From Rickettsia typhi (GTDB lineage: Bacteria > Pseudomonadota > Alphaproteobacteria > Rickettsiales > UBA1997): a DNA stretch of 64,000 nt. Shown here one piece after another: positions 1-64,000 of the stretch. The stretch is taken from contig CAMBFC010000007.1 of assembly GCA_945865905.1 (NCBI GenBank), forward strand, positions 7,706 through 71,705, written 5' to 3'. Numbering within the stretch: the stretch's first letter is position 1; every line of letters starts with the position of its first letter. The notes beneath the pieces were generated by a model, which made no database searches, was not told where the DNA came from, and was given only the letters and a program-made list of their open reading frames with translations. The translations under genes were made by a program, and so were the position numbers.

Positions 1-1
1 A

Positions 2-259
<258 letters not shown>

Positions 260-324
260 TTTTTAAAATCTTCGCAAGTGGGCGCAACGCCCCTTGCACG
301 ATCTTACAAAATAAATAAAAAAAT

Positions 325-3300
325 ATGTCATTAGCAGGAACTTCTTCACACGGTCTTCTAAGTCTTAACTCCAATAGCGCAGTTGACTTACTCGATTTTA
401 ACGCAATCAAAATAACGATTGCCAGCCCGGATAAAATCCGTTCATGGTCTTTTGGCGAAGTTTTAAAGCCAGAAACTATCAATTATCGCACATTTAAGCC
501 TGAAAGAGACGGTTTATTCTGCGCTCGTATCTTTGGCCCTATCAAAGATTATGAATGTTTATGCGGAAAATATAAGCGCATCAAATATAAAGGAATTGTT
601 TGCGAAAAATGCGGCGTTGAAGTAACATCTTCAAAAGTTCGTCGTGAACGCATGGGTCATATTGAACTTGCGGCTCCAATCGTTCACATTTGGTTCTTAA
701 AATCACTACCTTCGCGCATTTCAACACTTCTTGGTGTTACACTTAAATCAATCGAAAAAGTTATTTATTTCGAAAATTATGTAGTAACTGATGGATTAAT
801 GTCGCCAATGAAAGAAGGTGAAATTTTAAGCGAAGATGAATATGCTAAAGCTCAAGATGAACATGGTATTGGCAGTTTTATTGCTGAAATGGGCGCAGAA
901 GCCGTTCAGCGCTTGTTGCAAAAGCTTGATTTAGCTAACTTAAAAAAAGAATTGCGCGAAGATCTTGCTACGCAAACTTCTGAATTAAAAAAAGAAAAAA
1001 TCATCAAACGCCTAAAGCTTGTTGAGCAGTTTCTTGAATCTGGTAACAAAGCTGAGTGGATGGTAATGAATGTTCTTCCGGTTATTCCGCCTGATATTCG
1101 CCCATTGGTAATGTTAGATGGAGGTCGTTTTGCTACTTCAGATTTAAACGAATTATATCGTCGCGTTATCAACCGTAACAACCGCTTGAAACGCTTGATC
1201 GAACTTTCTGCTCCAGATATCATCATCAAAAATGAGAAACGCATGTTGCAAGAGTCGGTTGACGCCTTGCTTGATAATGGTCGCTCTGGTGCTATCGTTA
1301 AAAACTCAAACAAAAAACCGTTCAAATCTTTGAGCGATATGCTTAAAGGCAAGCAAGGTCGTTTCCGTCAAAACTTGCTCGGAAAACGCGTTGATTATTC
1401 TGGTCGTTCGGTAATCGTGGTTGGTCCTGAGCTTAAATTGCACCAATGTGGTTTGCCGAAGAAAATGGCGCTTGAGTTATTCAAGCCTTTCATTTATTCA
1501 AAACTTGAACTTTATGGAAAATCTGCCTCAATCAAAATCTCGAAAAAGATGGTTGAAGCTGAGCGCCCTGAAGTTTGGGATATTTTAGATGAAGTTATTA
1601 AAGAGCATCCAGTATTGCTTAACAGAGCTCCAACTCTACATAGACTTGGCATCCAAGCATTTGAACCAGTTCTTACTGAAGGCAAAGCAATTCAATTGCA
1701 TCCACTAGTTTGCGCTGCTTTTAACGCCGATTTTGATGGTGACCAAATGGCTGTGCATTTGCCTCTTTCTATTGAAGCGCAAGTCGAATGTCGCGTGTTA
1801 ATGATGTCTACAAACAACATCTTAAGCCCTGCAAATGGCAAGCCAATTATTGTGCCTTCTCAAGATATTATTTTGGGATTGTATTATTTAACAATGGCTT
1901 CTAAAGATTTTGACAAGCAAAAAGCTCGCCCTGTTGCTGATGATTATGAAATGGAGCATGCGCTTCACATTAAGGCATTAACAATTCACGATAAAATTCT
2001 CTATCGTTTTGTAGTTAAAGGCAAAGATGGCGAAAAAAATAACATCAAGGCCGATACTACTCCTGGACGCGTTGCAATCTATAACGCTTTGCCAGAAATG
2101 ATGAAATCGGATCTTGAAATTGCTAATAAAGTGATGACAAAAAAAGCGGTGACGAATCTTATCGATACCGTTTATCGTAATTGCGGACAAAAAGAAACAG
2201 TTATGTTCTGTGATAGAATCATGGCTCTAGGCTTTAAAAACGCTTGCTATGCCGGTATTTCAATCGGTAAAGACGATATGATCATCCCTGCAACTAAGCA
2301 AAAAAATGTTGCTGAATCTTTTGCTAAAGTTAAAAGACTTGAGCAGCAATATCGTGAAGGCTTGATCACTACAGGTGAGCGCTATAACAAGGTTATTGAT
2401 GAATGGACTCATTGCACCGATAAAGTTTCGAAAGAAATGATGGCGATGATTTCTAGCTATAATTCTCCGCGTGAGGCGAACAGCATTTATATGATGGCTG
2501 ATTCTGGCGCGCGTGGTTCTGAAACTCAAATCAAGCAGGTTGCTGGTATGCGTGGTTTGATGGCTAAACCATCGGGCGAAATTATCGAAACTCCAATCGT
2601 TTCAAACTTTAAAGAAGGCCTAAGTGTTACAGAATATTTCATTTCTGCTCACGGTGCTCGTAAAGGTTTGGCAGATACAGCTTTGAAAACAGCGAACTCC
2701 GGTTATTTGACTCGTCGTTTGGTTGATGTTTCACAAGATTGCATCGTTACTATCGAAGATTGTGGCACTACAGAAGGCTTGATTGTTGAGCCAGTTCTTG
2801 ATGATGCTCGCGTAGTAGTTTCTCTTGCAGAGCAAGTATTAGGACGCGTTCCACTTGAAGATGTAAAATCTGGTAAAACAATTGTTGCAAAAGCTGGCGA
2901 AATGATCGATGAGACAATCGCTGATGCAATTGGCAAATCAGGCATCAAATTGATGAAAACTCGCTCAGTTCTAACTTGCAAAGCTAAAGATGGCGTTTGC
3001 GTTAAATGTTATGGACGCGATCTTTCAAACGGGGATATCGTTGGTATTGGCGAGGCAATCGGTGTTATTGCAGCTCAATCAATCGGAGAACCGGGAACTC
3101 AGCTTACAATGAGAACCTTCCACATTGGTGGTGCGGCGCAAAGAGGAACAGATCAATCTTCGATTTCTGCTATTTCTGATGCGGTTGTTAAATTCTCAAA
3201 TAAAGGAACGCTGATCAATCGTGAAGGAAAAATTATCGTTACTAGTCGTAACTTTGAAATCACTTTGCTTGATCCAGCTGACCAAACTGAAATTCATAGC

Positions 3301-4443
3301 TATAAATTGCCTTATGGTGCAGCAATCCTGCATAAGAGCGGTTCTGTAGTACAAAAAGCAATGCATTTGGCTGAATGGGATCCTTATAACATTCCAGTTG
3401 TTGCCGAAGTTGATGGCGAAATCAAATATAATGATTTGGCAGAAAGCATTTCACTTCGTGAAAGAATCGACGAAACTTCTGGTGTTTCAACCAAGATCGT
3501 AATGGATTGGAAACAATACAGTAAGCAAGATTTGAAGCCTAGAATCACTATTGGCGATAAAGAATACTTGCTATCAGTTAACACAATCGTTGGCGTTTCT
3601 AACGGCGATGATGTAAAAGCGGGTGATGTTATTGCAAGAATTCCGAAAGAATCTTCAAAAACTCGTGATATTACTGGTGGTCTTCCACGCGTTGCCGAAT
3701 TATTTGAAGCTCGTAAACCGAAAAATGCTTCAATTATCAGTGAAATCGACGGCAGAATTGTATTCGGAAAAGATTACAAAACCAAGCGCCGCATTATTGT
3801 ACAACCTGAAGACGCTTCTAAAGAGCCAATCGAATATGCTGTTGCAAAAAACAAACATTTATTTGTTGGTGAAGGTGATTTTGTTCGTCGTGGCGATATC
3901 TTGGTTGATGGAAATCCAGTTCCACATGATATCCTAAAAATCCTTGGTATGCAAGCCTTCGCCAACTATATGGTGAGCGAAGTGCAAAAAGTTTATCGTA
4001 TGCAAGGTGTAAAAATCGATGATAAACATATCGAAGTTATTATTGGCATGATGATGAGACGCGTTGAAACCGTTGATTCTGGCGATACTACGCTTCTTGC
4101 TGGTGAAGTTGTCGACCGCGATGTATTTGAAGCGATCAATGTTAAAATGATTGCTGAAAAATTGCGTCCGGCGCAGTGCAAACCAGTGTTGCTTGGTATT
4201 ACTAAAGCTTCATTGCAAACTAAATCATTTATTTCTGCAGCTTCTTTTCAAGAAACTACGCGAGTGCTTACTGATTCTTCGGTGCAAGGCAAGTTTGATG
4301 ATTTGAAAGGCTTGAAAGAAAACATTATCGTTGGTCGTTTGATTCCTGCGGGAACAGGCTTATTAACGGCGCAATACCGTGTTGCAGCTCATGCTACAAC
4401 GCACAGCAAACCAATTGTGCAAGAAATGTTTGTTGAAGAATAA
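325..4443 (+). CDS. rpoC: DNA-directed RNA polymerase beta' subunit
   Basis: 1372-aa ORF with N-terminal zinc finger [23 protein letters not shown] and catalytic NADFDGDQM motif; canonical position after rpoB. Confidence 0.98.
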
Positions 4444-4469
4444 TTTCTTATTGGCAATTAAAAAAAATA

Positions 4470-4504
4470 TGGCGATCATCTTTAGGATGGTCGCCATTTT
4501 TTTT
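4470..4504 (+). terminator. Rho-independent terminator after rpoC
   Basis: Stem TGGCGATCATC/GATGGTCGCCA (one T:G), 5-nt loop, then a T8 tract; 27 nt after the rpoC stop. Confidence 0.8.
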
Positions 4505-4514
4505 GTTTCAATTT

Positions 4515-4630
4515 GTGTTTGGATCTCGATTTACAGATGAATCATCTCCTGCTTATTGATTTTATTTCGCGCGCAAGCACAGCTACATAAAATCAATAAG
4601 CAGGAGATGATTCGTCTGTAACGCACAGCG
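4515..4630 (+). repeat. Family-A hairpin repeat, copy A1
   Basis: Terminus GTGTTTGGATCTCGATTT. Hairpin 4533-4619 has 32-nt arms with one T:G, around the conserved loop ATTTCGCGCGCAAGCACAGCTACAT. Tail TAACGCACAGC. Confidence 0.9.
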
Positions 4631-4671
4631 TTTGAGGCATTTATCGCTAAACAAAAACTTTAAACAACATC

Positions 4672-5673
4672 ATGCAACAAGGTTGGTTTAACAAATTTAA
4701 AAAAAACAAACGCGGACATTATTCTTTTTTAATTTTTGCAGTTATTTTTTCTCTCACATTTTTTGCAGAAATTATTGCTAATGATAAGCCGATAGTGGTG
4801 CGGTTTCGCGGTGATTTTTATTTTCCGATTGTGAGCAAAATTGCTGAGACAAAATTTGGTGGTGTTTTTGAAACTGATGCTGATTATCGAGATGTTGCGG
4901 TGCAAAAAATGATTGAGAAAGATGGTTGGATGATTTGGCCTTTGCTGCGATTTTCTTATGATACAATAAATTATAATTTACAAACTCCTGCACCTTCAAA
5001 ACCTACGGCGGAGAATCTTCTGGGCAGTGATGATAATGGTCGAGATGTTTTAGCGCGAGTGATTTATGGTGTGCGTATTTCTTTGATTTTTGGGATTGTG
5101 TTGACATTTTTTAGTGCAGTAATTGCAATTTTTTTAGGTGCGGTTCAGGGTTATTTTGGTGGGTTAATTGATATTTTTTTGCAGCGATTTAGTGAGATTT
5201 GGTCGGCAATGCCAGTTTTATTTTTGTTGATTATAATGTCTTCAATCTTAGAGCCAAGCTTCTTTACCCTTATTGGCTTGATGTTGCTTTTTAGTTGGAT
5301 ATCTTTGGCAGTTTATGTGCGTGCAGAATTTTTGCGCTTGAAGAATTTTGATTTTGTAATGGCGGCGAGGGCTTTGGGCGCAAGCAATTGGCGTATTATA
5401 AGCAAACATATTTTGCCCAACGCTTCGGCGGTGATTATTTCTAACTTGCCGTTTTTGTTGAGCGGAGCAATTATTACGCTAACTTCGCTTGATTTTCTTG
5501 GGCTTGGAATGGCATTGGGCGAGCCGTCACTCGGCGAATTATTGGCGCAGGGAAAAAATAACATCAATGCTTGGTGGCTTGGTTTGAGCGGTTTTGTGGT
5601 GGTTTCGGTTATTCTAACTTTGCTAATTTTTATTGGTGAGGCTGTGCGCGATGGGTTTGATACACGAAAATAA
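4672..5673 (+). CDS. yejE: ABC transporter permease, YejE-like (peptide/microcin-type importer)
   Basis: 333 aa, polytopic. N-terminus and the EAA-type loop MAARALGASNWRIISKHILPN are typical of the YejE/OppC family. Confidence 0.75.
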   Translation: MQQGWFNKFKKNKRGHYSFLIFAVIFSLTFFAEIIANDKPIVVRFRGDFYFPIVSKIAETKFGGVFETDADYRDVAVQKMIEKDGWMIWPLLRFSYDTINYNLQTPAPSKPTAENLLGSDDNGRDVLARVIYGVRISLIFGIVLTFFSAVIAIFLGAVQGYFGGLIDIFLQRFSEIWSAMPVLFLLIIMSSILEPSFFTLIGLMLLFSWISLAVYVRAEFLRLKNFDFVMAARALGASNWRIISKHILPNASAVIISNLPFLLSGAIITLTSLDFLGLGMALGEPSLGELLAQGKNNINAWWLGLSGFVVVSVILTLLIFIGEAVRDGFDTRK

Positions 5674-5785
5674 TTTTGCTAACACAAGATTGATTTTCTT
5701 AAACTGCTATTTTCTAAATATTTCTTGAACATTTCTGCAAAAGCGCCTAATTTCAATGCTTTCAAAATAATAAATTATCTTAAAC

Positions 5786-7039
5786 ATGCCGATCGAAATT
5801 TTAATGCCAGCCCTTTCTCCTACAATGAAAGAGGGAAATCTTGCAAAATGGTTAAAAAAAGAAGGTGATAAAATCAAGGCCGGCGAGGTTATTGCTGAGA
5901 TTGAAACCGATAAAGCGACTATGGAAGTTGAAGCGGTTGACGAAGGTATTTTGGGCAAAATTGTTATTGCGGCAGGCACCGAAAATGTTGCGGTGAATAG
6001 TTTGATTGCTTTGCTTCTTGAGGCTGGCGAAGATAAAAAAGTTCTTGATAGTTATAAAGTTGTATCAGGCGGAAGTGCTTCAGTTGCGGCTTTGGCCCCA
6101 GTTGAAGAAAAAAAATCTCCACAAATTGCTGCAGTTTCTAATTCTAGCAATGTGGCTGCAACCTTTGATAATAAAGGCTTAAAAGCTAGTCCTCTTGCCA
6201 AAAGAATTGCTAAAGAAAATAATGTTTCACTAGCGCAAATCAATGGCAGCGGCCCTCATGGACGCATTATTAAAGATGATGTTTTATCTTTTGCTGGCAG
6301 TGGATCAGCTCGCGCAGGCTCTGTTTATCGCAATTTGCAAGAATTTACTGCAGTTAAAAATAACAATATTCGTAAAGTTATTTCGAAGCGCTTGCTAGAA
6401 TCTAAACAAACAGTGCCTCATTTTTATCTTTCTTGCGATTTGCAAATTGATAAATTATTAGAGTTAAGAACAGCTATAAACTCAGTTGCAGAAGGCGCTG
6501 ACGGAATTGTTGCTTATAAAGTTTCTGTTAATGATGTTGTTATTAAAGCAGTTGCAATGGCTTTGAAAAAAGTTCCACAAGCAAACAGCTCTTGGTCTGA
6601 TGATGCAATTTTGCTTTATAATAATATCGATATTTCAGTTGCAGTTGCAATTGATGGTGGATTAATTACGCCAATTATTCGCAATGCTGATCAAAAATCT
6701 ATCGCAGCAATTTCGATTGAGATGAAGCAATTGGCAAAAAAAGCTAGAGAAGGAAAGCTACAGCCTGAAGAGTTTCAAGGTGGTGGATTTAGTATTTCAA
6801 ATTTAGGAATGTTTGGTGTTGATAATTTTAATGCCATCGTTAATCCGCCGCAAAGTTGTATTTTGGCGGTGGGGCGCGGTATCGAAAAACCAATTGTAGA
6901 AAATGGCGAAATCGCAATTGCTACAGTTATGAATGTTACTCTATCTTCAGACCACAGATCTGTAGATGGTTCGGTTGGCGCAGAATTTTTAAAGGCTCTA
7001 AGAAATTATATCGAAAATCCTATTTTGATGTTGATTTAA
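5786..7039 (+). CDS. pdhC: Pyruvate dehydrogenase E2, dihydrolipoamide acetyltransferase
   Basis: Lipoyl domain MPALSPTMKEGNLAKW...EIETDKATMEVEA, E3-binding segment ASPLAKRIAKENN, catalytic DHRSVDG. Confidence 0.9.
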   Translation: MPIEILMPALSPTMKEGNLAKWLKKEGDKIKAGEVIAEIETDKATMEVEAVDEGILGKIVIAAGTENVAVNSLIALLLEAGEDKKVLDSYKVVSGGSASVAALAPVEEKKSPQIAAVSNSSNVAATFDNKGLKASPLAKRIAKENNVSLAQINGSGPHGRIIKDDVLSFAGSGSARAGSVYRNLQEFTAVKNNNIRKVISKRLLESKQTVPHFYLSCDLQIDKLLELRTAINSVAEGADGIVAYKVSVNDVVIKAVAMALKKVPQANSSWSDDAILLYNNIDISVAVAIDGGLITPIIRNADQKSIAAISIEMKQLAKKAREGKLQPEEFQGGGFSISNLGMFGVDNFNAIVNPPQSCILAVGRGIEKPIVENGEIAIATVMNVTLSSDHRSVDGSVGAEFLKALRNYIENPILMLI

Positions 7040-7107
7040 TTTTTTGTGTCAGTTAATTTTGGCTTCGAAATTTTTTGTTTTTTTTCTCAACTTTTATTTA
7101 ATAAATT

Positions 7108-7392
7108 ATGTCAAAAGCAGTTAAAATAGCTATTGTTGCAGTTGCAGCATTCTTATCATTCGTAGCTGGTGTTAAATACGCAGAACAAGTTAAAGGACAC
7201 GCTAGTTGGATGTTTGAAAGCAAAGATGATGAAGTTGCTCTTCCTGATCTTTCTAACGAAGAAATTGATGGCGCGAACAGCCCTGAACAAGATATTTTAA
7301 GCAACGGCAAAGCTGCTCCAGAAGCTGCTGTTGAGGCTGCTGCTCCTATGGACGCAGTTGCTGCTCCAGAAGTTGCTCCTGCTAAAAAGTAA
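7108..7392 (+). CDS. Hypothetical small membrane-anchored protein with Ala/Pro/Glu-rich tail
   Basis: 94-aa ORF with one N-terminal hydrophobic helix (IAIVAVAAFLSFVAGV) and a terminator directly downstream. No recognisable family. Confidence 0.5.
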   Translation: MSKAVKIAIVAVAAFLSFVAGVKYAEQVKGHASWMFESKDDEVALPDLSNEEIDGANSPEQDILSNGKAAPEAAVEAAAPMDAVAAPEVAPAKK

Positions 7393-7413
7393 GATTGACC
7401 TAAGTCTATTCTG

Positions 7414-7448
7414 GCGTCAGAAAGATCTCATTCTTTCTGGCGCTTTTT
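7414..7448 (+). terminator. Rho-independent terminator
   Basis: Stem GCGTCAGAAAGA/TCTTTCTGGCGC (one T:G), 6-nt loop, then T5. Confidence 0.7.
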
Positions 7449-7455
7449 ATTTGCT

Positions 7456-8259
7456 ATGAAAACACACCACAAAAAAAAGCCACCACTCATCTTGCTTCTC
7501 ACCTTGCTTTTTTTTGCAACAAATTCTTACGCCATAGATAACAGCCAAACTGATCGTTCACGAGTTGTGGCGCCTCGCAATGATCGTTTCAATCGCAATG
7601 ATCGCGTGCGTAAATACATCAATTTTAGTGGCGAATATGAATCTGATCAAAACAGCAAACAATATGTTGTGTCGACCGGCCATTTTTATCGTAGCAATAA
7701 ATGGATTAACGAAACCGACTTTCTTTATCAAAAAGATTATTCACAAAAATCTGCTAATAATTATGAATTAAAGCCAAGCTCTGAGCTTTATGATTTTCAA
7801 ATGTCGAGCAAAATTGTTATTCCTGATACGCAAGATTATATCGTTTTATATACTCGCGATAAATATAATCCGCTTTCTACTTATTATTATGATCTCACTA
7901 ACGCCGCGGGTGTAGGGCGTATGTTTTTTGACGATTTGTTTGAAATTGATGTGGCAATTGGACATAGCGAAGTTAAAGAGTATGATCAAAAAACCACGCT
8001 GATTCCTTCATTTCGTGCTGAGTTTGATATTTGGGAAAAGCTTCATTTTATTCAGCGCGGCTACATGTATTTTAGTGATGAGGCGAACGATTATCAAATG
8101 CGCACAAGGTTGCAATATCCGATTGGCAAACAACTTTATTTGCAGGTTTCATATGATACAGATAAACGCACTTACACCAATAAGGCCAAGCATGAGAAGG
8201 TGAATGAAGTGCATCGCAGAATTGTTTTTGGATTTCGTTATGATTTGGGCAGCAATTGA
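7456..8259 (+). CDS. Hypothetical exported protein, possibly an outer-membrane beta-barrel
   Basis: 267 aa. Signal peptide MKTHHKKKPPLILLLTLLFFATNSYA followed by an aromatic-rich sequence with alternating pattern. Family not recognised. Confidence 0.5.
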   Translation: MKTHHKKKPPLILLLTLLFFATNSYAIDNSQTDRSRVVAPRNDRFNRNDRVRKYINFSGEYESDQNSKQYVVSTGHFYRSNKWINETDFLYQKDYSQKSANNYELKPSSELYDFQMSSKIVIPDTQDYIVLYTRDKYNPLSTYYYDLTNAAGVGRMFFDDLFEIDVAIGHSEVKEYDQKTTLIPSFRAEFDIWEKLHFIQRGYMYFSDEANDYQMRTRLQYPIGKQLYLQVSYDTDKRTYTNKAKHEKVNEVHRRIVFGFRYDLGSN

Positions 8260-8274
8260 TTTGGGGCAAATTAT

Positions 8275-8667
8275 TTATGGATGAATATCTTTTTTCTCAG
8301 AATTTATATCATTATATTTTGCAATTTCTGCCTTTAATTCTTCATCAGTTAAGTCGCTGCGAAGTGCTTCAGTATTGACCTCGTGATAGTTGCCATAAAT
8401 ATCAATAATCTGTGTCATCTCTTTTTTCTCGCCTTCGATTTTCATTTTTTCTTCCGCGATTCCGCGATTTATTTCGTGCTTTAATTCATCTAATCCCAAT
8501 TCTTTTTCAACTGATTTTAGCTGAATTTTTACATCATCAATCAGCTTGCGCGCCTTATAATAAAGCTTGCCGAAGAAATGGGCAATTTCGGGCAAATCTT
8601 TTGGTTTGATAAAAATTATTGCGACGAGTAGGACCAGAATTAATTCTGCGAAAGAGAAGCCAAGCAT
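8275..8667 (-). CDS. tatB: Twin-arginine translocase subunit TatB-like
   Basis: N-terminus MLGFSFAELILVLLVAIIFIKPKDLPEIAHFFGKLYYKARK (TM helix, P-x-x-LP hinge, amphipathic helix), then an acidic tail. Confidence 0.7.
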   Translation of the reverse strand: MLGFSFAELILVLLVAIIFIKPKDLPEIAHFFGKLYYKARKLIDDVKIQLKSVEKELGLDELKHEINRGIAEEKMKIEGEKKEMTQIIDIYGNYHEVNTEALRSDLTDEELKAEIAKYNDINSEKKDIHP

Positions 8668-8676
8668 GATTTATTT

Positions 8677-10047
8677 TTAAATTGGAATATGAATTAAAAC
8701 CCGCAAACCCCCAAGCGCACTATCGCCAAGACGCATTCTGCCTCCATGAGAAGTTACCGCATCCATCGCAATTGCAAGACCAAGCCCAGAGCCGCCGCTA
8801 GTCTTTTGTGATTTATCAAGATTGCGTGAATTATCAATGCGATAAAAAGGTTTGAACACATTATGGCGTTCATTTTCGGGGATTCCGGGGCCATTATCAT
8901 CGATCAAAATCATCAAATTATTTTGGCTGAGTGAGGCAGAAAAAATAACTTTATCGCCATAATTAAAAGCATTATCAATTAGATTAATCAGCGCGCGCTT
9001 AAGAGCCAACTTCTTCAACAGCATTTCAAAATCAACAGGAACATTAATTCGTGTTTCAATTTCTTTATTTAAGCGCACATAATAATTGGTAATTTTTTCT
9101 AAAAATTCGTGCAAAATAGTGGGCTTGGCCTTTTCTCGCTCTTCATGTCGTGCAAAATCGAGATATTCACAAATTAGTTTTTCCATATCATTAATATCTT
9201 GCTGCAATTCTGCAACATCATCAGAATTTTTTGTCATTTCAAGTTGCAGTTTCATCCGCGTGAGAGGCGTGCGTAGGTCGTGTGACACTGCAGAAAGCAT
9301 ATCAGTTCGTTGCGAAATTTGTCGCACAATGCGTTCTTTCATTTTTATAAAAGAAATTGCCACCGAACGAATCTCGCGCGAGCCGCTAGGGCGAAAGTTT
9401 GGCACATCTTGCCCACGACCAAATTTTTCTGCCGCTTTGCTTAATAAACTAATTGGGCGCAATTGGTTTTTAAGAAAAATAATCGAAATAAATGAGGTGA
9501 TTATGGCGGTTGTTAGCATCCATAAAATAAAAACATATTTGCTTGAGCTAGTGATTCTTTTTACCGGAACATCAAATGAGAGTAGGCCGCTTTTGGTTTG
9601 CACTTTAACAATAATAGAGTTTGCATCTTCAGGATTTTTATAAATTTCGTAAGGCGTGAATTTGCGGTTTTCAAGCTCAGATTTAAAGCGATTTAATGGA
9701 TCAATCAGTGGAAATAAATTAAAATATTGATAAATTTTGCTGCGCTTCCAATCAGAATCGGCAATTTTTGATTTTTTCTTAAATTTGCGCCTTTCTTCGA
9801 ACGAAAAACTTAGATCAATATTTGTTGAAAAATCATGCAGCAAGGCTTGGCGCTCGATATTTCCTACTGAACTTTTTACAAAAGCCATTTCGGAGACAAC
9901 GCTGCGCGCCATATGTTTGCTGATCGAATCAACATAAACATAGAAAAAAACATAAGTCGTCACCATTTGCACAACCAGCGTTGGTATGGCAATTATCAGC
10001 AAAAATCGGCCGAAAAGCGAGCGCGGCAGTAGTTTTTTTAGTTTCAT
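8677..10047 (-). CDS. Two-component sensor histidine kinase, EnvZ-like
   Basis: Two TM segments, H-box AVSHDLRTPLT, N-box LINLIDNAFNYG, G-boxes DDNGPGIP and GGSGLGLAIA. Confidence 0.9.
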   Translation of the reverse strand: MKLKKLLPRSLFGRFLLIIAIPTLVVQMVTTYVFFYVYVDSISKHMARSVVSEMAFVKSSVGNIERQALLHDFSTNIDLSFSFEERRKFKKKSKIADSDWKRSKIYQYFNLFPLIDPLNRFKSELENRKFTPYEIYKNPEDANSIIVKVQTKSGLLSFDVPVKRITSSSKYVFILWMLTTAIITSFISIIFLKNQLRPISLLSKAAEKFGRGQDVPNFRPSGSREIRSVAISFIKMKERIVRQISQRTDMLSAVSHDLRTPLTRMKLQLEMTKNSDDVAELQQDINDMEKLICEYLDFARHEEREKAKPTILHEFLEKITNYYVRLNKEIETRINVPVDFEMLLKKLALKRALINLIDNAFNYGDKVIFSASLSQNNLMILIDDNGPGIPENERHNVFKPFYRIDNSRNLDKSQKTSGGSGLGLAIAMDAVTSHGGRMRLGDSALGGLRVLIHIPI

Positions 10048-10107
10048 TTATGAAAAAATGCTTTATTGTCTTAGAAAATTTATTGTGCTTTAAGAACTAT
10101 AATAAAC

Positions 10108-10866
10108 ATGGATTACAAAATCACAGCAAAAAACATCAACCTGTTTTATGGTCAAAAGCAAGCCTTATTTGATGTTAACTTGAATTTTAAAAAAAATAGC
10201 GTCACTGCTTTAATCGGGCCTTCGGGCTGCGGCAAATCATCTTTTTTACGCTGCATTAATCGCATGAATGATACTATTTTAAGCTGCAAAATTGATGGCG
10301 AAATCGTTATTGATGGTCAAAATATTTATGATGACAACCTAGATTTGGTGCTGCTTCGTGGCCGTGTTGGCATGGTGTTTCAAAAGCCCAATCCGTTTCC
10401 TAAATCAATTTATGATAATGTGGCTTATGGGCCCAGAATCCACGGGCTTTTTAACAGCAAATCGCAGCTTGATGAAATTGTCACTAAAAGCCTAACCAAA
10501 GCAGGATTGTGGAATGAGGTTAAAGATCGTTTGCATGATCAAGCCTCTGGCCTTTCGGGAGGGCAACAACAACGACTTTGTATTGCACGCACAATTGCTA
10601 TTGAGCCTGATATTATTTTAATGGATGAACCTTGCTCGGCCCTAGACCCAATTGCCACTGCAAAGATTGAAGAATTAATTGATGATCTCAAAGAAAATTT
10701 TACAATAGTTATTGTGACCCACTCGATGCAGCAAGCAGCAAGGGTTTCGGATATGACAGCCTTTTTTAATATGGGCAAAATTGTTGAATATGATACTACT
10801 GATAAAATTTTTACTAACCCAACAAACCAACAGACACAAGATTATATCACGGGTCGCTTCGGTTAG
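10108..10866 (+). CDS. pstB: Phosphate ABC transporter ATP-binding protein
   Basis: Walker [10 protein letters not shown], signature LSGGQQQRL, Walker B IILMDEP. PstB-type N-terminus and C-terminal YITGRFG. Confidence 0.9.
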
Positions 10867-10893
10867 AATTTTGATAATTTTTACGCATATTAA

Positions 10894-12192
10894 ATGAAAA
10901 TTGCAGTCATTGGTACAGGATATGTTGGATTAGTTTCGGCGGTTTGCTTTGCAAAGCTAGGCCATGAGGTTGTAGGTGTTGATAAGGATGCGGCGAAAAT
11001 TTCTGATCTGCAAAAAAATATCATTCCAATTTTTGAACCGGGTTTAAAAGAGCTTTTAATCGCAGTTAAATCTGATAATAAAATCACTTTTACCACAGAT
11101 CTAAAAACCGCTTTAAATGGTGCGCAAGCAGTGTTTATCGCAGTTGGAACGCCGCAAGATGAAGATGGCAGCGCTGATTTAACCTTTGTAATGGCTGCTG
11201 CGCGTGAAATTGCGCAATTATCTGATGATTATAAAGTCATCGTCACAAAATCCACCGTGCCAGTAGGAACCGGCGCTGTTCTTGAAGGTGTAATCAAAAA
11301 AGCTAATTCACAATTGCAATTTTCTGTCGCTTCAAATCCAGAATTTTTGCGCGAAGGAAGCGCGGTTGAAGATTTTATGGCGCCAGACCGCATAGTTATT
11401 GGATCCAAAGATGATCGTGCTAAAAAAGTTTTAAGTGAAATTTATCAAAAATTTTCAGCAGAAAAAGTTATCCACACCGATATCACTACAGCCGAGATGA
11501 TTAAATATGCTTCAAATTCTTTTTTGGCGACAAAAATTTCTTTTATTAACGAGATTTCTGATCTGTGTGAAAAAACTGGCGGCGATATAAAACAGCTCGC
11601 AAGTGCCATTGGGCTTGATTCGCGCATTGGTAGCAAATTTTTAAATCCCGGTCCGGGGTTTGGAGGATCTTGTTTTCCAAAAGATATTATGGCCATTATT
11701 AATGTGGCAAAAGCAAATAATGTCGAACTGTCTCTGATCAGCTCTGTCATAGCTTCCAATGTGTCGCGCAAGAAAAAAATGGTGCAAAAAATTAGCGATG
11801 CACTTGGCGGAAATATCGCAGGAAAAAAAATCGCGTTGCTTGGCTTGGCTTTTAAAGCAAATACTGATGATATTCGTTACAGCCCTGCTATTTCTATTGC
11901 GCAGGCATTGTTAGAAAAATCAGCAAAAATTAACGCCACCGACCCAGAAGCGATAGAAAATTCGCGCAAAGAATTAGGCGATGTTGAATTTTTTGCCGAT
12001 CATTACCAAGCCATAAAAGACGCGGATTTAATCGTGATCGCAACTGAATGGAAAATTTATTCTGAGCTTGATTTTGATAAAATAAAACAGCTTACAAAAT
12101 CGCGGATTATTGTTGATTTGCGCAATCTTTTGGATTCTGCAAAGGTTGCGGCGGCGGGGTTTCAATATTTTTATATTGGTGGGAAGGTTTAG
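10894..12192 (+). CDS. ugd: UDP-glucose 6-dehydrogenase
   Basis: NAD-binding GTGYVGLV and catalytic-Cys motif GFGGSCFPKD; 432 aa. Confidence 0.9.
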   Translation: MKIAVIGTGYVGLVSAVCFAKLGHEVVGVDKDAAKISDLQKNIIPIFEPGLKELLIAVKSDNKITFTTDLKTALNGAQAVFIAVGTPQDEDGSADLTFVMAAAREIAQLSDDYKVIVTKSTVPVGTGAVLEGVIKKANSQLQFSVASNPEFLREGSAVEDFMAPDRIVIGSKDDRAKKVLSEIYQKFSAEKVIHTDITTAEMIKYASNSFLATKISFINEISDLCEKTGGDIKQLASAIGLDSRIGSKFLNPGPGFGGSCFPKDIMAIINVAKANNVELSLISSVIASNVSRKKKMVQKISDALGGNIAGKKIALLGLAFKANTDDIRYSPAISIAQALLEKSAKINATDPEAIENSRKELGDVEFFADHYQAIKDADLIVIATEWKIYSELDFDKIKQLTKSRIIVDLRNLLDSAKVAAAGFQYFYIGGKV

Positions 12193-12197
12193 AGTTT

Positions 12198-12568
12198 TAG
12201 ATCTCGTTTTACAGCTTAATTATCTGTTGAAATTGAATTTATTTATCGCAAGTAAATCATTTTATTTTGCGCGCAAGCACAGCTACATAAAATGATTTAC
12301 TTGCGATAAATAAATTCAATTTCAACAGATAATTAAGCTGTAACGCACCAATTTTGTTAGTTTGTTTTAAATATTCTGCAAAGGACTTGTTGTTAGTTTT
12401 TTGCAAAAGATTTACGCATTATTCGTAAGATAGATTGATTGTCTAATTAGGGGCTCTGAGGCGAGTTCTGCTTTTATCGCAAGCTACGCTTGCTTTAATC
12501 AGATGAAAGCGGTGTCTGAGCAGCAGAGCCCCTAATTAGACAATCAATCTATCGTGAAAACGAGATCC
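12198..12568. repeat. Composite ~370-bp repeat element: terminus, family-A hairpin A2, spacer, family-B hairpin B1 (inverted core), inverted terminus
   Basis: TAGATCTCGTTTT at 12198 and AAAACGAGATC ending at 12567 are inverted repeats. A2 hairpin 12211-12341 has perfect 54-nt arms around ATTTTGCGCGCAAGCACAGCTACAT. B1 hairpin is 12429-12553. Confidence 0.9.
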
Positions 12569-12621
12569 AAAAACACGCACCACAAAAAATAGTTAAACAT
12601 TAATAATAAGGTTAAAATTGA

Positions 12622-13440
12622 ATGATTAATCGCAAAACTTCAGTTCATCTACAAGATTTTCCTGACACTTCTTTTTTTGATAGCAATCAAGAATTAGTCG
12701 CCGATATGGATCTTGTTCGTGCTATATGCAGCACGGCTCTATCAATTCGTGATAATAAAAATTTGCGCGTGAGATTGCCGTTAAATGAGTTGAAAGTGAT
12801 TGGTAAAATTGCCAATAGAATATTGCCTTTCAAAGAAATTATCGCCGAAGAAGTAAATGTAAAAAATATTGTAATTGAAGAAAAAATCGAAGGAACTGCT
12901 GAGTTAAAATTGCAAATTAATTTCAAAAAAATTGGTGCAAAATATGGTTCGCGAGTTAAAGAAATCAATGAGGCAGCGCGCAAAGGTGAATGGAAAAAAA
13001 TCGCCGAAAAAGAAATTGAAATTGCTGGCATAAAATTGATTGATGATGAGTTTGAAATTAAATTGATGACCAATAATCAGAACGATAAAAAATTTGTGAT
13101 TGCAGCACTTTCAACCAATGATTGCTTGGTTTCGCTTGATATTGAAGTTTCGCAAGAACTTGCTGATGAAGGTGTGGCGCGTGATATTGTTCGCGCAATT
13201 CAACAAAGCCGCAAAACCGCTGATCTTAATGTTTCTGATCGAATTGAAATCATGCTTTTTTCACCAAATAAAATGATTTTGCAAGTGGCAGAAAAATTTT
13301 CTTCTTATATTTTGCAACAGGTTTTAGGCTTGAATTTAAAGGTTGCAAGTGATATCGAAGAAGTTAAGTCGCAAGCAAAATTTTTCTCCGAAACAAAAAT
13401 TGATGATGGCGAAATTGCCATCGGTATCAGCAATAAATAA
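12622..13440 (+). CDS. ileS: Isoleucyl-tRNA synthetase C-terminal fragment (N-terminally truncated; pseudogene or split gene)
   Basis: 272-aa ORF starting ...SVHLQDFPDTS..., matching only the last quarter (anticodon-binding/C-terminal region) of type-2 IleRS. The upstream sequence is repeat element, not ileS. Confidence 0.6.
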   Translation: MINRKTSVHLQDFPDTSFFDSNQELVADMDLVRAICSTALSIRDNKNLRVRLPLNELKVIGKIANRILPFKEIIAEEVNVKNIVIEEKIEGTAELKLQINFKKIGAKYGSRVKEINEAARKGEWKKIAEKEIEIAGIKLIDDEFEIKLMTNNQNDKKFVIAALSTNDCLVSLDIEVSQELADEGVARDIVRAIQQSRKTADLNVSDRIEIMLFSPNKMILQVAEKFSSYILQQVLGLNLKVASDIEEVKSQAKFFSETKIDDGEIAIGISNK

Positions 13441-13446
13441 AAACAA

Positions 13447-14166
13447 ATGCGTCCATCAAAAAGAGCCCCAAACCAAATGCGTCAAGTCACCATCGAAACC
13501 GGCGTCAACAAATATGCCGAAGGATCGTGCCTGATAAAATTCGGCAACACCCATGTTTTGTGCAACGCCTCAGTTGAAGAACGCGTGCCACCATTTTTAA
13601 AAGGAAAAAAACAAGGCTGGGTTTCGGCAGAATATTCGATGTTGCCAAGATCTACTCACTCTAGGATGTCGCGCGATAATAACGGCAGACCAAATGGTCG
13701 CGCGCTAGAAATTCAGCGTTTAATCGCCAGATCTTTGCGCTCAACTATTGATATAAGCAAGCTTGGCGAGCGTCAAATCACTATCGATTGCGATGTGTTG
13801 CAAGCAGATGGTGGAACGCGTTGCGCCTCAATCACTGCCGGTTTTGTGGCGCTAAATTTAGCGGTGAATAAAATTCTCGCGCAAGGCCTAATCAAAGAAA
13901 ATCCACTGACAGGTTCTGTGGCCGCAATATCTTGTGGCATCTACAACGGAGAGGTTGTTCTTGATCTAGATTATGATGAAGATTCAAAATGTGAGGTTGA
14001 CAGTAATTTTATTTTGAATCAAAATGGTGAAATTATTGAAGTGCAGGCCACTGCAGAAAAAGGCTCAATGAGTTTTTTGCAGATGACAAAAATGTATGAA
14101 TTGGCTAAACAAGCGGCTTTAGAGCTGTTAAAAATTCAGCAACAGGCATTAAAACAAATCGCGTAA
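13447..14166 (+). CDS. rph: Ribonuclease PH
   Basis: MRPSKRAPNQMRQV...EGSCLIKFGNTHVLC, with LQADGGTR and GRALEIQRLI motifs; 239 aa. Confidence 0.93.
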   Translation: MRPSKRAPNQMRQVTIETGVNKYAEGSCLIKFGNTHVLCNASVEERVPPFLKGKKQGWVSAEYSMLPRSTHSRMSRDNNGRPNGRALEIQRLIARSLRSTIDISKLGERQITIDCDVLQADGGTRCASITAGFVALNLAVNKILAQGLIKENPLTGSVAAISCGIYNGEVVLDLDYDEDSKCEVDSNFILNQNGEIIEVQATAEKGSMSFLQMTKMYELAKQAALELLKIQQQALKQIA

Positions 14167-14181
14167 CACATCAATAAATAT

Positions 14182-14257
14182 GGCGGGATAGCTCAGTTGG
14201 TAGAGCAGCGGGATCATAATCCGCGTGTCGGGGGTTCGATTCCCTTTCCCGCTACCA
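14182..14257 (+). tRNA. tRNA with CAT anticodon (Met; a lysidine-modified Ile2 cannot be excluded)
   Basis: Hand-folded 76-nt cloverleaf: acceptor GGCGGGA/TCCCGCT, D arm GCTC..GAGC, anticodon loop ATCATAA, T arm GGGGG TTCGATT CCCTT, encoded CCA. Confidence 0.85.
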
Positions 14258-14313
14258 TTTCTTATTTTTTTTGGGATCGCTCGGATATTTTACAAAGATA
14301 ATCTTACAAATTT

Positions 14314-15246
14314 TTATCCGGTAATATGTTCAAACAAAACCGAAGATAAATATCTTTCGCCGCAAGATGGCAAGATAAACACGATTAATTTTTCAGCATT
14401 TTCTGGTCTTTGTGCAACTTGTAGAGCGGCGAAGGCAGCGGCTCCAGAAGAAAGGCCACTTAAAATTCCTTCTTTTAAAGCCAAATCACGCGCAGTTTGG
14501 ATTGCATCTTCATTTGAGACGGTGATTATTTCGTCAATCAGGCTTGTATCAAGGATTGCGGGCACAAATCCTGCGCCGATTCCTTGAATTTTATGTGGCC
14601 CCGGTTGGCCACCAGAAAGCACTGGGCTCGAAGCCGGCTCAACAGCGATGACTTTAAAATTTGGATTGCGTTTTTTTAGAACGGAAGCAATGCCCGTAAT
14701 GGTTCCGCCAGTTCCAACGCCAGAAACTAGAATATCAATTTTGCCATCAGTATCGCGCCAGATCTCTTCAGCTGTAGTGCGCTGGTGAATTTCAACATTG
14801 GCTTTATTGTTAAATTGTTGCAAAATAATTGAATTTTTAATTTCTTTTTGCAGCTCTTCTGCCTTAGCAATTGCACCTTTCATGCCTTTTGCGCCTTCAG
14901 TTAAAACTAATTCTGCGCCATAGGCTTTTAGCAATTTGCGTCGCTCAATTGACATGGTTTCAGGCATTGTGAGCACTAAGCGATAGCCTTTAATTGCCGC
15001 CACAAAAGCAAGTGCAATGCCCGTGTTTCCTGAAGTTGGTTCAATTAATGTATTTTTTTCTGGAGTGATTAGGCCTTTTTTCTCAGCATCTTCTATCATA
15101 TTGGCGCCGATGCGATCTTTTACCGAACTAGCGGGATTAAAAAATTCTACTTTTGCCACTACTTTTGCCGCAGAATTATTCATGCGATTTAGCTGCACCA
15201 AGGGAGTATTTCCAATTAATTCGATAAGATTTTTTGCGATTTTCAT
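14314..15246 (-). CDS. cysK: Cysteine synthase A (O-acetylserine sulfhydrylase)
   Basis: PLP-lysine motif SSVKDR, glycine loop [11 protein letters not shown]-terminus [12 protein letters not shown]. Confidence 0.92.
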
Positions 15247-15475
15247 GAAATTATGATATTTGGTTTAGAAGATGATTCAAAATCCTAGACTCGCACCACT
15301 CTAACTTCAAGAATTTTTAGGAGGAATAAATATGCACATCAAAGACTTGCTTTCGCAAAGTTATTTTATAAAATGATAGCCCATTTTTGATTATGTTAAA
15401 TCAGTTTTAGCAAATCTTAATTTGTTGCAATCGCTCTATTTATATGATTGAGTGAGACTTTTCAATATCCAATTT

Positions 15476-18334
15476 ATGTCGCAGAAATTAGCACAAAACC
15501 AAGAATTTTTCAGCACCAATATTATTTTTATTGAAGAATTATTTCAAAAATTTTCGCAAGATCCATCTTCAATTGATCCATCTTGGGCAAAATTTTTTAC
15601 AGAAAATGTCGATGAAGTTAAATCAATTTTAGCGGATTATAAAGGTCCGTCTTGGGCGGCGCGAGGCTTAAAAATTATTGGTTCAGAAGATTATGATATT
15701 TCTATAAATTCTAAAAGAGAAATTGCAAAAACAAAAGATGTTAAGGGTGAAAAACCAGCAGCAGCAAGCGTTGGCAAAGATTTAAACATTCGTGTTAGCA
15801 ATTTAATTGCAGCCTATCAAAGATTTGCACACTTAGCGGCAAACCTTGATCCGCTTGAGTTGCAGCCCAAAAAATATGTTGCTGAAATTGATCCAAAAAA
15901 TCACGATTTAAACACTGAAGATCTTGAAAAAGAAATCCAATTAAATGGTGTTTTGGCTTTGCAAAAAACAAAAATCTCGCAAGTGATTGAGCGTTTAAAC
16001 CGCTTATACACTGATTCTATCGGCACCGAGTTTGAATATATTTCTAATCGTGAGCAAAAAAAATGGCTCACGCGTGAAACTGAAAACGCGATTCTTTCTG
16101 ATTTAACTAAAGTTGAAAAAACTAAAATTTTAAGTGAAGTTATAAGAACTGAGCGCTTTGAGCAGTTTTTGCATAAGCGTTTTCCGGGAGCAAAAAGATT
16201 TTCGGTTGAAGGTGGAGACGCCGCAATTAGTGCGATTGAAAAGATGATTGATGTTGCGGCAAAAAGTGGCACCAAAAAAATTGTTATTGGAATGGCACAT
16301 CGCGGGCGCTTAAATACCCTTACGGGAGTTATGGGCAAGCCTTATCACCAAATGATAGCTGAATTTCAAGGCACCCCCGGAATGCCTGAAGGTGTTACAA
16401 AATCGGGCGATGTTAAATATCATATGGGCTATGCTTCAACGCGTGAAATTGCTGGCAATAAAGTTGATTTATCTTTGGCGTTTAATCCTTCGCACCTAGA
16501 GGCGGTTAATCCTGTAGTTGCAGGCAGAGTTCGTGCTAAACAAGATTTATATGGAGATTTAGAGCGCAAACAAGCGATGGCTTTGCTGATTCACGGTGAT
16601 GCGGCCTTTGCGGGGCAAGGCTTAGTGCCAGAAACCCTAATGATGAATGGTGTTGCAGGCTATGATACTGGCGGCGTTATGCATTTAATCATTAACAATC
16701 AAATTGGTTTCACTGCTAATCCCACCGATTCGCGCAGCACGCTTTATTGTTCTGATCTTGCCAAGGCAATAGAGGCGCCGATCTTCCATGTTAACGGCGA
16801 TGATGTTGAAGCGGTAGTTAAAGTTACGGATATCGTCACACGCTTCCGTCAAACTTTCAAAAAAGACGCGGTGATCGATTTGATTTGTTATCGTCGTTAT
16901 GGTCACAATGAGGGTGACGAGCCGCTTTACACCCAACCAGTGATGTATACAAAAATCAAAGATCATCCTTCGCTAGAAAAAATTTATTCACAAAAATTAA
17001 TTTCTGAAGGTGCGATTTCTGAAAGCGAATATCAAAAAATGGTCGCAGAATTTGATGCGCATTTAGCAGCTGAATTTGAAAAAGCTAAACAATATAAACC
17101 CCTAGAGCCTGATTGGCTGAAGGGCGATTGGAGCAAAATCAAAAATGGCGATAAATTGCCAATAAAAACTGCCGTTGCCAAAGAAAAACTCAAAGATTTA
17201 ATCGCTAAAACTGCTGAAGTTCCTGCAGGATTCAACGCTAATCCAAAAATTGTAAGACAGCTTGAAGCCAGAAAACAAGCGGTTGCAGCCAATAAAGATA
17301 TTGATTGGGGTTGTGGTGAGGCTTTAGCTTTTGCCAGCTTGCTTGATGAAGGTTATCCCGTTCGTATTACTGGTCAAGATTCTGGTCGTGGCACATTTTC
17401 GCATCGTCACTCGGTTCTTCATGATGCTGTAAGTGGCAAGAAGTATTCAATTTTTTCTAATGTTAGCAAAAAAGCTCAATATGAAGTTCATGATTCGGTG
17501 CTTTCAGAATATGCGGTTCTAGGATTTGAATATGGTTATTCACTCTCAATGCCTTATGGATTAACAATTTGGGAGGCGCAATTTGGTGATTTTGCCAATG
17601 GTGCGCAAATTATGTTCGATCAATTTGTTGCCTCAAGCGAAGTAAAATGGCTGCGCAAATCAAACCTTGTGATGCTAGTGCCACATGGCTATGAAGGACA
17701 AGGCCCAGAGCATTCTTCGGCGCGATTAGAGCGTTATTTGCAAGCCTGTGCTGATGATAATATGCGCGTTTGCAATATCACTTCGCCGGCCAATTTTTTT
17801 CACGCTTTGCGTCGCCAATTGCATTCGCAAGATCGCAAACCATTGATCGTGATGTCGCCAAAATCGCTGCTGCGTCACAAATTAGCGGTTTCTACTTTAG
17901 ATGAATTTGCTGCGGCAAATTTTCATCCAGTAATCAGCGAAACCAATAAAATCAATGCTGCGGATCAAGTTAAAAAAGTAATAATTTGCAGTGGAAAAAT
18001 ATATTACGATTTATTTGAAGCTCGTGAAGCCTCTAAAATCAACGATATAGCACTTATTAGGCTTGAACAACTCTATCCTTTTCCGGCGCAAGAAATTCAA
18101 GATGAATTAACAAAATACAAAAATGCCGAAATTGTTTGGTGCCAAGAAGAGCCTAAAAACATGGGCGCATGGGGTTTTGTCAATGATTTAATTGAAGAAT
18201 CGCTCAACGCTATTAAGCACAAAATTTTGCGTCCAAAATATGTTGGCAGAATAGCCAGTGCCTCTCCGGCCACTGGTTATGGCTCTTATCACGCAAAAGA
18301 ACAGAAAAAATTAGTTGACGAAGCGCTTGCATAA
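15476..18334 (+). CDS. sucA: 2-oxoglutarate dehydrogenase E1 component
   Basis: Large ORF with YRRYGHNEGDEP and HGDAAFAGQG motifs. ATG at 15476 preferred over the GTG at 15452. sucB follows. Confidence 0.93.
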   Translation: MSQKLAQNQEFFSTNIIFIEELFQKFSQDPSSIDPSWAKFFTENVDEVKSILADYKGPSWAARGLKIIGSEDYDISINSKREIAKTKDVKGEKPAAASVGKDLNIRVSNLIAAYQRFAHLAANLDPLELQPKKYVAEIDPKNHDLNTEDLEKEIQLNGVLALQKTKISQVIERLNRLYTDSIGTEFEYISNREQKKWLTRETENAILSDLTKVEKTKILSEVIRTERFEQFLHKRFPGAKRFSVEGGDAAISAIEKMIDVAAKSGTKKIVIGMAHRGRLNTLTGVMGKPYHQMIAEFQGTPGMPEGVTKSGDVKYHMGYASTREIAGNKVDLSLAFNPSHLEAVNPVVAGRVRAKQDLYGDLERKQAMALLIHGDAAFAGQGLVPETLMMNGVAGYDTGGVMHLIINNQIGFTANPTDSRSTLYCSDLAKAIEAPIFHVNGDDVEAVVKVTDIVTRFRQTFKKDAVIDLICYRRYGHNEGDEPLYTQPVMYTKIKDHPSLEKIYSQKLISEGAISESEYQKMVAEFDAHLAAEFEKAKQYKPLEPDWLKGDWSKIKNGDKLPIKTAVAKEKLKDLIAKTAEVPAGFNANPKIVRQLEARKQAVAANKDIDWGCGEALAFASLLDEGYPVRITGQDSGRGTFSHRHSVLHDAVSGKKYSIFSNVSKKAQYEVHDSVLSEYAVLGFEYGYSLSMPYGLTIWEAQFGDFANGAQIMFDQFVASSEVKWLRKSNLVMLVPHGYEGQGPEHSSARLERYLQACADDNMRVCNITSPANFFHALRRQLHSQDRKPLIVMSPKSLLRHKLAVSTLDEFAAANFHPVISETNKINAADQVKKVIICSGKIYYDLFEAREASKINDIALIRLEQLYPFPAQEIQDELTKYKNAEIVWCQEEPKNMGAWGFVNDLIEESLNAIKHKILRPKYVGRIASASPATGYGSYHAKEQKKLVDEALA

Positions 18335-18376
18335 AGTAAAGTTTTATTAAAGTAATAAATTTAATTTTGTAAAAAA

Positions 18377-19594
18377 ATGACAATCGAAATAAAAGTTCCT
18401 GCACTAGGAGAATCAGTATCTGAAGCCACAATTGCTAAATTGCACAAAAAAGTTGGCGATGCAGTAAAAGCTGATGAAATTATCGTTGAATTAGAAACTG
18501 ATAAAGTTACTCTAGAAGTTAACGCACCCTCTGATGGCGTGATCTCAGAGCTTAAAGTTAAAGAAGGCGCTAATGTAAAAGTTGGTGATTTAATCGCTTT
18601 GATGGAAGCTGGCGACGCTAAAATTTCTGTTGTAACAAATGCTGCAACATCGCAAGCCGCGAGTGCCGCAAAATCAAGCTCTCATCTATCTCCAGCGCCA
18701 CAAAAATTAGTTGCTGAAAATAACATTGATGCATCAAAAATTTCTGGCAGCGGCAAAGATGGCCGCGTTACTAAGGGTGATGTGCTTGAAGTTATTGCTG
18801 GTGGCGCAAAAACTTCTGCTGGTGGATCTTTGGCATCAAGCTCGGGCGTTGCTGCAGTGGCAACAAGCGTTGCTTCGTCTTCTGATTTATCTAGCAAACC
18901 AGTTGAGCGTGTAAAAATGTCGCGCTTGCGTCAACGCGTGGCGGAGCGCCTTAAAGAATCACAAAATACTGCCGCAATTCTTACAACTTTCAACGAAGTT
19001 GATATGACTAGCGTGATGGCAATGCGCAGCGAATATAAAGATGTTTTTGAGAAAAAATTTGGCATCAAACTTGGCTTCATGTCTTTCTTTGTAAAAGCCT
19101 GTGTAACCGCTCTACAAGAGATTCCAGCAGTTAACGCCGAAATTGACGGTGATGAAATTATCTATAAAAACTTTTATGATATCGGAGTGGCGGTTGGCTC
19201 ACCGCAAGGGTTGGTGGTTCCTGTTTTGCGTGGCGCTAATCAATTAAACCTAGCGCAAGTAGAAAAAGGAATCGTTGAACTTGGCACCAAAGCAAGAGAT
19301 GGCAAGCTTGCAATCGCTGATTTGCAAGGCGCAACTTTCACTATTTCTAATGGTGGAGTTTATGGATCACTAATGTCAACGCCAATCATCAATCCACCGC
19401 AATCAGGCATCTTAGGCATGCATAAAATTCAAGACCGCGTGATGGTGGTTAACGGCGAAATGAAAATTCGCCCAATGATGTATCTGGCACTTTCTTACGA
19501 TCATCGCATTATTGATGGTAAAGAAGCGGTAACATTTTTGGTTAGGGTAAAAGAAATTCTCGAAGATCCTCGTCGATTGGTGCTTGGATTGTAG
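18377..19594 (+). CDS. sucB: 2-oxoglutarate dehydrogenase E2, dihydrolipoamide succinyltransferase
   Basis: Lipoyl motif [11 protein letters not shown], catalytic DHRIIDG; directly downstream of sucA. Confidence 0.93.
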
Positions 19595-19643
19595 TTTTTA
19601 TAAGATAGTTAAAAAATAGGAACTGTTAACAAAAATATAGCAG

Positions 19644-20423
19644 TTACTTATTTTTTACTATCAAAAATAATCCTAGCAAAATCAGTGGCAGCGATAAAAT
19701 TTGCCCCATTGTGATTTGTGCAAATAAAAACCCAATCTGCTCATCGGGTTCACGAAAATTTTCAATGATCATGCGAGAAATTCCGTAGCCGATTAAAAAC
19801 AATCCGCTCAAGCTTCCGCGGCGTTTTTGAATTTGTGTAAATTTGCTTAATCCAAATAAAATTATAAATAGCAAAATGCCTTCAAGCGCCGCTTCATATA
19901 GTTGGCTGGGGTGTCGTGGTTGCTCTCCAGCATTAGGAAAAATCACGCCAAAGCTAGAGCCTGTTATTCTGCCATAAAGTTCCATATTTATAAAATTGGC
20001 GATTCTGCCAAAAAATAATCCTACGGGAGCAATAATTGCCACTGAATCCATCAATTGCAAAAAATTAATTTTATATTTGCGGGCAAAAAGCCACATTCCC
20101 AAAATTACCCCGCAAAGCCCGCCATGGAAGGACATTCCGCCATGCCATACTGCAAAAATTTCTAGTGGATCGGTGAGAAAATATTCAAAATTATAGAATA
20201 AAACATAGCCAACACGGCCACCTAAAATAATAGAGAGAATAGCCCAGACCAGCCAGTTTTCGTAGGCTTCTGGAGGCATTATTTTATGTTGCTGATTTTG
20301 TTTTTTGAGGAAAAACATTGCGCATAAAATGCCGGCGATATAGGCGAGGGAGTACCATCTGATGGCTAGCGGGCCTAGTTGTATCAAGACCGGATCAATG
20401 TTTGGTAAGATTATTGGAAACAT
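19644..20423 (-). CDS. lgt: Prolipoprotein diacylglyceryl transferase
   Basis: Polytopic, 259 aa, with the Lgt signature GRIANFINMELYGR and HGGLCG. Confidence 0.9.
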   Translation of the reverse strand: MFPIILPNIDPVLIQLGPLAIRWYSLAYIAGILCAMFFLKKQNQQHKIMPPEAYENWLVWAILSIILGGRVGYVLFYNFEYFLTDPLEIFAVWHGGMSFHGGLCGVILGMWLFARKYKINFLQLMDSVAIIAPVGLFFGRIANFINMELYGRITGSSFGVIFPNAGEQPRHPSQLYEAALEGILLFIILFGLSKFTQIQKRRGSLSGLFLIGYGISRMIIENFREPDEQIGFLFAQITMGQILSLPLILLGLFLIVKNK

Positions 20424-20431
20424 GTGCTGAA

Positions 20432-20655
20432 GTTATAAATTTTTGTGCTATTCTATATTGAGAAAATTCAGTTAATTTAGAAAGTAAGTTAATTAGAAGG
20501 AGAGGCTCTGCTGCTCAGACACCGCGTTCATCTGATTAAAGCAAGCGTAGCTTGCGATGAAACGCAGAACTTGCCTCAGAGCCTCTCCTCCTAATTAACT
20601 TACTTTCTAAATTAACTGAATTTTCTCAATATAGAATAGCACAAAAATTTATAAC
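20432..20655 (+). repeat. Family-B hairpin repeat, copy B2, with ~79-nt arms filling the lgt/queC divergent intergenic region
   Basis: Core GGCTCTGCTGCTCAGACACCGCGTTCATCTGATTAAAGCAAGCGTAGCTTGCGATGAAACGCAGAACTTGCCTCAGAGCC, flanked by inverted arms with a single mismatch. Confidence 0.92.
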
Positions 20656-20663
20656 CAGATTTA

Positions 20664-21353
20664 ATGAAAAAAGCGATAGTTTTATTCAGTGGCGGGCTAG
20701 ATTCTACAACGGTGTTGGCGATAGCCCAAAATGCTGGGTTTGAGGTTTATGCGCTGAGTTTTTCTTATGGGCAACGCCATAAAGTTGAGTTAGATTTTGC
20801 CAAAAAAATCGCACAAAAATCGCGCGTAGCCGAACATAAAATTGCCGAAATTGACCTACGAATCTTTGGCGCATCTGCTTTAACGGCCGAAATAGCGGTG
20901 CCAAAAAATCGTGAATTGGCAGAAAAAAATATTCCAATAACTTATGTTCCAGCGCGCAACACCATCTTTCTATCCTACGCGCTAGCCTATGCAGAGGTTG
21001 TTGGTGCTAGTGATATTTTTATCGGCGTGAACGCGGTTGATTATAGTGGATATCCCGATTGTCGACCAGAATTTATTTTTGCTTTTGAAAAATTAGCAAA
21101 TTTAGCAACTGCTACGGGCTCTACAAAATCAAGTGATTTCAAGATTTGCGCTCCATTAATAAAGATGAGTAAAAAAGAAATCATCGAAGCGGGAATCAAG
21201 TTGGGCGTAGATTATTCAAGCACTTACAGCTGTTATGATCCAATAATTCGCGATAAAGAAGTGCTTTCTTGCGGCAAATGTGATTCTTGTCAACTAAGGC
21301 TGGCAGGCTTTCGCGAGGCTAAAATAGAAGATAAATCCAATTATGTTTCTTAG
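20664..21353 (+). CDS. queC: 7-cyano-7-deazaguanine synthase
   Basis: PP-loop LFSGGLDS and C-terminal zinc cysteines CYDP...CGKCDSC. Confidence 0.92.
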
Positions 21354-22444
21354 GTAGAAGTTTTTATTCCCCAACATTGTTTTAAACCATTGCTGCAAGA
21401 TATTTTTTTTTCACATCCAGAAAATTTTTCTTCCCCGCAACTTGTGGCTTTTTTGCAAATTTCAACTAGTGATTGAATAAAATGTCCATCACTATTTAGT
21501 GCTGGAACCCTTAGATAATCAATGATCCCCAGCTTTTTTGCCAGATTGTAATAATCAATATCAAGCTCAACCAAGGTTTCAGAATGCTCAGAAACAAAAG
21601 CGACAGGAATTATCACGGGAATTTTTTTATCGAGAGCGCAGCGGCGAATTTCATGTTCAAGGCTGGGACCAGTCCATTGTAGGGGGCCAACCTTTGATTG
21701 ATAGCAAACCTTGATATCTAACTTTGTTGGTTTGTGCCCCTCTTTTTGCAAAAGTTCTTGAAATGTTTCAACGATTTTTATAGTAGTTTGTTCAACTTGA
21801 AAAACATAGGGATCTCCTTTATCTATAACCTTTTGCGGCAATCCATGTGCCGAAAATAAAAAGCGCAAATCAGCTAAATTATCATAATATTTTCCAATAG
21901 TTTGTTTTAGCAATTTAGCATGAGACAAAATAAAATGTGGCTCTTCAAAGTAACAACAGACTTGCTGCATAGGAATTTCGATATCATATTTTTTTTGTGC
22001 AATATCAAATTTTTCAATAAAATCCACAAAAGATGATTCAGTGGTTGTGGTAGAAAATTGTGGGTATAAAGGCAATAGAATCAGGCGCTCAGGTCTATAA
22101 GATAAAATATTTTCTATCACTTGTTTTGACATTGGATGCCAATAGCGCATCGAAACAAAAACTTTAAAATCACCAAAAAATGATAATTCTTTTTCTAAGG
22201 CATGGGCTTGCGCCTCGCTAATATCAAGGATTGGAGACTTTCCGCCAATTTGTTTATAAATATTTTGTGATTTTTTTTCGCGTCGCGAAGAAATAAATTT
22301 TGCCAGCAAAAAACGAAAAGGTTGTGGCAAATTTATAATTGCAGAATCGTTAAAAAGATTGAACAAAAAAGGCTTAACCGAGCTCATTTTATCTGGTCCA
22401 CCAAGATTGAATAATACTATGGCAATTTTTTTTTGATGTCTCAT
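21350..22444 (-). CDS. hemH: Ferrochelatase (with Cys-rich C-terminal tail)
   Basis: N-terminus [13 protein letters not shown], then the region [14 protein letters not shown]. 364 aa, with a C-terminal cysteine cluster. Confidence 0.88.
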
Positions 22445-23230
22445 TTATTTTTTAATATTAACAAGTGATCCAAAAATAAAGATCACACTCAAAACCAAAA
22501 CCGAAAAGGCTCCAGCAGAAATATTATAATATTGTGCAGTCACGCCAGCAAAGGCGCAAACGACTATTGCACAAATAATACTCAATAACAACATTTGCAA
22601 TGCAGAATTAGCAAATAATCGCGCAATTGCTGCTGGCAAAACAAGCAAAGCAGTAACCAACAAAATCCCGACAATTTTTACAGACATTGCAATTGTAAGG
22701 GTTAATAAAATTAAAAAAATACCATTCCATACATCAATTTTTATACCTTCAATTTTAGCTAAATCATTAGCTAAATTCATTAATAAAATCTTTTTGAAAG
22801 CAAAAATAGCAAAGAAAATTATTGCTAATAAAATAGCTGTTAAAGCAATAATGTCAATATCTCCAACCGATAAAATATTCCCAAAAATATAGTTTGAAAA
22901 ATCGAAATCTTGGCCAGATAGATCATTCACTACAATTGCTAAAGCAACACAAAAATAAGATGAAATTGTGATAATTGTATCTTTCGAAAAATAACGATTT
23001 TGCGCCATCATTCCAACTAATAGTGCAAAAATCATCGCAAAAAAAATTAATGACAAATCGGGATTAAAACTTAGAAATGCTCCAATTGCTGCGCCAAGTA
23101 AAATTGAATGTGAAATTGCGTCGCCAAAATAAGATAATTTTTTCCATAACACAAAAACCCCTAGCAAAGAAGAGGTTGCGGCGGTTAAAATTAATGCTAA
23201 AAAAGGCTTGATAAAAAAGAATGTAGTCAT
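22445..23230 (-). CDS. znuB: Metal (Zn/Mn) ABC transporter permease, ZnuB-like
   Basis: 261-aa polytopic ABC-3 family pattern (LLGVFVLWKKLSYFGDAISHSILLG); abuts hemH. Confidence 0.75.
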   Translation of the reverse strand: MTTFFFIKPFLALILTAATSSLLGVFVLWKKLSYFGDAISHSILLGAAIGAFLSFNPDLSLIFFAMIFALLVGMMAQNRYFSKDTIITISSYFCVALAIVVNDLSGQDFDFSNYIFGNILSVGDIDIIALTAILLAIIFFAIFAFKKILLMNLANDLAKIEGIKIDVWNGIFLILLTLTIAMSVKIVGILLVTALLVLPAAIARLFANSALQMLLLSIICAIVVCAFAGVTAQYYNISAGAFSVLVLSVIFIFGSLVNIKK

Positions 23231-23358
23231 TTTACTTTTTGTATAAATAATTGCAAATCTAAGTATTTTTTAGTTCGCTATTTTTGTATAAATAATTGCT
23301 GGCTATTTCGGTTCGCAATCATATTTTTGGGTAAAAAAATAATTTCAAATCAGAAATC

Positions 23359-23754
23359 ATGCCAGATAAACAGCAAGAATCGTTAATGAGTTTCATGAAA
23401 AAACAAGCTAGCATTAAAGTATCAAAACAGAAGAGCGCTAAAAAATCCATCACTTCTTTAAGTGCAAATAAAGCAAAAAATGATAAAAAGGATGGCGAAA
23501 TCGAGTTTGTTGACGGTGAAGAAATGACCGAAGAGCAAAAATTAGAGGAAGCAAAAAAAGAATCGCGCGGCAAATTAGCTAATGTTGATCAAACAGAAAT
23601 GCTCAAAAAACTTTTTATTGAAAGCATTGCAAAATATGTTTTGTTAATCACTTTATTAGTTGTATCGGCAATTGGCGTTATTAAGCTTGGACCAGTTTTT
23701 CTTGAGTTTTTGCATGGATTATTTTTCAGAGTTTTAGTTAATGGCGCTAAATGA
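23359..23754 (+). CDS. Hypothetical Lys/Glu-rich protein with C-terminal TM segment
   Basis: 131-aa ORF with a charged N-terminal half and one hydrophobic helix (YVLLITLLVVSAIGVI). No family recognised. Confidence 0.45.
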   Translation: MPDKQQESLMSFMKKQASIKVSKQKSAKKSITSLSANKAKNDKKDGEIEFVDGEEMTEEQKLEEAKKESRGKLANVDQTEMLKKLFIESIAKYVLLITLLVVSAIGVIKLGPVFLEFLHGLFFRVLVNGAK

Positions 23755-23831
23755 TCGCGTTTGACTTTTACAAGTTTTCATTTAAATTTAACCCTTTTTA
23801 GTGGTTTGATAATACACAAATTTACCAGCGC

Positions 23832-24839
23832 ATGTCAAAAAAGCCAAAATTAGGACACAACTCTACAGCTGCAAAGCCAGATCTCTCCAAAAAAGATCTG
23901 CTGAAATTTTATGAAGAAATGCTGCTAATTCGTCGTTTTGAAGAAAAAGCAGGGCAGCTTTATGGAATGGGTCTTATCGCTGGTTTTTGTCATCTTTATA
24001 TTGGTCAAGAAGCAATAGCCACAGGCATGCATCATACAATGCAAAAAGGTGATAAAGTTATTACAACTTATCGCGATCACGGCCACATGATTTCTGTTGG
24101 TTCTGATCCAAAAAAAATCATGGCTGAGCTTCTCGGGCGTAAAGATGGATCATCAAAAGGAAAAGGTGGATCAATGCATTTATTCGATCTAGAAAATCAT
24201 TTTTATGGCGGTCACGGAATCGTCGGAGCATCGGTGCCAATTGGTGCAGGGCTTGCCTTTGCTGATAAATATAAAGGCAATAATAATGTTACTTATTGTT
24301 ATTTTGGTGATGGCGCGGCCCATCAGGGACAGGTTTATGAAGCTTTCAACATGGCAAAATTATGGAATTTGCCAGTGCTTTTTATCATTGAAAATAACCA
24401 TTATGCGATGGGAACCTCGCAATCACGCGCCTCTTCAAGCGATGAGCTATGCAGACGAGGTGAGGGATTTAATATTCCCGGTGTAAAAATCAACGGTATG
24501 GATGTTTTTGATGTAATTCGTGATGGGCAGAAATGCGTTGATTTTGTAAGGTCGGGCAAGGGTCCGATGCTTCTTGAGATGGATACTTATCGTTATCGCG
24601 GCCACTCAATGTCTGATCCCGCAACCTATCGCAGCAAAGAAGAAGTCAACTGCAAAAAAGAGCAAGACCCAATAGATTCGCTACGCAAGCACCTTCTAGA
24701 TAATAAAATTGCTTCAGAAATCGAGATCGAAAAAATCGATAACAAAATTAAAAATGAAGTTAATGATATTGTAGAATACGCCAAATCAAGCCCTGAGCCA
24801 GATGAAAGCGAATTAATGACAGAAATTTATAAGGAATAA
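23832..24839 (+). CDS. pdhA: Pyruvate dehydrogenase E1 alpha subunit
   Basis: ThDP motif GDGAAHQGQVYEAFNMAKLWNLPVLFIIENN and the segment YRYRGHSMSDP. Confidence 0.93.
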   Translation: MSKKPKLGHNSTAAKPDLSKKDLLKFYEEMLLIRRFEEKAGQLYGMGLIAGFCHLYIGQEAIATGMHHTMQKGDKVITTYRDHGHMISVGSDPKKIMAELLGRKDGSSKGKGGSMHLFDLENHFYGGHGIVGASVPIGAGLAFADKYKGNNNVTYCYFGDGAAHQGQVYEAFNMAKLWNLPVLFIIENNHYAMGTSQSRASSSDELCRRGEGFNIPGVKINGMDVFDVIRDGQKCVDFVRSGKGPMLLEMDTYRYRGHSMSDPATYRSKEEVNCKKEQDPIDSLRKHLLDNKIASEIEIEKIDNKIKNEVNDIVEYAKSSPEPDESELMTEIYKE

Positions 24840-24842
24840 TTT

Positions 24843-25829
24843 ATGATCAGAAAAATTACAGTTCGTGAAGCCCTTCGCGAGGCCATGGCAGAAGAGATGC
24901 GCACTACACCCGAAGTATTTATTATGGGCGAAGAAGTGGCGGAGTATAACGGTGCATATAAAATTACCCAAGGATTATTGGCAGAATTTGGGCCAAAAAG
25001 AGTAATCGATACGCCAATTACTGAACATGGCTTTACTGGCTTGGCTGTAGGTGCGGCATTTTCTGGCTTAAAGCCAATTGTTGAATTTATGACCTTCAAT
25101 TTTGCGATGCAAGCGATTGATCAAATTATCAATTCTGCGGCAAAAACTTGTTATATGTCTGGTGGGCAAGTTAGTTCACCGATGGTGTTTAGAGGCGCTA
25201 ACGGCGCGGCTTCACGCGTTGGAGCGCAACATTCACAATGTTATGCAGCTTGGTATGGTTCTATTCCGGGGTTAAAAGTGGTTTCTCCCTACAGTGCAGC
25301 GGATTGCAAAGGTTTGTTGAAGGCGGCAATTCGTGATCCAAATCCAGTGGTTTTTCTTGAAAATGAAATCACTTATGGGTTTTCTTTTGAAGAAGAATAT
25401 GATGAAGATCACATTGTTGAAATTGGCAAAGCAAAAATTGTGCGCGAAGGCTCTGATGTTACGATTGTAACTTTTTCACTAATGGTAAAATATGCCTTAG
25501 AAGCGGCAGAGCAACTAGCTGCAGAAGGAATTGAAGCCGAGGTTATCGATTTGCGCACTATTCGCCCGCTTGATCGCGAAACAATCATTGAATCGGTCAA
25601 AAAGACTGGCCGTTGCGTTACTGCAGAAGAAGGATTTCCTTTTGCTTCTGTGGGCAGTGAAATTTCTGCGATGTTGATGGAAGAGGCTTTTGATTATCTT
25701 GATGCGCCGATAAAAAGATTGGCTTCGGTTGATGCGCCATTGCCTTATGCGGCAAACTTAGAGCGCCTTGCTTTGCCAAAGGTAAAAGATATTGTTGCGG
25801 CGGTTAAAGAGGTTTGTTATCCGCGGTAG
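24843..25829 (+). CDS. pdhB: Pyruvate dehydrogenase E1 beta subunit
   Basis: [13 protein letters not shown]...[19 protein letters not shown] is typical of E1 beta; 3 nt after pdhA. Confidence 0.93.
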
Positions 25830-25873
25830 GTTTTTGTTGATAAGTTTTAGATCGAGTCGAATTTTTAGAACTC

Positions 25874-26240
25874 TAGATCTCGTCCTCGGCAAGGCTTGAA
25901 GTGAGGGGCTCTGCTGCTCAGACACCGCACCCATCTGATTTAAGCGAGCGTAGCTCGCGATGGGATGCAGAACTCGCCTCAGAGCCCCTCACTTCAAGCC
26001 TTGCCTTTCTTGGGCTTTTGTGGGTTTTTGGCTTTTTGGGTTTGGATTTGTGCATTGATTTATCTGGTATTAATGGTTTTTACACATTATTCGTAAGATA
26101 GATTGATTGTTTGGGGAAGGGGCTCTGAGGCGACTTCTGCGCTTCATCGCAAGCTACGCTTGCTTTAATCAGATGAACTCGGTGTCTGAGCAGCAGAGCC
26201 CCTTCCCCAAACAATCAATCTATTACAAAAACGAGATCTA
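25874..26240. repeat. Composite ~367-bp repeat element: terminus, family-B hairpin B3 (+), T/G-rich spacer, family-B hairpin B4 (-), inverted terminus
   Basis: TAGATCTCGT at 25874 and ACGAGATCTA at 26231-26240 are inverted repeats. B3 is 25888-26005 with perfect 26-nt arms. B4 is 26098-26223 with perfect 30-nt arms. Confidence 0.92.
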
Positions 26241-26252
26241 AACACACCAACT

Positions 26253-26585
26253 ATGAAAATCTACAATTTTGTCAAAAAGCACAATATTTCTAAAGTAGTT
26301 TTCGTTTCTTATTTTGCTTTTTTTGCAGTTATAATTTATTTTTTATTTTGTACTTTTTTTGGTCAAAAAGGCCTGTTTGCCTATGTTGCTTTGCAAAAAA
26401 AAATCGATAATCAAGATTTGATAAAGCAAGAATTATCAAATAAAATGCAAGTGAAAAAAAACATGGTAGAAGGCATGAATGTTGAATCCCTAGACCTTGA
26501 TTTGCTTGATGAAGAGGCGCGCAGAGCGCTTGGATATTCAAACAAAAATGAAGTCGTAATATATAAAAATTCTGAAAAAAAATGA
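26253..26585 (+). CDS. ftsB: Cell division protein FtsB (septum formation initiator family)
   Basis: 110 aa: one TM helix, a coiled-coil segment, and the conserved end ARRALGYSNKNEVVI. Confidence 0.8.
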   Translation: MKIYNFVKKHNISKVVFVSYFAFFAVIIYFLFCTFFGQKGLFAYVALQKKIDNQDLIKQELSNKMQVKKNMVEGMNVESLDLDLLDEEARRALGYSNKNEVVIYKNSEKK

Positions 26586-27208
26586 GCGAATTTTCTTTGA
26601 GCCGTGAAATTTCACGCAAATCATTTCATCTTTTAATTTTACTTTTTCCTGCTGCTTTTTATTTTCTAGGAAAGTGGACAGCCTTGGCAATCATAGCCCC
26701 AATCACTTTAATTGTTTTTTCTGTTGATTATTTTCGTCGCACTAATCCCAAGCTACAATTATATTTTCAAAAGTTTTTTAAAGCGATATTGCGTGAACAT
26801 GAAATCACTGGCGATAAATTTTGTGGAGCCACATGGGCATTGCTTGCAGCCAGCTCAATATTTTTAATCTGCACCGAAGAAATCGCTGTTACTGCCTTTG
26901 TAATTTTGGCAATATCTGATACTTTTGCAGCAATTATTGGCAAAAGTTTTATCAGCAAGCCATTTTTTGAAAAATCAACTTATGGTTCGGCGGCCTTTTA
27001 TATCACTGGTTTGATCGTGCTTTTTGCTTGTGGCGGAATGTTTCATTCAAGATTATGGTTTTATTTATTTGGATTTTTTGCACTTTTTTGTGCCACAATA
27101 ATCGAAGCGCGCCCTAGTTTTTTTGGTGTTGATGATAATTTTTCTGTTCCTGTTAGCTTTGCGGCGATCATGTCATCCTTTGATTTGATATGGAATTATA
27201 GCTACTAA
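26582..27208 (+). CDS. Diacylglycerol/polyprenol kinase family membrane protein (CTP-transferase-1 superfamily)
   Basis: 208-aa polytopic protein with N-terminal EISRKSFHLL motif and ISDTFAAIIGK; 4-nt overlap with ftsB. Confidence 0.45.
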   Translation: MSEFSLSREISRKSFHLLILLFPAAFYFLGKWTALAIIAPITLIVFSVDYFRRTNPKLQLYFQKFFKAILREHEITGDKFCGATWALLAASSIFLICTEEIAVTAFVILAISDTFAAIIGKSFISKPFFEKSTYGSAAFYITGLIVLFACGGMFHSRLWFYLFGFFALFCATIIEARPSFFGVDDNFSVPVSFAAIMSSFDLIWNYSY

Positions 27209-27211
27209 GAA

Positions 27212-29122
27212 ATGCGTTTTTCTAAAGATTTTCCAGATAAATTGAGTTCACAAATTCTTGTTTCTGAAGTTATCGGAAAAAAGGTTAAGCTAAAATTGCG
27301 CGGCAAAGAATTCACTGGTCTTTGTCCTTTTCACAACGAAAAATCTCCCTCTTTTACCGTTAATGATCTTAAAGGATTCTATCACTGTTTTGGCTGCCAA
27401 GCCCACGGGGATGTGGTTAGCTTTACTATGCAAAGTGAAGGATTAGAGTTTGCTGATGCCATAAAAAAACTAGCTGATGATCACGGAATCGCGATTCCAC
27501 AAGTAAAATTTGATATTGTTCGAGAAGAAAAAGTTGATCGCGATTATTTAATTCTTGAAAAAATAAACAGTTTTTTTGAAAAAAATCTACAAGAATCAAC
27601 TGGGCGCGAAGCCAGATCTTATATAGCTAAACGCGGTTTAAGTGCAGAGATAGTTAAAAAATTTCGTCTTGGATATTCTCTAAGTTCTTACGATGCGTTG
27701 CATAAATTTTTATCTGCAGCAGGCTTTGCAGAGGCAGAAATACTGCGCAGCGGGGTTATTGCAAAAAATGATCAGCAAAAAATTTACGATAAATTTCGCA
27801 ATCGAGTAATTTTTCCTATCACTGATAAAAAAAATCGCATCATTGCTTTTGGCGGCCGAGTGCTTGCGGCAGAAGACATGCCAAAATATCTTAATTCTGC
27901 TGAAACTGAAATTTTCAAAAAAAATCAAACACTTTATAATATTTTTAACGCAAGAAAACCAATCTTCGAAAAAAAATATGCAGTAGTAGTAGAAGGCTAT
28001 ATGGATGTGATTTCATTGGTCGCAAGCGGTATCGAAAATGTTGTGGCGGGATTAGGAACCGCGTTTGGCGAAAATCATTTGCGTGAACTTTTTTTAATTA
28101 CCGATAAAATTGTAATCTGTTTGGATGGCGACAGCGCTGGTTTGAGGGCGGCTAAGCGTGTTGCAGAAATTGCTTTGCCTTTAATTAGTAGCAAAAAAAA
28201 TATCAGTTTTACATTTTTGCCCAACCAGTTAGATCCCGATGATTTTGTAAAAACTTTTGGCGCCGCAAAACTTGAAGAAAATTTTATTAACTCAGTGAAT
28301 CTATCGCAAGCCATGATAGAGTTCACTCTGCTTGATTTAGGATTAGAGAAAAAAACTGAAATTAGCGCTGAAGATAAAGCAAAAATTGAAGCGGAATTAA
28401 CCAAAAAAACCGCGCTAATAAATGATGCTACCACAAAAAAATATTTCGCTTTATTTTTTAAAGATGCATTATTTTCTCTTGGCAGAGTATCGTTTAAAAA
28501 TGATAAAAAATCAGCTCGGGGCCAAGCGGGCAAAGATTCTAAGAAATCACTATTTTCAGAAAAATCAGCAAATAATTCGACGCATAATTTTGGCAATTTA
28601 ATCCCAACAATTTATGCCAAACCAAGCAACGCCTCTGATCATTTGGCAAAAAATATTATCGCTTTAATCATCAAGTTTCCACAATTAGCGCATCATAGGG
28701 ATGAGAATTTTGACATTAAAGAGATCAGTTTTTTGAACGATAAACTCTCTAATATCAAGGATGTGGCCATAGAATTTGTTGATAATGATGATGCGATAAC
28801 GACAGAAATACTGCTCTCAAGCCTAGAGAATGCTGATTTGGAGGGCGATTTTGCCGATATAAAAAATCTTCTTGCAACCATGCCTAGCCTTGATTTACAA
28901 TATGAAGAATCTGGCATTGCACAAATTAGCCAAAAGATGAGCCTTTTGCTCTTAAAAGAATTACTGCTTCAAGTTGATCAACAATATAAACAATCTTTGT
29001 CAAAAATTGACGAGATCGAAACTTATCAAACAACGATAATTAATGAAAAAATAAAAGAAATTTTTGCTTATAGAAATATGCTTGAGCAAAAAATTTTAGC
29101 GCTAGAAAAAGATTTAATTTAG
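27212..29122 (+). CDS. dnaG: DNA primase
   Basis: Zinc finger CPFHNEKSPSFTV...YHCFGCQAHGD, RNA polymerase core, TOPRIM VVVEGYMDV...LDGDSAG. Confidence 0.95.
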   Translation: MRFSKDFPDKLSSQILVSEVIGKKVKLKLRGKEFTGLCPFHNEKSPSFTVNDLKGFYHCFGCQAHGDVVSFTMQSEGLEFADAIKKLADDHGIAIPQVKFDIVREEKVDRDYLILEKINSFFEKNLQESTGREARSYIAKRGLSAEIVKKFRLGYSLSSYDALHKFLSAAGFAEAEILRSGVIAKNDQQKIYDKFRNRVIFPITDKKNRIIAFGGRVLAAEDMPKYLNSAETEIFKKNQTLYNIFNARKPIFEKKYAVVVEGYMDVISLVASGIENVVAGLGTAFGENHLRELFLITDKIVICLDGDSAGLRAAKRVAEIALPLISSKKNISFTFLPNQLDPDDFVKTFGAAKLEENFINSVNLSQAMIEFTLLDLGLEKKTEISAEDKAKIEAELTKKTALINDATTKKYFALFFKDALFSLGRVSFKNDKKSARGQAGKDSKKSLFSEKSANNSTHNFGNLIPTIYAKPSNASDHLAKNIIALIIKFPQLAHHRDENFDIKEISFLNDKLSNIKDVAIEFVDNDDAITTEILLSSLENADLEGDFADIKNLLATMPSLDLQYEESGIAQISQKMSLLLLKELLLQVDQQYKQSLSKIDEIETYQTTIINEKIKEIFAYRNMLEQKILALEKDLI

Positions 29123-29161
29123 GGTTTTCCCTGATTCAATACAAACTAACAAAAAACTACG

Positions 29162-31666
29162 ATGAAGAAAAAAATTGTTACTCGCATAAAAAAAATTAAA
29201 AATTTAGCGCGCCTAATCAAAAGAAATGCCAAGAGAAAAATCACCGCTACTAAAACTTTAGAGCGTAGTGTAAAAAAAGAAGCGGCTAAAAAAGCAGCGC
29301 TAAAGCAAACAAAAAAAGTTGTGCAGATTAAAAAAACTGCTGCAAAAAAAGGTGTAAAAGCAGTTGTTAAAGTTGTAGCAAAAAATACGAAGAAAGCTGC
29401 AGCGCCAGTTAAATCAAAGGCTAAAGCTGTAACAAAAATTTTGCCAAAAGCTAAAATTGTTGCAAAAAAAATAGTAGATAAAAAAGGTGTTGTATCAAAA
29501 AATCTAGCAAAAAATTCTGCTAAAGGTGCAGAAAAAAACTTTGCTAAAACAGCGACAAAGGCTGGGGCAAAAGTGATTGCAAAATCTGAAATTAAAAAAA
29601 TATCCAAAGCTGAATCAAAAGCGCCATCAAAGGCCGAATTTAAGGCGATACAAAAAACTGAATCAAAAATAGCGCCAAAAGCTATCTCAAAAAAAGAAGA
29701 GCAAAAATTAATTATTGCAGAAAAAAAATCGCAATTAGTTGAAAGTGCTAAGCCGCAAACCACTAAGGATGAGGATAAGAGATTATCTAGTGAACTTTCA
29801 GAAAAATTAAAAAAATTACTTACACTTGGCAAATCGCAAGGGTTTTTAACCTATGATCAGATCAATGAGAGCATGGATTCAGATGTTGATCCTGATAAAA
29901 TGGAGCGCATTCTTGATGTTTTGACCGAGTTCAAAATTAACATTGTTGAAAAAGAAGAGGATCTTGAAAAGCTCATCGAGGATGGTGTAATTGGCAAAGA
30001 TGAAGAGAAAAGCCAAAAGCGCAGTGAAGATTCAGTTAAAACTTATTTAAAGTCGATGAGCACGGTAAAATTGCTTACTCGTGAAGATGAAGTTTCTATT
30101 GCGATGCGTATTGAAGATGGTCGCAACAAAACCGTGAAGGCGCTTTATCAAAGCCCGATTATCATGAAGCATTTTATTGAATGGTATAATGGTCTTTCTG
30201 AAGGCACGATTTTATTGCGCGATATTATTCGTATCGATGAAACCTATAATTCTGAATTAGAAGAATTAATTAAAAATAATGATCAACAGGCCACCGCTAA
30301 TGCTGAGGCGCATGCCCATAGTGATGATGATATTACTTCAATAATTCATGATGTTGGTGAGGCGCAAGAAGATTCGTTTTTTGAAGATGAAGAGCTGGAA
30401 GAAATTGATGAAAGTGTGGTTTCATTTGTTTCGATGGAACGAATTTTGATGCCAAAAATGCTTGATTTGTTTCAAAGAATTGCAGTTGTTTGCCAAAAAA
30501 TTATTGATAAATCAGAAACCAAAACTGCCTCTGATGCCAAGAAAGACAAGGATATTATCAAGTTAAAAGATGAATTCGAAAAACTCGCTGCCGAAGTTAG
30601 TTTTAATGATTCGCTGATTAAAGCCTTGGTTGATCAACTTTATGAAGGTCACAAAAAAGTTATTGATAGTGAGGTTTCTTTATTGCAGCTTTCGCGCCTT
30701 TACCACATTGAGCGCACAGACTTTTTAAAACAATATCTGGCAACTGCTGGTTTTGATTTGGTAAAAAATTTCGCCAAAAGCAAAGATAAAAAATGGCAAG
30801 ATTTTGCTACAAAAGAAGAAGAAAAAATCAACGAAATTCAAGCAAAAATCGGCAAAATTGCACGAATTATTGGTCTTGAATTGCCCGAATTTAAAGTGTT
30901 AATCAATGAAATTCGCAAAAGCCAAGATGGCGAATTAAAAGCGAAAAAAGAAATGATTGAAGCCAACTTGCGTTTGGTGGTTTCGATTGCAAAAAAATAC
31001 ACAAATCGTGGATTGCAATTTTTGGATTTGATTCAAGAAGGCAATATTGGCTTGATGCGCGCAGTGGATAAATTTGAATATCGTCGCGGTTATAAATTTT
31101 CTACTTATGCTACTTGGTGGATTCGTCAAGCGATTACTCGTGCGATTGCAGATCAATCACGCACAATCAGAATTCCGATTCACATGGTTGAAACCATCAA
31201 CAAAATTGTGAAGACTTCGCGCCAACTTACGCAAGAGCTTGGCCGCACACCTGATGCACAAGAAATTGCCGATAAATTATTGATGCCCGTCGATAAAGTT
31301 CGTAAAGTTTTGCGCACTTCAAAAGACCCAATCAGCTTAGAGTCTCCTGTTTCGGGCGATGATGAAGATTCGATTCTTGGTGACTTTATTGAAGATAAAA
31401 CGGCGGTGTTACCTTTTGATGCTGCTTCGCATTCTAAATTAAAAGAAATGACAGCGCAGATGCTTTCATCGCTAACTCCGAGAGAAGAGCGAGTGCTGCG
31501 CATGCGCTTTGGCATTGGAATGGTGACCGATCACACTTTGGAAGAAGTTGGTCGTCAGTTTTCAGTTACTCGTGAGCGGATTCGTCAGATTGAAGCGAAA
31601 GCTTTGAAGAAATTGCAGCATCCGAAACGCGCGAAATTGTTGAAGAATTTCTTGCAGGATGTTTAA
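29162..31666 (+). CDS. rpoD: RNA polymerase sigma-70 factor RpoD with ~200-aa Lys/Ala-rich N-terminal extension
   Basis: Region 2 [24 protein letters not shown], region 4.2 [24 protein letters not shown]. The stop-free extension precedes region 1.1 ([10 protein letters not shown]). Confidence 0.93.
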
Positions 31667-31687
31667 TTTTTTGTAGTTGAATTAAAT

Positions 31688-31726
31688 AAAAAGCCTCATC
31701 TTTTTATAAAAGTTGGGGCTTTTTTT
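31688..31726. terminator. Bidirectional hairpin terminator between rpoD (+) and purK (-)
   Basis: AAAAGCCTCA...TGGGGCTTTT stem flanked by an A-run and a T-run; overlaps the purK stop codon. Confidence 0.6.
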
Positions 31727-32855
31727 ATGGGTGATTTTTTAAGATATTGATGTGTCCCATTTTTCTTCCGGCCTTTGCTTCGAGTTTACCATAAAGATGT
31801 ATCTTCGAATTTTTGTCAATCAAAAAATCCCCCAAATTATTTACTTCATCGCCGATTAAATTTTTCATAAACCCTTGCGAATGAAATTTTGTAGAGCCTA
31901 GGGGCAAGCCAGTTATGGCGCGGGCTAGCTGTTCAAATTGCGAAGTAATCGCGGCATCCATCGAAAAATGGCCAGAATTATGTGGGCGAGGGGCGAGTTC
32001 ATTAACCAGCAGCGACCCATCATTCATCACAAAAAATTCAACCGCCAACACGCCTTTTAAATCAAGGCTTTGCACAATTTTAGTGGCGATTTCTTCAGCA
32101 GTATTTTTTGTTGCGGCAGAAATTTTTGCGGGATAGGTGCTGCTATCTAAAATGCCATTTTTATGAACATTGGTGAGTGGCTCGTAGCAAGCGATTTCGC
32201 CATTTATAGAACGCGCGACAATCACTGAAATTTCGCTGGTGAAAGGACAGAATTTTTCGAGGATTAGCGGAGGTAAATTATTTTTTGCTGAAAAATTACC
32301 AGCATTTAGTGAGGAAGTTTCAGTGGCGGAATTTTGTAAAATTTTTGTCCAAGCATCTTGCGCCGAAGCTTCATTTTCTAGCACAAACTGGCCTTTTCCA
32401 TCATATCCCATCGTCGCAGTTTTTAACACCGCTTTGCCGAATTTTTTTAATCCATCGAGCAAATTTTCTAAAGTTTTTATTTCTGCAAATTCAGCAGTGG
32501 CAATGCCAATTTTATTTAAAAAAGATTTTTCAAGAATGCGATGTTGAGTAATTTTTAAAACTTGCGCACTAGGATAAACAGGCTTAATAGCGTTTAAAAA
32601 TTCAACGCTTGCAACTGGAATATTTTCAAACTCAAAAGTTGCAACATCGATTAAATTAGCGAATTTTTGCAACGCATTTTTGTCATCATAATTGGCGATA
32701 ATACTAGAATCGGTAACCTGAATTGCGGGTGAATCAATTTTATCAGCGAAAATTATGGTTTTGTAGCCTAAGGCCTGCGCAGCTTGTGCTGTCATGCGTC
32801 CGAGCTGTCCACCGCCGATGATTCCGATGGTTAATGGTTTAATGTGTTTAAGCAT
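31725..32855 (-). CDS. purK: N5-carboxyaminoimidazole ribonucleotide synthase
   Basis: ATP-grasp protein of 376 aa, with IGIIGGGQLGRM N-terminus and PRPHNSGH motif. Confidence 0.9.
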   Translation of the reverse strand: MLKHIKPLTIGIIGGGQLGRMTAQAAQALGYKTIIFADKIDSPAIQVTDSSIIANYDDKNALQKFANLIDVATFEFENIPVASVEFLNAIKPVYPSAQVLKITQHRILEKSFLNKIGIATAEFAEIKTLENLLDGLKKFGKAVLKTATMGYDGKGQFVLENEASAQDAWTKILQNSATETSSLNAGNFSAKNNLPPLILEKFCPFTSEISVIVARSINGEIACYEPLTNVHKNGILDSSTYPAKISAATKNTAEEIATKIVQSLDLKGVLAVEFFVMNDGSLLVNELAPRPHNSGHFSMDAAITSQFEQLARAITGLPLGSTKFHSQGFMKNLIGDEVNNLGDFLIDKNSKIHLYGKLEAKAGRKMGHINILKNHP

Positions 32856-32962
32856 TTTTAAATTTAATATCTGCTATAAAGCCACAGAGGAGTAGGATGA
32901 TTTTATAATAATATAACAAATAAATGTCTCTATTTCAAGCGAAGAATTTTGGCTGATAATAA

Positions 32963-33655
32963 TTAAGCATAAAGCACATAGCCTTGATTTCTAACAGTCT
33001 GTAAAAACTGCGGCTGTTTTGGATTGACCTCAATTTTTCTGCGCAAGCGCGTAATTTGCACATCAATACTGCGAGCGTCGATATTTCCGCAAAGCTCAGA
33101 AAGCTTATCACGCATGACCGCAACACCTTTTTGCTTGCACAAAATTGCCAGAATTTTTGCCTCGCTTTCAGTGAGATGGATAAATTCATCGCCTTTTTTC
33201 AAGCGCGATTGAGCGAAAGCAAAGGTAAAATTGCCGAATTGGCAAGAATCTTGTGATGGCACAGAAGCTTTCTCCACCTGCTTTGAAGCTGTAAAATGTC
33301 GTTTTAAAATATTGTTAATACGCAATAATAATTCTTTTGGATCAAAGGGTTTTGCCAGATAATCATCTGCTCCAACTTCTAAACCTATAATGCGATCTGA
33401 AGGCTCTCCTCTAGCGGTTAAAATCAGAATTGGCGTTGATGAAGTAGTGCGAAAAGAACTAGTAAAATCAATGCCATTTTCTTCTGGCATCATAACATCG
33501 ACGATCAATAAATCAAAATCAGTGTGAGAGATCAATTGGCGGGCTTCTATAGTATCTTTTGCCAATGATACTTGAAAACCATTTTCATCTAAAAATTTTC
33601 CAAGTAAATTACGCAAGCGTGTGTCATCATCAATTACTAATAAATGTTTTTTCAT
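32963..33655 (-). CDS. OmpR-family two-component response regulator
   Basis: Receiver domain (LVIDDD, LLIVDVMMP, KPF) plus winged-helix output (VDVQITRLRRKIE, VRNQGYVL). Confidence 0.9.
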   Translation of the reverse strand: MKKHLLVIDDDTRLRNLLGKFLDENGFQVSLAKDTIEARQLISHTDFDLLIVDVMMPEENGIDFTSSFRTTSSTPILILTARGEPSDRIIGLEVGADDYLAKPFDPKELLLRINNILKRHFTASKQVEKASVPSQDSCQFGNFTFAFAQSRLKKGDEFIHLTESEAKILAILCKQKGVAVMRDKLSELCGNIDARSIDVQITRLRRKIEVNPKQPQFLQTVRNQGYVLYA

Positions 33656-33673
33656 AATTTTTTTAAATTTTAA

Positions 33674-34759
33674 ATGCCACTATATCTAGCAAAGCGCATT
33701 TTATTAATTTTTCCAACATTATTTTTGATAATGTTGATAAATTTCATGATTATTCAAACTGCTCCGGGAGGGCCAGTGGAACAATTTTTGGCCAAGCTTA
33801 ATCACGCTAATCATGCGAGCTCAGAAAGCGCCTCTGCCGATGGGATGAAGCAAAATATTTCAATCGACACCATCGGAGATGCCAAATATCGCGGCGCTGA
33901 AGGTGTTGATCCTGAAATTGTAAAAAAAATCGAACAGCTTTATGGTTTCGACAAACCTTTGTGGCAACGCTTTTGGTTGATGATGAAAAAGTTTTTATTT
34001 TTTGATTTTGGTGATAGTTTTTATCAGGATAAAAAAGTAGTTGATTTGGTTTTAGAAAAGCTGCCAGTCTCGATTTCTCTAGGTCTGTGGACAACATTGT
34101 TGGTCTATCTAATTTCAATTCCGCTCGGAATAAAAAAAGCCACCAGAGATGGTTCAAAATTTGATTTTTGGAGCAGCGTGGTTGTAAGCTTAGGCCATGC
34201 AATCCCCTCATTTTTATTTGCAATTTTGTTAATTGTGCTTTTTGCTGGCGGCAATTTTTGGAACATTTTTCCACTGCGCGGCCTTATCTCTGAAGATTTC
34301 TCGCAATTTTCTTGGTGGCATAAAATTCTCGATTATTTTTGGCATTTAACTTTGCCAATAATCGCTATGGTCATAGGCGGCTTTGCCTCGCTAACATTTT
34401 TTTGCAAAAATTCTTTCCTTGAAGAAATCAATAAACAATATGTTCTAACCGCTTACGCCAAGGGATTAACCCAACAGCAAGTTTTATATAATCATGTTTT
34501 TCGTAATGCGATGATGATAGTGATAGCGGGCATTCCCGCTGCTTTTATCGGCATTTTGTTTACTGGATCGATGCTGATTGAGATTATTTTTTCGCTTAAT
34601 GGGATAGGGCTTATGGGCTACGAGGCGGCAGTTTCGCGCGATTATCCGGTGATGTTTGGCACGCTTTATTGCTTTACTTTAATTGGATTAATTGTTAATA
34701 TTATTAGCGATTTGACCTACAAACTAGTGGATCCACGCATTAGTTTTGCACGGTTTTAG
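33674..34759 (+). CDS. yejB: ABC transporter permease, YejB-like
   Basis: N-terminus YLAKRILLIFPTLFLIMLINFMIIQTAPGGPVEQ plus an OppB/YejB-type EAA region (TAYAKGLTQQQVLYNHVFRNA). Confidence 0.78.
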   Translation: MPLYLAKRILLIFPTLFLIMLINFMIIQTAPGGPVEQFLAKLNHANHASSESASADGMKQNISIDTIGDAKYRGAEGVDPEIVKKIEQLYGFDKPLWQRFWLMMKKFLFFDFGDSFYQDKKVVDLVLEKLPVSISLGLWTTLLVYLISIPLGIKKATRDGSKFDFWSSVVVSLGHAIPSFLFAILLIVLFAGGNFWNIFPLRGLISEDFSQFSWWHKILDYFWHLTLPIIAMVIGGFASLTFFCKNSFLEEINKQYVLTAYAKGLTQQQVLYNHVFRNAMMIVIAGIPAAFIGILFTGSMLIEIIFSLNGIGLMGYEAAVSRDYPVMFGTLYCFTLIGLIVNIISDLTYKLVDPRISFARF

Positions 34760-34762
34760 TTT

Positions 34763-34875
34763 TTTAGATTGTGCCTCACAGATAAATTATTGAGCGGAGG
34801 TCATTTTATTTCGCACGCAAGCACAGCTACATAAAACGACCTTCGCTCAATAATTTATCTGTAACGAAAAGTGCG
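34763..34875 (+). repeat. Family-A hairpin repeat, copy A3
   Basis: Degenerate terminus TTTTAGATTG. Hairpin 34778-34862 has 31-nt arms with two transition mismatches around ATTTCGCACGCAAGCACAGCTACAT. Tail TAACG. Confidence 0.88.
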
Positions 34876-34903
34876 TAAAAAGTTTGGTGAATAAAAAAAT
34901 AAA

Positions 34904-36019
34904 ATGAAAAACCTAATAGGATTAACCAAAGAGCAACTAACGCAAGAGCTTATAAACATTGGCGAGAAGCCCTTTCGTGCCGCGCAAATTTGGAATTGGA
35001 TTTATGTTCGTGGTGTGCAAGATTTTTCTGCGATGAGCAACATTTCGAAGGCGACGCAAGAAGTTTTGGCAAAAAATTTTACCCTAGCGCGGCCCATGAT
35101 CCACAAGGATTTGCTCGCTTCTGATGGCACAAGAAAATGGCTGGTAAAATTTGCCGATGGCAATCAAGTTGAGGCAGTTTTTATTCCTGAAGAAACTCGC
35201 GGCACGCTCTGCATCTCGTCGCAAGTCGGTTGCACTTTGGCTTGCAAATTTTGTCATACTGGCACGCAAACTTTGGTGCGCAACCTTGAAGCCTCTGAAA
35301 TTGTGGGTCAAATCATGATCGCTAAAGATTTATTGGATGATTGGAAAAAAATCGGTGTTGGCGATGTAGCAGCTTCACCATCGCGGCAAAAAATCACCAA
35401 TGTAGTGTTTATGGGCATGGGCGAGCCTTTTTATAATTATGAAAATGTTGCCGCAACCGCAAAAATCCTTAATAATGCCGATGGCTTGAGTTTATCTTCG
35501 CGAAGAATCACAATTTCTACTTCGGGCTTAGTGCCAGAAATTTTACGCATGTCAAAAGAGCTAAAAACTGCTCTAGCAATATCGCTGCACGCCACGAATG
35601 ACGAGCTTAGAACCAATATTATGGCGATCAATAAAAGATACCCTCTCGATGAATTAATGAAGGCCTGCAAAATTTATAACAATGAAAATCCGGGGCAAAA
35701 AGTTACTTTTGAATATGTGTTGCTGCGCGATGTTAATGATCGCGATGAACATGCGCGCGAGCTGATTTCACTGATTAATAAATATAATTTAAATGCTAAA
35801 ATAAACCTGATTCCATTTAATCCGTGGATGTCTTGCGGCTATGAAAGATCTAGCGATGAACGCATTGCGCAATTTCAAAAAATTCTGAAAAATAGTGATG
35901 TAGTGGCGCCAATTCGCAAAACTCGTGGTGATGATGTGATGGCGGCTTGCGGTCAGTTAAAATCTGATTCGCAGCGCATTTCTAAGCGCCAAAAAAAAGA
36001 TGATGTGGTTGGTGGTTGA
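34904..36019 (+). CDS. rlmN: 23S rRNA/tRNA adenine-C2 methyltransferase RlmN (radical SAM)
   Basis: FRAAQIWNWIY N-terminus, radical-SAM cluster CTLACKFCHTG, C-terminal AACGQL. Confidence 0.93.
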   Translation: MKNLIGLTKEQLTQELINIGEKPFRAAQIWNWIYVRGVQDFSAMSNISKATQEVLAKNFTLARPMIHKDLLASDGTRKWLVKFADGNQVEAVFIPEETRGTLCISSQVGCTLACKFCHTGTQTLVRNLEASEIVGQIMIAKDLLDDWKKIGVGDVAASPSRQKITNVVFMGMGEPFYNYENVAATAKILNNADGLSLSSRRITISTSGLVPEILRMSKELKTALAISLHATNDELRTNIMAINKRYPLDELMKACKIYNNENPGQKVTFEYVLLRDVNDRDEHARELISLINKYNLNAKINLIPFNPWMSCGYERSSDERIAQFQKILKNSDVVAPIRKTRGDDVMAACGQLKSDSQRISKRQKKDDVVGG

Positions 36020-36160
36020 AAAAGATGGGGATGGGAGTTGGATTGGGATGCTCTGCTGCTCAGACACCGCGCCCATCTGATTTAAGCAAGCGTAGCTTGC
36101 GATGGGACGCAGAACTCGCCTCAGAGCATCCCAATCCAACTCCCATCCCCATCTTTTTCA
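36017..36160 (+). repeat. Family-B hairpin repeat, copy B5 (perfect 39-nt arms; left arm starts on the rlmN stop codon)
   Basis: TGAAAAAGATGGGGATGGGAGTTGGATTGGGATGCTCTG ... core ... CAGAGCATCCCAATCCAACTCCCATCCCCATCTTTTTCA. Confidence 0.92.
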
Positions 36161-36275
36161 ATTCTATTTTTTTTGGCAAAAAAATAGAAGATTAAATAAA
36201 GATTGTTATTTGCTTTTACAAATTCCTATAATTAATTTCGACTTAATAGTTATTGAATAATTAATTAAAATTTTT

Positions 36276-38174
36276 ATGTCAAAAGCCCATCAAGATTTAT
36301 CTGTTGCAGCCCTGCCAGCAAAAATTCCATCTCCTGATGAATTAGCGACAATTATGGAGGCTAATTCTAACTCTTCAGAGGCAGATAAAGCTAGGGAGGG
36401 TTGGATCATGAGTGTTTCTAAAACCTTCTGCGCAGCAACTGCTGCCTTAATGGCTGCTGATGGAAAATTTGGTGATAAGAAAATGAATGCGACTGTGTTC
36501 GATATTTTGGATGAAGCAGAAAAAGAACATCCCGATCGAAAACAAAAAATAGCAGAATATAGAGAAATGATTCGAGCCAAAGGCTGCGGCGATGTAACAA
36601 TGTCGCAGCTTTTAAGTCATAGAAGCGGCTTAACTCAAGGCAATCATTATTTTATGCCGGGTAATTTTAGTAATGTTGAACTTTTTACTGAGTCTTATGA
36701 ATATGAAGACCCAAAAACGAAACTTCCAAAAAAGTCGGCAATTGTTACTTTCGATCCCGCTAAAAGAGGCAATGTTTTTAGCTATTGCAACCTTGGTTTT
36801 GTGCTAGCTGAAGATATGATGAGCCTTGTTGCAGATTCTGAACAAGGCTATTATGGAGAACTGCAGAACAGAATTACAAATCCTCAAAATTCTCTTGGTC
36901 TAAAACATACTAAATCAATATACGAATCAGATGAATCAAAAAAAGCTGCTAGTGAAGTTGTTAAGATTAAAGGCGCAATGTATGACTGGGGAGTTAAATC
37001 AGAAGAGACTGTTGAGCTTGATCCTTTGAAAACTACACAAAAAGGAAGCATAGCTCTTTCTGAGGGAGGTTTATGCTCAAGCGTTGGCGATCTTGAGACA
37101 TTCTATACCGAATTATCAAAATTGGCCTGCGGAATTCCAAATCTTTTGCAAACAGATCCTGCAAAAACGAGAGAAATTCACGGATTTTATCTTGATGCTT
37201 ATAAGGCGGGAGAAAAGTGTAAATCTGATTCGAATCGTGAATTATCCGTGTATTGTGCCAACCATTATTCTCTCGGCGTTATTATCGAAGCTGTTGATGA
37301 AAAAGGAAATGTAATTCCGGCTCGTGGCAATGAAGGCAAAACTCAAATTCGTTTTAATCATCTCGGAAATCAACCGGGAAATGATGCGGCAGTAAGCGCT
37401 ACAATGCCATTTTCTTTCGCAGAATTTACATCTGGAACTGCAGATTTAAAAAAAGGTGCAAGCCCTAAATTAGATGCGTCTATAAGTCAGAAAGATGTGC
37501 TTGCCAAAGATTCTCTGCTTACAATCGTAAACTGTGACTATATCGCAGAAATTGATAAATATTTTTCTAGTAAATGTGATAAAAAAACGGATAAGCATTA
37601 TAATGATGTCGATGATGAAGGTTATAATTGGCGAACATATAATCAATATTGGGAAGCGGCTCGCACAGGCAAACCTGTAGCTCAGGCTTGGCAAGCCGCC
37701 TTAACTGATGGAGACAGATTGCCATCAAACTTTAGTGAATTTCACGATGAGATTTGTGCGGCATATGCTCCAGCTAATGAAGCTTTGGCCACTTATTTTA
37801 AAGAACATTTTTGTAATGAAGATGGAGTTGTGGATAGAGCTAAAGTTAAAGAAAAACTTAAAACTGCCGCAGATTTTGAAGCAGTTAAAAAAGATATGGG
37901 TATTGAACCATTGTTGCAAACAGCGAGAGAGAAAACTCAGGAAATTTTCGCAAAATCCGATGAGCAGTTGAGATTAGAAACATTAGAAAGGCAAAACAAA
38001 ATAAAGCTGTCAAAAGCTGTTGCAACTAGCTTTGTAGAAGCTTTTGCGGATAAAATGCAACCAGATGATGAAAGAAGTTTTGTCGAAAGACTAAATCTTA
38101 AACCGACAGATCATAAATCAAGGGTCACTTCGGAAAGACTTAGCGATTCTGGATCAACGCCGCCACCTCATTAA
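36276..38174 (+). CDS. Serine hydrolase of the beta-lactamase/family-VIII esterase fold with ~230-aa unknown C-terminal extension
   Basis: S-x-x-K at SVSK (res 46-49), LLSHRSGL, Y-x-N at YCN. No signal peptide is visible. 632 aa. Confidence 0.6.
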   Translation: MSKAHQDLSVAALPAKIPSPDELATIMEANSNSSEADKAREGWIMSVSKTFCAATAALMAADGKFGDKKMNATVFDILDEAEKEHPDRKQKIAEYREMIRAKGCGDVTMSQLLSHRSGLTQGNHYFMPGNFSNVELFTESYEYEDPKTKLPKKSAIVTFDPAKRGNVFSYCNLGFVLAEDMMSLVADSEQGYYGELQNRITNPQNSLGLKHTKSIYESDESKKAASEVVKIKGAMYDWGVKSEETVELDPLKTTQKGSIALSEGGLCSSVGDLETFYTELSKLACGIPNLLQTDPAKTREIHGFYLDAYKAGEKCKSDSNRELSVYCANHYSLGVIIEAVDEKGNVIPARGNEGKTQIRFNHLGNQPGNDAAVSATMPFSFAEFTSGTADLKKGASPKLDASISQKDVLAKDSLLTIVNCDYIAEIDKYFSSKCDKKTDKHYNDVDDEGYNWRTYNQYWEAARTGKPVAQAWQAALTDGDRLPSNFSEFHDEICAAYAPANEALATYFKEHFCNEDGVVDRAKVKEKLKTAADFEAVKKDMGIEPLLQTAREKTQEIFAKSDEQLRLETLERQNKIKLSKAVATSFVEAFADKMQPDDERSFVERLNLKPTDHKSRVTSERLSDSGSTPPPH

Positions 38175-38198
38175 CTTTTTTTAAAAATTCTCAAGAAA

Positions 38199-38340
38199 GG
38201 CTGAAGAGTCAGTTAGGTAATGCTTGAATGCGAGTTCCATTTTCATCGCAAGCTACGCTTGCTTTAATTCAGATGAAAAGGGTGTCTGAGCAGGCGAGTA
38301 TTACCTAACTGGCTCTTCAGCCGAGGGCAAGATCTATAGT
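38199..38340 (-). repeat. Family-B hairpin repeat, copy B6 (degenerate core) plus degenerate terminus
   Basis: Arms GGCTGAAGAGTCAGTTAGGTAATGCT/AGTATTACCTAACTGGCTCTTCAGCC (two transitions). Apical core CATCGCAAGCTACGCTTGCTTTAATTCAGATG is retained. Tail CCGAGGGCAAGATCTA. Confidence 0.8.
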
Positions 38341-38347
38341 TTAACAA

Positions 38348-39484
38348 TTAAAAAAACTTCTTAAAAAAGTTATCCGCCTTAGAATCATCAGCTTTATCGC
38401 CCACAAGATCATCCAACTTCACTAGCAAAGATTTTTCTTCCGCACTTAGTTTTTTAGGCACAGCGATAAATACTTTTATAAACATATCGCCCCTACGGCC
38501 ACCTGAGCTCAACACGGTCATCCCTTTGCCTTTAAGACGAAATTGTTGCCCAGTTTGCGTGCCCTCAGGAATCTGCAATTTAGCTTTGCTATCATCAATT
38601 ATCGGAACTTCAAGCGAGCCACCTAGCGCCGCGGTAGTAAATTTAATCGGAATTTCACAATAAATATCATCACCATCGCGATTAAAAAACCCGTGTTTTT
38701 TGATTGAAACAAAAACATAAAGATCGCCCGCAGGACCGCCACGAGAGCCTGCTTCGCCCTCACCAGAAAGTCTAATTTTATTGCCATCATCAACCCCAGC
38801 AGGGATTTTAACTGCCAATTTCTTCTCTTTATTAACGCGACCCTCTCCGCGACATGTTTTGCAGGGATTCTTAATAATTTGTCCGCTGCCATTACAAGTG
38901 CCACAAGTGCGCTCAACAATAAAAAAGCCCTGTTGCATACGCACTTTGCCAGAACCCTGACAGGTGTTGCAATCTGATGGCTTATCACCATTTTCGCTAC
39001 CAAGGCCATTGCAAGTGCCGCATTGCGAAGGAATAGAGAAGGAAATATTTTTTGTAACGCCAGAAAAAGCCTCGCTGAGGGTGATTTCGATATTATAGCG
39101 CACATCAGAGCCCCGAATTGCCGAACTTTTCTTTTTGCCTTGCCTAGAGCCGCCCATTTCACCGAAAATATCGCTAAAATTGCTGAAAATATCGTTAAAA
39201 TCGAAGCCAGAAAAATCATTGCCTTGGCCTTGACCGCCGCGCCCACCGCCAAATCCGCCTTGCCCAGCCTCATGGCCATAGGTATCATAGCCAGCGCGTT
39301 TTTGGGCATCTTTTAGCACTTCGTAGGCCTCTGTCGCTTCTTTGAATTTTTTTTCAGCCTCAGGGTTGCCGGGGTTGCGATCAGGGTGATGTTGCATTGC
39401 CAACTTGCGATAAGCTTTTTTTATCTCATCATCAGAAGCTTTTTTGCCAACGCCTAAAATTTCGTAATAGTCTCTTTTGCTCAT
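38348..39484 (-). CDS. dnaJ: Molecular chaperone DnaJ
   Basis: J-domain with HPDRNPG, G/F-rich linker, four CxxCxGxG zinc repeats. Confidence 0.95.
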
Positions 39485-39543
39485 TTTATGTTAAAAAAAA
39501 TCGAATTTCAGTTTAGATAATTATCCTAATGTGGTTTTACAAG

Positions 39544-42500
39544 TTATTTAAGTGAGTCGATATCTCTTTCGTATCTTGATGCCTCTTGCTCAGCACTTTT
39601 TTGTTCTGCTTTAAAGTCAAGTGCTTTTTGCTTGGCGGTAGAAGCAGTGCTTTCAAGATTAGAAATTTTTGCTGTAGTTGCGGCCGATGTATCTCCCGAT
39701 GCTTTTAATGACGCTATTTCAGCTTGTGCAGCTGCAGCGGCATTTTCTTGCATTTCCATATTTTGTTTTGCTCCCTTTGCCGCTCTTTCAGATTGACTTT
39801 TCATCGCACTGCGCATATTAATCAGCTGTTGATTAACGCTTTCTTTTGATCCAGATACATCTTCTGCAGTTAAAAGAACGCCACTAACGCCGCCACTTAA
39901 TCCAGCGTTACCAATAGTTAATCCGGCATTACCAACAGTTAAGCCGGCATTAGATAGTTGCATGCCAAGGCTATTTCCTCCCGCAGGAGAATCTTTGGCT
40001 TGAGCCGCTAATAGTTCTGCGCGCGCTTTTGCTTCAAAAAGGCTATTTCCATCAATATCAATCAAGCCATCTTTAACGCCAGCTTTTATTTTGCCATTAT
40101 AATCCTTCAAATCATCCCAATTATTGCTATTTAGTTTTGCCAAATGCAAAGCTTCGATTCTTTTAAGTTCAGTCGCGGCATCTTGACGCATTCTGTTGAC
40201 TACTTTTGGATCTTTTACCGACATGATGTCTTTTTCCATTTTATCCAGCATTGACTGCTTGAATAATTCGCGTTTTTGATCGAGCGATTTTAAATCTTTG
40301 TCGAGTTTTTTTTGTAATTGGCGACCGTAAAAGCTATTTTTTGGATCACCCTTACCAAGGGCATCGATTTTTGCAGAAAATACTTCATTTAATTTTTTTC
40401 TATCATCATCATAACCACCATTTTTTAGATAGTTAGAGGCGGCTTTTTCCATGCCGGCGCGGGTTTTTTCAGATAATTGTCGCGCTTTTCTTTCGCTGCC
40501 AATATCCTCTAAAAACCTAATTCTATTAAGAGGATTGAAGCCTTTGCCAGTATTAAACCCAATCGCATCAAGCCAATTATTTTTTCTATTTTCTTCATAG
40601 CCAACTTTGCGCATGAAATTTTTGCCAGTTTCGGCAGAAGCACTTTTGCCTTTTTCAAAAGCTCTTTCTTGCTTATATTGTAAAAATTTATCTTGCAATT
40701 CAGTGTTGTGAGCGAATTTTTTTGCCGCATCACTATCGGATAATTTTCCTTTTTTATTCATAAAGCCTTTTAAGTCTTTCAAATGGCCGTTGATTGATTC
40801 GGCACCGCCCATGGTTTTATCTGCCCATTTTCTTGCCGCGGCTTTTAAATGCTGTTCCATATCTTTTCCGAGAGGGATTTTTGATGGATCTCCCGCCTTT
40901 ATTCTTTTTGCTTCATCTTTTAAGAATTTTTGTAGAGGTTCTTTTTCTAGTTTTTGGGCAATGCGAGAGTCTATTTTGCTAGAGTCAAAATCATATAATG
41001 CTGCTTTTTTTGGATTATTATATTGAAAAGCCAATATTCCATCTTTGCCATTATTCATCGCAAAATTGCGCACATGTTGGTTATAGGCTAGAGTATCAGG
41101 TTTTAAGCCTTTTGATGCGGCGTCTTTTTTTCCTAGAGAAATTGCATTATCAATGACATTATCGCGCAATCTTGTGCGCACGCCGCGAACAGGAATTTTA
41201 TCGAAAACTTGATCTATTTTGCCAGAAAGGCCAGATGCTCGCGATGCTGTGCGTATAGCGCGGAAAGCTGCTCCACCACCAGTAGATAAGCCATTTTTGA
41301 GGGCGCTTCCAGCTAATCCAGCCGCACCTCCCATAGCAATTCCGGCTGTTTTCATTGCGGACGCGTTATTTCCCTCGCCATCACCGTTATTATTTGAAAC
41401 CCCACCAATCGTAATCAACTGCCCCGCCAAATCAGGAATTTTCTTGAGAATTTCCATCAAAATATAAATTAAACCAGCAAGCCCTAAGAACAGTCGAAAC
41501 CAATCCACAAGACCTCTACCGCCTACTTCTGCCCTTAAAATTCCAAAAGAAAAAAAGCCAAAATTAATACTTTCGGTACAAACGCGATAATGCAGCATCT
41601 CAAAAAACTTGCCATCAATAAACATAACGAAAGTGAAGAGAATCAAGAATAACATTACCATTTCGAGAGATCTTGCTCCAATAAATCCCAGCCAGTTTTT
41701 GAACATATCGTTGGTTTGTCCAAAAAGTGAAAAAACAATGAAGATTGGCCCTAATGCAAGCACAAAAATTAGTTTCATCAAAGTGACCGCATAAACTAGT
41801 GCCGCAAGCAACATCACATAAGCAAAGAAAAATATTAACGCATAAATTGCTGCGATATAAACGAAGCCAAAAAAGCTTTCAAAAAATAGGCCCCAAATCT
41901 TTTTTGTAACATTGGCCGAGAAAAGAGATTTTAACATTGTATCAACATAAGAAAAGCGTGAGCCTCCTCCATCTGGGTTGCTGCTTATTGATTGGGCGAT
42001 TTTTATTGGATTACTTGCCTCAATATCGTTGGTGATAAACTCAGAAAACATTGTGATCAAAACATCCATTCCATCTTTAAAAAAAGTGACAACAAATTTA
42101 TTATACCAATACCAACTATCTGGAGTTGTAAAGAATATTACTAAGGATAATTTTAGTAAGCGTGACAGAAGTTCTTTTTTAGTGATTTCAACTATTCCTA
42201 TTAGAGTGGCAAATCCAAAAAATGCGATATAAAGAGAGAGGCATACCTGCAAAGTAGAACTGAAATAGTTATCTTGCACAATGCTGCGATACATAAATTC
42301 TAGTACGCCACCTTTTTTGACGCCATTTTCATCTTTGACGCCCATCATAGAATCTTCAACTATTGAAACTAAAAATTCTAACAGGCCAGTATCGCCATCG
42401 CGACCGATTCCTTCAAGGAAGGTTACATTATATTGGCCAAAATTATCCGAATAATAGCGATCATGAATCATTAATTTTACGAACTCATTTGGTCGGTGAT

Positions 42501-43323
42501 GGGTATCGTTGCCGATATCATTGTTATTGCCATTATTGCCATCCATATCATCTTTAACAAAAATGGCATTATTGGCGCTTCTAAAAACATATTTAGTTTG
42601 GTCTATGCCATTTGCATCTTTGCATTCACCATTGGCATTTCTATTGATAGAGCAAGTCGTTTTTTCTGAAAATAAGTGATAGACTCGAATTGGCGTTTCA
42701 TTGCCACTTACACCAAAAAGCCCTAGATATAAGCCCATTCCAGCGCTGTATTTGCAGGCGCCGCTTTGTTTATCAGGTATTTTTATGGCATGATTTTTAT
42801 CGTAATAGTTAAGTGGAAAATGATAAACTCCCTCATCAGTTACTTTGCCATTAAGTTTAGTGCAACTGCATTTTGTAGAATCGTTTTGATTGATATCAGT
42901 GGAGCAATCTACGGGAAAATCTGTGCCATCTATACCTTGTTCTGGTACAGGTTCTTGATTTTTAGCGCAAATACAATTTTCATCCTTGTTTTTTTTGGAA
43001 CAAAAATTGCAAGTTGAGATGCCGCCAAGCTTAGAATCGCTTACTGCATTACCATACCAAGGAATCCAAGAGCCAGAAATGTGTAAAAGGAATGGTTTGC
43101 CATTGGCGCGAAGCCCAGTTTCATGCCATGATGCCGTTTGACCACCTTCATTGTGATTGTAGACTGTGCCGAAAATGCCGTCATTAACGGGATTGGCTTT
43201 AACTTGAACAAATTCGTTATCAAATTCATCAGCTTCAACGCAATAGTTGCCTGTGCAAGAAGCAAGTAGAATGGTCAAAAAAATCAAACTAAATAATTTA
43301 GCTAATTTTCCTTGCCAATTCAT
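39544..43323 (-). CDS. Giant polytopic membrane protein, VirB6/TrbL-like core with Cys-rich N-terminal domain and long charged C-terminal extension
   Basis: 1259 aa. Lipobox-like LLASC. Multi-TM core (res ~350-660) includes LALGPIFIVFSLFGQTNDMFKNWLGFIG, which resembles the VirB6/TrbL signature. Family assignment is by eye. Confidence 0.5.
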   Translation of the reverse strand: MNWQGKLAKLFSLIFLTILLASCTGNYCVEADEFDNEFVQVKANPVNDGIFGTVYNHNEGGQTASWHETGLRANGKPFLLHISGSWIPWYGNAVSDSKLGGISTCNFCSKKNKDENCICAKNQEPVPEQGIDGTDFPVDCSTDINQNDSTKCSCTKLNGKVTDEGVYHFPLNYYDKNHAIKIPDKQSGACKYSAGMGLYLGLFGVSGNETPIRVYHLFSEKTTCSINRNANGECKDANGIDQTKYVFRSANNAIFVKDDMDGNNGNNNDIGNDTHHRPNEFVKLMIHDRYYSDNFGQYNVTFLEGIGRDGDTGLLEFLVSIVEDSMMGVKDENGVKKGGVLEFMYRSIVQDNYFSSTLQVCLSLYIAFFGFATLIGIVEITKKELLSRLLKLSLVIFFTTPDSWYWYNKFVVTFFKDGMDVLITMFSEFITNDIEASNPIKIAQSISSNPDGGGSRFSYVDTMLKSLFSANVTKKIWGLFFESFFGFVYIAAIYALIFFFAYVMLLAALVYAVTLMKLIFVLALGPIFIVFSLFGQTNDMFKNWLGFIGARSLEMVMLFLILFTFVMFIDGKFFEMLHYRVCTESINFGFFSFGILRAEVGGRGLVDWFRLFLGLAGLIYILMEILKKIPDLAGQLITIGGVSNNNGDGEGNNASAMKTAGIAMGGAAGLAGSALKNGLSTGGGAAFRAIRTASRASGLSGKIDQVFDKIPVRGVRTRLRDNVIDNAISLGKKDAASKGLKPDTLAYNQHVRNFAMNNGKDGILAFQYNNPKKAALYDFDSSKIDSRIAQKLEKEPLQKFLKDEAKRIKAGDPSKIPLGKDMEQHLKAAARKWADKTMGGAESINGHLKDLKGFMNKKGKLSDSDAAKKFAHNTELQDKFLQYKQERAFEKGKSASAETGKNFMRKVGYEENRKNNWLDAIGFNTGKGFNPLNRIRFLEDIGSERKARQLSEKTRAGMEKAASNYLKNGGYDDDRKKLNEVFSAKIDALGKGDPKNSFYGRQLQKKLDKDLKSLDQKRELFKQSMLDKMEKDIMSVKDPKVVNRMRQDAATELKRIEALHLAKLNSNNWDDLKDYNGKIKAGVKDGLIDIDGNSLFEAKARAELLAAQAKDSPAGGNSLGMQLSNAGLTVGNAGLTIGNAGLSGGVSGVLLTAEDVSGSKESVNQQLINMRSAMKSQSERAAKGAKQNMEMQENAAAAAQAEIASLKASGDTSAATTAKISNLESTASTAKQKALDFKAEQKSAEQEASRYERDIDSLK

Positions 43324-43398
43324 TGGGCGCTAAAATGTTATTGATTGGGGCGCGCATAATTGCGCGATAAAACTTAAATTTGGTTCTTGCAAAAAAGC

Positions 43399-43485
43399 TG
43401 GTACCTGCGGCCGGACTTGAACCGGCAAGAGCTTTAGGCTCCACGGATTTTAAGTCCGTTATGTCTACCATTCCATCACGCAGGC
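43399..43485 (-). tRNA. tRNA-Leu (TAA anticodon)
   Basis: Reverse complement folds as an 87-nt class-II tRNA: acceptor GCCTGCG, anticodon loop CTTAAAA, long variable arm GAGCCTAAAGCTC, T arm GCCGG TTCAAGT CCGGC, encoded CCA. Confidence 0.88.
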
Positions 43486-43603
43486 AAGTCAATTGCAATC
43501 GCTTTTTTGGAAAAGAAAATTTATAGGCAATTTTGCTTGAATGCAAGGTGTAGTTTTGAAATTTTCTGTATTGTTATAATCCAAGTGAGATTTTGAGGCT
43601 TTC

Positions 43604-44698
43604 TTAAGCAATAAGATCAACGACAACCTTTGTGAATTCACCAACATTCACAGATTTTTTCACCACCGCTTTACCAATTTTTTCTAACAAAATAAAAGTT
43701 AAATTTTGATGCTCAGTTTTTTTATCCTTATAAAGATGCGCGGTGAGATTTTTATGATTCCAATTCTTGCGGATTTTTTTTAGATCAAAATTTAAGCCTG
43801 ATTTTTCAATATGATTTTTTATTGTGTTGAAGGTGTTAGAATCAATCATATCAAGGTTTTGTGACATTTTTGCAGCCATTAACATTCCGATCCCAACTGC
43901 CTCACCATGCAATAAATCATTAGAATAATTTAGTTCATTTTCAAAGCTGTGGGCAAAGGTATGGCCAAAATTTAGAAGCGCGCGCACACCATTTTCCTTC
44001 TCATCTTGCGAAACAATTCTTGCTTTAATTTCGCATGATTTAGTGATAATTTTTTGCAGAATTTTTGTATCATTGGCAAAGATTTTTTCTAAGTTTTGGT
44101 CAAGAAAATCGAAGAACTCTTGATCCTCTATAAGCCCATATTTCAAGATCTCAGCATATCCAGCGCAAAATTCTCTTTGTGGCAAAGTTGCTAAAAAATT
44201 TAGATCACAAATCACTAATTTTGGCTGATAAAAACTGCCAATTAAATTTTTGCCAGATTTGCTATTAATTGCCGTTTTGCCGCCGACAGAACTATCAACG
44301 CAAGCGAGAAGTGTGGTTGGAACTTGCACAAAATCAACGCCGCGCAATAAAATGCTGGCAATAAAACCTGCCAAATCACCAACAACGCCACCGCCAAAGG
44401 CAATAATTAAAGATTTGCGATCAACATTTTGTTGCAGAATTTCTTCGCAAGTTTTTTCTAATGAGGCAAAACTTTTGCTTTGTTCACCGCTAGCAACTTT
44501 TATGCTTGTGATATTATGGCCTTGCAATAGGCTCTCTAGCTGCGCCAGATGTAGCTTGGCAACATTTTCATCGGTGATGATAAAAATTTTGCTATAGTTT
44601 TTTTGCTGCAAAAAATCGGGCAAATAGTTGATTTCGCCAGCTCCAATTCTGATTTTGTAGCTTTTTTCGCCTAAATTTAGTGCAATTTCATTATTCAT
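43604..44698 (-). CDS. aroB: 3-dehydroquinate synthase
   Basis: NAD-binding GGGVVGDLAGF and metal-binding region LNFGHTFAH...HGEAVGIG. Confidence 0.92.
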   Translation of the reverse strand: MNNEIALNLGEKSYKIRIGAGEINYLPDFLQQKNYSKIFIITDENVAKLHLAQLESLLQGHNITSIKVASGEQSKSFASLEKTCEEILQQNVDRKSLIIAFGGGVVGDLAGFIASILLRGVDFVQVPTTLLACVDSSVGGKTAINSKSGKNLIGSFYQPKLVICDLNFLATLPQREFCAGYAEILKYGLIEDQEFFDFLDQNLEKIFANDTKILQKIITKSCEIKARIVSQDEKENGVRALLNFGHTFAHSFENELNYSNDLLHGEAVGIGMLMAAKMSQNLDMIDSNTFNTIKNHIEKSGLNFDLKKIRKNWNHKNLTAHLYKDKKTEHQNLTFILLEKIGKAVVKKSVNVGEFTKVVVDLIA

Positions 44699-44764
44699 TT
44701 TTAATTTCTATAAAGTTATAATTGACCATTAGAAAATTTTGACTTCTTGAATTTACATATAATC

Positions 44765-45916
44765 ATGTCTTTCGCAAAAAAAAACGCAATTCTAGTTTTT
44801 CCTGATGGCTCACATTTTTATGGATATGGAGTAGGAAAAAAAGCCATTACTAAAGGTGAAATCTGCTTCAACACCGCTATTACCGGCTATCAAGAGATTC
44901 TAACCGATCCATCTTATTGCGGTCAAATTATTACTTTTACTTTTCCTCATATTGGCAATATTGGCGTTAATTCTAGTGATATTGAGGCAAAAATTCCACA
45001 GGCTTGTGGCCTTATTATTCGTGAGCCGATCACTAATCCATCAAGCTATCGCTCACAAGATCACTTTAATTCTTGGTTGCAAAAAAATAATTTAACTGGC
45101 ATTTCTGGCGTTGATACGCGCAAAATTACTAAGCTGGTGCGCGCAGGTGGCGCTAAGACTGTTGCGATAATTTATCAAGATGAAATTGATGAAAAATTAA
45201 TTGCAAAAACTGTTGCAGAATTAGCAAAATCTGCTGATTTAAACGGTGTTGAACTTGCCGCTAAAGCCAGCTTGAACCAGCAATATCAATGGGGCAATGA
45301 AGGTTCGTGGCAACAAGTTGAAAATTCATATAATACAGTTGCCAAGAAAAAATTTAAAGTTGTTGCGGTTGATTATGGCGCAAAACTAAATATTTTGCGC
45401 TGCTTAACCGAAGTGGGCTGCGCCGTTGAGGTTGTTGGTGCCAAGGCTAGTTTTAAAGAAATCATTGCTCATAATCCTGATGGAATTTTTCTCTCAAATG
45501 GCCCCGGAGACCCTGCTGCAACTGGTGAATACGCTATTCCTGTGATTCAAGAAATCCTCAAAAATAATATTCCTTTATTTGGAATTTGTCTCGGCCATCA
45601 ACTTATCGCTTTGGCAATTGGCGCCAAAACTGGCAAAATGCACCAAGGGCACCGCGGCGCCAACCATCCAGTGCAAAATCTTAAAACCAAAAAAGTTGAA
45701 ATCACCAGCCAAAATCACGGTTTTTGTGTTGATGAAAAATCTTTACCAGCTAACGCTGAACTAACTCATATTTCGCTGTTTGACCATACGGTTGAGGGCT
45801 TCAGGCTTAAAGATAAAAAAGCTTTTTGTGTGCAATATCACCCAGAAAGCTCACCAGGGCCATCAGATAGCTTTTATTTGTTCAACGATTTTGTAGAAAT
45901 GATGAAAAATAATTAA
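44765..45916 (+). CDS. carA: Carbamoyl-phosphate synthase small (glutaminase) subunit
   Basis: Catalytic triad context GICLGHQ and QYHPES. ATG at 44765 preferred over the upstream TTG at 44747. Confidence 0.92.
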   Translation: MSFAKKNAILVFPDGSHFYGYGVGKKAITKGEICFNTAITGYQEILTDPSYCGQIITFTFPHIGNIGVNSSDIEAKIPQACGLIIREPITNPSSYRSQDHFNSWLQKNNLTGISGVDTRKITKLVRAGGAKTVAIIYQDEIDEKLIAKTVAELAKSADLNGVELAAKASLNQQYQWGNEGSWQQVENSYNTVAKKKFKVVAVDYGAKLNILRCLTEVGCAVEVVGAKASFKEIIAHNPDGIFLSNGPGDPAATGEYAIPVIQEILKNNIPLFGICLGHQLIALAIGAKTGKMHQGHRGANHPVQNLKTKKVEITSQNHGFCVDEKSLPANAELTHISLFDHTVEGFRLKDKKAFCVQYHPESSPGPSDSFYLFNDFVEMMKNN

Positions 45917-45927
45917 CTTTAAGCTAA

Positions 45928-47391
45928 ATGGCTCTAATCAGCACGATCTATGCCATTATTTTTTTACCGCTCGCTACATCCTTACTTTGTCAAATTTTTG
46001 CCAAAAAAAATATCTCATTCGCTCTTACAATAGCGTGCCTTCTTGTCATTTTATTCGCGATTATAAAAATAGCTCCCGAAGTTTTTTTGGCACAAACTAT
46101 CAGCAATGATTTTGAACTAATGCCACTTTCGATGGCCCTTGAATTCAAGCTGGATGTGAGTTCAACTATATTTCTTACCGCAATAATTTTATTAAATTTA
46201 ATCATTTTATTTTACTATCAACTCGATATAAAAAAATTTTTAGATCACAAGGATAGCAAAACTTTCTACTCTGTATATTTGCTGCGCGTCTTTACAGCCA
46301 TAGGCATTCTCACCAGCAATAACTTGTTAAATTTATTTTTGTTTTTAGAAGTTTATGCCTGTAGTTTTTTTGCAATTTTCTCAATTGCCAAAGATACAAA
46401 AGTTTCACAATTATCTTTTCGATATTTCTCTTTCAACAGCGCCGCATCACTGCTCATCCTATTTTCTTTTTTAATAATTTATTTAGTTTTTGGCAGTTTA
46501 AATCTTGATATAATAAAGCAAAATTTAGTCGAAAGCAAAGATGTTAGGTTTTTTACAATCTTAGCAAGCCTAGTGTTTATTGGGTTCATAATAAAATTTT
46601 TCCCTTTTTGGATTTATTTTGAAAATCTCAAAAACAATAATTTATTAGCCAATTTTTTTGCAGTTGATTCACTTTTTATCAAAGCCAATCTCGGAATTTT
46701 CTTTGCGATCAAATTTTCCTATCTTTTTTTCATCGATCAGGCAGTTGCCTCTGTTATTATTTTTTTAGCGGCGATATTGATTTTTTACAGTCTATTTCTG
46801 CTTTATAAAACCAAGCATTTCAAGTTAATCGCAATTTATTTATGTATAATAAATCTTAGTTTAATATTAATTTGTTTGGCGTTAAACACTGCAAAATCAA
46901 GGCAGGCGGCGTTTTTTTACTGGCTCAATTTTAACTTGATCAATCTATTTCTTTTTATCTTCGCAACATTTCTCAAGCGCAAATTTAATACTTCTTCAAT
47001 AGATAAAATATTACTAACTGCCAATAATAAATTTTTTGTAATGCCGCTCAAAATGTTAATTATTTTTGTGGCAGCTTTTCCTTTTACCTTTTTGTTTTAT
47101 GGTCATTGGTATTTGGCTTTGGAAAGTTTGCAATTTAACGCAAAGCCCATCAGCGCTCTAATTATCTGCGTTCTGGCGATAACAAATGGCATTTCATTAT
47201 TCATCGCCATCAAAATTGCAGCAAAGATTTTTACTCTACCCAATAATGATTTAGCGCCAGAAAAATTGGCCATAGAGTCGCATAAATACTGGCTCTACAC
47301 CATTTCATTTTGGATGCTAGTTATTTTGGTTTATGGTCTAACTTTTTGTTCCGACCTAGTTAACAAACTATCTCTTCAATTCATAAAATAA
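45928..47391 (+). CDS. Divergent NuoL/M/N-MrpA/D family (antiporter-like) membrane protein, paralog 1
   Basis: 487 aa, ~14 predicted TM helices. Segment SNNLLNLFLFLEVYACSFFAI resembles the conserved TM5 'lf..fE...l..y.Li' motif of proton-antiporter subunits. Confidence 0.45.
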   Translation: MALISTIYAIIFLPLATSLLCQIFAKKNISFALTIACLLVILFAIIKIAPEVFLAQTISNDFELMPLSMALEFKLDVSSTIFLTAIILLNLIILFYYQLDIKKFLDHKDSKTFYSVYLLRVFTAIGILTSNNLLNLFLFLEVYACSFFAIFSIAKDTKVSQLSFRYFSFNSAASLLILFSFLIIYLVFGSLNLDIIKQNLVESKDVRFFTILASLVFIGFIIKFFPFWIYFENLKNNNLLANFFAVDSLFIKANLGIFFAIKFSYLFFIDQAVASVIIFLAAILIFYSLFLLYKTKHFKLIAIYLCIINLSLILICLALNTAKSRQAAFFYWLNFNLINLFLFIFATFLKRKFNTSSIDKILLTANNKFFVMPLKMLIIFVAAFPFTFLFYGHWYLALESLQFNAKPISALIICVLAITNGISLFIAIKIAAKIFTLPNNDLAPEKLAIESHKYWLYTISFWMLVILVYGLTFCSDLVNKLSLQFIK

Positions 47392-47392
47392 T

Positions 47393-48829
47393 ATGAATTC
47401 ATTAATTTTAGCAATTGTTGCGCTGCCTTTATTTAACTGCCTCAGCAGCATGTTAATTAATAATAACAAGATAAAAAATTTCGTTGAAAAATTTTCAATG
47501 ATTGCTTTTTTTGCTATTTTAATAGGGCTTTATAACAAATTAGAAAACCTTAATCCTCTCGAAGTTATTGTTCTTGCTCCCGATCTATCTATGAGCTTTG
47601 CAATCACCAATACCAACGCTTCATACCTATTTCTGCTAATTTTTATTTGGCTCGCTTATGGCTTTTATGCTGAGCGATTTTTAGTAATTAGTGGCAATCA
47701 AAACGCGCCACAATTCAAATTATTTTTTGCCCTTGCAATTGCTTTTATCAACTTAATTATTCTTGCTAACAACCTGCTAACGCTGCTATTTGCCTATAAT
47801 TGCCTTGTTTTAACCTGCTATTTTTTGACAACAAAATTTCTTTTTAAGATCTATAATAATCTTGCAAAAATTTTCACATTTTTAATGTTTGGTGAAACAC
47901 TTTTATTGCTTTTTGCGATTGTTATTACGGCAAAATTTGGTGAGCAAGTTGCGTTCAATGAAGACGGCGTTCTAAATAACATTAGTGAGATCAAAACCGT
48001 TGGCCTATTTTTGCTTTATTTTGGTGGAATTTTACTAACAATTTTAGGATCATCTTATTTGCTTTATTATAAAAATTATGATGCAGATTCGCCGCTATCA
48101 TACCTCTTCCTACCTTTATTCTTCGGCTTTGCCAAGCTTTACATTTTTATAAAAATTATCAGTGAAATTTTTGGAATTGGAGTATTTTCCTTAATAATCA
48201 CCAAAATTGATCTTGAAATTGTGGCATTTGTTTTTCTTATCAATTTAGCAATATCAATGTTTTTGCTGTTATTTAGCCGTGATTTTAAGGCGATTTCTTT
48301 TCACTTGTTTTTTAGTCAATTAGTTGTGGCATTTTTTACCATCATTATTTACGCAATCTACAGCGAAGAGGCTATTCTAGAGGTTTTGCCAAATTTTATT
48401 CTTTCAATTACTTTAGTTTTTTTAACTTTTTCCAATCTAATTTTATACCTTAAAAAAGCTGAAAACAAAGAGCTAAGCGGTCTTTTTTATAACATGAAAA
48501 TCACAGTTTTATTGCTATTATTTGGCTTCCTAAATTTAAGCGGAGTCTTTCCAGCGCTTGGCATGGTAGAAAAATATTCTTTGCTAAAAATTGCATTACA
48601 AAATAATTTATTTTTAGTACAAATATTTTTTATCACCAATTCAATTTGCCTATTTTTGTTCACAATAAAATTATTTTTTCCGCTATTTTTAAAGGCAGAA
48701 ACAGCAAAATCAGAGCATGATAAAAAATTAGCAGAAAAAATAGACACGGCCTCCAGCCTTATGCTAAGTGCTTTGGTAGTTGCTGTTATAATATTTGTAT
48801 TACCAATAATTCAATTTTTTTCTAAATAA
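47393..48829 (+). CDS. Divergent NuoL/M/N-MrpA/D family (antiporter-like) membrane protein, paralog 2
   Basis: 478 aa, polytopic, starts 1 nt after paralog 1. The equivalent segment ANNLLTLLFAYNCLVLTCYFL has Asn where the conserved Glu is expected. Confidence 0.4.
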   Translation: MNSLILAIVALPLFNCLSSMLINNNKIKNFVEKFSMIAFFAILIGLYNKLENLNPLEVIVLAPDLSMSFAITNTNASYLFLLIFIWLAYGFYAERFLVISGNQNAPQFKLFFALAIAFINLIILANNLLTLLFAYNCLVLTCYFLTTKFLFKIYNNLAKIFTFLMFGETLLLLFAIVITAKFGEQVAFNEDGVLNNISEIKTVGLFLLYFGGILLTILGSSYLLYYKNYDADSPLSYLFLPLFFGFAKLYIFIKIISEIFGIGVFSLIITKIDLEIVAFVFLINLAISMFLLLFSRDFKAISFHLFFSQLVVAFFTIIIYAIYSEEAILEVLPNFILSITLVFLTFSNLILYLKKAENKELSGLFYNMKITVLLLLFGFLNLSGVFPALGMVEKYSLLKIALQNNLFLVQIFFITNSICLFLFTIKLFFPLFLKAETAKSEHDKKLAEKIDTASSLMLSALVVAVIIFVLPIIQFFSK

Positions 48830-48869
48830 ATTAAAAATATTCAATTAGCATTCACGCACTAAAAACAAA

Positions 48870-49463
48870 ATGGAAAAAAACTTTATTGATCAACTCAGCA
48901 AAACAATTTCAAAGCTTCCGGGCTTAGGGCCGCGCATTGCCAAGCGTATTGTATTGCAACTTGCGAGCAACAAACAAAAATTATTATTGCCTTTAATTGA
49001 GGGCCTTCAGGCTTTAAATGATAGAGTTCACAAATGCAAAATTTGTGGCAATTTAGACGAGGGCGAAATGTGCAATATTTGCAAAAATCAGCGCCGCGAT
49101 TCAAGTTTGCTCTGCATCGTAGAAGAGGTAGCTGACCTTTGGGCAGTAGAGCGCGCCGAAAGTTATAGCGGAAAATATCATGTTCTAGGTGGCAAATTGT
49201 CAGCAATTAGCGGCACAACAATCGAAGATTTAAATCTCGATTCACTTCACGCAAGATTAAAAAATGGCGAAGTAAAAGAAATAATAATTGCCACCAGCGC
49301 CACAATTGATGGCCAAACCACGGCGCATTTTTTAACCGAAGATCTAAAGGAATACGGCGCCAAAATAACGCATCTAACCTACGGAATTCCACTTGGAAGT
49401 GAGCTTGATTATTTGGATGAAGGCACGATAAATATTGCCTTTAAAACTAGAAGTGAATTTTAA
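48870..49463 (+). CDS. recR: Recombination protein RecR
   Basis: HhH N-terminus LPGLGPRIAKRI, zinc finger CKICGNLDEGEMCNIC, Toprim region. Confidence 0.93.
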   Translation: MEKNFIDQLSKTISKLPGLGPRIAKRIVLQLASNKQKLLLPLIEGLQALNDRVHKCKICGNLDEGEMCNICKNQRRDSSLLCIVEEVADLWAVERAESYSGKYHVLGGKLSAISGTTIEDLNLDSLHARLKNGEVKEIIIATSATIDGQTTAHFLTEDLKEYGAKITHLTYGIPLGSELDYLDEGTINIAFKTRSEF

Positions 49464-49533
49464 TATAATTAATAAATAGCGCTAAAATGCGCAATAAATT
49501 CGCAAAGACTTAAAATTCATAATATATCTATTT

Positions 49534-49980
49534 ATGCCATCAATCGCACTATTCGAACCAGAAATTGCTGGCAATGTCGGAACGATAATTCGCACCAATG
49601 CGTGCTTTGATGCGCCGCTTCACATCATAGAGCCATGCGGTTTCCCCTTTGATATGCAGCGTATAAAAAAATCAGCCCTAGATTATATTGAGCACACAAA
49701 AATTATCCGCCACGCCTCATTTTCAGCATTTTTTCAAACAGAAATCATTGATAAAAAATGCCGTTTAATTTTAGCAACAACCAAAGGATCAATCGATTAT
49801 CGCAAATTCAAATTCCAAGAAAATGATATAATTCTTTTTGGCAAAGAAAGCGCTGGAGTGCCTGAAAATGTGGCTTTGCAGGCTCATGCAAAAATTTTAA
49901 TCCCAATGCAAAATCAAATGCGTTCACTAAATATTGCGATTTCTTGCGGCATTATTTTAGCGCGCGCCGTTGCAACATAA
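49534..49980 (+). CDS. trmL: tRNA (cytidine/uridine-2'-O)-methyltransferase TrmL (SpoU family)
   Basis: 148 aa: FEPEIAGNVGTIIRTNACF...HIIEPCGFPFD...LDY, with the C-terminal SLNIAISCGIIL knot motif. Confidence 0.85.
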   Translation: MPSIALFEPEIAGNVGTIIRTNACFDAPLHIIEPCGFPFDMQRIKKSALDYIEHTKIIRHASFSAFFQTEIIDKKCRLILATTKGSIDYRKFKFQENDIILFGKESAGVPENVALQAHAKILIPMQNQMRSLNIAISCGIILARAVAT

Positions 49981-50076
49981 AAAATCACTAAACCATAAGG
50001 TGACACTTCACGGTTTAATAATTTTGGCAATTCTAATAAATGGCTTTTACTTATTTAAAATTTGCCATTCGTGGCA

Positions 50077-50178
50077 GATAAATCATCGACTGCTTATTGA
50101 TTTTATGTAGCTGTGCTTGCGCGCGAAATAAAATCAATAAGCAGTCGATGATTTATCGTTAAAGGAGATCTAAACACA
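50077..50178 (-). repeat. Family-A hairpin repeat, copy A4 (inverted orientation)
   Basis: Hairpin 50077-50157 has perfect 29-nt arms around ATGTAGCTGTGCTTGCGCGCGAAAT. Terminus GGAGATCTAAACACA on the right. Confidence 0.9.
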
Positions 50179-50219
50179 AAGATTTACCACAGCAAAGATC
50201 CAGAAAATCACAGCACTAA

Positions 50220-51791
50220 TTAATTCCGCGGCATCACATCCAAAATTGGCGCAATATTTTTAACAACTCTCCCCGCCACGGGCGCCGCAACCATCCCGCC
50301 AGTATTAAACGAGTAATTAGGATGATCCAAAACCACATAAACCAAATATTTTGGCTGCGAAATTGGAAAAACCGCAATAAAAGAAGCGATAGTTTGCGTT
50401 TCATTATAGCCTTTTCCTTCAACTTTATTCGCCGTGCCAGTTTTGCCACCAACTTCATAACCTTCAATATTAGCAAAGCGTCCTGTACCTTCCATTGCAA
50501 CCTTTCGCAGCATTACACGCATAATCGCCGAAGTTGATTCTTTGATAATACGACGACCATCGGGCTGTTTTTTTAGCTTTAAAAATGATGGATTATAGAA
50601 AATTCCGCCATTGATAATTGCCGCAGTCGCAGTAGCAATATGCAGCGGCGTAACAGCAATACCGTGGCCGTAAGAGATTGTATATAAACTAATATCGCGC
50701 CAATCTTTCGGATAAATCGGGCGACCAAGCCCCGGAAAATCAACCTCCAGCTTCTTCAAAAAATTAATATCTTTCATAAAATCACGCTGATTATCGATAC
50801 CAATTTTTTGCGCGATCTGCACCGTTCCTATGTTGGAGGAATGTGAGAAAATTTCTGCAACAGTCATCTCGCCCTTAAATGGGTGATCATCTTTAATAGT
50901 AAAGCGCCCGTATTTGATTGGGTCGGAGACATTATAAACATCATCCATCGTGATCAAATTTTTTTCAAAAGCGATGGCATTAGTAAAAATTTTGAAGATC
51001 GAGCCAAGCTCATAGACGCCGTTAGTGACGCGGTTAAAGCGTTCATCCTGCGATGCATCTTGCTGCAAATTGGGATCAAAACTTGGCAATGAAGAAAGCG
51101 CCAAAATTTCGCCATTAGTAACATCCATAACCACGCCAGAAGCGGCTTTAGCCTTGAATTCTTCAATGCCATTCAACAATTCATTATTGAGAATATCTTG
51201 CACACGCACATCTGCCGCCAGCTGCAGCTTTTCTTCTTCGCGCAACAGTGATTTATTATATTGCATTTCCATGCCCGCAAGGCCCTGCCGATCTAGGTCT
51301 ACATAGCCAACAAGATGCGACAAAATTGATCTTTGCGGATAAACCCGAATGCGATCATCCTCAAAAAGCAGGCCCGCCATTTTTAAATTTTGAACCCGCT
51401 CTTCTTGTGCAGGAGTAACATTGCGGCGAATTAACACCCAACCCTTATGGCTTTTATTTGATTTGCGATCAGAGATTTTTTTGATAATTTCTTGATAAGT
51501 TAAATCAGGAAAAATAGTGACCAAGCCTTTAGCAATAAGGTTTGCATCCTTCACCAAAATATTACTAACATAAAGTGATTTTGTTTTTAAATCAGTAGCC
51601 ACCAAAACATCATTGCGATCAACAATATCGCCGCGCTTATTGATTTTATTGAGGTCGTAGATGAATTTAATTTTGACCTTATCGCCAAATCCCGCCAAAA
51701 AAAATAGGCGCAAAATAATGGCAATAAAAATTGTTAGGATAAAAAAATAAACAAAAACTAAGCGACTTTTTTTAAGTTCTGCAATTGCCAT
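50220..51791 (-). CDS. ftsI: Peptidoglycan D,D-transpeptidase (class B PBP, FtsI-like)
   Basis: N-terminal TM anchor plus transpeptidase motifs SIFK (SxxK), SSN (SxN) and KTGT. Confidence 0.88.
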   Translation of the reverse strand: MAIAELKKSRLVFVYFFILTIFIAIILRLFFLAGFGDKVKIKFIYDLNKINKRGDIVDRNDVLVATDLKTKSLYVSNILVKDANLIAKGLVTIFPDLTYQEIIKKISDRKSNKSHKGWVLIRRNVTPAQEERVQNLKMAGLLFEDDRIRVYPQRSILSHLVGYVDLDRQGLAGMEMQYNKSLLREEEKLQLAADVRVQDILNNELLNGIEEFKAKAASGVVMDVTNGEILALSSLPSFDPNLQQDASQDERFNRVTNGVYELGSIFKIFTNAIAFEKNLITMDDVYNVSDPIKYGRFTIKDDHPFKGEMTVAEIFSHSSNIGTVQIAQKIGIDNQRDFMKDINFLKKLEVDFPGLGRPIYPKDWRDISLYTISYGHGIAVTPLHIATATAAIINGGIFYNPSFLKLKKQPDGRRIIKESTSAIMRVMLRKVAMEGTGRFANIEGYEVGGKTGTANKVEGKGYNETQTIASFIAVFPISQPKYLVYVVLDHPNYSFNTGGMVAAPVAGRVVKNIAPILDVMPRN

Positions 51792-51864
51792 TTTAAAAAA
51801 TTTGAAATTTACAAAAGCTGATCACAAGATTTGCGATCAGCTCTGTAAAGCAGTAGCAGCAAGG

Positions 51865-52815
<951 letters not shown>

Positions 52816-52951
52816 TTAAAATAGTTAAAATTATTAAATGTTGAGACAGCGTCTAGATCTGATTTTAAGCAGGCGCGCGCTAAAAATATATAGCTTTTTT
52901 TAAAAAAATTTAAACTAAAAATCTAGCAATTGTTGCTAAAAATTAATAATG

Positions 52952-53560
52952 CTAAATTTTTAAATGATTTTTTATTGCTTCGGCAATTTCAGCAATATTT
53001 TTCGTGCCATCAATCACAATAATTCGAGAGTTTTTTCGTGCCATTTGCAAAAATCCCTCACGCGTTTTTTGATGAAAATCCTTGCCAAATTTTTCATAGC
53101 GATTATTTGTTGATCGCCCCTCAATTCTTGCAAATGCTAGCTCTACTGGCACATCAATCAAAAAAGTTATATCGGGCACAAAATCATCAATCGCTAAATT
53201 TTTTACTTTTTCAATTAAAGCAAGATCGGCGCCAAAACCAAATCCTTGATAAGCAAAAGTTGAATCAAAAAATCGATCTGAAATTACGATTTTTCCAGCT
53301 TTTATCGAGGGCTTAATTAATTTTTCAACATGCTCAATTCTTGCAGCAAAATTCAAAAAAATTTCACTTTTTGCTTCAAGTTTCGCAATATTTTCATCAA
53401 GCAAAACCCCGCGAATCAGCTCTGCAGCAGTCACACCTCCGGGTTCGCGAGTAATGATTGCATCATAATTTTTTGTAAGTAAAAATTCATGCAACATTTT
53501 GGATTGCGTTGATTTTCCTGATCCCTCAATGCCTTCAAAAGTAATAAATTTATATTTCAT
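52952..53560 (-). CDS. tmk: Thymidylate kinase
   Basis: P-loop FITFEGIEGSGKSTQ and DRF motif. ATG at 53560 chosen; the ORF track extends 20 codons further upstream into the divergent gene. Confidence 0.9.
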   Translation of the reverse strand: MKYKFITFEGIEGSGKSTQSKMLHEFLLTKNYDAIITREPGGVTAAELIRGVLLDENIAKLEAKSEIFLNFAARIEHVEKLIKPSIKAGKIVISDRFFDSTFAYQGFGFGADLALIEKVKNLAIDDFVPDITFLIDVPVELAFARIEGRSTNNRYEKFGKDFHQKTREGFLQMARKNSRIIVIDGTKNIAEIAEAIKNHLKI

Positions 53561-53562
53561 AG

Positions 53563-54318
53563 ATGAATATTTTAATAAGTGGTGCCAATAGCGGTATAGG
53601 CCGCGCCCTTGCAATCGCATATTCTGCGCCTAACATAAATTTATTTTTATGTGCGCGCAATTTGCAAAAGCTACAAGAGGTTAAAGAGATTTGTCGTGAA
53701 TTAAAAGCTAATGTTTTTATTAAATCACTTGATGTTAAAAATGAAGAAGAATCGCGCGCATGGATTCAAAAAATAGAAGAAAATTACCCGCTAGATTTAA
53801 TAATTGCCAGTGCCGGAATCTCTGCTGGCACTAGTGGCGGCATTGAAAGCTCTCAACAAATCAAAGAAATTTTTTCAACTAATATCTACGGAATTCTCAA
53901 CATTATTAATCCCGCGATTGAAAAAATGAAGCAAAGAAAATCGGGGCAAATAGCGCTACTAGCCTCTCTAGCTGGCTTTCGAGGTCTACCATCTGCTCCA
54001 GCATATTCTGCTAGCAAAGCGGCGGTTAAGGTTTATGGTGAGGCTTTGCGCGGCAACTTAGCTGAGTTTGGAATCAAGGTAAATGTGGTTTGCCCTGGTT
54101 ATGTAAAAACCCCAATGACTGATGTGAATGATTTTCCAATGCCATTTTTAATGCCAGTTGAAAAAGCAGCAAAAATAATAAAAAATGGCATCAGAAAAAA
54201 TAAATCACGAATCGCTTTTCCATTTCCACTTTATTTTGTGGTATGGCTTGCAGCCTTGCTTCCAACCAGTTTAACCGATAGAATTTTTGCAAAATTGCCC
54301 AAGAAAAAGGCTTTATAA
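53563..54318 (+). CDS. Short-chain dehydrogenase/reductase (SDR) family oxidoreductase
   Basis: Cofactor motif ISGANSGIG, NAG-like ASAG, catalytic YSASK. Confidence 0.88.
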   Translation: MNILISGANSGIGRALAIAYSAPNINLFLCARNLQKLQEVKEICRELKANVFIKSLDVKNEEESRAWIQKIEENYPLDLIIASAGISAGTSGGIESSQQIKEIFSTNIYGILNIINPAIEKMKQRKSGQIALLASLAGFRGLPSAPAYSASKAAVKVYGEALRGNLAEFGIKVNVVCPGYVKTPMTDVNDFPMPFLMPVEKAAKIIKNGIRKNKSRIAFPFPLYFVVWLAALLPTSLTDRIFAKLPKKKAL

Positions 54319-54329
54319 AGTGGGAGAGG

Positions 54330-54507
54330 GTAGAGAATTAGGTTTGAGTTATAAATTATCTCGTGAGTATGGGAGAGGAGCTCTGAGGCGAGTTCTGCGC
54401 TTCATCGCAAGCTACGCTTGCTTAAATCAGATGAACGCGGTGTCTGAGCAGCAGAGCTCCTCTCCCATACTCACGAGATAATTTATAACTAAAACCTAAT
54501 TCTCTAC
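54330..54507 (-). repeat. Family-B hairpin repeat, copy B7 (56-nt arms; right arm overlaps the last 3 codons plus stop of the downstream gene)
   Basis: Arms GTAGAGAATTAGGTTTGAGTTATAAATTATCTCGTGAGTATGGGAGAGGAGCTCTG and its complement, with one G:A mismatch. Typical inverted B core. Confidence 0.92.
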
Positions 54508-55293
54508 AATAAACCCATTTTCCTTAAAAATATTCTTCGCCTGCGTCGTCTTCAAAAACTTCAAAAATTCTCGCGCAATATCCATATTATCACCAGCAAT
54601 CACCAGTGCTTGATAAAAAAGATGCTGACTTTTCTTGCGCGATAAAATTCTTAACTCATCGCGATTATTAACCTGACTCGCCAATAAAATCGCATAGCTA
54701 TCGGCATTATCTTGCAATAAATTTGCGATTGACGATTTATCTTCACTCAGTTTTGTAAATAGCTTAATATCATGAATCTGTAGTGATTCTATGATATTTT
54801 TGCTATATTTTCCTAACGAAGAATCTTCGTTATCGATGATTAAATTTAAGTGATTTTGGTTTAAAATTTGTAACGCTTCTTCAAAATCAGGATTTTTTTC
54901 TAGCAAATAACTTGGTGCTGATAAATTATCATGAGAGGTTACCAGAACTAGATCATCGCTAGCAATATGGCTAACATTATAAATATCAATCAGGCCTTTT
55001 TGCTTCAAATTAAGCAACCAATCTTGGTGAGCCGAAATAAAAACATCCGCTGGTTCACCAGAGTCAATATCATTGATTAAGTCAGCAGCAGAAGCAAACC
55101 CCACCGAAACAATCACCGCATTTTTTTGCGAATAAGTGCGTGAAATTTTAGTGAGGGCAGCAACCAAATTGGGCTCAGCAAGAACGGTTAAGCTCTTGAT
55201 TTGAGAAGCATTAACCGTGGTTGCGCAAAATAAGAACAGCACCGTAAATGCCAAAATATTTTGCAATAATCCACGGCCAAAATTTAAAATCAT
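54496..55293 (-). CDS. Periplasmic substrate-binding protein, ModA-like (molybdate/anion SBP family)
   Basis: Signal-like N-terminus. LTVLAEPNLVAALTKISRTYSQKN...SVGFASAADLINDIDSGEPADVFISA resembles the ModA family. 4-nt overlap with nrdB. Confidence 0.45.
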   Translation of the reverse strand: MILNFGRGLLQNILAFTVLFLFCATTVNASQIKSLTVLAEPNLVAALTKISRTYSQKNAVIVSVGFASAADLINDIDSGEPADVFISAHQDWLLNLKQKGLIDIYNVSHIASDDLVLVTSHDNLSAPSYLLEKNPDFEEALQILNQNHLNLIIDNEDSSLGKYSKNIIESLQIHDIKLFTKLSEDKSSIANLLQDNADSYAILLASQVNNRDELRILSRKKSQHLFYQALVIAGDNMDIAREFLKFLKTTQAKNIFKENGFIVEN

Positions 55294-56285
55294 ACCGATA
55301 ACATAGTTTTGCGTTGATCGTCAATTTCATCAAATACCTCTTCCCATGTTCCAGTAGTAGATGCCTTGCTATATTCAGTAACACGATTTTCGAAGAAATT
55401 TGTATGCTCAACGCCGTTCAAAATTTCATCCAACCAAGGAAGTGGATTATTATCGATCATATAAATATCCTTCAAACCTAGCTGGTTCAAGCGTCTATCG
55501 GCAATATAGCGAATATATCTTTTTACTTCGCGAGAAGTTAATCCTTCAATATTTCCCATTTCAAAAGCCAAATCGATAAAGGCATCTTCAAAATGCACAA
55601 TCGTCGCGCAAGCTTCATACAAGCGGCCCTTTAGTTCTTCATCCCAAACTTCAGGATTTTCTTGTACAAAAGTACGGAATAATTTGATGATCGAAGCTGT
55701 GTGCAAACTTTCATCGCGCACCGACCAAGCCACGATTTGCCCCATTCCTTTCATTTTGCCAAAGCGCTGAAAATTCAACAAAATCGCAAAAGAAGCAAAA
55801 AGTTGCAATCCTTCAGTAAAGCCACCAAACACCGCCAGAGTAGTCGCGATATCTTTTTTGGTAGCAACACCAAATTTATGCATGAAGTCATATTTATCCT
55901 TCATCTCTTTATATTTCATGAAAGCAGAATATTCTTGCTCTGGCATGCCAATAGTATCAAGCAAATGCGAATAAGCGGCAATATGCACGGTTTCCATATT
56001 AGAAAAAGCCGCCAACATCATCTGCACTTCTGTTGGTTGAAAAACCCGCGAATAATGCTTCATGTAGCAGTTATTCACCTCAATATCTGCCTGAGTAAAA
56101 AAGCGAAAAATTTGCGTCAAAAGATTTTTTTCTCCCGCAGTTAAATTATGCTTCCAATCGCGCACATCATCCGCTAAAGGAACTTCTTCAGGAAGCCAAT
56201 GAATCTGCTGTTGCTTAAGCCATGCATCATAAGCCCAAGGATAGTGAAAAGGTTTGTAAATCGGTTTTGAATCTAGTAAAGACAT
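55290..56285 (-). CDS. nrdB: Ribonucleotide-diphosphate reductase beta subunit
   Basis: Ferritin-like di-iron protein with ExxH pairs (METVHIAAYSH and, tentatively, RDESLHTA) and an acidic C-terminal tail WEEVFDEIDD. Confidence 0.9.
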   Translation of the reverse strand: MSLLDSKPIYKPFHYPWAYDAWLKQQQIHWLPEEVPLADDVRDWKHNLTAGEKNLLTQIFRFFTQADIEVNNCYMKHYSRVFQPTEVQMMLAAFSNMETVHIAAYSHLLDTIGMPEQEYSAFMKYKEMKDKYDFMHKFGVATKKDIATTLAVFGGFTEGLQLFASFAILLNFQRFGKMKGMGQIVAWSVRDESLHTASIIKLFRTFVQENPEVWDEELKGRLYEACATIVHFEDAFIDLAFEMGNIEGLTSREVKRYIRYIADRRLNQLGLKDIYMIDNNPLPWLDEILNGVEHTNFFENRVTEYSKASTTGTWEEVFDEIDDQRKTMLSV

Positions 56286-56460
56286 AAATCAAATTATTGT
56301 TAATCTCGGATTATAAATTTAATTCTTTTTTAAAAGAAACGAAAGGAGTTTTTTATTTTTTTTTAGCAACTTTATAAGTCCAACATTAATAAGCTGCGCG
56401 AAGCAATTTGCAGGTTTTTTATCGCGTTAAAAAGAAAAATCCACCTGACTACTGAAAAAA

Positions 56461-57681
56461 TTAGCTAACATTGCAGAGCCTTGAACTGGGTTTAGTTTTT
56501 TTGGCTTCGGGTTTACTGGCGCTTGCCGCAGGAGAAGCTGCTTTAAAATGCCTAGATCCTATCTCTGAAGTGCCTTGAGATAACGCAATTGCTTTAGCTA
56601 AATCTTCATCCTGATTCGTACCTTCTGACTGACTCGCAGAAATTGCTGCATGAGCATCGCCTCCACCCTCTAAGGATAACGCAATTGCTTTAGCTAGCTC
56701 CGCATCCTGATTCGTGGCAACAAGGCCATCAAAACTTCTCCTTAAATTCTCAACTCTTGTCATCTTATCTACCAAATTTTCTTCTTGTTGACCATAAGTG
56801 TCTAACATCTTTCTTAGCGCTGGAACAGTTGTTCTTATTGCTCCCACATAATCATCGCCCACAACTAAAGGATCAATAAAATCCTTTATAGATAATTTGC
56901 TATCAATTGCCCCCAAATCCTTAAATCTATTAAATTGATTAGAAAATGCCTGATAATTTTCTGTATTTTCTCTTAAATGCCCAAGATGTTCTGCTGAGCC
57001 ATTTGCCGCTTGAGCTGCAAATTCCAAAACTTGATTATTATATCCAATTCCCATTTCTACATCAATAAGGGCAGCAACAACCCTTGTAGGTCTCGCACCA
57101 TCCCTTGATAACTCGTCAACTCTTCTAACATTATCAGGCTCGTCATCAATATAAATTGCGACTCCTCCTCCCCTCCTAGCAACCTCAAGGCCCTGAAGAT
57201 ATGATAAAACTTGAGCTTTTTTGTCAAAGCGCTCATCTCCCGATATAACTTGAGCATCATCAGCCCCAAGACCAGATCCCGTTATCACTGCACTTGCTTG
57301 AGTAATATCTGCTTTTGCCAAAGCTGAGCCCTCTACAACCTTAAATCTTTTGTAATAATCTCCGGGTTTGCGACCTGGAAGCAGATCATTTGTGATACAA
57401 ACAGTTATTTCCTTCCCAAGAGCGCGTGCAATTTCTGCCTCAACTTTTTGCAATCCCATGTTGCGCCAATTAACATTTTGATTTTTTATTGCAGATCGCA
57501 AAAATCTTGCTCCAAAGGCAGTAGCATTTCTTCCAGTAATTTCAGCGCAATCAGCAATATTGCCTTTATTTGCTGCAATAAACTCAAGCACAGCATCGTT
57601 GTAGAAGCCATCAATATTGCTAACCATGCAACCATCAACATCGACTAAAAAGGTAAATTGAGGTAAAACTTTAGTCGGCAT
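56461..57681 (-). CDS. Hypothetical protein with two C-terminal ubiquitin-interacting motifs (UIM) and a polybasic CaaX-like C-terminus; possible HAD-like N-terminal domain
   Basis: 406 aa. NQDAELAKAIALSLEGG (res 324-340) and NQDEDLAKAIALSQG (res 356-370) fit the UIM consensus. C-terminus is KPEAKKTKPSSRLCNVS. N-terminal LVDVDGCM and IYIDDEPDN are HAD-like. Confidence 0.6.
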   Translation of the reverse strand: MPTKVLPQFTFLVDVDGCMVSNIDGFYNDAVLEFIAANKGNIADCAEITGRNATAFGARFLRSAIKNQNVNWRNMGLQKVEAEIARALGKEITVCITNDLLPGRKPGDYYKRFKVVEGSALAKADITQASAVITGSGLGADDAQVISGDERFDKKAQVLSYLQGLEVARRGGGVAIYIDDEPDNVRRVDELSRDGARPTRVVAALIDVEMGIGYNNQVLEFAAQAANGSAEHLGHLRENTENYQAFSNQFNRFKDLGAIDSKLSIKDFIDPLVVGDDYVGAIRTTVPALRKMLDTYGQQEENLVDKMTRVENLRRSFDGLVATNQDAELAKAIALSLEGGGDAHAAISASQSEGTNQDEDLAKAIALSQGTSEIGSRHFKAASPAASASKPEAKKTKPSSRLCNVS

Positions 57682-57849
57682 AAAATGAATAAATTATTAG
57701 ATAAAATAAATCTTTCCCAAAGTTAGTAAATTTTTTTTAATAAAAGCAATTAAATTAAAAATAAATTATTCCCCTTTGTATATTTTACTTGCAGGCCAAG
57801 AGATAAAACTTAAGGCTCAATATATCAAAATAGTTTTGCCAAAAAATAC

Positions 57850-57877
57850 TTGACTACATTCCTAGGTTTTTTATAAT
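57850..57877 (+). promoter_or_regulatory. Sigma-70-type promoter upstream of the peroxiredoxin gene
   Basis: TTGACT, 16-nt spacer, TATAAT; ~40 nt upstream of the start codon at 57915. Confidence 0.5.
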
Positions 57878-57914
57878 TAACAGCCAATAACAACCCAAAA
57901 ACTTTTTAAATTAT

Positions 57915-58517
57915 ATGTCAGTATTAGTAGGAAAAAAAGCCCCAGATTTTACCGCAGCAGCAGTTATGGGCAACAATGAAGTCAACGATAAATTCAATCT
58001 TCACGCTTTCTTAAAAGGCAAAATCGGCGTATTATTTTTTTACCCACTAGATTTCACTTTTGTTTGTCCATCAGAAATCATCGCTTTTAATCACCGCCTT
58101 AAAGATTTTCATGCCCTAGGCGCAGAAGTCATCGGCGTTTCAGTCGATTCACATTTTTCTCACATCGCATGGAAAAATACCGAAGTTAACAATGGTGGAA
58201 TCGGCCAAGTGCAATATCCACTAGTTGCAGATTTAACCAAAAACATCGCTCGTGATTATGATGTTTTAATCAATGAAGCCGTGGCTTTGCGTGGCACTTT
58301 CTTAATCGATCAAGATGGCGTTGTTCGCCACCAAGTTATCAATGATTTGCCACTCGGACGCAATATCGACGAGGCTATCCGCATGGTTGAAGCTCTAAAA
58401 TTCTTCCAAGCTCATGGCGAAGTTTGTCCTGCAGGTTGGAACAAAGGAAAAAAAGGTATGAAGCCAAACGCAGCAGGCGTTGCTGAATATCTTGCCGGCA
58501 ATGCAAAAGATTTGTAG
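57915..58517 (+). CDS. ahpC: Typical 2-Cys peroxiredoxin (AhpC/Prx1 family)
   Basis: Peroxidatic Cys in FTFVCPSEI, resolving Cys in GEVCPAGW. Confidence 0.92.
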   Translation: MSVLVGKKAPDFTAAAVMGNNEVNDKFNLHAFLKGKIGVLFFYPLDFTFVCPSEIIAFNHRLKDFHALGAEVIGVSVDSHFSHIAWKNTEVNNGGIGQVQYPLVADLTKNIARDYDVLINEAVALRGTFLIDQDGVVRHQVINDLPLGRNIDEAIRMVEALKFFQAHGEVCPAGWNKGKKGMKPNAAGVAEYLAGNAKDL

Positions 58518-58596
58518 TTAATTTTTGAGGGGCGTGCAGTTTTTTGCTTCGCCCCCCAATTGATATATGATTTCAATAAGGCAAAAAAAACTTCGC

Positions 58597-58624
58597 TTGA
58601 CTTGAAAAACAAAACAGCTAAATT
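58597..58624 (+). promoter_or_regulatory. Candidate sigma-70 promoter of rpsL-rpsG
   Basis: TTGACT, 16-nt spacer, TAAATT; ~90 nt upstream of rpsL. Confidence 0.35.
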
Positions 58625-58712
58625 ATTTGCCCCTTGAAATAAATAGTTTGATAAATACCTAGGGAAAATTATCACACAGCAATAAATTTTAATATTTTTA
58701 ATAAATTTTTCG

Positions 58713-59084
58713 ATGCCAACAGTTAATCAGCTTATCAGAAAGCCAAGAATCGGCCAAACCAAGAAGAACAAGGTTCCGGCTATGCAAGGATGCCCACAAA
58801 AAAGAGGTGTTTGTACCCGTGTTTATACCACAACTCCAAAAAAACCAAACTCAGCACTTCGTAAAGTTGCGCGCGTTAAACTTACCAACGGACATGAAGT
58901 TATTGCTTACATTCCGGGTGAGGGTCATAACTTGCAAGAACACTCTGTTGTCGCGCTTCGCGGTGGCCGTGTAAAAGATTTGCCGGGTGTGCGTTATCAC
59001 TTGATAAGAGGTTACTTGGATACTCAAGGCGTTAAAAATCGCAAACAATCTCGTTCAAAATACGGTGCACAAAAACCTAAATAG
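58713..59084 (+). CDS. rpsL: 30S ribosomal protein S12
   Basis: [10 protein letters not shown]...[19 protein letters not shown]; 123 aa. Confidence 0.98.
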
Positions 59085-59120
59085 TTTCTCATATTATAAT
59101 ATTTTTTAAGTTAGTAAATC

Positions 59121-59588
59121 ATGCGTAGAAGAGCTGCACAAGTAAGAAAAATCATTCCAGATGCCAAATATGGCGAAATCATCGTTTCTCGATTTGTTAA
59201 TCGTTTGATGGATGATGGCAAAAAATCAGTTGTTGAAAAAGCTATTTACCAAGCTTTCGATGAAATTGAAAAAAAATTCAAAAGAAACCCAGTTGAGGTT
59301 TTTAAAGAAGCTATGGATAATGTAACTCCAAAAGTTGAAGTTAGATCTCGCAGAATTGGCGGCGCAACTTACCAAATTCCAGTTGAAGTTTCTCCTAGAC
59401 GCGGTTCAGCTTTGGCTTTAAAATGGCTAAAAATTGCAATCTGCAATATCAAAGGAAAAGGCCTATCTAACAAAGTTCAATTCGTTATTGTTGAATCTCT
59501 AGAAAATAAAGGTTGGGCAGTTAAAAAACGCGAAGAAGTTTTCAAAATGGCTGAAGCAAACAAAGCTTTTGCTCACTATCGTTGGTAG
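59121..59588 (+). CDS. rpsG: 30S ribosomal protein S7
   Basis: MRRRAAQVRKIIPDAKYG...GGATYQIPVEV...AFAHYRW; 155 aa. Confidence 0.98.
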   Translation: MRRRAAQVRKIIPDAKYGEIIVSRFVNRLMDDGKKSVVEKAIYQAFDEIEKKFKRNPVEVFKEAMDNVTPKVEVRSRRIGGATYQIPVEVSPRRGSALALKWLKIAICNIKGKGLSNKVQFVIVESLENKGWAVKKREEVFKMAEANKAFAHYRW

Positions 59589-59609
59589 TATTAAGCAAAA
59601 TTATTTTAA

Positions 59610-59645
59610 AAAAGGTGGTCGCAAAATTTGTGGCCACCTTTTTTT
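59610..59645 (+). terminator. Rho-independent terminator after rpsG
   Basis: A-run, stem GGTGGTC/GGCCACC (one T:G), then T7. Unexpected inside a normally contiguous str operon. Confidence 0.7.
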
Positions 59646-59721
59646 ATGCAAAATTGTTTAGCTTTTTAGAGTTGCGCTAATATATTTTGCGCCAATTAAA
59701 CATTTTAGAAAAATTTTATTA

Positions 59722-61434
59722 ATGATAAAATCCCCTCAATTTGATATAGTAATTCCTGTCCATAAAAAAGACCTGGCCATTCTTGAATACTGCATTGAAG
59801 CAGCTCGCAAGAAGATTGTGGGCGTTAGAAGAATCATCACTATTTCACAAGAAAAATACACCGATAGTGCAGAATGGTTTCCTGAATCACAATTTCCTTT
59901 TTCAATGGATTTTGTGCGCCAATATACCGGCGGATCTTGTGGTTGGTATTTTCAGCAGCTTCTCAAGCTTTATGCCCCGCTAGTTATTCCTGATATTTCT
60001 GAAAATGTTTTGATTCTTGATAGTGATACGGTTTTTTTTCGTAAAACCAAAATGTTTGATAATTGCGGTCGGCCATTTTATAACACCAGCAAAGATACTA
60101 AAATATGTCACAAGCCTTTTGATGTTGAGGCTGAAGAGCATATTAATAAATTATGGCCAAAAATCTCGCGTACCAATCTTCCCGTTGAATTTAAAGAAAT
60201 TTCTGGTGTTTGCCATAGCATGATGTTCAATCGTGAGATAATCACCGAATTGTTCGATAAGGTCGAAAAATATGATGACAGCGGCGATAAATTTTTTAAA
60301 ATTTTTTTAAAGCATGCTAACCATGGCCACTCTGCCTCAGAATATCAAATTTATTTTAATTTTTTACTAATTTTTCATAGCAAAAAAATTGCGATGAGAA
60401 AATTAAAATATAAAAATACCGCCGATCTCAATATTAAAAAATATCGTAAGCGCCTAAAATATAGTTATTGCTCTTTCCATTCTTACTTGCGAAAAGGACT
60501 TTGCAATTCTCCGCGCGTGAAAATAGAAAATTTCTTCAAAAAAATCTGGCACAAATTATTTGAAGTAGAGCAGTGGAATATTGGCATTGCAAATTGCAAT
60601 ATTGCACAATTTTTAACAATGCCAAATCAAAAAATTCATTGGCTAAAAAACACGCCACTAAGTGAATTTAGAGCCGATCCTTTTGGTTTGATAAAAGATA
60701 ATAAAAAATTTATCTTTTTTGAAAAATACGATCGCATCAAAAGAAAAGGAAAAATTTCTATTTTAGAAATAGGCGAAAATCTTAAAATTATAAGTGAAAA
60801 AGATGTTTTGGAAAAAAATCACCATTTGTCGTATCCTTATATTTTTTCTCATGAGGCAAAAAATTACGCCTTAGTTGAAAGCCATCGAGCCAAAGAATTG
60901 GTGCTTTACGAGGTTTTGCAAGATTTGCAGCTTAAAAAAATCAAAGTGATTTTTGATAATTTGGAGGTAGTTGATCCATCGATTATTTTTTATGAAAATA
61001 GATTTTGGCTATTCTTTTCTTTAGCCAATGAGGGTGATGCCAATCTTTATATTGCATATGCAGATACATTGGAAGATGTATGGAAAATGCATCCAAAAAA
61101 TCCAGTAAAAAGCGATGTTGCTTCGGCGCGTTCTGCTGGTGAAATTTTTACGCATAATAAAATTTTATATAGACCGGCGCAAAATTGTTCTCGCAGTTAT
61201 GGTGCGGCAATCATGATTAATAAAATCATACAATTAACAACAGAAGAATTTGAAGAAATTGAAGAAATGGAAATCGCGCCAAATCAATTGGGGCAATACC
61301 CTCTCGGTCTTCACAATATTGCATCTTTAGGAAAAAATGTTACGATTATTGATGGTAAAAAAAGATTTTTCGTGCCACATAAAATTTTTATTTATCTCGC
61401 TTTTAAAGTGAGAAAATTCTTAATCAAGTTGTAA
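59722..61434 (+). CDS. Two-domain protein: N-terminal GT-A-fold nucleotide-sugar transferase-like domain (DxD) plus unknown C-terminal domain
   Basis: 570 aa. FDIVIPVHKKDL...GWYFQQLLKLYAPLVIPDISENVLILDSDTVFF is a GT-A-like pattern with DSD. The C-terminal half (ADPF..., LSYPYIF..., DPSIIFYENRFWLFFS) looks like a beta-rich domain. Confidence 0.5.
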   Translation: MIKSPQFDIVIPVHKKDLAILEYCIEAARKKIVGVRRIITISQEKYTDSAEWFPESQFPFSMDFVRQYTGGSCGWYFQQLLKLYAPLVIPDISENVLILDSDTVFFRKTKMFDNCGRPFYNTSKDTKICHKPFDVEAEEHINKLWPKISRTNLPVEFKEISGVCHSMMFNREIITELFDKVEKYDDSGDKFFKIFLKHANHGHSASEYQIYFNFLLIFHSKKIAMRKLKYKNTADLNIKKYRKRLKYSYCSFHSYLRKGLCNSPRVKIENFFKKIWHKLFEVEQWNIGIANCNIAQFLTMPNQKIHWLKNTPLSEFRADPFGLIKDNKKFIFFEKYDRIKRKGKISILEIGENLKIISEKDVLEKNHHLSYPYIFSHEAKNYALVESHRAKELVLYEVLQDLQLKKIKVIFDNLEVVDPSIIFYENRFWLFFSLANEGDANLYIAYADTLEDVWKMHPKNPVKSDVASARSAGEIFTHNKILYRPAQNCSRSYGAAIMINKIIQLTTEEFEEIEEMEIAPNQLGQYPLGLHNIASLGKNVTIIDGKKRFFVPHKIFIYLAFKVRKFLIKL

Positions 61435-61572
61435 ATAAGTTTTATAAAAAAATTTAAATTCAAAAAAAGATAAAATTGTGCAAATCGCCCTTCTTTTGAG
61501 ACAAAGATTTAAACATTGGCGCAAAATCTTAAAAAAAACTAAGTATAATCTGTTATAGCAAGCAAAAACCTC

Positions 61573-61600
61573 TTGTAAATTACCTAAACGGCCCTACAAT
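61573..61600 (+). promoter_or_regulatory. Candidate sigma-70 promoter for fusA
   Basis: TTGTAA, 16-nt spacer, TACAAT; ~40 nt upstream of the fusA start. Confidence 0.4.
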
Positions 61601-61641
61601 GTCGCGCCTTTCATTATTAAAACTAAACAAAAACTGCATTT

Positions 61642-63723
61642 ATGGCACGCGTAATCGAAATCGAAAAATACCGCAACATTGGCATCATGGCGCATATTGA
61701 CGCTGGTAAAACTACTACCACTGAACGCATTCTTTTCTACACAGGAAAATCACACAAAATTGGCGAAGTGCACGATGGCGCTGCTACAATGGATTGGATG
61801 GAACAAGAACAAGAGCGCGGCATCACCATCACTTCTGCCGCAACAACATGTTTCTGGAAAGAGCATCGCATCAACATTATCGATACCCCAGGCCACGTAG
61901 ATTTCACAATTGAAGTTGAGCGCTCTCTTCGCGTTCTTGATGGCGCAATTTGCGTATTCGATGCCGTTGCAGGTGTTGAGCCTCAATCAGAAACAGTATG
62001 GCGCCAAGCTAACAAATACCGCGTTCCACGCATGTGTTTTGTTAACAAAATGGATCGTACTGGTGCCAATTTCTACCGTTGCGTCGAAATGATGAAGACC
62101 CGCCTTGGCGCTAAGCCAATCGCGATCCAATTGCCAATCAATCAAGCTGAAGATTATGGCGGTTTGATCGATCTTGTAAAAATGAAAGCAGTAGTTTGGA
62201 AAGATGAAACTATGGGCGCTGATTTTACTTATGAAGAAATCCCCGCTGATCACAAAGAAAAAGCCGATGAATATCGCGCCATGCTAGTTGAGGCAGCTGT
62301 TGAGCAAGACGATGCTCTTATGGATGCTTATCTTAACGGCGCCGAAATCTCTGAGGCAGATCTTAAGCGCTGCATTCGCAAAGCTGCAATTGCTGGTGCT
62401 TTTGTGCCAGTTTTAAACGGAACTGCCTTCAAAAATAAAGGTGTGCAAACCTTGCTAGATGCAGTAGTTGACTATCTTCCAAGTCCTGTTGATATTAAAG
62501 AAATCCCAGCGATTAACTTAAAAGACGATCAGCCAATTGTTATCAATTGTGGCGATAAAAAATTCGCAGGTCTAGCTTTTAAAATCATGACCGATCCTTT
62601 TGTTGGTTCGCTAACATTCGTTCGTATCTACTCTGGCGTGCTTACAGGTGGTTCAGGCTTAGTCAATACCATCAAAAATTCAAAAGAGCGTGTCGGCCGT
62701 ATTTTGTTGATGCATGCCAATAACCGTGAAGATATAAAAGAGGCTTTCGCCGGCGATATTGTTGCTTTGGCGGGCTTAAAAAATACTACAACAGGTGATA
62801 CTTTGGTCGAGCAAGGAAATGATATCGTGCTTGAACGCATGATTTTCCCAGATCCAGTAATCGAAGTTTCGGTTGAGCCAAAATCTCAAGCTGATCAAGA
62901 AAAAATGGGTATGGCCTTGGGCCGCTTGGCTTCAGAAGATCCTTCTCTTCGCATTGAATCAGATCAAGAATCAGGTCAAACCATCCTTAAAGGCATGGGC
63001 GAGTTGCACTTAGAGATCATCGTTGATCGCATGAGACGCGAATTTAAAGTTGAAGCGAATATTGGTCAACCAAAAGTAGCTTACCGCGAAACCATCACTA
63101 AAAAAGTCGATATCGATTATACGCACAAAAAACAATCAGGTGGTTCAGGACAATTCGCTCGTGTTAAAATCACTTTCGAGCCAATCCTAGATGCAGAAGT
63201 CAAAGAAAACTTCATCTTCGAAAGCAAAGTTGTCGGCGGACGCGTTCCAAAAGAATACATCCCTGGTGTTGAAAAAGGTCTTGAATCAGCTAAAAATAAC
63301 GGCTTCCTAGCTGGTTATCCAGTGGTTCGCCTTAGAACAACACTTACTGATGGCGCTTATCATGATGTCGATTCATCTGCATTAGCTTTCGAAATCGCTG
63401 CCCGCACCGCTTTCCGTGAAGCTATGGAAAAAGCTGGTCCAGTTATTCTAGAGCCAATCATGAAAGTTGAAGTTGTAACGCCTGAAGAATATATGGGTGA
63501 TGTAATCGGCGATATCAACTCTCGTCGTGGACAAATCATCAACCTAGAGCCACGCGATGTTGCGCAAGTAATCACTGCAAAAGTGCCTCTAGCAGCAATG
63601 TTTGGTTATGTAAACTCGCTTCGTTCTTTATCACAAGGTCGCGCCAGCTACGCTATGGAATTTGATTGCTATGAGCAAGTTCCTAACGCAGTTGCTGATG
63701 AAATTAAAGCGAAAAAAGTTTAG
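61642..63723 (+). CDS. fusA: Elongation factor G
   Basis: G1 [10 protein letters not shown]3 DTPGHVDF, G4 NKMD; 693 aa. Confidence 0.98.
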
Positions 63724-63747
63724 TTTTTTGTCTGCAATTATTTTTTT

Positions 63748-63784
63748 GGGGAGGGTATCTTGATTGATATCCTCCCCTTTTTTG
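63748..63784 (+). terminator. Rho-independent terminator after fusA
   Basis: Stem GGGGAGGGTATC/GATATCCTCCCC (one G:T), 6-nt loop, then T7. Confidence 0.8.
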
Positions 63785-63921
63785 TTTTATTTAGATCTTA
63801 TGCCCTTGCTTAAGCCTGCCTTCAACAAATAATTCACCTGCTGTTTATTAATTTTATTTCGCGCGCAAGCACAGCTACATAAAATCAATAAACAGCAGGT
63901 GAATTATTTGTAACGCACAGC
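63785..63921 (+). repeat. Family-A hairpin repeat, copy A5
   Basis: Degenerate terminus TTTAGATCTTATG. Hairpin 63826-63910 has 31-nt arms with one A:C around ATTTCGCGCGCAAGCACAGCTACAT. Tail TAACGCACAGC. Confidence 0.9.
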
Positions 63922-64000
63922 ACAATGTTTTAACAAGCCAAATCAAAAAAGCCTACAACGCAGCACCCCATGTCACAAAAATAAATATACTTGCAAACAT

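What the first reader, a model, noticed from the sequence alone, without database searches (positions are those of the whole stretch)
54330..54507. Hairpin arms contain mirror copies of neighbouring gene ends, implying arms are templated from host flanking DNA
In B7 the right arm covers the last three codons plus the stop of the ModA-like gene on the minus strand (GTA GAG AAT TAG, reading V-E-N-stop at 54507-54496). The left arm carries the same 12 nt as GTAGAGAATTAG at 54330-54341, where it has no coding role. In B5 the left arm begins exactly at the rlmN stop codon TGA (36017), which is mirrored as TCA at 36158-36160. Pairing even extends one more base into the last codon. Together with the arms being largely copy-specific yet perfect over up to 79 nt, this points to a mechanism that copies the flank on one side of the core to the other side in inverted orientation (fold-back or hairpin-primed synthesis, or palindrome gene conversion). 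It argues against insertion of a fixed-sequence element. I am not aware of a described bacterial repeat that generates inverted duplications of its target flank.
Basis: partly seen in the sequence, partly recalled or inferred. Interest (0 to 1): 0.78.

Follow-up and report, generated by a model that had tools for sequence, protein, structure and literature searches.

The report
Hairpin repeat that mirrors neighbouring gene ends
A family of hairpin-forming repeats in a freshwater Rickettsiales genome keeps its two arms near-identical and lets them grow outward, so some arms carry a mirror copy of a neighbouring gene's end or start; the copying process is a known kind of replication error, here on an unusual scale.

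Summary
B7 is a 56-nt inverted repeat with one mismatch, around a 66-nt core. Its modA-side arm holds GTAGAGAATTAG (V-E-N-stop), and the same 12 nt sit at 54330-54341 outside any gene.

The ModA C-terminus GFIVE(N) is conserved in over 100 homologues, most without the element, so the distant copy is secondary. Related MAGs give stronger cases: 35 nt of hemD coding sequence mirrored, and a palindrome running from the serS ATG to the dapE ATG.

B5 is not such a case. Its arm (TTRAAAAAGATGRGGAT...) recurs at unrelated loci, so it belongs to the element.

The claim that this is not a fixed-sequence element fails. Many B copies, and a sister family A, share conserved asymmetric ends (TAGATCTCG...) and even whole arms.

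Paralogous copies differ almost only by changes present on both arms. Arms of orthologous copies differ about 10-20% between species yet stay 98-99% self-complementary.

My best explanation is a MITE-like hairpin repeat whose arms are homogenised and extended after insertion by intra-palindrome template switching. Selection permits only copying from constrained gene termini onto free DNA. This is a new variant of known kinds.

The parts
54330..54341 (-). Non-coding mirror copy of the modA gene end (GTAGAGAATTAG on the + strand); outermost 12 nt of the SDR-side arm of B7
   Evidence: The modA end is ancestral, so this copy is derived.
54330..54385 (-). B7 arm distal to modA (3' arm in core orientation)
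   Evidence: I4. The orthologous arm survives in L026 with 9 mismatches and 2 gap columns in 51.
54380..54457 (-). B7 conserved core including the GCTCTG...CAGAGC clamp
   Evidence: nhmmer. Core alignment and 9 covarying pairs.
54452..54507 (-). B7 arm proximal to modA (5' arm in core orientation); its outer 12 nt are the modA codons V-E-N plus stop
54496..55293 (-). ModA-like molybdate-binding protein gene (PF13531)
53563..54318 (+). SDR oxidoreductase gene, convergent with modA; its stop lies 11 nt from the B7 arm
36016..36161 (+). B5: 40-nt perfect arms plus core. The arm overlaps the rlmN stop by 4 nt and is element-borne (TTRAAAAAGATG... type)
20432..20655 (+). B2: 79-nt arms (78/79) filling the lgt(-)/queC(+) divergent intergenic region to 8 nt from each ATG
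12429..12553 (-). B1, class II copy with conserved termini TAGATCTCG... / ...TTACGAATAATG
25888..26005 (+). B3, class I copy with termini TAGATCTCGTCCTC / TTTCTTG
26098..26223 (-). B4, class II copy
38199..38322 (-). B6, class I copy, degraded (4 arm mismatches, altered clamp)
12209..12343 (+). A-family copy with a 62-nt stem. About 44 nt of variable, perfectly paired stem lie inside the conserved termini
4531..4621 (+). A-family copy
34778..34862 (+). A-family copy
50077..50157 (-). A-family copy
63825..63911 (+). A-family copy

Best explanation
B, and its sister family A, is a non-coding MITE-like hairpin repeat of a freshwater Rickettsiales lineage. It has a conserved, directional apical module. 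In the B family this is GCTCTG-CTGCTCAGACACC...CATCTGATTWAAGCAAGCGTAGCTTGCGATG...GAACTCGCCT-CAGAGC. Many copies also have conserved asymmetric termini.

Once a copy is in place, its two arms behave as one evolving unit. When the palindrome folds during replication, or extrudes as a cruciform, the nascent strand briefly copies the opposite arm. This is intra-palindrome template switching or hairpin-directed conversion. A new mutation is therefore either erased or mirrored onto the other arm.

When such copying runs past the base of the stem, the flank on one side is overwritten by, or gains, the reverse complement of the other flank, and the stem lengthens. Only events that copy a constrained flank (a gene's last codons, or a start codon with its leader) onto unconstrained DNA survive selection. 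Arms therefore grow until both ends meet coding sequence, and some end up holding a mirror pseudo-copy of a gene terminus, as at 54330-54341.

Shown: the anatomy, the ancestry of the gene end, the compensated differences, the contrast between orthologous divergence and within-copy identity, and strain polymorphism. Inferred: the molecular step (template switch versus mismatch repair of a cruciform) and its timing after insertion.
For: 1. The gene end is ancestral. The ModA C-terminus GFIVE(N) is seen in the homologues, and VEN-stop is present in element-free L034.
2. Outgroup loci L039, L040, L029 and L034 have 1-35 nt after modA and no hairpin.
3. Concerted arms. Paralogous copies differ almost only at positions changed on both arms: B5 vs L007- 11 compensated and 0 single; L010 vs L018 5 and 0; B1 vs B4 6 and 0; I7 vs I9 13 and 1.
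4. Arms of orthologous copies diverge while each copy stays symmetric. B7 has 1/56 mismatches within the window copy, against 9 mismatches plus 2 gap columns in 51 between the window and L026 right arms. B2 has 1/79 within, against 8 mismatches plus 1 gap in 80 versus L041.
5. L026 has lost the core but carries a fresh 12-nt inverted copy of its own gene end that follows the synonymous GTA to GTG change. The older outer copy has decayed.
6. Growth to gene boundaries. B2 stops 8 nt from both ATGs. L011 spans serS ATG to dapE ATG with 97-nt arms. The L009 arm contains 35 nt of hemD. The L020 arms contain the aroA and leuD ends.
7. Every strong inverted repeat in the window carries an A or B core. 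Core-free loci of relatives have no long inverted repeats.
8. Variable but perfectly paired stem segments also lie inside conserved termini (I3 and class I/II copies). Symmetry is therefore maintained independently of host flanks.
9. Template switching is documented to homogenise and expand inverted-repeat arms (PMC8794818, PMC8604942, PMC13100816).
Against: - No locus gave both arms in two species, because contigs of relatives break inside the core (L041-43). Mirrored substitutions in orthologous copies are inferred from the divergence contrast and were not seen directly.
- Selection for pairing, on an RNA or DNA hairpin, could mimic homogenisation, although it is implausible for 79-97-bp stems.
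- Loop inversion, a frequent by-product of template switching, is not seen. Core orientation is fixed relative to the termini in all copies with recognisable termini except the hybrid L020-3630.
- The history of the B7 locus is not fully resolved. L037 (ModA 99% identical) lacks the core and one arm. I read it as a secondary deletion only because L026 keeps the arm.
- Strains L021 and L024 carry an uncorrected 2-nt asymmetry, so correction is slow.
Confidence: 0.6

Rival explanations
1. Inverted target duplication at insertion. The mobile unit is the core with short arms, and integration involves fold-back or hairpin-primed synthesis that copies one target flank to the other side. The long arms are then created in one step when the element lands.
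For: Taken at face value, L037 is the window sequence minus [element + reverse complement of about 30 nt of the left flank], with the right flank intact. That is what a clean insertion with an inverted flank copy would look like. All long palindromes carry a core.
Against: - L026, a more distant relative, retains the right arm including its element-proper part. The element therefore predates the split, and L037 is most simply a deletion.
- Class I and II copies have intact, non-mirrored termini, so insertion need not duplicate flanks.
- Arms stay 98-99% symmetric while arms of orthologous copies diverge 10-20%. This needs continuing correction whatever happened at insertion.
- L026 made a new mirror copy without a core.
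Confidence: 0.15
2. Cores insert into, or swap within, the centre of pre-existing hairpins such as terminators or older palindromic elements. The arms, including the modA-end stem, were there first.
For: - Class II B copies in the Baikal MAG sit on the same arms and termini as A-family copies (GATAAATCAYC...CTGCYYATTGA), so the apical modules are interchangeable.
- L026 has a 19-bp hairpin that includes the modA end and has no core.
- Most copies lie downstream of genes.
Against: - L026 also keeps the old right arm, so it is a derivative rather than a pre-insertion state.
- Outgroups have no hairpin at the modA end.
- No unoccupied long palindrome exists in the 64-kb window or in 20 kb or more of relatives.
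- A 35-nt stem of hemD coding sequence, or a 97-nt stem from ATG to ATG, is not a plausible pre-existing terminator.
- No T-run follows B7.
Confidence: 0.15
3. An ordinary fixed-sequence palindromic MITE. Neighbouring ORFs simply read into it, so the element supplies the last codons and the stop, and nothing is copied from the host.
For: This fits B5. Its arm is element-borne, begins TTGA or TTAA, and overlaps only the rlmN stop. The RlmN tail is not conserved. The last ~23 nt of rlmN even resemble the arm in direct orientation.
Against: It fails for B7, because V-E-N-stop predates the element. It fails for L009, because HEM4 domain residues are encoded in the arm. It fails for L011, because both ATGs are the true starts of serS and dapE. 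The long arms are unique to their loci.
Confidence: 0.07
4. An assembly or amplification artefact producing chimeric inverted joins.
For: Many contigs end inside B. L051 joins the B5 left half to a different right half.
Against: The same B7 and B2 structures lie internal to contigs in independent assemblies from different samples and pipelines (L021, L024, L049). Diverged orthologous copies occur in other species (L026, L041). The L037 junction shares only 3 nt with the window sequence, so it cannot be a k-mer shortcut.
Confidence: 0.02

Closest known systems
Template-switch (quasipalindrome) mutation: homogenisation and expansion of inverted-repeat arms (Ripley/Lovett model; PMC8794818, PMC8604942, PMC13100816, PMC5941160)
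   Same: It produces reverse-complement copies of nearby sequence. It fixes mismatches in both arms at once, giving multi-base compensatory changes. It can lengthen a stem by copying past its base. These are the footprints seen.
   Different: Described events are usually a few to a few tens of bases in short inverted repeats. Here stems of 40-97 bp with a 66-nt conserved spacer are maintained across a whole repeat family, and whole intergenic regions become palindromic. Loop inversion, common in template-switch events, is not seen.
Rickettsia palindromic elements (RPE; Ogata et al. 2000, 2002, as cited in PMC6649704)
   Same: Short non-coding palindromic repeats that proliferate in Rickettsiales genomes and touch coding sequence.
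   Different: RPEs are fixed-sequence families inserted in frame inside genes. They are reported to lose repeat identity with time (PMC6649704). Here the arms vary between copies, are actively kept symmetric, and lie in intergenic DNA. No sequence comparison with RPE consensus sequences was possible.
REP/REPIN elements mobilised by RAYT transposases, and BIMEs (from my own knowledge)
   Same: Abundant intergenic hairpin-forming repeats, often downstream of genes, with compensatory changes in the stems.
   Different: In REPINs the conserved sequence is in the arms (two inverted REPs) and the spacer varies. Here the centre and outer termini are conserved and the stem between them varies. No RAYT gene was seen in the window.
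Perfect coding palindromes in Nematomorpha mitochondrial genes (PMC6649704)
   Same: Long, essentially mismatch-free inverted repeats that involve coding sequence, with gain and loss between species. The authors also invoke active arm conversion or template switching.
   Different: Those are mitochondrial, both arms are coding, and no conserved core or element termini are present.
Classical MITEs and Correia-type elements (from my own knowledge)
   Same: Small, non-autonomous and multi-copy, with defined ends in classes I and II. They sit in intergenic DNA and can donate stops or tails to genes, as B5 may do.
   Different: The conserved ends are not inverted repeats of each other. No target-site duplication or parent IS was found. 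Arm sequence is hypervariable.

Membership tests
Template-switch-driven inverted-repeat homogenisation/expansion (a process, not an element family) | Differences between related copies appear simultaneously on both arms as reverse complements | tested here: met
   compensated versus single-arm differences are 11/0, 5/0, 6/0, 13/1 and so on; 1/56 and 1/79 mismatches within a copy, against 9-11/51 and 8-9/80 between arms of orthologous copies.
Template-switch-driven inverted-repeat homogenisation/expansion (a process, not an element family) | Stem extension in which one flank is replaced or joined by the reverse complement of the opposite flank | tested here: met
   B7 mirrors the ancestral modA end. 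L009 mirrors 35 nt of hemD. L011 is palindromic from ATG to ATG. L026 has a new 12-nt copy tracking GTG.
Template-switch-driven inverted-repeat homogenisation/expansion (a process, not an element family) | Occasional inversion of the spacer or loop | tested here: not met
   Core orientation relative to the TAGATCTCG terminus is constant in all A and B copies that have termini, except the hybrid L020-3630.
Classical IS-derived MITE | Terminal inverted repeats conserved across copies and matching a parent IS | tested here: not met
   The conserved termini are asymmetric: 5' TAGATCTCG..., and 3' ...TTTCTTG or ...TTACGAATAATG. The inverted-repeat part varies between copies. No transposase-like ORF was noted next to any copy, but not all window ORFs were scanned.
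Classical IS-derived MITE | Direct target-site duplication | tested here: inconclusive
   No consistent direct repeat is visible around class I and II copies. No clean empty site was available.
REP/REPIN-RAYT | Conserved REP sequence forms the arms, with a variable spacer | tested here: not met
   The arrangement is the opposite: the conserved 66-78-nt centre is flanked by variable arms.
REP/REPIN-RAYT | A cognate RAYT (HUH) gene in the genome | not testable with these tools
   Only a 64-kb window and short loci of the genome are available.
Rickettsia palindromic elements (RPE) | Sequence membership in RPE-1 to RPE-8 | not testable with these tools
   No RPE library is on hand. Rfam gave only spurious miRNA-hairpin hits below threshold.
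Rickettsia palindromic elements (RPE) | In-frame insertion inside protein-coding genes | tested here: not met
   All 7 B and 5 A copies in the window are intergenic. Overlap with genes is limited to termini.
Intrinsic (Rho-independent) terminator | Short GC-rich stem followed by a T-run | tested here: not met
   The stems are 26-97 bp and AT-rich in their outer parts. B7 is followed by CCTCTCCCACTTTATAAAG, with no T-run.

The most novel reading that the evidence does not exclude
The conserved core is an active 'palindrome-nucleating' module. It would be a mobile apical cassette, or a protein-binding site, that either integrates at hairpin tips or triggers fold-back copying of its target flank. 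Inverted, rather than direct, target duplication would then be part of how the element propagates, and it could rewire neighbouring genes, for example by giving two divergent genes mirror-image promoters and leaders.
Probability: 0.2. Interest if true: 0.85.

Novelty: new variant of a known kind. Interest (0 to 1): 0.6.

Why it matters
This would be a natural bacterial system in which template-switch or conversion activity keeps arms of 26 to 97 nt nearly identical across a whole repeat family. It also makes the palindromes grow until they meet coding sequence.

Three things become testable. First, how long palindromes are tolerated in a reduced genome. Second, how such growth duplicates promoters, leaders and stop regions in mirror image, as at lgt/queC and serS/dapE. 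Third, how compensatory evolution of long stems can occur without selection on each pair.

There is also a practical point. These elements fragment metagenome assemblies and can create or hide short C-terminal extensions in gene calls.

Tried and rejected
- Rfam at gathering threshold found only two tRNAs. At relaxed threshold, B7 hit only animal miRNA precursor models far below their cut-offs. That is a generic long-hairpin match and I rejected it.
- I considered hammerhead or other ribozyme motifs by eye. Rfam does not support them.
It gave the related MAGs, but none of those loci is syntenic with the window.
- Lookups of QueC and RlmN relatives gave contigs that end inside the element, or that lack it altogether. 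Both arms of an orthologous copy were therefore never seen in a second species.
- A PDB sequence search for the L009 HemD-like protein found nothing.
- The B and A core patterns are absent from IMG/VR.
- I considered the shared 10-mer TAGGTTTTAG in the B7 and L009 arms as a sign of homology. I rejected it as compatible with chance in AT-rich sequence.
- I considered L037 as a true empty site. I judged it less likely than a deletion, because L026 retains the arm.

Full report
**1. The observation**

The sequence is as described. B7 has arms at 54330-54385 and 54452-54507, 56 nt long with 55/56 complementary, and 66 nt between them. Positions 54496-54507 are the reverse complement of GTA GAG AAT TAG. 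These are the last three codons and the stop of the minus-strand ORF 54496-55293, a PF13531 molybdate-binding protein.

The same 12 nt stand at 54330-54341. That is 11 nt past the stop of the convergent SDR gene (53563-54318), so they are not coding.

B5 has perfect 40-nt arms at 36016-36055 and 36122-36161. The rlmN stop TGA (36017-36019) lies inside the left arm.

The B core occurs seven times in the window, against none expected by chance. B7 folds at -71.6 kcal/mol, z = -17 against shuffles.

**2. The family**

The same core occurs in two freshwater Rickettsiales MAGs, Baikal-deep-G64 and Jr-7aug17-213. With a profile search I collected about 28 copies in the window and the fetched loci.

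Each copy has three parts:
- a variable stem;
- the clamp GCTCTG...CAGAGC;
- an asymmetric core with an apical GCAAGC-GTA-GCTTGC hairpin.

Nine of the 21 predicted core pairs show compensatory changes across copies.

The copies fall into classes:
- Class I has conserved non-complementary ends, 5' TAGATCTCGTCCTC and 3' TTTCTTG. Members are B3, B6, L007+ and L002-1634.
- Class II has 5' TAGATCTCG... and 3' TTACGAATAATG. Members are B1, B4, L004, L010 and L018.
- A second family, A, has five copies in the window. Its core is ATTTTATTTCGCGCGCAAGCACAGCTACATAAAAT.
- Family A shares the TAGATCTCG terminus. In the Baikal MAG it also shares the stem GATAAATYA... and the right terminus with class II B copies.
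- The remaining copies (B2, B5, B7, L009, L011, L013, L015, L016 and others) have long arms of 40-97 nt without recognisable termini.

This is therefore a modular MITE-like hairpin repeat family with fixed sequence features.

**3. Whether the gene end in the B7 arm is ancestral**

It is. The listed ModA homologues end in ...GF(I/V)(V/I)(E/D), often followed by N. L034 (77% identity) has no element and ends I-V-E-N-stop. The copy at 54330-54341 must therefore be the derived one.

Loci of more distant relatives (L039, L040, L029, L034) have only 1-35 nt after modA and no hairpin. The mirror copy thus arose within the lineage that carries the element.

**4. The orthologous B7 locus in close relatives**

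Contigs of the same species carry the element with small asymmetries, including a 2-nt indel in one arm (L021 and L024).

L026 (ModA 93% identical, syntenic) lacks the core. It keeps a homologue of the whole SDR-side arm, including its element-proper part, ...TAGACTCACGA... It also keeps a decayed outer mirror copy, CTAATTCTTTAC.

L026 additionally has a new hairpin directly at the gene end, GTGGAGAATTAG-ATTGTTT GGAT AAATAAG-CTAATTCTCCAC. The inverted copy in this hairpin follows the lineage-specific synonymous change GTA to GTG. A reverse-complement copy of the gene end was therefore made again in that lineage, without a core.

L037 (ModA 99% identical) reads GTAGAGAATTAG GTTTGAGTTATAAATTATCT | ACCCTCTCC... 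This equals the window sequence minus the inner modA-side arm, the core, and all but the last two bases of the other arm.

Because the more distant L026 retains that arm, I read L037 as a secondary deletion between TCT microhomologies, and hence as evidence of palindrome instability in the population. An alternative reading, that L037 is an empty site and the insertion carried an inverted copy of 30 nt of flank, is less parsimonious but not excluded.

**5. Concerted evolution of the arms**

Paralogous copies with alignable arms differ almost only at positions changed on both arms:

| Comparison | Changed on both arms | Changed on one arm |
|---|---|---|
| B5 vs L007- | 11 | 0 |
| L004 vs L010 | 4 | 1 |
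| L004 vs L018 | 5 | 1 |
| L010 vs L018 | 5 | 0 |
| B1 vs B4 | 6 | 0 |
| I7 vs I9 | 13 | 1 |

For the two loci with an orthologous copy, the arms diverged between species while the window copy stayed symmetric:

| Locus | Mismatches within the window copy | Window arm vs arm of orthologous copy |
|---|---|---|
| B7 | 1 of 56 | 9 mismatches + 2 gap columns in 51 (L026) |
| B2 | 1 of 79 | 8 mismatches + 1 gap in 80 (L041) |

If the arms had evolved independently since the palindrome formed, within-copy divergence should be at least as large as divergence between arms of orthologous copies. It is about ten times smaller.

The A copy I3 has about 44 nt of unique, perfectly paired stem inside the conserved termini. 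Symmetry is therefore maintained whether or not host DNA is involved. Selection on individual pairs cannot plausibly hold 79-97-bp stems perfect, so a copying process between the arms is the economical explanation.

**6. How general the gene-terminus effect is**

- L009: the arm (71 nt, 1 mismatch) contains the last 10 codons plus stop of a hemD-like gene, 35 nt in all. Pfam HEM4 aligns up to residue 217 of 223, which lies inside the arm.
- L011: 97-nt arms run from the serS ATG to the dapE ATG. Both starts are confirmed by TIGR00414 and NF009557 alignments that begin at residues 1 and 3.
- B2 in the window: the arms fill the lgt/queC divergent spacer to 8 nt from each ATG. The queC-side outer 27 nt are identical in L041, which suggests a functional leader or promoter now present in mirror image on the lgt side.
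- L020: the arms hold the aroA R-N-S-stop and the leuD V-stop.

All strong inverted repeats in the window carry an A or B core. Loci of relatives without cores have no long inverted repeats.

**7. B5 is a different case**

Its arm TTGAAAAAGATGGGGATGGGAGTTGG... is 29/40 identical, without gaps, to the arm of L007-. That copy lies at an unrelated locus in another genome, and all 11 differences are mirrored.

The same arm type appears in L012. It also forms the left half only of the hybrid copy L020-3630.

The RlmN tail after ...QLKSDSQR is not conserved among homologues. The last ~23 nt of rlmN resemble the arm in direct orientation (p about 0.0015). Here the element most likely supplies the stop, and perhaps an older tail. 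Nothing needs to have been copied from rlmN.

**8. Mechanism**

The best-supported model is post-insertional homogenisation and outward extension of the stem. The molecular step would be intra-palindrome template switching, or an equivalent hairpin- or cruciform-directed conversion. Selection filters the outcome, so that only constrained termini act as donors.

This process is documented to create, repair and expand inverted repeats (PMC8794818, PMC8604942, PMC13100816). It was also invoked for the perfect mitochondrial palindromes of Nematomorpha (PMC6649704).

Three things are unusual here. The scale is large. The effect is tied to a repeat family with a conserved asymmetric centre. Loop inversion is absent.

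**9. Rival explanations**

- Inverted flank duplication at the moment of insertion is supported only by the face-value reading of L037.
- Insertion or exchange of cores in pre-existing palindromes is clearly relevant to class II copies. It cannot explain hemD codons or ATG-to-ATG palindromes.
- Simple read-through into a fixed element is true for B5 and refuted for B7.
- Artefact is excluded by independent assemblies and by diverged copies at the orthologous loci in other species.

**10. Verdict**

The phenomenon is real and interesting. Its mechanism is a known kind of mutation acting on a new repeat family, so I rate it a new variant of a known kind, with interest 0.6.

Noticed in passing
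window 4531-4621, 12209-12343, 34778-34862, 50077-50157, 63825-63911: A second hairpin repeat family (A; core ATTTTATTTCGCGCGCAAGCACAGCTACATAAAAT) shares the TAGATCTCG terminus with B. It shares GCAAGC..AGCT in its apex with B. In the Baikal MAG it sits on the same stem and right terminus as class II B copies, so the apical modules look interchangeable.
   Followed up: partly
window 36276-38174 (between B5 36016-36161 and B6 38199-38322): A 632-aa ORF with a beta-lactamase-fold domain (PF00144) is bracketed by two B copies in opposite orientation. It is absent between rlmN and dnaJ in relative L044, and L045/L046 carry a different gene there. The rlmN-dnaJ spacer appears to be a variable hotspot, possibly mediated by B copies.
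   Followed up: partly
window 35993-36015 vs 36016-36046: The last ~23 nt of rlmN (K-K-D-D-V-V-G-G) resemble the adjacent B5 arm in direct orientation (local alignment p about 0.0015 against shuffles). The non-conserved RlmN tail may derive from an older arm or a partial tandem duplication.
   Followed up: partly
L051:2317-2520 (same species as the window): The same rlmN, B5 left arm and core are followed from GAACTCG onward by a different right half and different downstream genes (ankyrin, ABC). This is either recombination between B copies or an assembly chimera through the repeat.
   Followed up: no
L037:2019-2052 (ModA 99% identical): A strain-level allele lacks the B7 core and one arm. 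The junction ATCT|ACCC shows only TCT microhomology. This is evidence of palindrome deletion, or presence/absence polymorphism, within the population.
   Followed up: yes
L032:3299-3470 and L044:4111-4312: A shortened B variant (GCCCCTCAGACAGCGGCGCGCCGAACTCGG) keeps the internal-loop motifs but lacks the apical hairpin. It occupies the modA/SDR and rlmN/dnaJ spacers in a relative with 81-88% protein identity. The same spacers were therefore colonised independently by related elements.
   Followed up: partly
L012:3870-3952; L020:3600-3720: L012 has a tandem direct duplication of the left arm plus the start of the core. L020-3630 is a hybrid whose left arm is B5-type and whose right side is an inverted class I terminus. 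These point to slippage and recombination among copies.
   Followed up: no
L022, L023, L025, L041-L043, L048, L050, L052, L053 (contig ends): Many metagenome contigs from several pipelines terminate inside B elements. The repeats systematically fragment assemblies of this lineage.
   Followed up: no
window 20432-20655; L011:3862-4123: Divergent gene pairs (lgt/queC and serS/dapE) have mirror-image upstream regions. Both genes of each pair presumably share one promoter and leader sequence.
   Followed up: partly

Follow-up and report, generated by a model that had tools for sequence, protein, structure and literature searches.

The window (the whole stretch of 64,000 nucleotides that was analysed) carries, between ahpC and nrdB, an open reading frame on the reverse strand (56461..57681) that starts with ATG, encodes 406 residues and ends in a stop codon at 56461-56463. 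These coordinates and the translation agree with those quoted in an earlier, sequence-only reading of this DNA. An identical protein is found in NCBI, ENA and Logan assemblies, the L004 sequence is 100% identical to the window across 5.3 kb, and the full-length frame is intact and unchanged across several independent assemblies. The GC content of the gene is 40.7%, compared with a window mean of 37.7% and 41.8% in the adjoining ahpC, while its GC3 (26.3%) is lower than that of the neighbours (33-36%); there is no compositional anomaly, and the earlier remark on a lower AT content than in the neighbouring genes does not hold. Promoter-like sites number 9 in the region against 5.0 +/- 2.2 in shuffled sequences, so the site listed upstream of the gene is no evidence of function. 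No intrinsic terminator was found downstream of the gene. The features of the locus are as follows.

57693..57720, reverse strand: promoter-like site (TTGGGA, 16-nt spacer, AATAAT), 12 nt upstream of the ATG, a weak consensus match only
57064..57681, reverse strand: predicted divergent HAD-like Rossmannoid core, residues 1-206, with an inserted helical cap at ~53-146 (AlphaFold2 and weak profile and fold matches)
57634..57642, reverse strand: HAD motif I, D14-V-D16, putative nucleophile and general acid, invariant, directly after strand 9-13
57529..57537, reverse strand: HAD motif II, T49-G50-R51 ('ITGR'), at the end of strand 2, invariant, aligned with the TGR of 3mpo and 3r4c
57220..57222, reverse strand: HAD motif III candidate, K154, invariant in the family alignment A4, at the start of helix 154-164 preceding strand 4 in the model
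57142..57147, reverse strand: HAD motif IV, D179-D180 ('YIDDEPDN'), invariant in A4, at the end of strand 173-179
56713..57063, reverse strand: helical extension and variable helical linker, residues 207-323, with a conserved YNxQALxLAIxAANG followed by DWFKAV-type helices
56675..56715, no strand: direct DNA repeat copy B, 41 nt, lying 96 nt from copy A at 90% identity
56662..56712, reverse strand: UIM-like motif 1, residues 324-340, NQDAELAKAIALSLEGG, with a Pfam UIM signal, aligned with the motifs of P0002, P0007, P0008 and P0009
56617..56661, reverse strand: Gly/Ala/Ser-rich linker between the UIM-like motifs, residues 341-355, read from the sequence, without a counterpart in the one-UIM allele P0001
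56579..56619, no strand: direct DNA repeat copy A, 41 nt, from repeat comparison
56572..56616, reverse strand: UIM-like motif 2, residues 356-370, NQDEDLAKAIALSQG, with a Pfam UIM signal
56476..56565, reverse strand: basic hydrophilic tail, residues 373-402, pI 10.2, a candidate C-terminal signal for a type IV secretion system (T4SS), polybasic membrane patch, or both
56464..56475, reverse strand: CaaX-like C-terminus, C403-N-V-S406, read from the sequence, CNIS in the L003 allele and missing in P0002

The N-terminal ~205 residues are predicted, in a confident AlphaFold2 model, to form a divergent HAD-like fold, with no significant profile or fold match. The model was built from a shallow alignment of eight divergent family members (A4) and has a pLDDT of 86 and a pTM of 0.88; an earlier run on four near-identical sequences (pLDDT 38) was not used for the fold. 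Strands are placed at residues 9-13, 42-49, 93-96, 173-179 and 199-205, the second ending at T49, with short bridges at residues 16-27 after the DxD. The four HAD motifs (DxD; T/S; K/R; DD) occur in order as D14/D16, T49, K154 and D179/D180, all invariant in the eight-member alignment, and the model has the HAD Rossmannoid layout, with motifs at the C-terminal ends of strands 1, 2 and 4 plus the flap region. In total, 34 positions of A4 are invariant, every catalytic residue among them, in members that are 31-37% identical to the window protein, which requires long-term purifying selection. The sequence-only reading had tentatively called a HAD domain from a DxDG (D14-G17) and a DD (D179-D180); the invariance of these motifs and the HAD-like topology of the model bear this out, although motif II (T49 in 'ITGR', as in Cof-type HAD-IIB proteins) had been missed. 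Beyond the core, the helices at 208-226, 230-255, 265-272 and 278-283 of the extension have pLDDT values above 90, and N215, L219, A225 and N227 are invariant in the family alignment.

Single-sequence searches with the N-terminal domain, of Pfam, of NCBIfam and, by phmmer, of the PDB, gave no match. A profile search of 177,635 PDB sequences placed two Cof-type HAD (HAD-IIB) proteins first, 3mpo (E = 0.29) and 3r4c (E = 0.44), neither of them significant, in alignments that cover the DxD and the TGR; one family member matches S6PP weakly (E = 0.09). Foldseek found no PDB match at E <= 1e-3, with TM scores of ~0.3 and with HADs, among them the Lem4 HAD domain and YidA, mixed with HUP-class folds. 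PanC, CDPS and TyrRS, the HUP Rossmann proteins that hold the top PDB ranks at TM ~0.3, were rejected as the family; signatures of the HIGH/KMSKS type are absent, and the DxD/T/K/DD pattern fits a HAD rather than a HUP-class protein. Against BFVD, a Fadolivirus HAD hydrolase ranked second (probability 1.0, E = 5.5e-3, TM 0.52), and seven more HAD-type entries fell within the top 50. No other HAD protein was found in the fetched loci for a comparison profile. With the Cof-type HAD-IIB proteins (3mpo, 3r4c and E. coli YidA, 1rkq) the domain has in common a DxD plus small residue, a 'TGR' ~33 residues later, a Lys before strand 4, an acidic pair at the strand end and a cap after the first part of the core. 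However, these matches are non-significant (E 0.29-0.44, TM ~0.34), the cap is all-helical rather than an alpha/beta C2 cap, motif IV is of the form 'DDxPxN' rather than 'GDxxND', and the conserved helical extension (207-300) has no counterpart in those proteins.

In the model the folded domain extends to about residue 300 and the UIM-like motifs follow it; a helix in the motif segment is predicted solely by a low-confidence full-length AlphaFold model. Both stretches (324-340 and 356-370) fit the pattern acidic-Phi-x-x-A-x-x-x-S, as claimed before, and the longer consensus acidic-acidic-x-Phi-x-x-Ala-x-x-x-Ser-x-x-acidic is matched by D-A-E-L-A-K-A-I-A-L-S-L-E and D-E-D-L-A-K-A-I-A-L-S. The direct DNA repeat described earlier is real, at 41 nt rather than ~45 and with 90% identity; its copies are offset by 96 nt, or 32 codons, and no tandem array was called there by TRF. 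As the two UIM copies share this origin, they are not independent evidence. In a Pfam scan of the window protein, UIM models were the only matches: UIM_2 (PF23625) reaches 24.0 bits (gathering cutoff 21, E = 2.9e-5) when the two stretches are summed, whereas UIM (PF02809) stays below its own cutoff of 21, at 20.5 bits, and single copies are sub-threshold both as isolated 24-mers (19.3-20.5 bits) and inside one-UIM homologues (11-12.7 bits). Support for UIMs is borderline by profile and is strengthened by remote homologues (P0007, DDKELAHAIALSLGG; P0008, SDEELNRATALSFGG; P0009, EIEFKRALALSL) that have a motif of this type in the corresponding place although their N-terminal domains are only 31-37% identical to the window protein. 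The motifs align in P0002, P0003, P0007, P0008 and P0009 while the flanking sequence is unalignable, and peptides of P0007, P0009, P0002 and P0003 match only UIM families in Pfam (13.6-19.2 bits). The second copy in P0002 is degenerate, with a Glu at the key Ala position, and the subclade of P0010-P0013 and P0016 is without a canonical UIM.

Chance occurrence of these motifs was gauged in 877 control ORFs of at least 200 aa, drawn from the window and 80 alphaproteobacterial loci. The UIM core expression matches 12 of them (~1.4%), which is the chance level. A Cys at position -4 is present in 19 of the ORFs and a strict CaaX in 2; only the window protein has a UIM core together with such a C-terminus (~0.01 expected), a combination that was picked after the fact. 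One-UIM and two-UIM alleles both occur. The DNA of the linker between the motifs can be aligned between the window and L001 alleles; hence the duplication probably predates their split, an independent origin of the two-UIM state in these alleles was rejected, and the one-UIM alleles are probably repeat-mediated deletions.

The gene belongs to a tiny undescribed family that is absent from Pfam and NCBIfam, and NCBIfam and PDB sequence searches with the whole window protein gave no match. Only three protein clusters were found among 5.8 billion proteins, and an exhaustive scan of 1.84 billion proteins gave 10 representatives, of which 8 could be traced to contigs, all AT-rich, bacterial-type and from uncultured metagenome assemblies; the identifiable source samples of the family contigs are lakes. 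A scan of GTDB genomes with the window protein found no relative, a word-indexed homologue search with the family profile returned five proteins only, and a metagenome DNA scan added only L092 and L093. The C-termini of the family are modular, consisting of UIMs, a 50-residue hydrophobic hairpin or other modules. P0012, P0013 and P0016 have the hairpin, of ~50 residues, where the window protein has the basic tail ending in CNVS, and L089 has a tandem array of three paralogues whose C-terminal modules are shuffled; the third paralogue is degenerate, with the D-D of motif IV replaced by S-E. An ankyrin-repeat gene lies near the L087 homologue.

The tail ...KKTKPSSRLCNVS is present as the sequence-only reading had said, and the last 34 residues have a pI of 10.2. 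Positive C-terminal charge is a hallmark of alpha-proteobacterial VirB/D4 substrates, and the S4TE thresholds for this group are at least three H/R/K in the last 25 residues, a charge of at least +2 and a hydrophilic C-terminus (PMC3814349). All three alleles compared reach these thresholds, with five H/R/K and +3 in the window protein, five and +3 in P0002, and four and +2 in P0003, and with GRAVY values of -0.48 to -0.72 over these residues. Basic character is thus kept among these alleles; the tails of remote homologues are without a conserved basic C-terminus. No transmembrane segment was found in the window protein, and the position of strand 1 of the predicted fold, at residues 9-13, makes a signal peptide at the N-terminus unlikely. 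Passages of PMC9352585 give the rvh T4SS as characteristic of Rickettsiales, as an order-wide statement; no vir or rvh genes were seen among the ~20 of 49 window ORFs that were scanned.

Our best explanation, which we hold with about even confidence, is that this is an accessory, lineage-restricted modular protein that the bacterium most likely delivers into the cytosol of its host, a eukaryote and probably a protist. We infer secretion, ubiquitin binding, phosphatase activity and prenylation in the following form. Residues 1-~206 would be a divergent HAD-type aspartyl-phosphatase with a helical cap, using D14 as the nucleophile with D16, T49, K154 and D179/D180, followed by a family-specific helical extension (residues ~207-323), by one or two UIM-type helices joined via a flexible 32-residue repeat unit, and by the basic tail. 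The basic C-terminus may be the signal recognised by the Rickettsiales rvh T4SS. Inside the host, the UIM helix or helices would bind ubiquitin on ubiquitinated membrane or cargo proteins, which may either position or activate the phosphatase, and the enzyme would dephosphorylate a phospho-protein or phospho-metabolite of the host. Host farnesyltransferase may, in addition, farnesylate the CNVS end of the window allele, such that the farnesyl group and the Lys-rich patch would tether the protein to a host membrane at its inner face. Such an anchor would be allele-specific, with the 50-residue hydrophobic hairpin or other C-terminal modules in its place in other members. The effector idea, already put forward in the sequence-only reading, fits a lineage-specific insertion, fast evolution, modular C-termini, the occurrence of tandem paralogues elsewhere, the Rickettsiales host and a C-terminus basic enough to reach the S4TE thresholds; the CaaX anchor, however, is not conserved.

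The protein ends in ...KPEAKKTKPSSRLCNVS, with Cys403 at position -4 and the stop codon directly after it, as had been claimed. C403-N-V-S406 has an aliphatic a2 and an X residue within the S/M/A/Q set of farnesyltransferase; a1 is Asn, which is not aliphatic but is tolerated by this enzyme. CNVS is found in the window protein and P0001, and CNIS in the naturally frame-broken L003 allele. The closest divergent allele, P0002, ends in ...RPKTQKAPLI with no Cys in any frame, so that its tail is truly divergent, and among remote homologues, most of which are without a CaaX, only P0016 has a Cys at -4 (C-N-Y-A). By these comparisons the motif is not conserved among alleles and orthologues. The earlier reading had named a non-conserved C-terminus as evidence against itself, and this is partly what we observe: the CaaX is kept in near-identical and frame-broken alleles and missing elsewhere. 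Prenylation is the weakest of the claims, as the CaaX-like tail is missing in the closest divergent allele and in most of the family. It is also possible, albeit on the unlikely side, that the protein is translocated with working UIMs while CNVS is incidental, the Lys/Arg-rich tail serving only as a type IV secretion signal with no lipidation. What the three alleles share is the positive charge typical of VirB/D4 substrates (PMC3814349) and not the Cys, the end of P0002 (...KTQKAPLI) being a case in point, and a Cys at -4 occurs by chance in ~2% of the control ORFs (19/877). However, only 2 of the 877 ORFs, the window protein among them, have a strict CaaX (aliphatic a2, X = S), the V -> I change in the L003 allele leaves a2 aliphatic, P0016 likewise ends in C-N-Y-A, and the hydrophobic hairpin at the same place in other members suggests that membrane attachment matters.

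No gene separates ahpC from nrdB in L007 and L009, which are the closest genomes; the gene is a lineage-specific insertion, absent from sister genomes at this locus. Neither repeats flanking the insertion nor traces of a mobile element were found, and comparing the spacer between ahpC and nrdB in sister genomes with the spacers of the window showed no homology; all that came up were AT-rich chance matches. The neighbourhood bears on a doubtful alternative, namely that the protein is an ordinary intrabacterial HAD enzyme (e.g., a nucleotidase or sugar-phosphatase) with a disordered tail, in which the UIM and CaaX are coincidental short motifs. The HAD catalytic motifs are conserved, nrdB is adjacent and the thymidylate kinase gene (tmk) is three genes away, each UIM is sub-threshold alone and short motifs arise by chance, and no secretion system was seen among the ~20 of 49 window ORFs scanned. 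Yet sister genomes do not have the gene at this locus and, in other lineages, the homologue lies in an unrelated context (nuoC-SNase-gene-folC), so proximity to nucleotide genes is not a conserved trait. A UIM-type motif is kept at the same position across homologues of 31-37% identity while its surroundings are not, dN/dS is ~10 times or more that of the housekeeping neighbours, and swapped C-terminal modules in tandem paralogues, together with hydrophobic hairpins, would be unusual for a metabolic enzyme.

The rate of change of the gene is high, with dN/dS values of 0.6-1.45 (0.9 to 1.45 for codons 231-327), whereas ahpC, nrdB and the SBP gene do not exceed 0.09. Identity to L001 falls steeply at the 3' end of the gene; hypervariability there as a gene-specific trait was toned down, as divergence is mosaic along the locus (SBP gene dS 0.40), and the gene-specific trait is the high dN/dS. 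A dN/dS near 1 and a natural frameshift allele are also expected of a decaying gene. It is very improbable, however, that the gene is an effectively neutral orphan, the remnant of an accessory gene drifting toward loss with motifs that have no present function: the dN/dS, a 146-nt frame-breaking deletion (residues ~18-66, motif II included) that is the same in two independent assemblies, the variable repeat copy number, the degenerate second UIM of P0002 and the loss of motif IV in the third L089 paralogue fit such decay, but an intact, identical full-length frame persists in several independent assemblies, the window and L001 alleles agree throughout the 230-residue N-terminal domain, the 25 amino-acid changes of the L003 allele all spare the family-invariant positions, and the 34 invariant positions of A4 include all catalytic residues.

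A translocated effector, our preferred explanation, has partial precedents. Legionella Lem4, delivered by a T4SS, joins a HAD phosphotyrosine phosphatase to a membrane-binding module at its C-terminus (PMC10720952). Lem4 (lpg1101), and also Ceg4, resemble the putatively delivered window protein in having an N-terminal HAD-type domain followed by a C-terminal module. The Lem4 HAD domain (6cgj) ranks 24th among the PDB Foldseek matches (probability 0.35, TM 0.24-0.33), but there is no detectable sequence homology, the cap and motif context differ (motif II of the window protein is a Cof-type 'TGR'), and Lem4 has a PI(4)P-binding domain in place of UIMs or a CaaX and a gammaproteobacterial host with a Dot/Icm T4BSS. 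In the Legionella AnkB/Pel effectors, a Cys at -4 is used by host farnesyl or geranylgeranyl transferase, RCE1 and ICMT for host-membrane anchoring (PMC13081727). The window protein likewise has a Cys at -4, its prenylation being putative, but this Cys is conserved and required in Legionella and present in only some alleles of the window family, and none of the AnkB/Pel effectors is described as joining a CaaX with UIMs. Homology to AnkB/Pel or Lem4 was not found in the exhaustive search, which gave no pointer to Legionella, the 8 traced of its 10 representatives being from uncultured metagenome assemblies; the comparison with AnkB made earlier is therefore an analogy only, this being an alphaproteobacterium of Rickettsiales type.

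The closest functional precedent for a phosphatase plus UIM is provided by PtpA and PtpB of M. tuberculosis, secreted phosphatases that need ubiquitin binding through UIM-like regions (PMC5048167, PMC12560355). Their folds are those of a low-molecular-weight PTP and an atypical PTP, rather than HAD-like, their UIM-like regions are non-canonical and lie inside the enzyme, whereas those of the window protein are C-terminal, repeated and canonical-looking, and both secretion route and bacterial phylum differ. A literature search for bacterial or symbiont effectors with canonical UIMs gave nothing beyond these 'UIM-like' cases. Eukaryotic tandem-UIM adaptors (Vps27/Hrs, epsins, Eps15, S5a/Rpn10) have the same e-e-x-Phi-x-x-A-x-x-x-S helix, present in the window protein as 'LAKAIALS', and two flexibly linked UIMs give such adaptors avidity for poly- or multi-ubiquitinated cargo, but there is no likeness outside this ~15-residue motif. 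Convergence appears a more likely origin of the UIMs than gene transfer, given the native-like GC3 and the finding of only ten representatives, eight of them on AT-rich, bacterial-type contigs. Overall, the position of the UIMs, the HAD domain and the effector-like traits survive from the earlier interpretation, which is thus partly supported; the remark on GC fails and the CaaX is not conserved.

In summary, we describe a small new family with a confidently predicted fold and no close PDB neighbour. A bolder reading, which we consider rather unlikely, is that the window protein is the first member of a so far undescribed family of effectors in aquatic Rickettsiales known only from MAGs, namely 'Ca. 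Gamibacteraceae' and relatives, in which a HAD phosphatase and genuine UIMs would be combined with interchangeable host-membrane anchors, a farnesyl-polybasic tail in the window allele and a bilobed hydrophobic hairpin elsewhere in the family. If true, this would be the first described bacterial protein to pair canonical UIMs with a host-prenylated CaaX and, biochemically, a new effector-positioning combination of HAD phosphatase, ubiquitin reading and alternative membrane anchors. To our knowledge, ubiquitin and protein prenylation are not present in bacteria; hence, a bacterial UIM under selection makes sense only in a eukaryotic cytosol. On the bolder reading, the protein would also be direct genomic evidence that these uncultured bacteria inject protein into such a cytosol. 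The bacterium resembles an uncultured freshwater member of the Rickettsiales close to 'Ca. Gamibacteraceae' UBA2645, a family that PMC9352585 describes as known from metagenomes only, its host and lifestyle, either ectosymbiont or intracellular, being part of the debate on the origin of host association in Rickettsiales. A validated translocated effector would thus be a concrete handle on the host and lifestyle of the Gamibacteraceae.

The gene between ahpC and nrdB is an accessory, fast-evolving and lineage-specific gene of a Rickettsiales-type bacterium. Its product is modular: a HAD-like catalytic head is followed by a conserved helix of the ubiquitin-interacting motif (UIM) type, duplicated in this allele, and by a basic tail with a CaaX-like box. 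The open reading frame at 56461-57681 (minus strand) translates into the 406-residue protein originally quoted, which is found unchanged in NCBI, ENA and Logan assemblies as well; another locus, L004, is 100% identical to the window across 5.3 kb. The two UIM-like stretches and the direct repeat described in the sequence-only reading are present, the repeat being 41 nt long, as is the protein terminus ...KPEAKKTKPSSRLCNVS, with Cys403 at position -4.

56662-56712, minus strand: first UIM-like stretch, residues 324-340, NQDAELAKAIALSLEGG
56572-56616, minus strand: second UIM-like stretch, residues 356-370, NQDEDLAKAIALSQG
56579-56619 and 56675-56715: copies of the 41-nt direct repeat, 90% identical and 96 nt (32 codons) apart, encoding both UIM-like stretches
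C-terminus of the window protein: tail segment ...KKTKPSSRLCNVS

The impression of a lower AT content than in the neighbouring genes did not hold for this gene: its GC content is 40.7%, against a window mean of 37.7% and 41.8% for ahpC, and its GC3 of 26.3% is lower than that of the neighbours. GC and GC3, compared with the neighbours and the window, give no compositional sign of recent import.

Pfam was the sole library to give a match for the window protein, and the matched families were two UIM models only: UIM_2 with 24.0 bits (gathering cutoff 21, E = 2.9e-5) and UIM (PF02809) with 20.5 bits (cutoff 21). Because the two copies have a common origin, they are not independent evidence, and the Pfam pass rests on summing both; a single copy scores 19.3-20.5 bits as an isolated peptide and 11-12.7 bits within homologues with one UIM. 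In a regular-expression control for chance on 877 alphaproteobacterial ORFs, each of at least 200 aa, a UIM core occurred in ~1.4%, a Cys at -4 in 2.2% and a strict CaaX in 0.2%, and the window protein alone had both a UIM core and a C-terminal Cys motif. More persuasive than these statistics is the conservation of the UIM in the family. UIM-type motifs aligning with the first motif of the window protein are found in the remote members P0007 (DDKELAHAIALSLGG), P0008 (SDEELNRATALSFGG) and P0009 (EIEFKRALALSL), and the isolated UIM-type peptides of P0007, P0009 and two close alleles (P0002 and P0003) score 13.6-19.2 bits in Pfam, with UIM families only. The searchable literature yielded no symbiont effector described as having canonical UIMs.

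Remote members came from an exhaustive HMMER scan in which residues 1-323 were run against 1.84 billion cluster representatives and which returned ten proteins in total; the new ones, P0007-P0015, show 34-48% identity over the matched stretches. The contigs fetched for them are AT-rich metagenome contigs (32-34% GC), one of which (L091) is a JGI record, and from the sample names we take the source samples to be lakes. A divergent eight-member alignment has 34 invariant positions, including D14, D16, T49-G50-R51, K154 and D179-D180, and AlphaFold2 run on it gave a confident model (pLDDT 86, pTM 0.88) with the following elements.

Residues 9-13: strand, with the DxD directly after it
Residues 16-27: short bridges, corresponding to the HAD flap
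Residues 42-49: strand, ending at T49
Residues 53-146: insertion, mostly helical, with a short strand at 93-96
Residues 154-164: helix, starting at K154
Residues 173-179: strand, ending at D179-D180
Residues 199-205: strand
To about residue 283: conserved helical extension

In this predicted structure, the order and placement of the motifs is that of HAD motifs I-IV, and a TGR at motif II is the form usual in HAD phosphatases of the Cof type (IIB). Statistical support is weak but points in the same direction. The best two PDB matches of the family profile are HAD-IIB hydrolases aligning at the DxD and TGR (E 0.29 and 0.44), one family member matches Pfam S6PP (E 0.09), and the second-best BFVD match is to a HAD hydrolase of a giant virus (probability 1.0, TM 0.52), with seven further HAD-type entries in the top 50. 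A fold search of the PDB gave nothing at E <= 1e-3 (TM about 0.3), its matches being HADs (Plasmodium IMP-nucleotidase, Legionella Lem4, YidA) mixed with HUP-class Rossmann folds. Since the profile and fold statistics are weak, though same-directed, we grade the domain as quite probably HAD-like, rather than as a demonstrated member of that family, with a fold that has no close solved neighbour.

The family members have this N-terminal domain of ~300 residues in common and are completely different downstream. A subclade (P0012, P0013 and P0016, from contigs L091 and L087) has a bilobed hydrophobic stretch of ~50 residues near the C-terminus, which recalls the hairpins by which vacuole-membrane effectors insert into membranes. 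The last residues are ...SSCNYA in P0016, with Cys at -4, and ...SFCNNKN in P0012, with Cys at -5. P0011 and P0015 have a different, large C-terminal module, and one lake-metagenome contig bears a tandem array.

L089, 563-6891: three tandem paralogues, namely P0008 (503 aa, several UIM-like motifs), P0011 (811 aa) and a third copy

The third paralogue has lost motif IV (DD to SE) and has the ~200-aa C-terminal module common to P0011 and P0015. The L087 homologue is flanked by nuoC-SNase and folC and has an ankyrin-repeat gene in its vicinity, which suggests that this organism is host-associated too; that gene (L087 4806-5963) encodes a 385-aa protein and sits 4 kb upstream of P0013, in a stretch of nuo and ATP-synthase genes. 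A conserved enzymatic head, swappable host-type targeting tails, tandem paralogues and scattered insertions among housekeeping genes would be the usual signature of an effector family in host-associated bacteria.

A word-indexed search of 5.8 billion proteins returned three clusters only, all from the same locus in closely related strains. P0001 is the window protein minus exactly one 32-residue repeat unit and hence has one UIM; the missing 96-nt unit (window 56617-56712) would fit either unequal recombination across the 41-nt repeats or a collapse during assembly. In P0002 (locus L001) the first 230 residues match the window protein exactly, but the C-terminus is strongly divergent: it has one good UIM (KDEEFARAIALSE) and a second, degenerate copy (RDEEFARELASS) in which Glu takes the place of the key Ala, and its tail, which closes with ...RPKTQKAPLI, contains no Cys. 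The P0003 entry (locus L003) is a truncated gene call; its DNA carries a frame-breaking deletion by which residues ~18-66 are lost.

L003 2991-3116 and L092 2991-3116: identical 146-nt frame-breaking deletion, in independent ENA and JGI assemblies

Because the independent JGI contig has it too, the deletion is a real natural variant rather than an assembly artefact; the allele of L003 and L092 is null or truncated.

The gene has a conspicuous dN/dS: compared with L001 it is 0.9 in codons 231-327, and compared with L003 the two halves give 0.6 and 1.45, whereas ahpC, nrdB and the adjacent substrate-binding protein gene stay at 0.00-0.09. Selection on the linker and the C-terminal portion is thus relaxed or diversifying. 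Simple decay of the gene is argued against by the catalytic residues, which are invariant across homologues at 31-37% identity, by the 25 amino-acid changes of the L003 allele, none of which falls at an invariant position, and by intact identical copies in several samples.

The neighbours are housekeeping genes, with rpsL-rpsG beyond ahpC on one side, and with nrdB and the substrate-binding protein gene on the other, and the scanned remainder of the window is of the same kind (rpoC, the 2-oxoglutarate and pyruvate dehydrogenase complexes, dnaG and others). In this otherwise fully annotatable stretch, two ORFs on the plus strand, 7456-8259 (267 aa) and 26582-27208 (208 aa), match nothing in Pfam at E <= 1e-5. 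Another gene (59722-61434, plus strand), encoding a 570-aa protein with Pfam GINT1_N, a eukaryote-type glycosyltransferase N-domain, lies between rpsG and fusA and breaks the normally contiguous str operon; homologues occur at the same position in UBA2645 (L009 2363-4072) and beside fusA in L008. In the two closest sister genomes (L007 and L009), ahpC adjoins nrdB at only about 180-200 bp, which makes the gene an insertion specific to this lineage; its surroundings showed neither a repeat nor a mobile-element signature. The dS between strains is mosaic along the whole locus, from 0.02 to 0.40, and indicates recombination. Over window 54400-59700 the mosaic is strong against both L001 and L003, with values against L001 of 0.02 for ahpC, 0.14 for nrdB and 0.40 for the substrate-binding protein gene. 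This pattern indicates that homologous recombination is frequent in the population, an unusual trait among classical obligate intracellular Rickettsiales.

The NrdB protein shares 92% identity with that of three freshwater MAGs, 'Rickettsiales bacterium UBA2645' among them, and 84% with that of 'Ca. Megaera'. UBA2645 belongs to 'Ca. Gamibacteraceae', an aquatic, MAG-only Rickettsiales family that is the sister of the ectosymbiont 'Ca. Deianiraea' and is without an ATP/ADP translocase (bioRxiv 10.1101/2021.08.31.458344; PMC9352585). The rvh T4SS is given as a Rickettsiales characteristic at the order level (PMC9352585).

Prenylation of the tail is the part of the earlier interpretation that fared worst. 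Formally, CNVS obeys the CaaX rule (a2 = Val, X = Ser); its a1 is not aliphatic, and a hydrophilic, basic linker precedes it. The box is not conserved, being absent from P0002 and from all remote homologues except P0016, which ends CNYA. Positive charge is common to all three alleles, with 5, 5 and 4 H/R/K and charges of +3, +3 and +2 in the last 25 residues, which reach the S4TE thresholds derived from known alpha-proteobacterial T4SS substrates (PMC3814349). As basic charge, and not the Cys, is common to the alleles, the tail may serve mainly as a secretion signal, farnesylation being an extra of particular alleles. Prenylation of the window allele, the requirement for translocation included, seems to us rather unlikely. 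The UIM and HAD elements of the interpretation, by comparison, are strengthened by the family evidence, and the interpretation as a whole holds up in part.

The protein is a candidate effector, with eukaryote-type motifs on an undescribed domain family, and its effector status is inferred. It would be exported via the rvh T4SS; ubiquitin binding would recruit or activate the phosphatase on ubiquitinated host membrane proteins, and a farnesyl-polybasic anchor might optionally hold it at the membrane. By analogy, each element has a separate precedent: the Legionella HAD effector phosphatases Lem4 and Ceg4, the former with a C-terminal membrane-binding module; M. tuberculosis PtpA and PtpB, phosphatases dependent on ubiquitin binding via UIM-like regions; and the host-prenylated CaaX of Legionella AnkB and Pel proteins. 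No description of a HAD phosphatase combined with a UIM and a CaaX was found in the searchable literature. Ubiquitin binding or translocation, if true, would bear on the lifestyle of the Gamibacteraceae.
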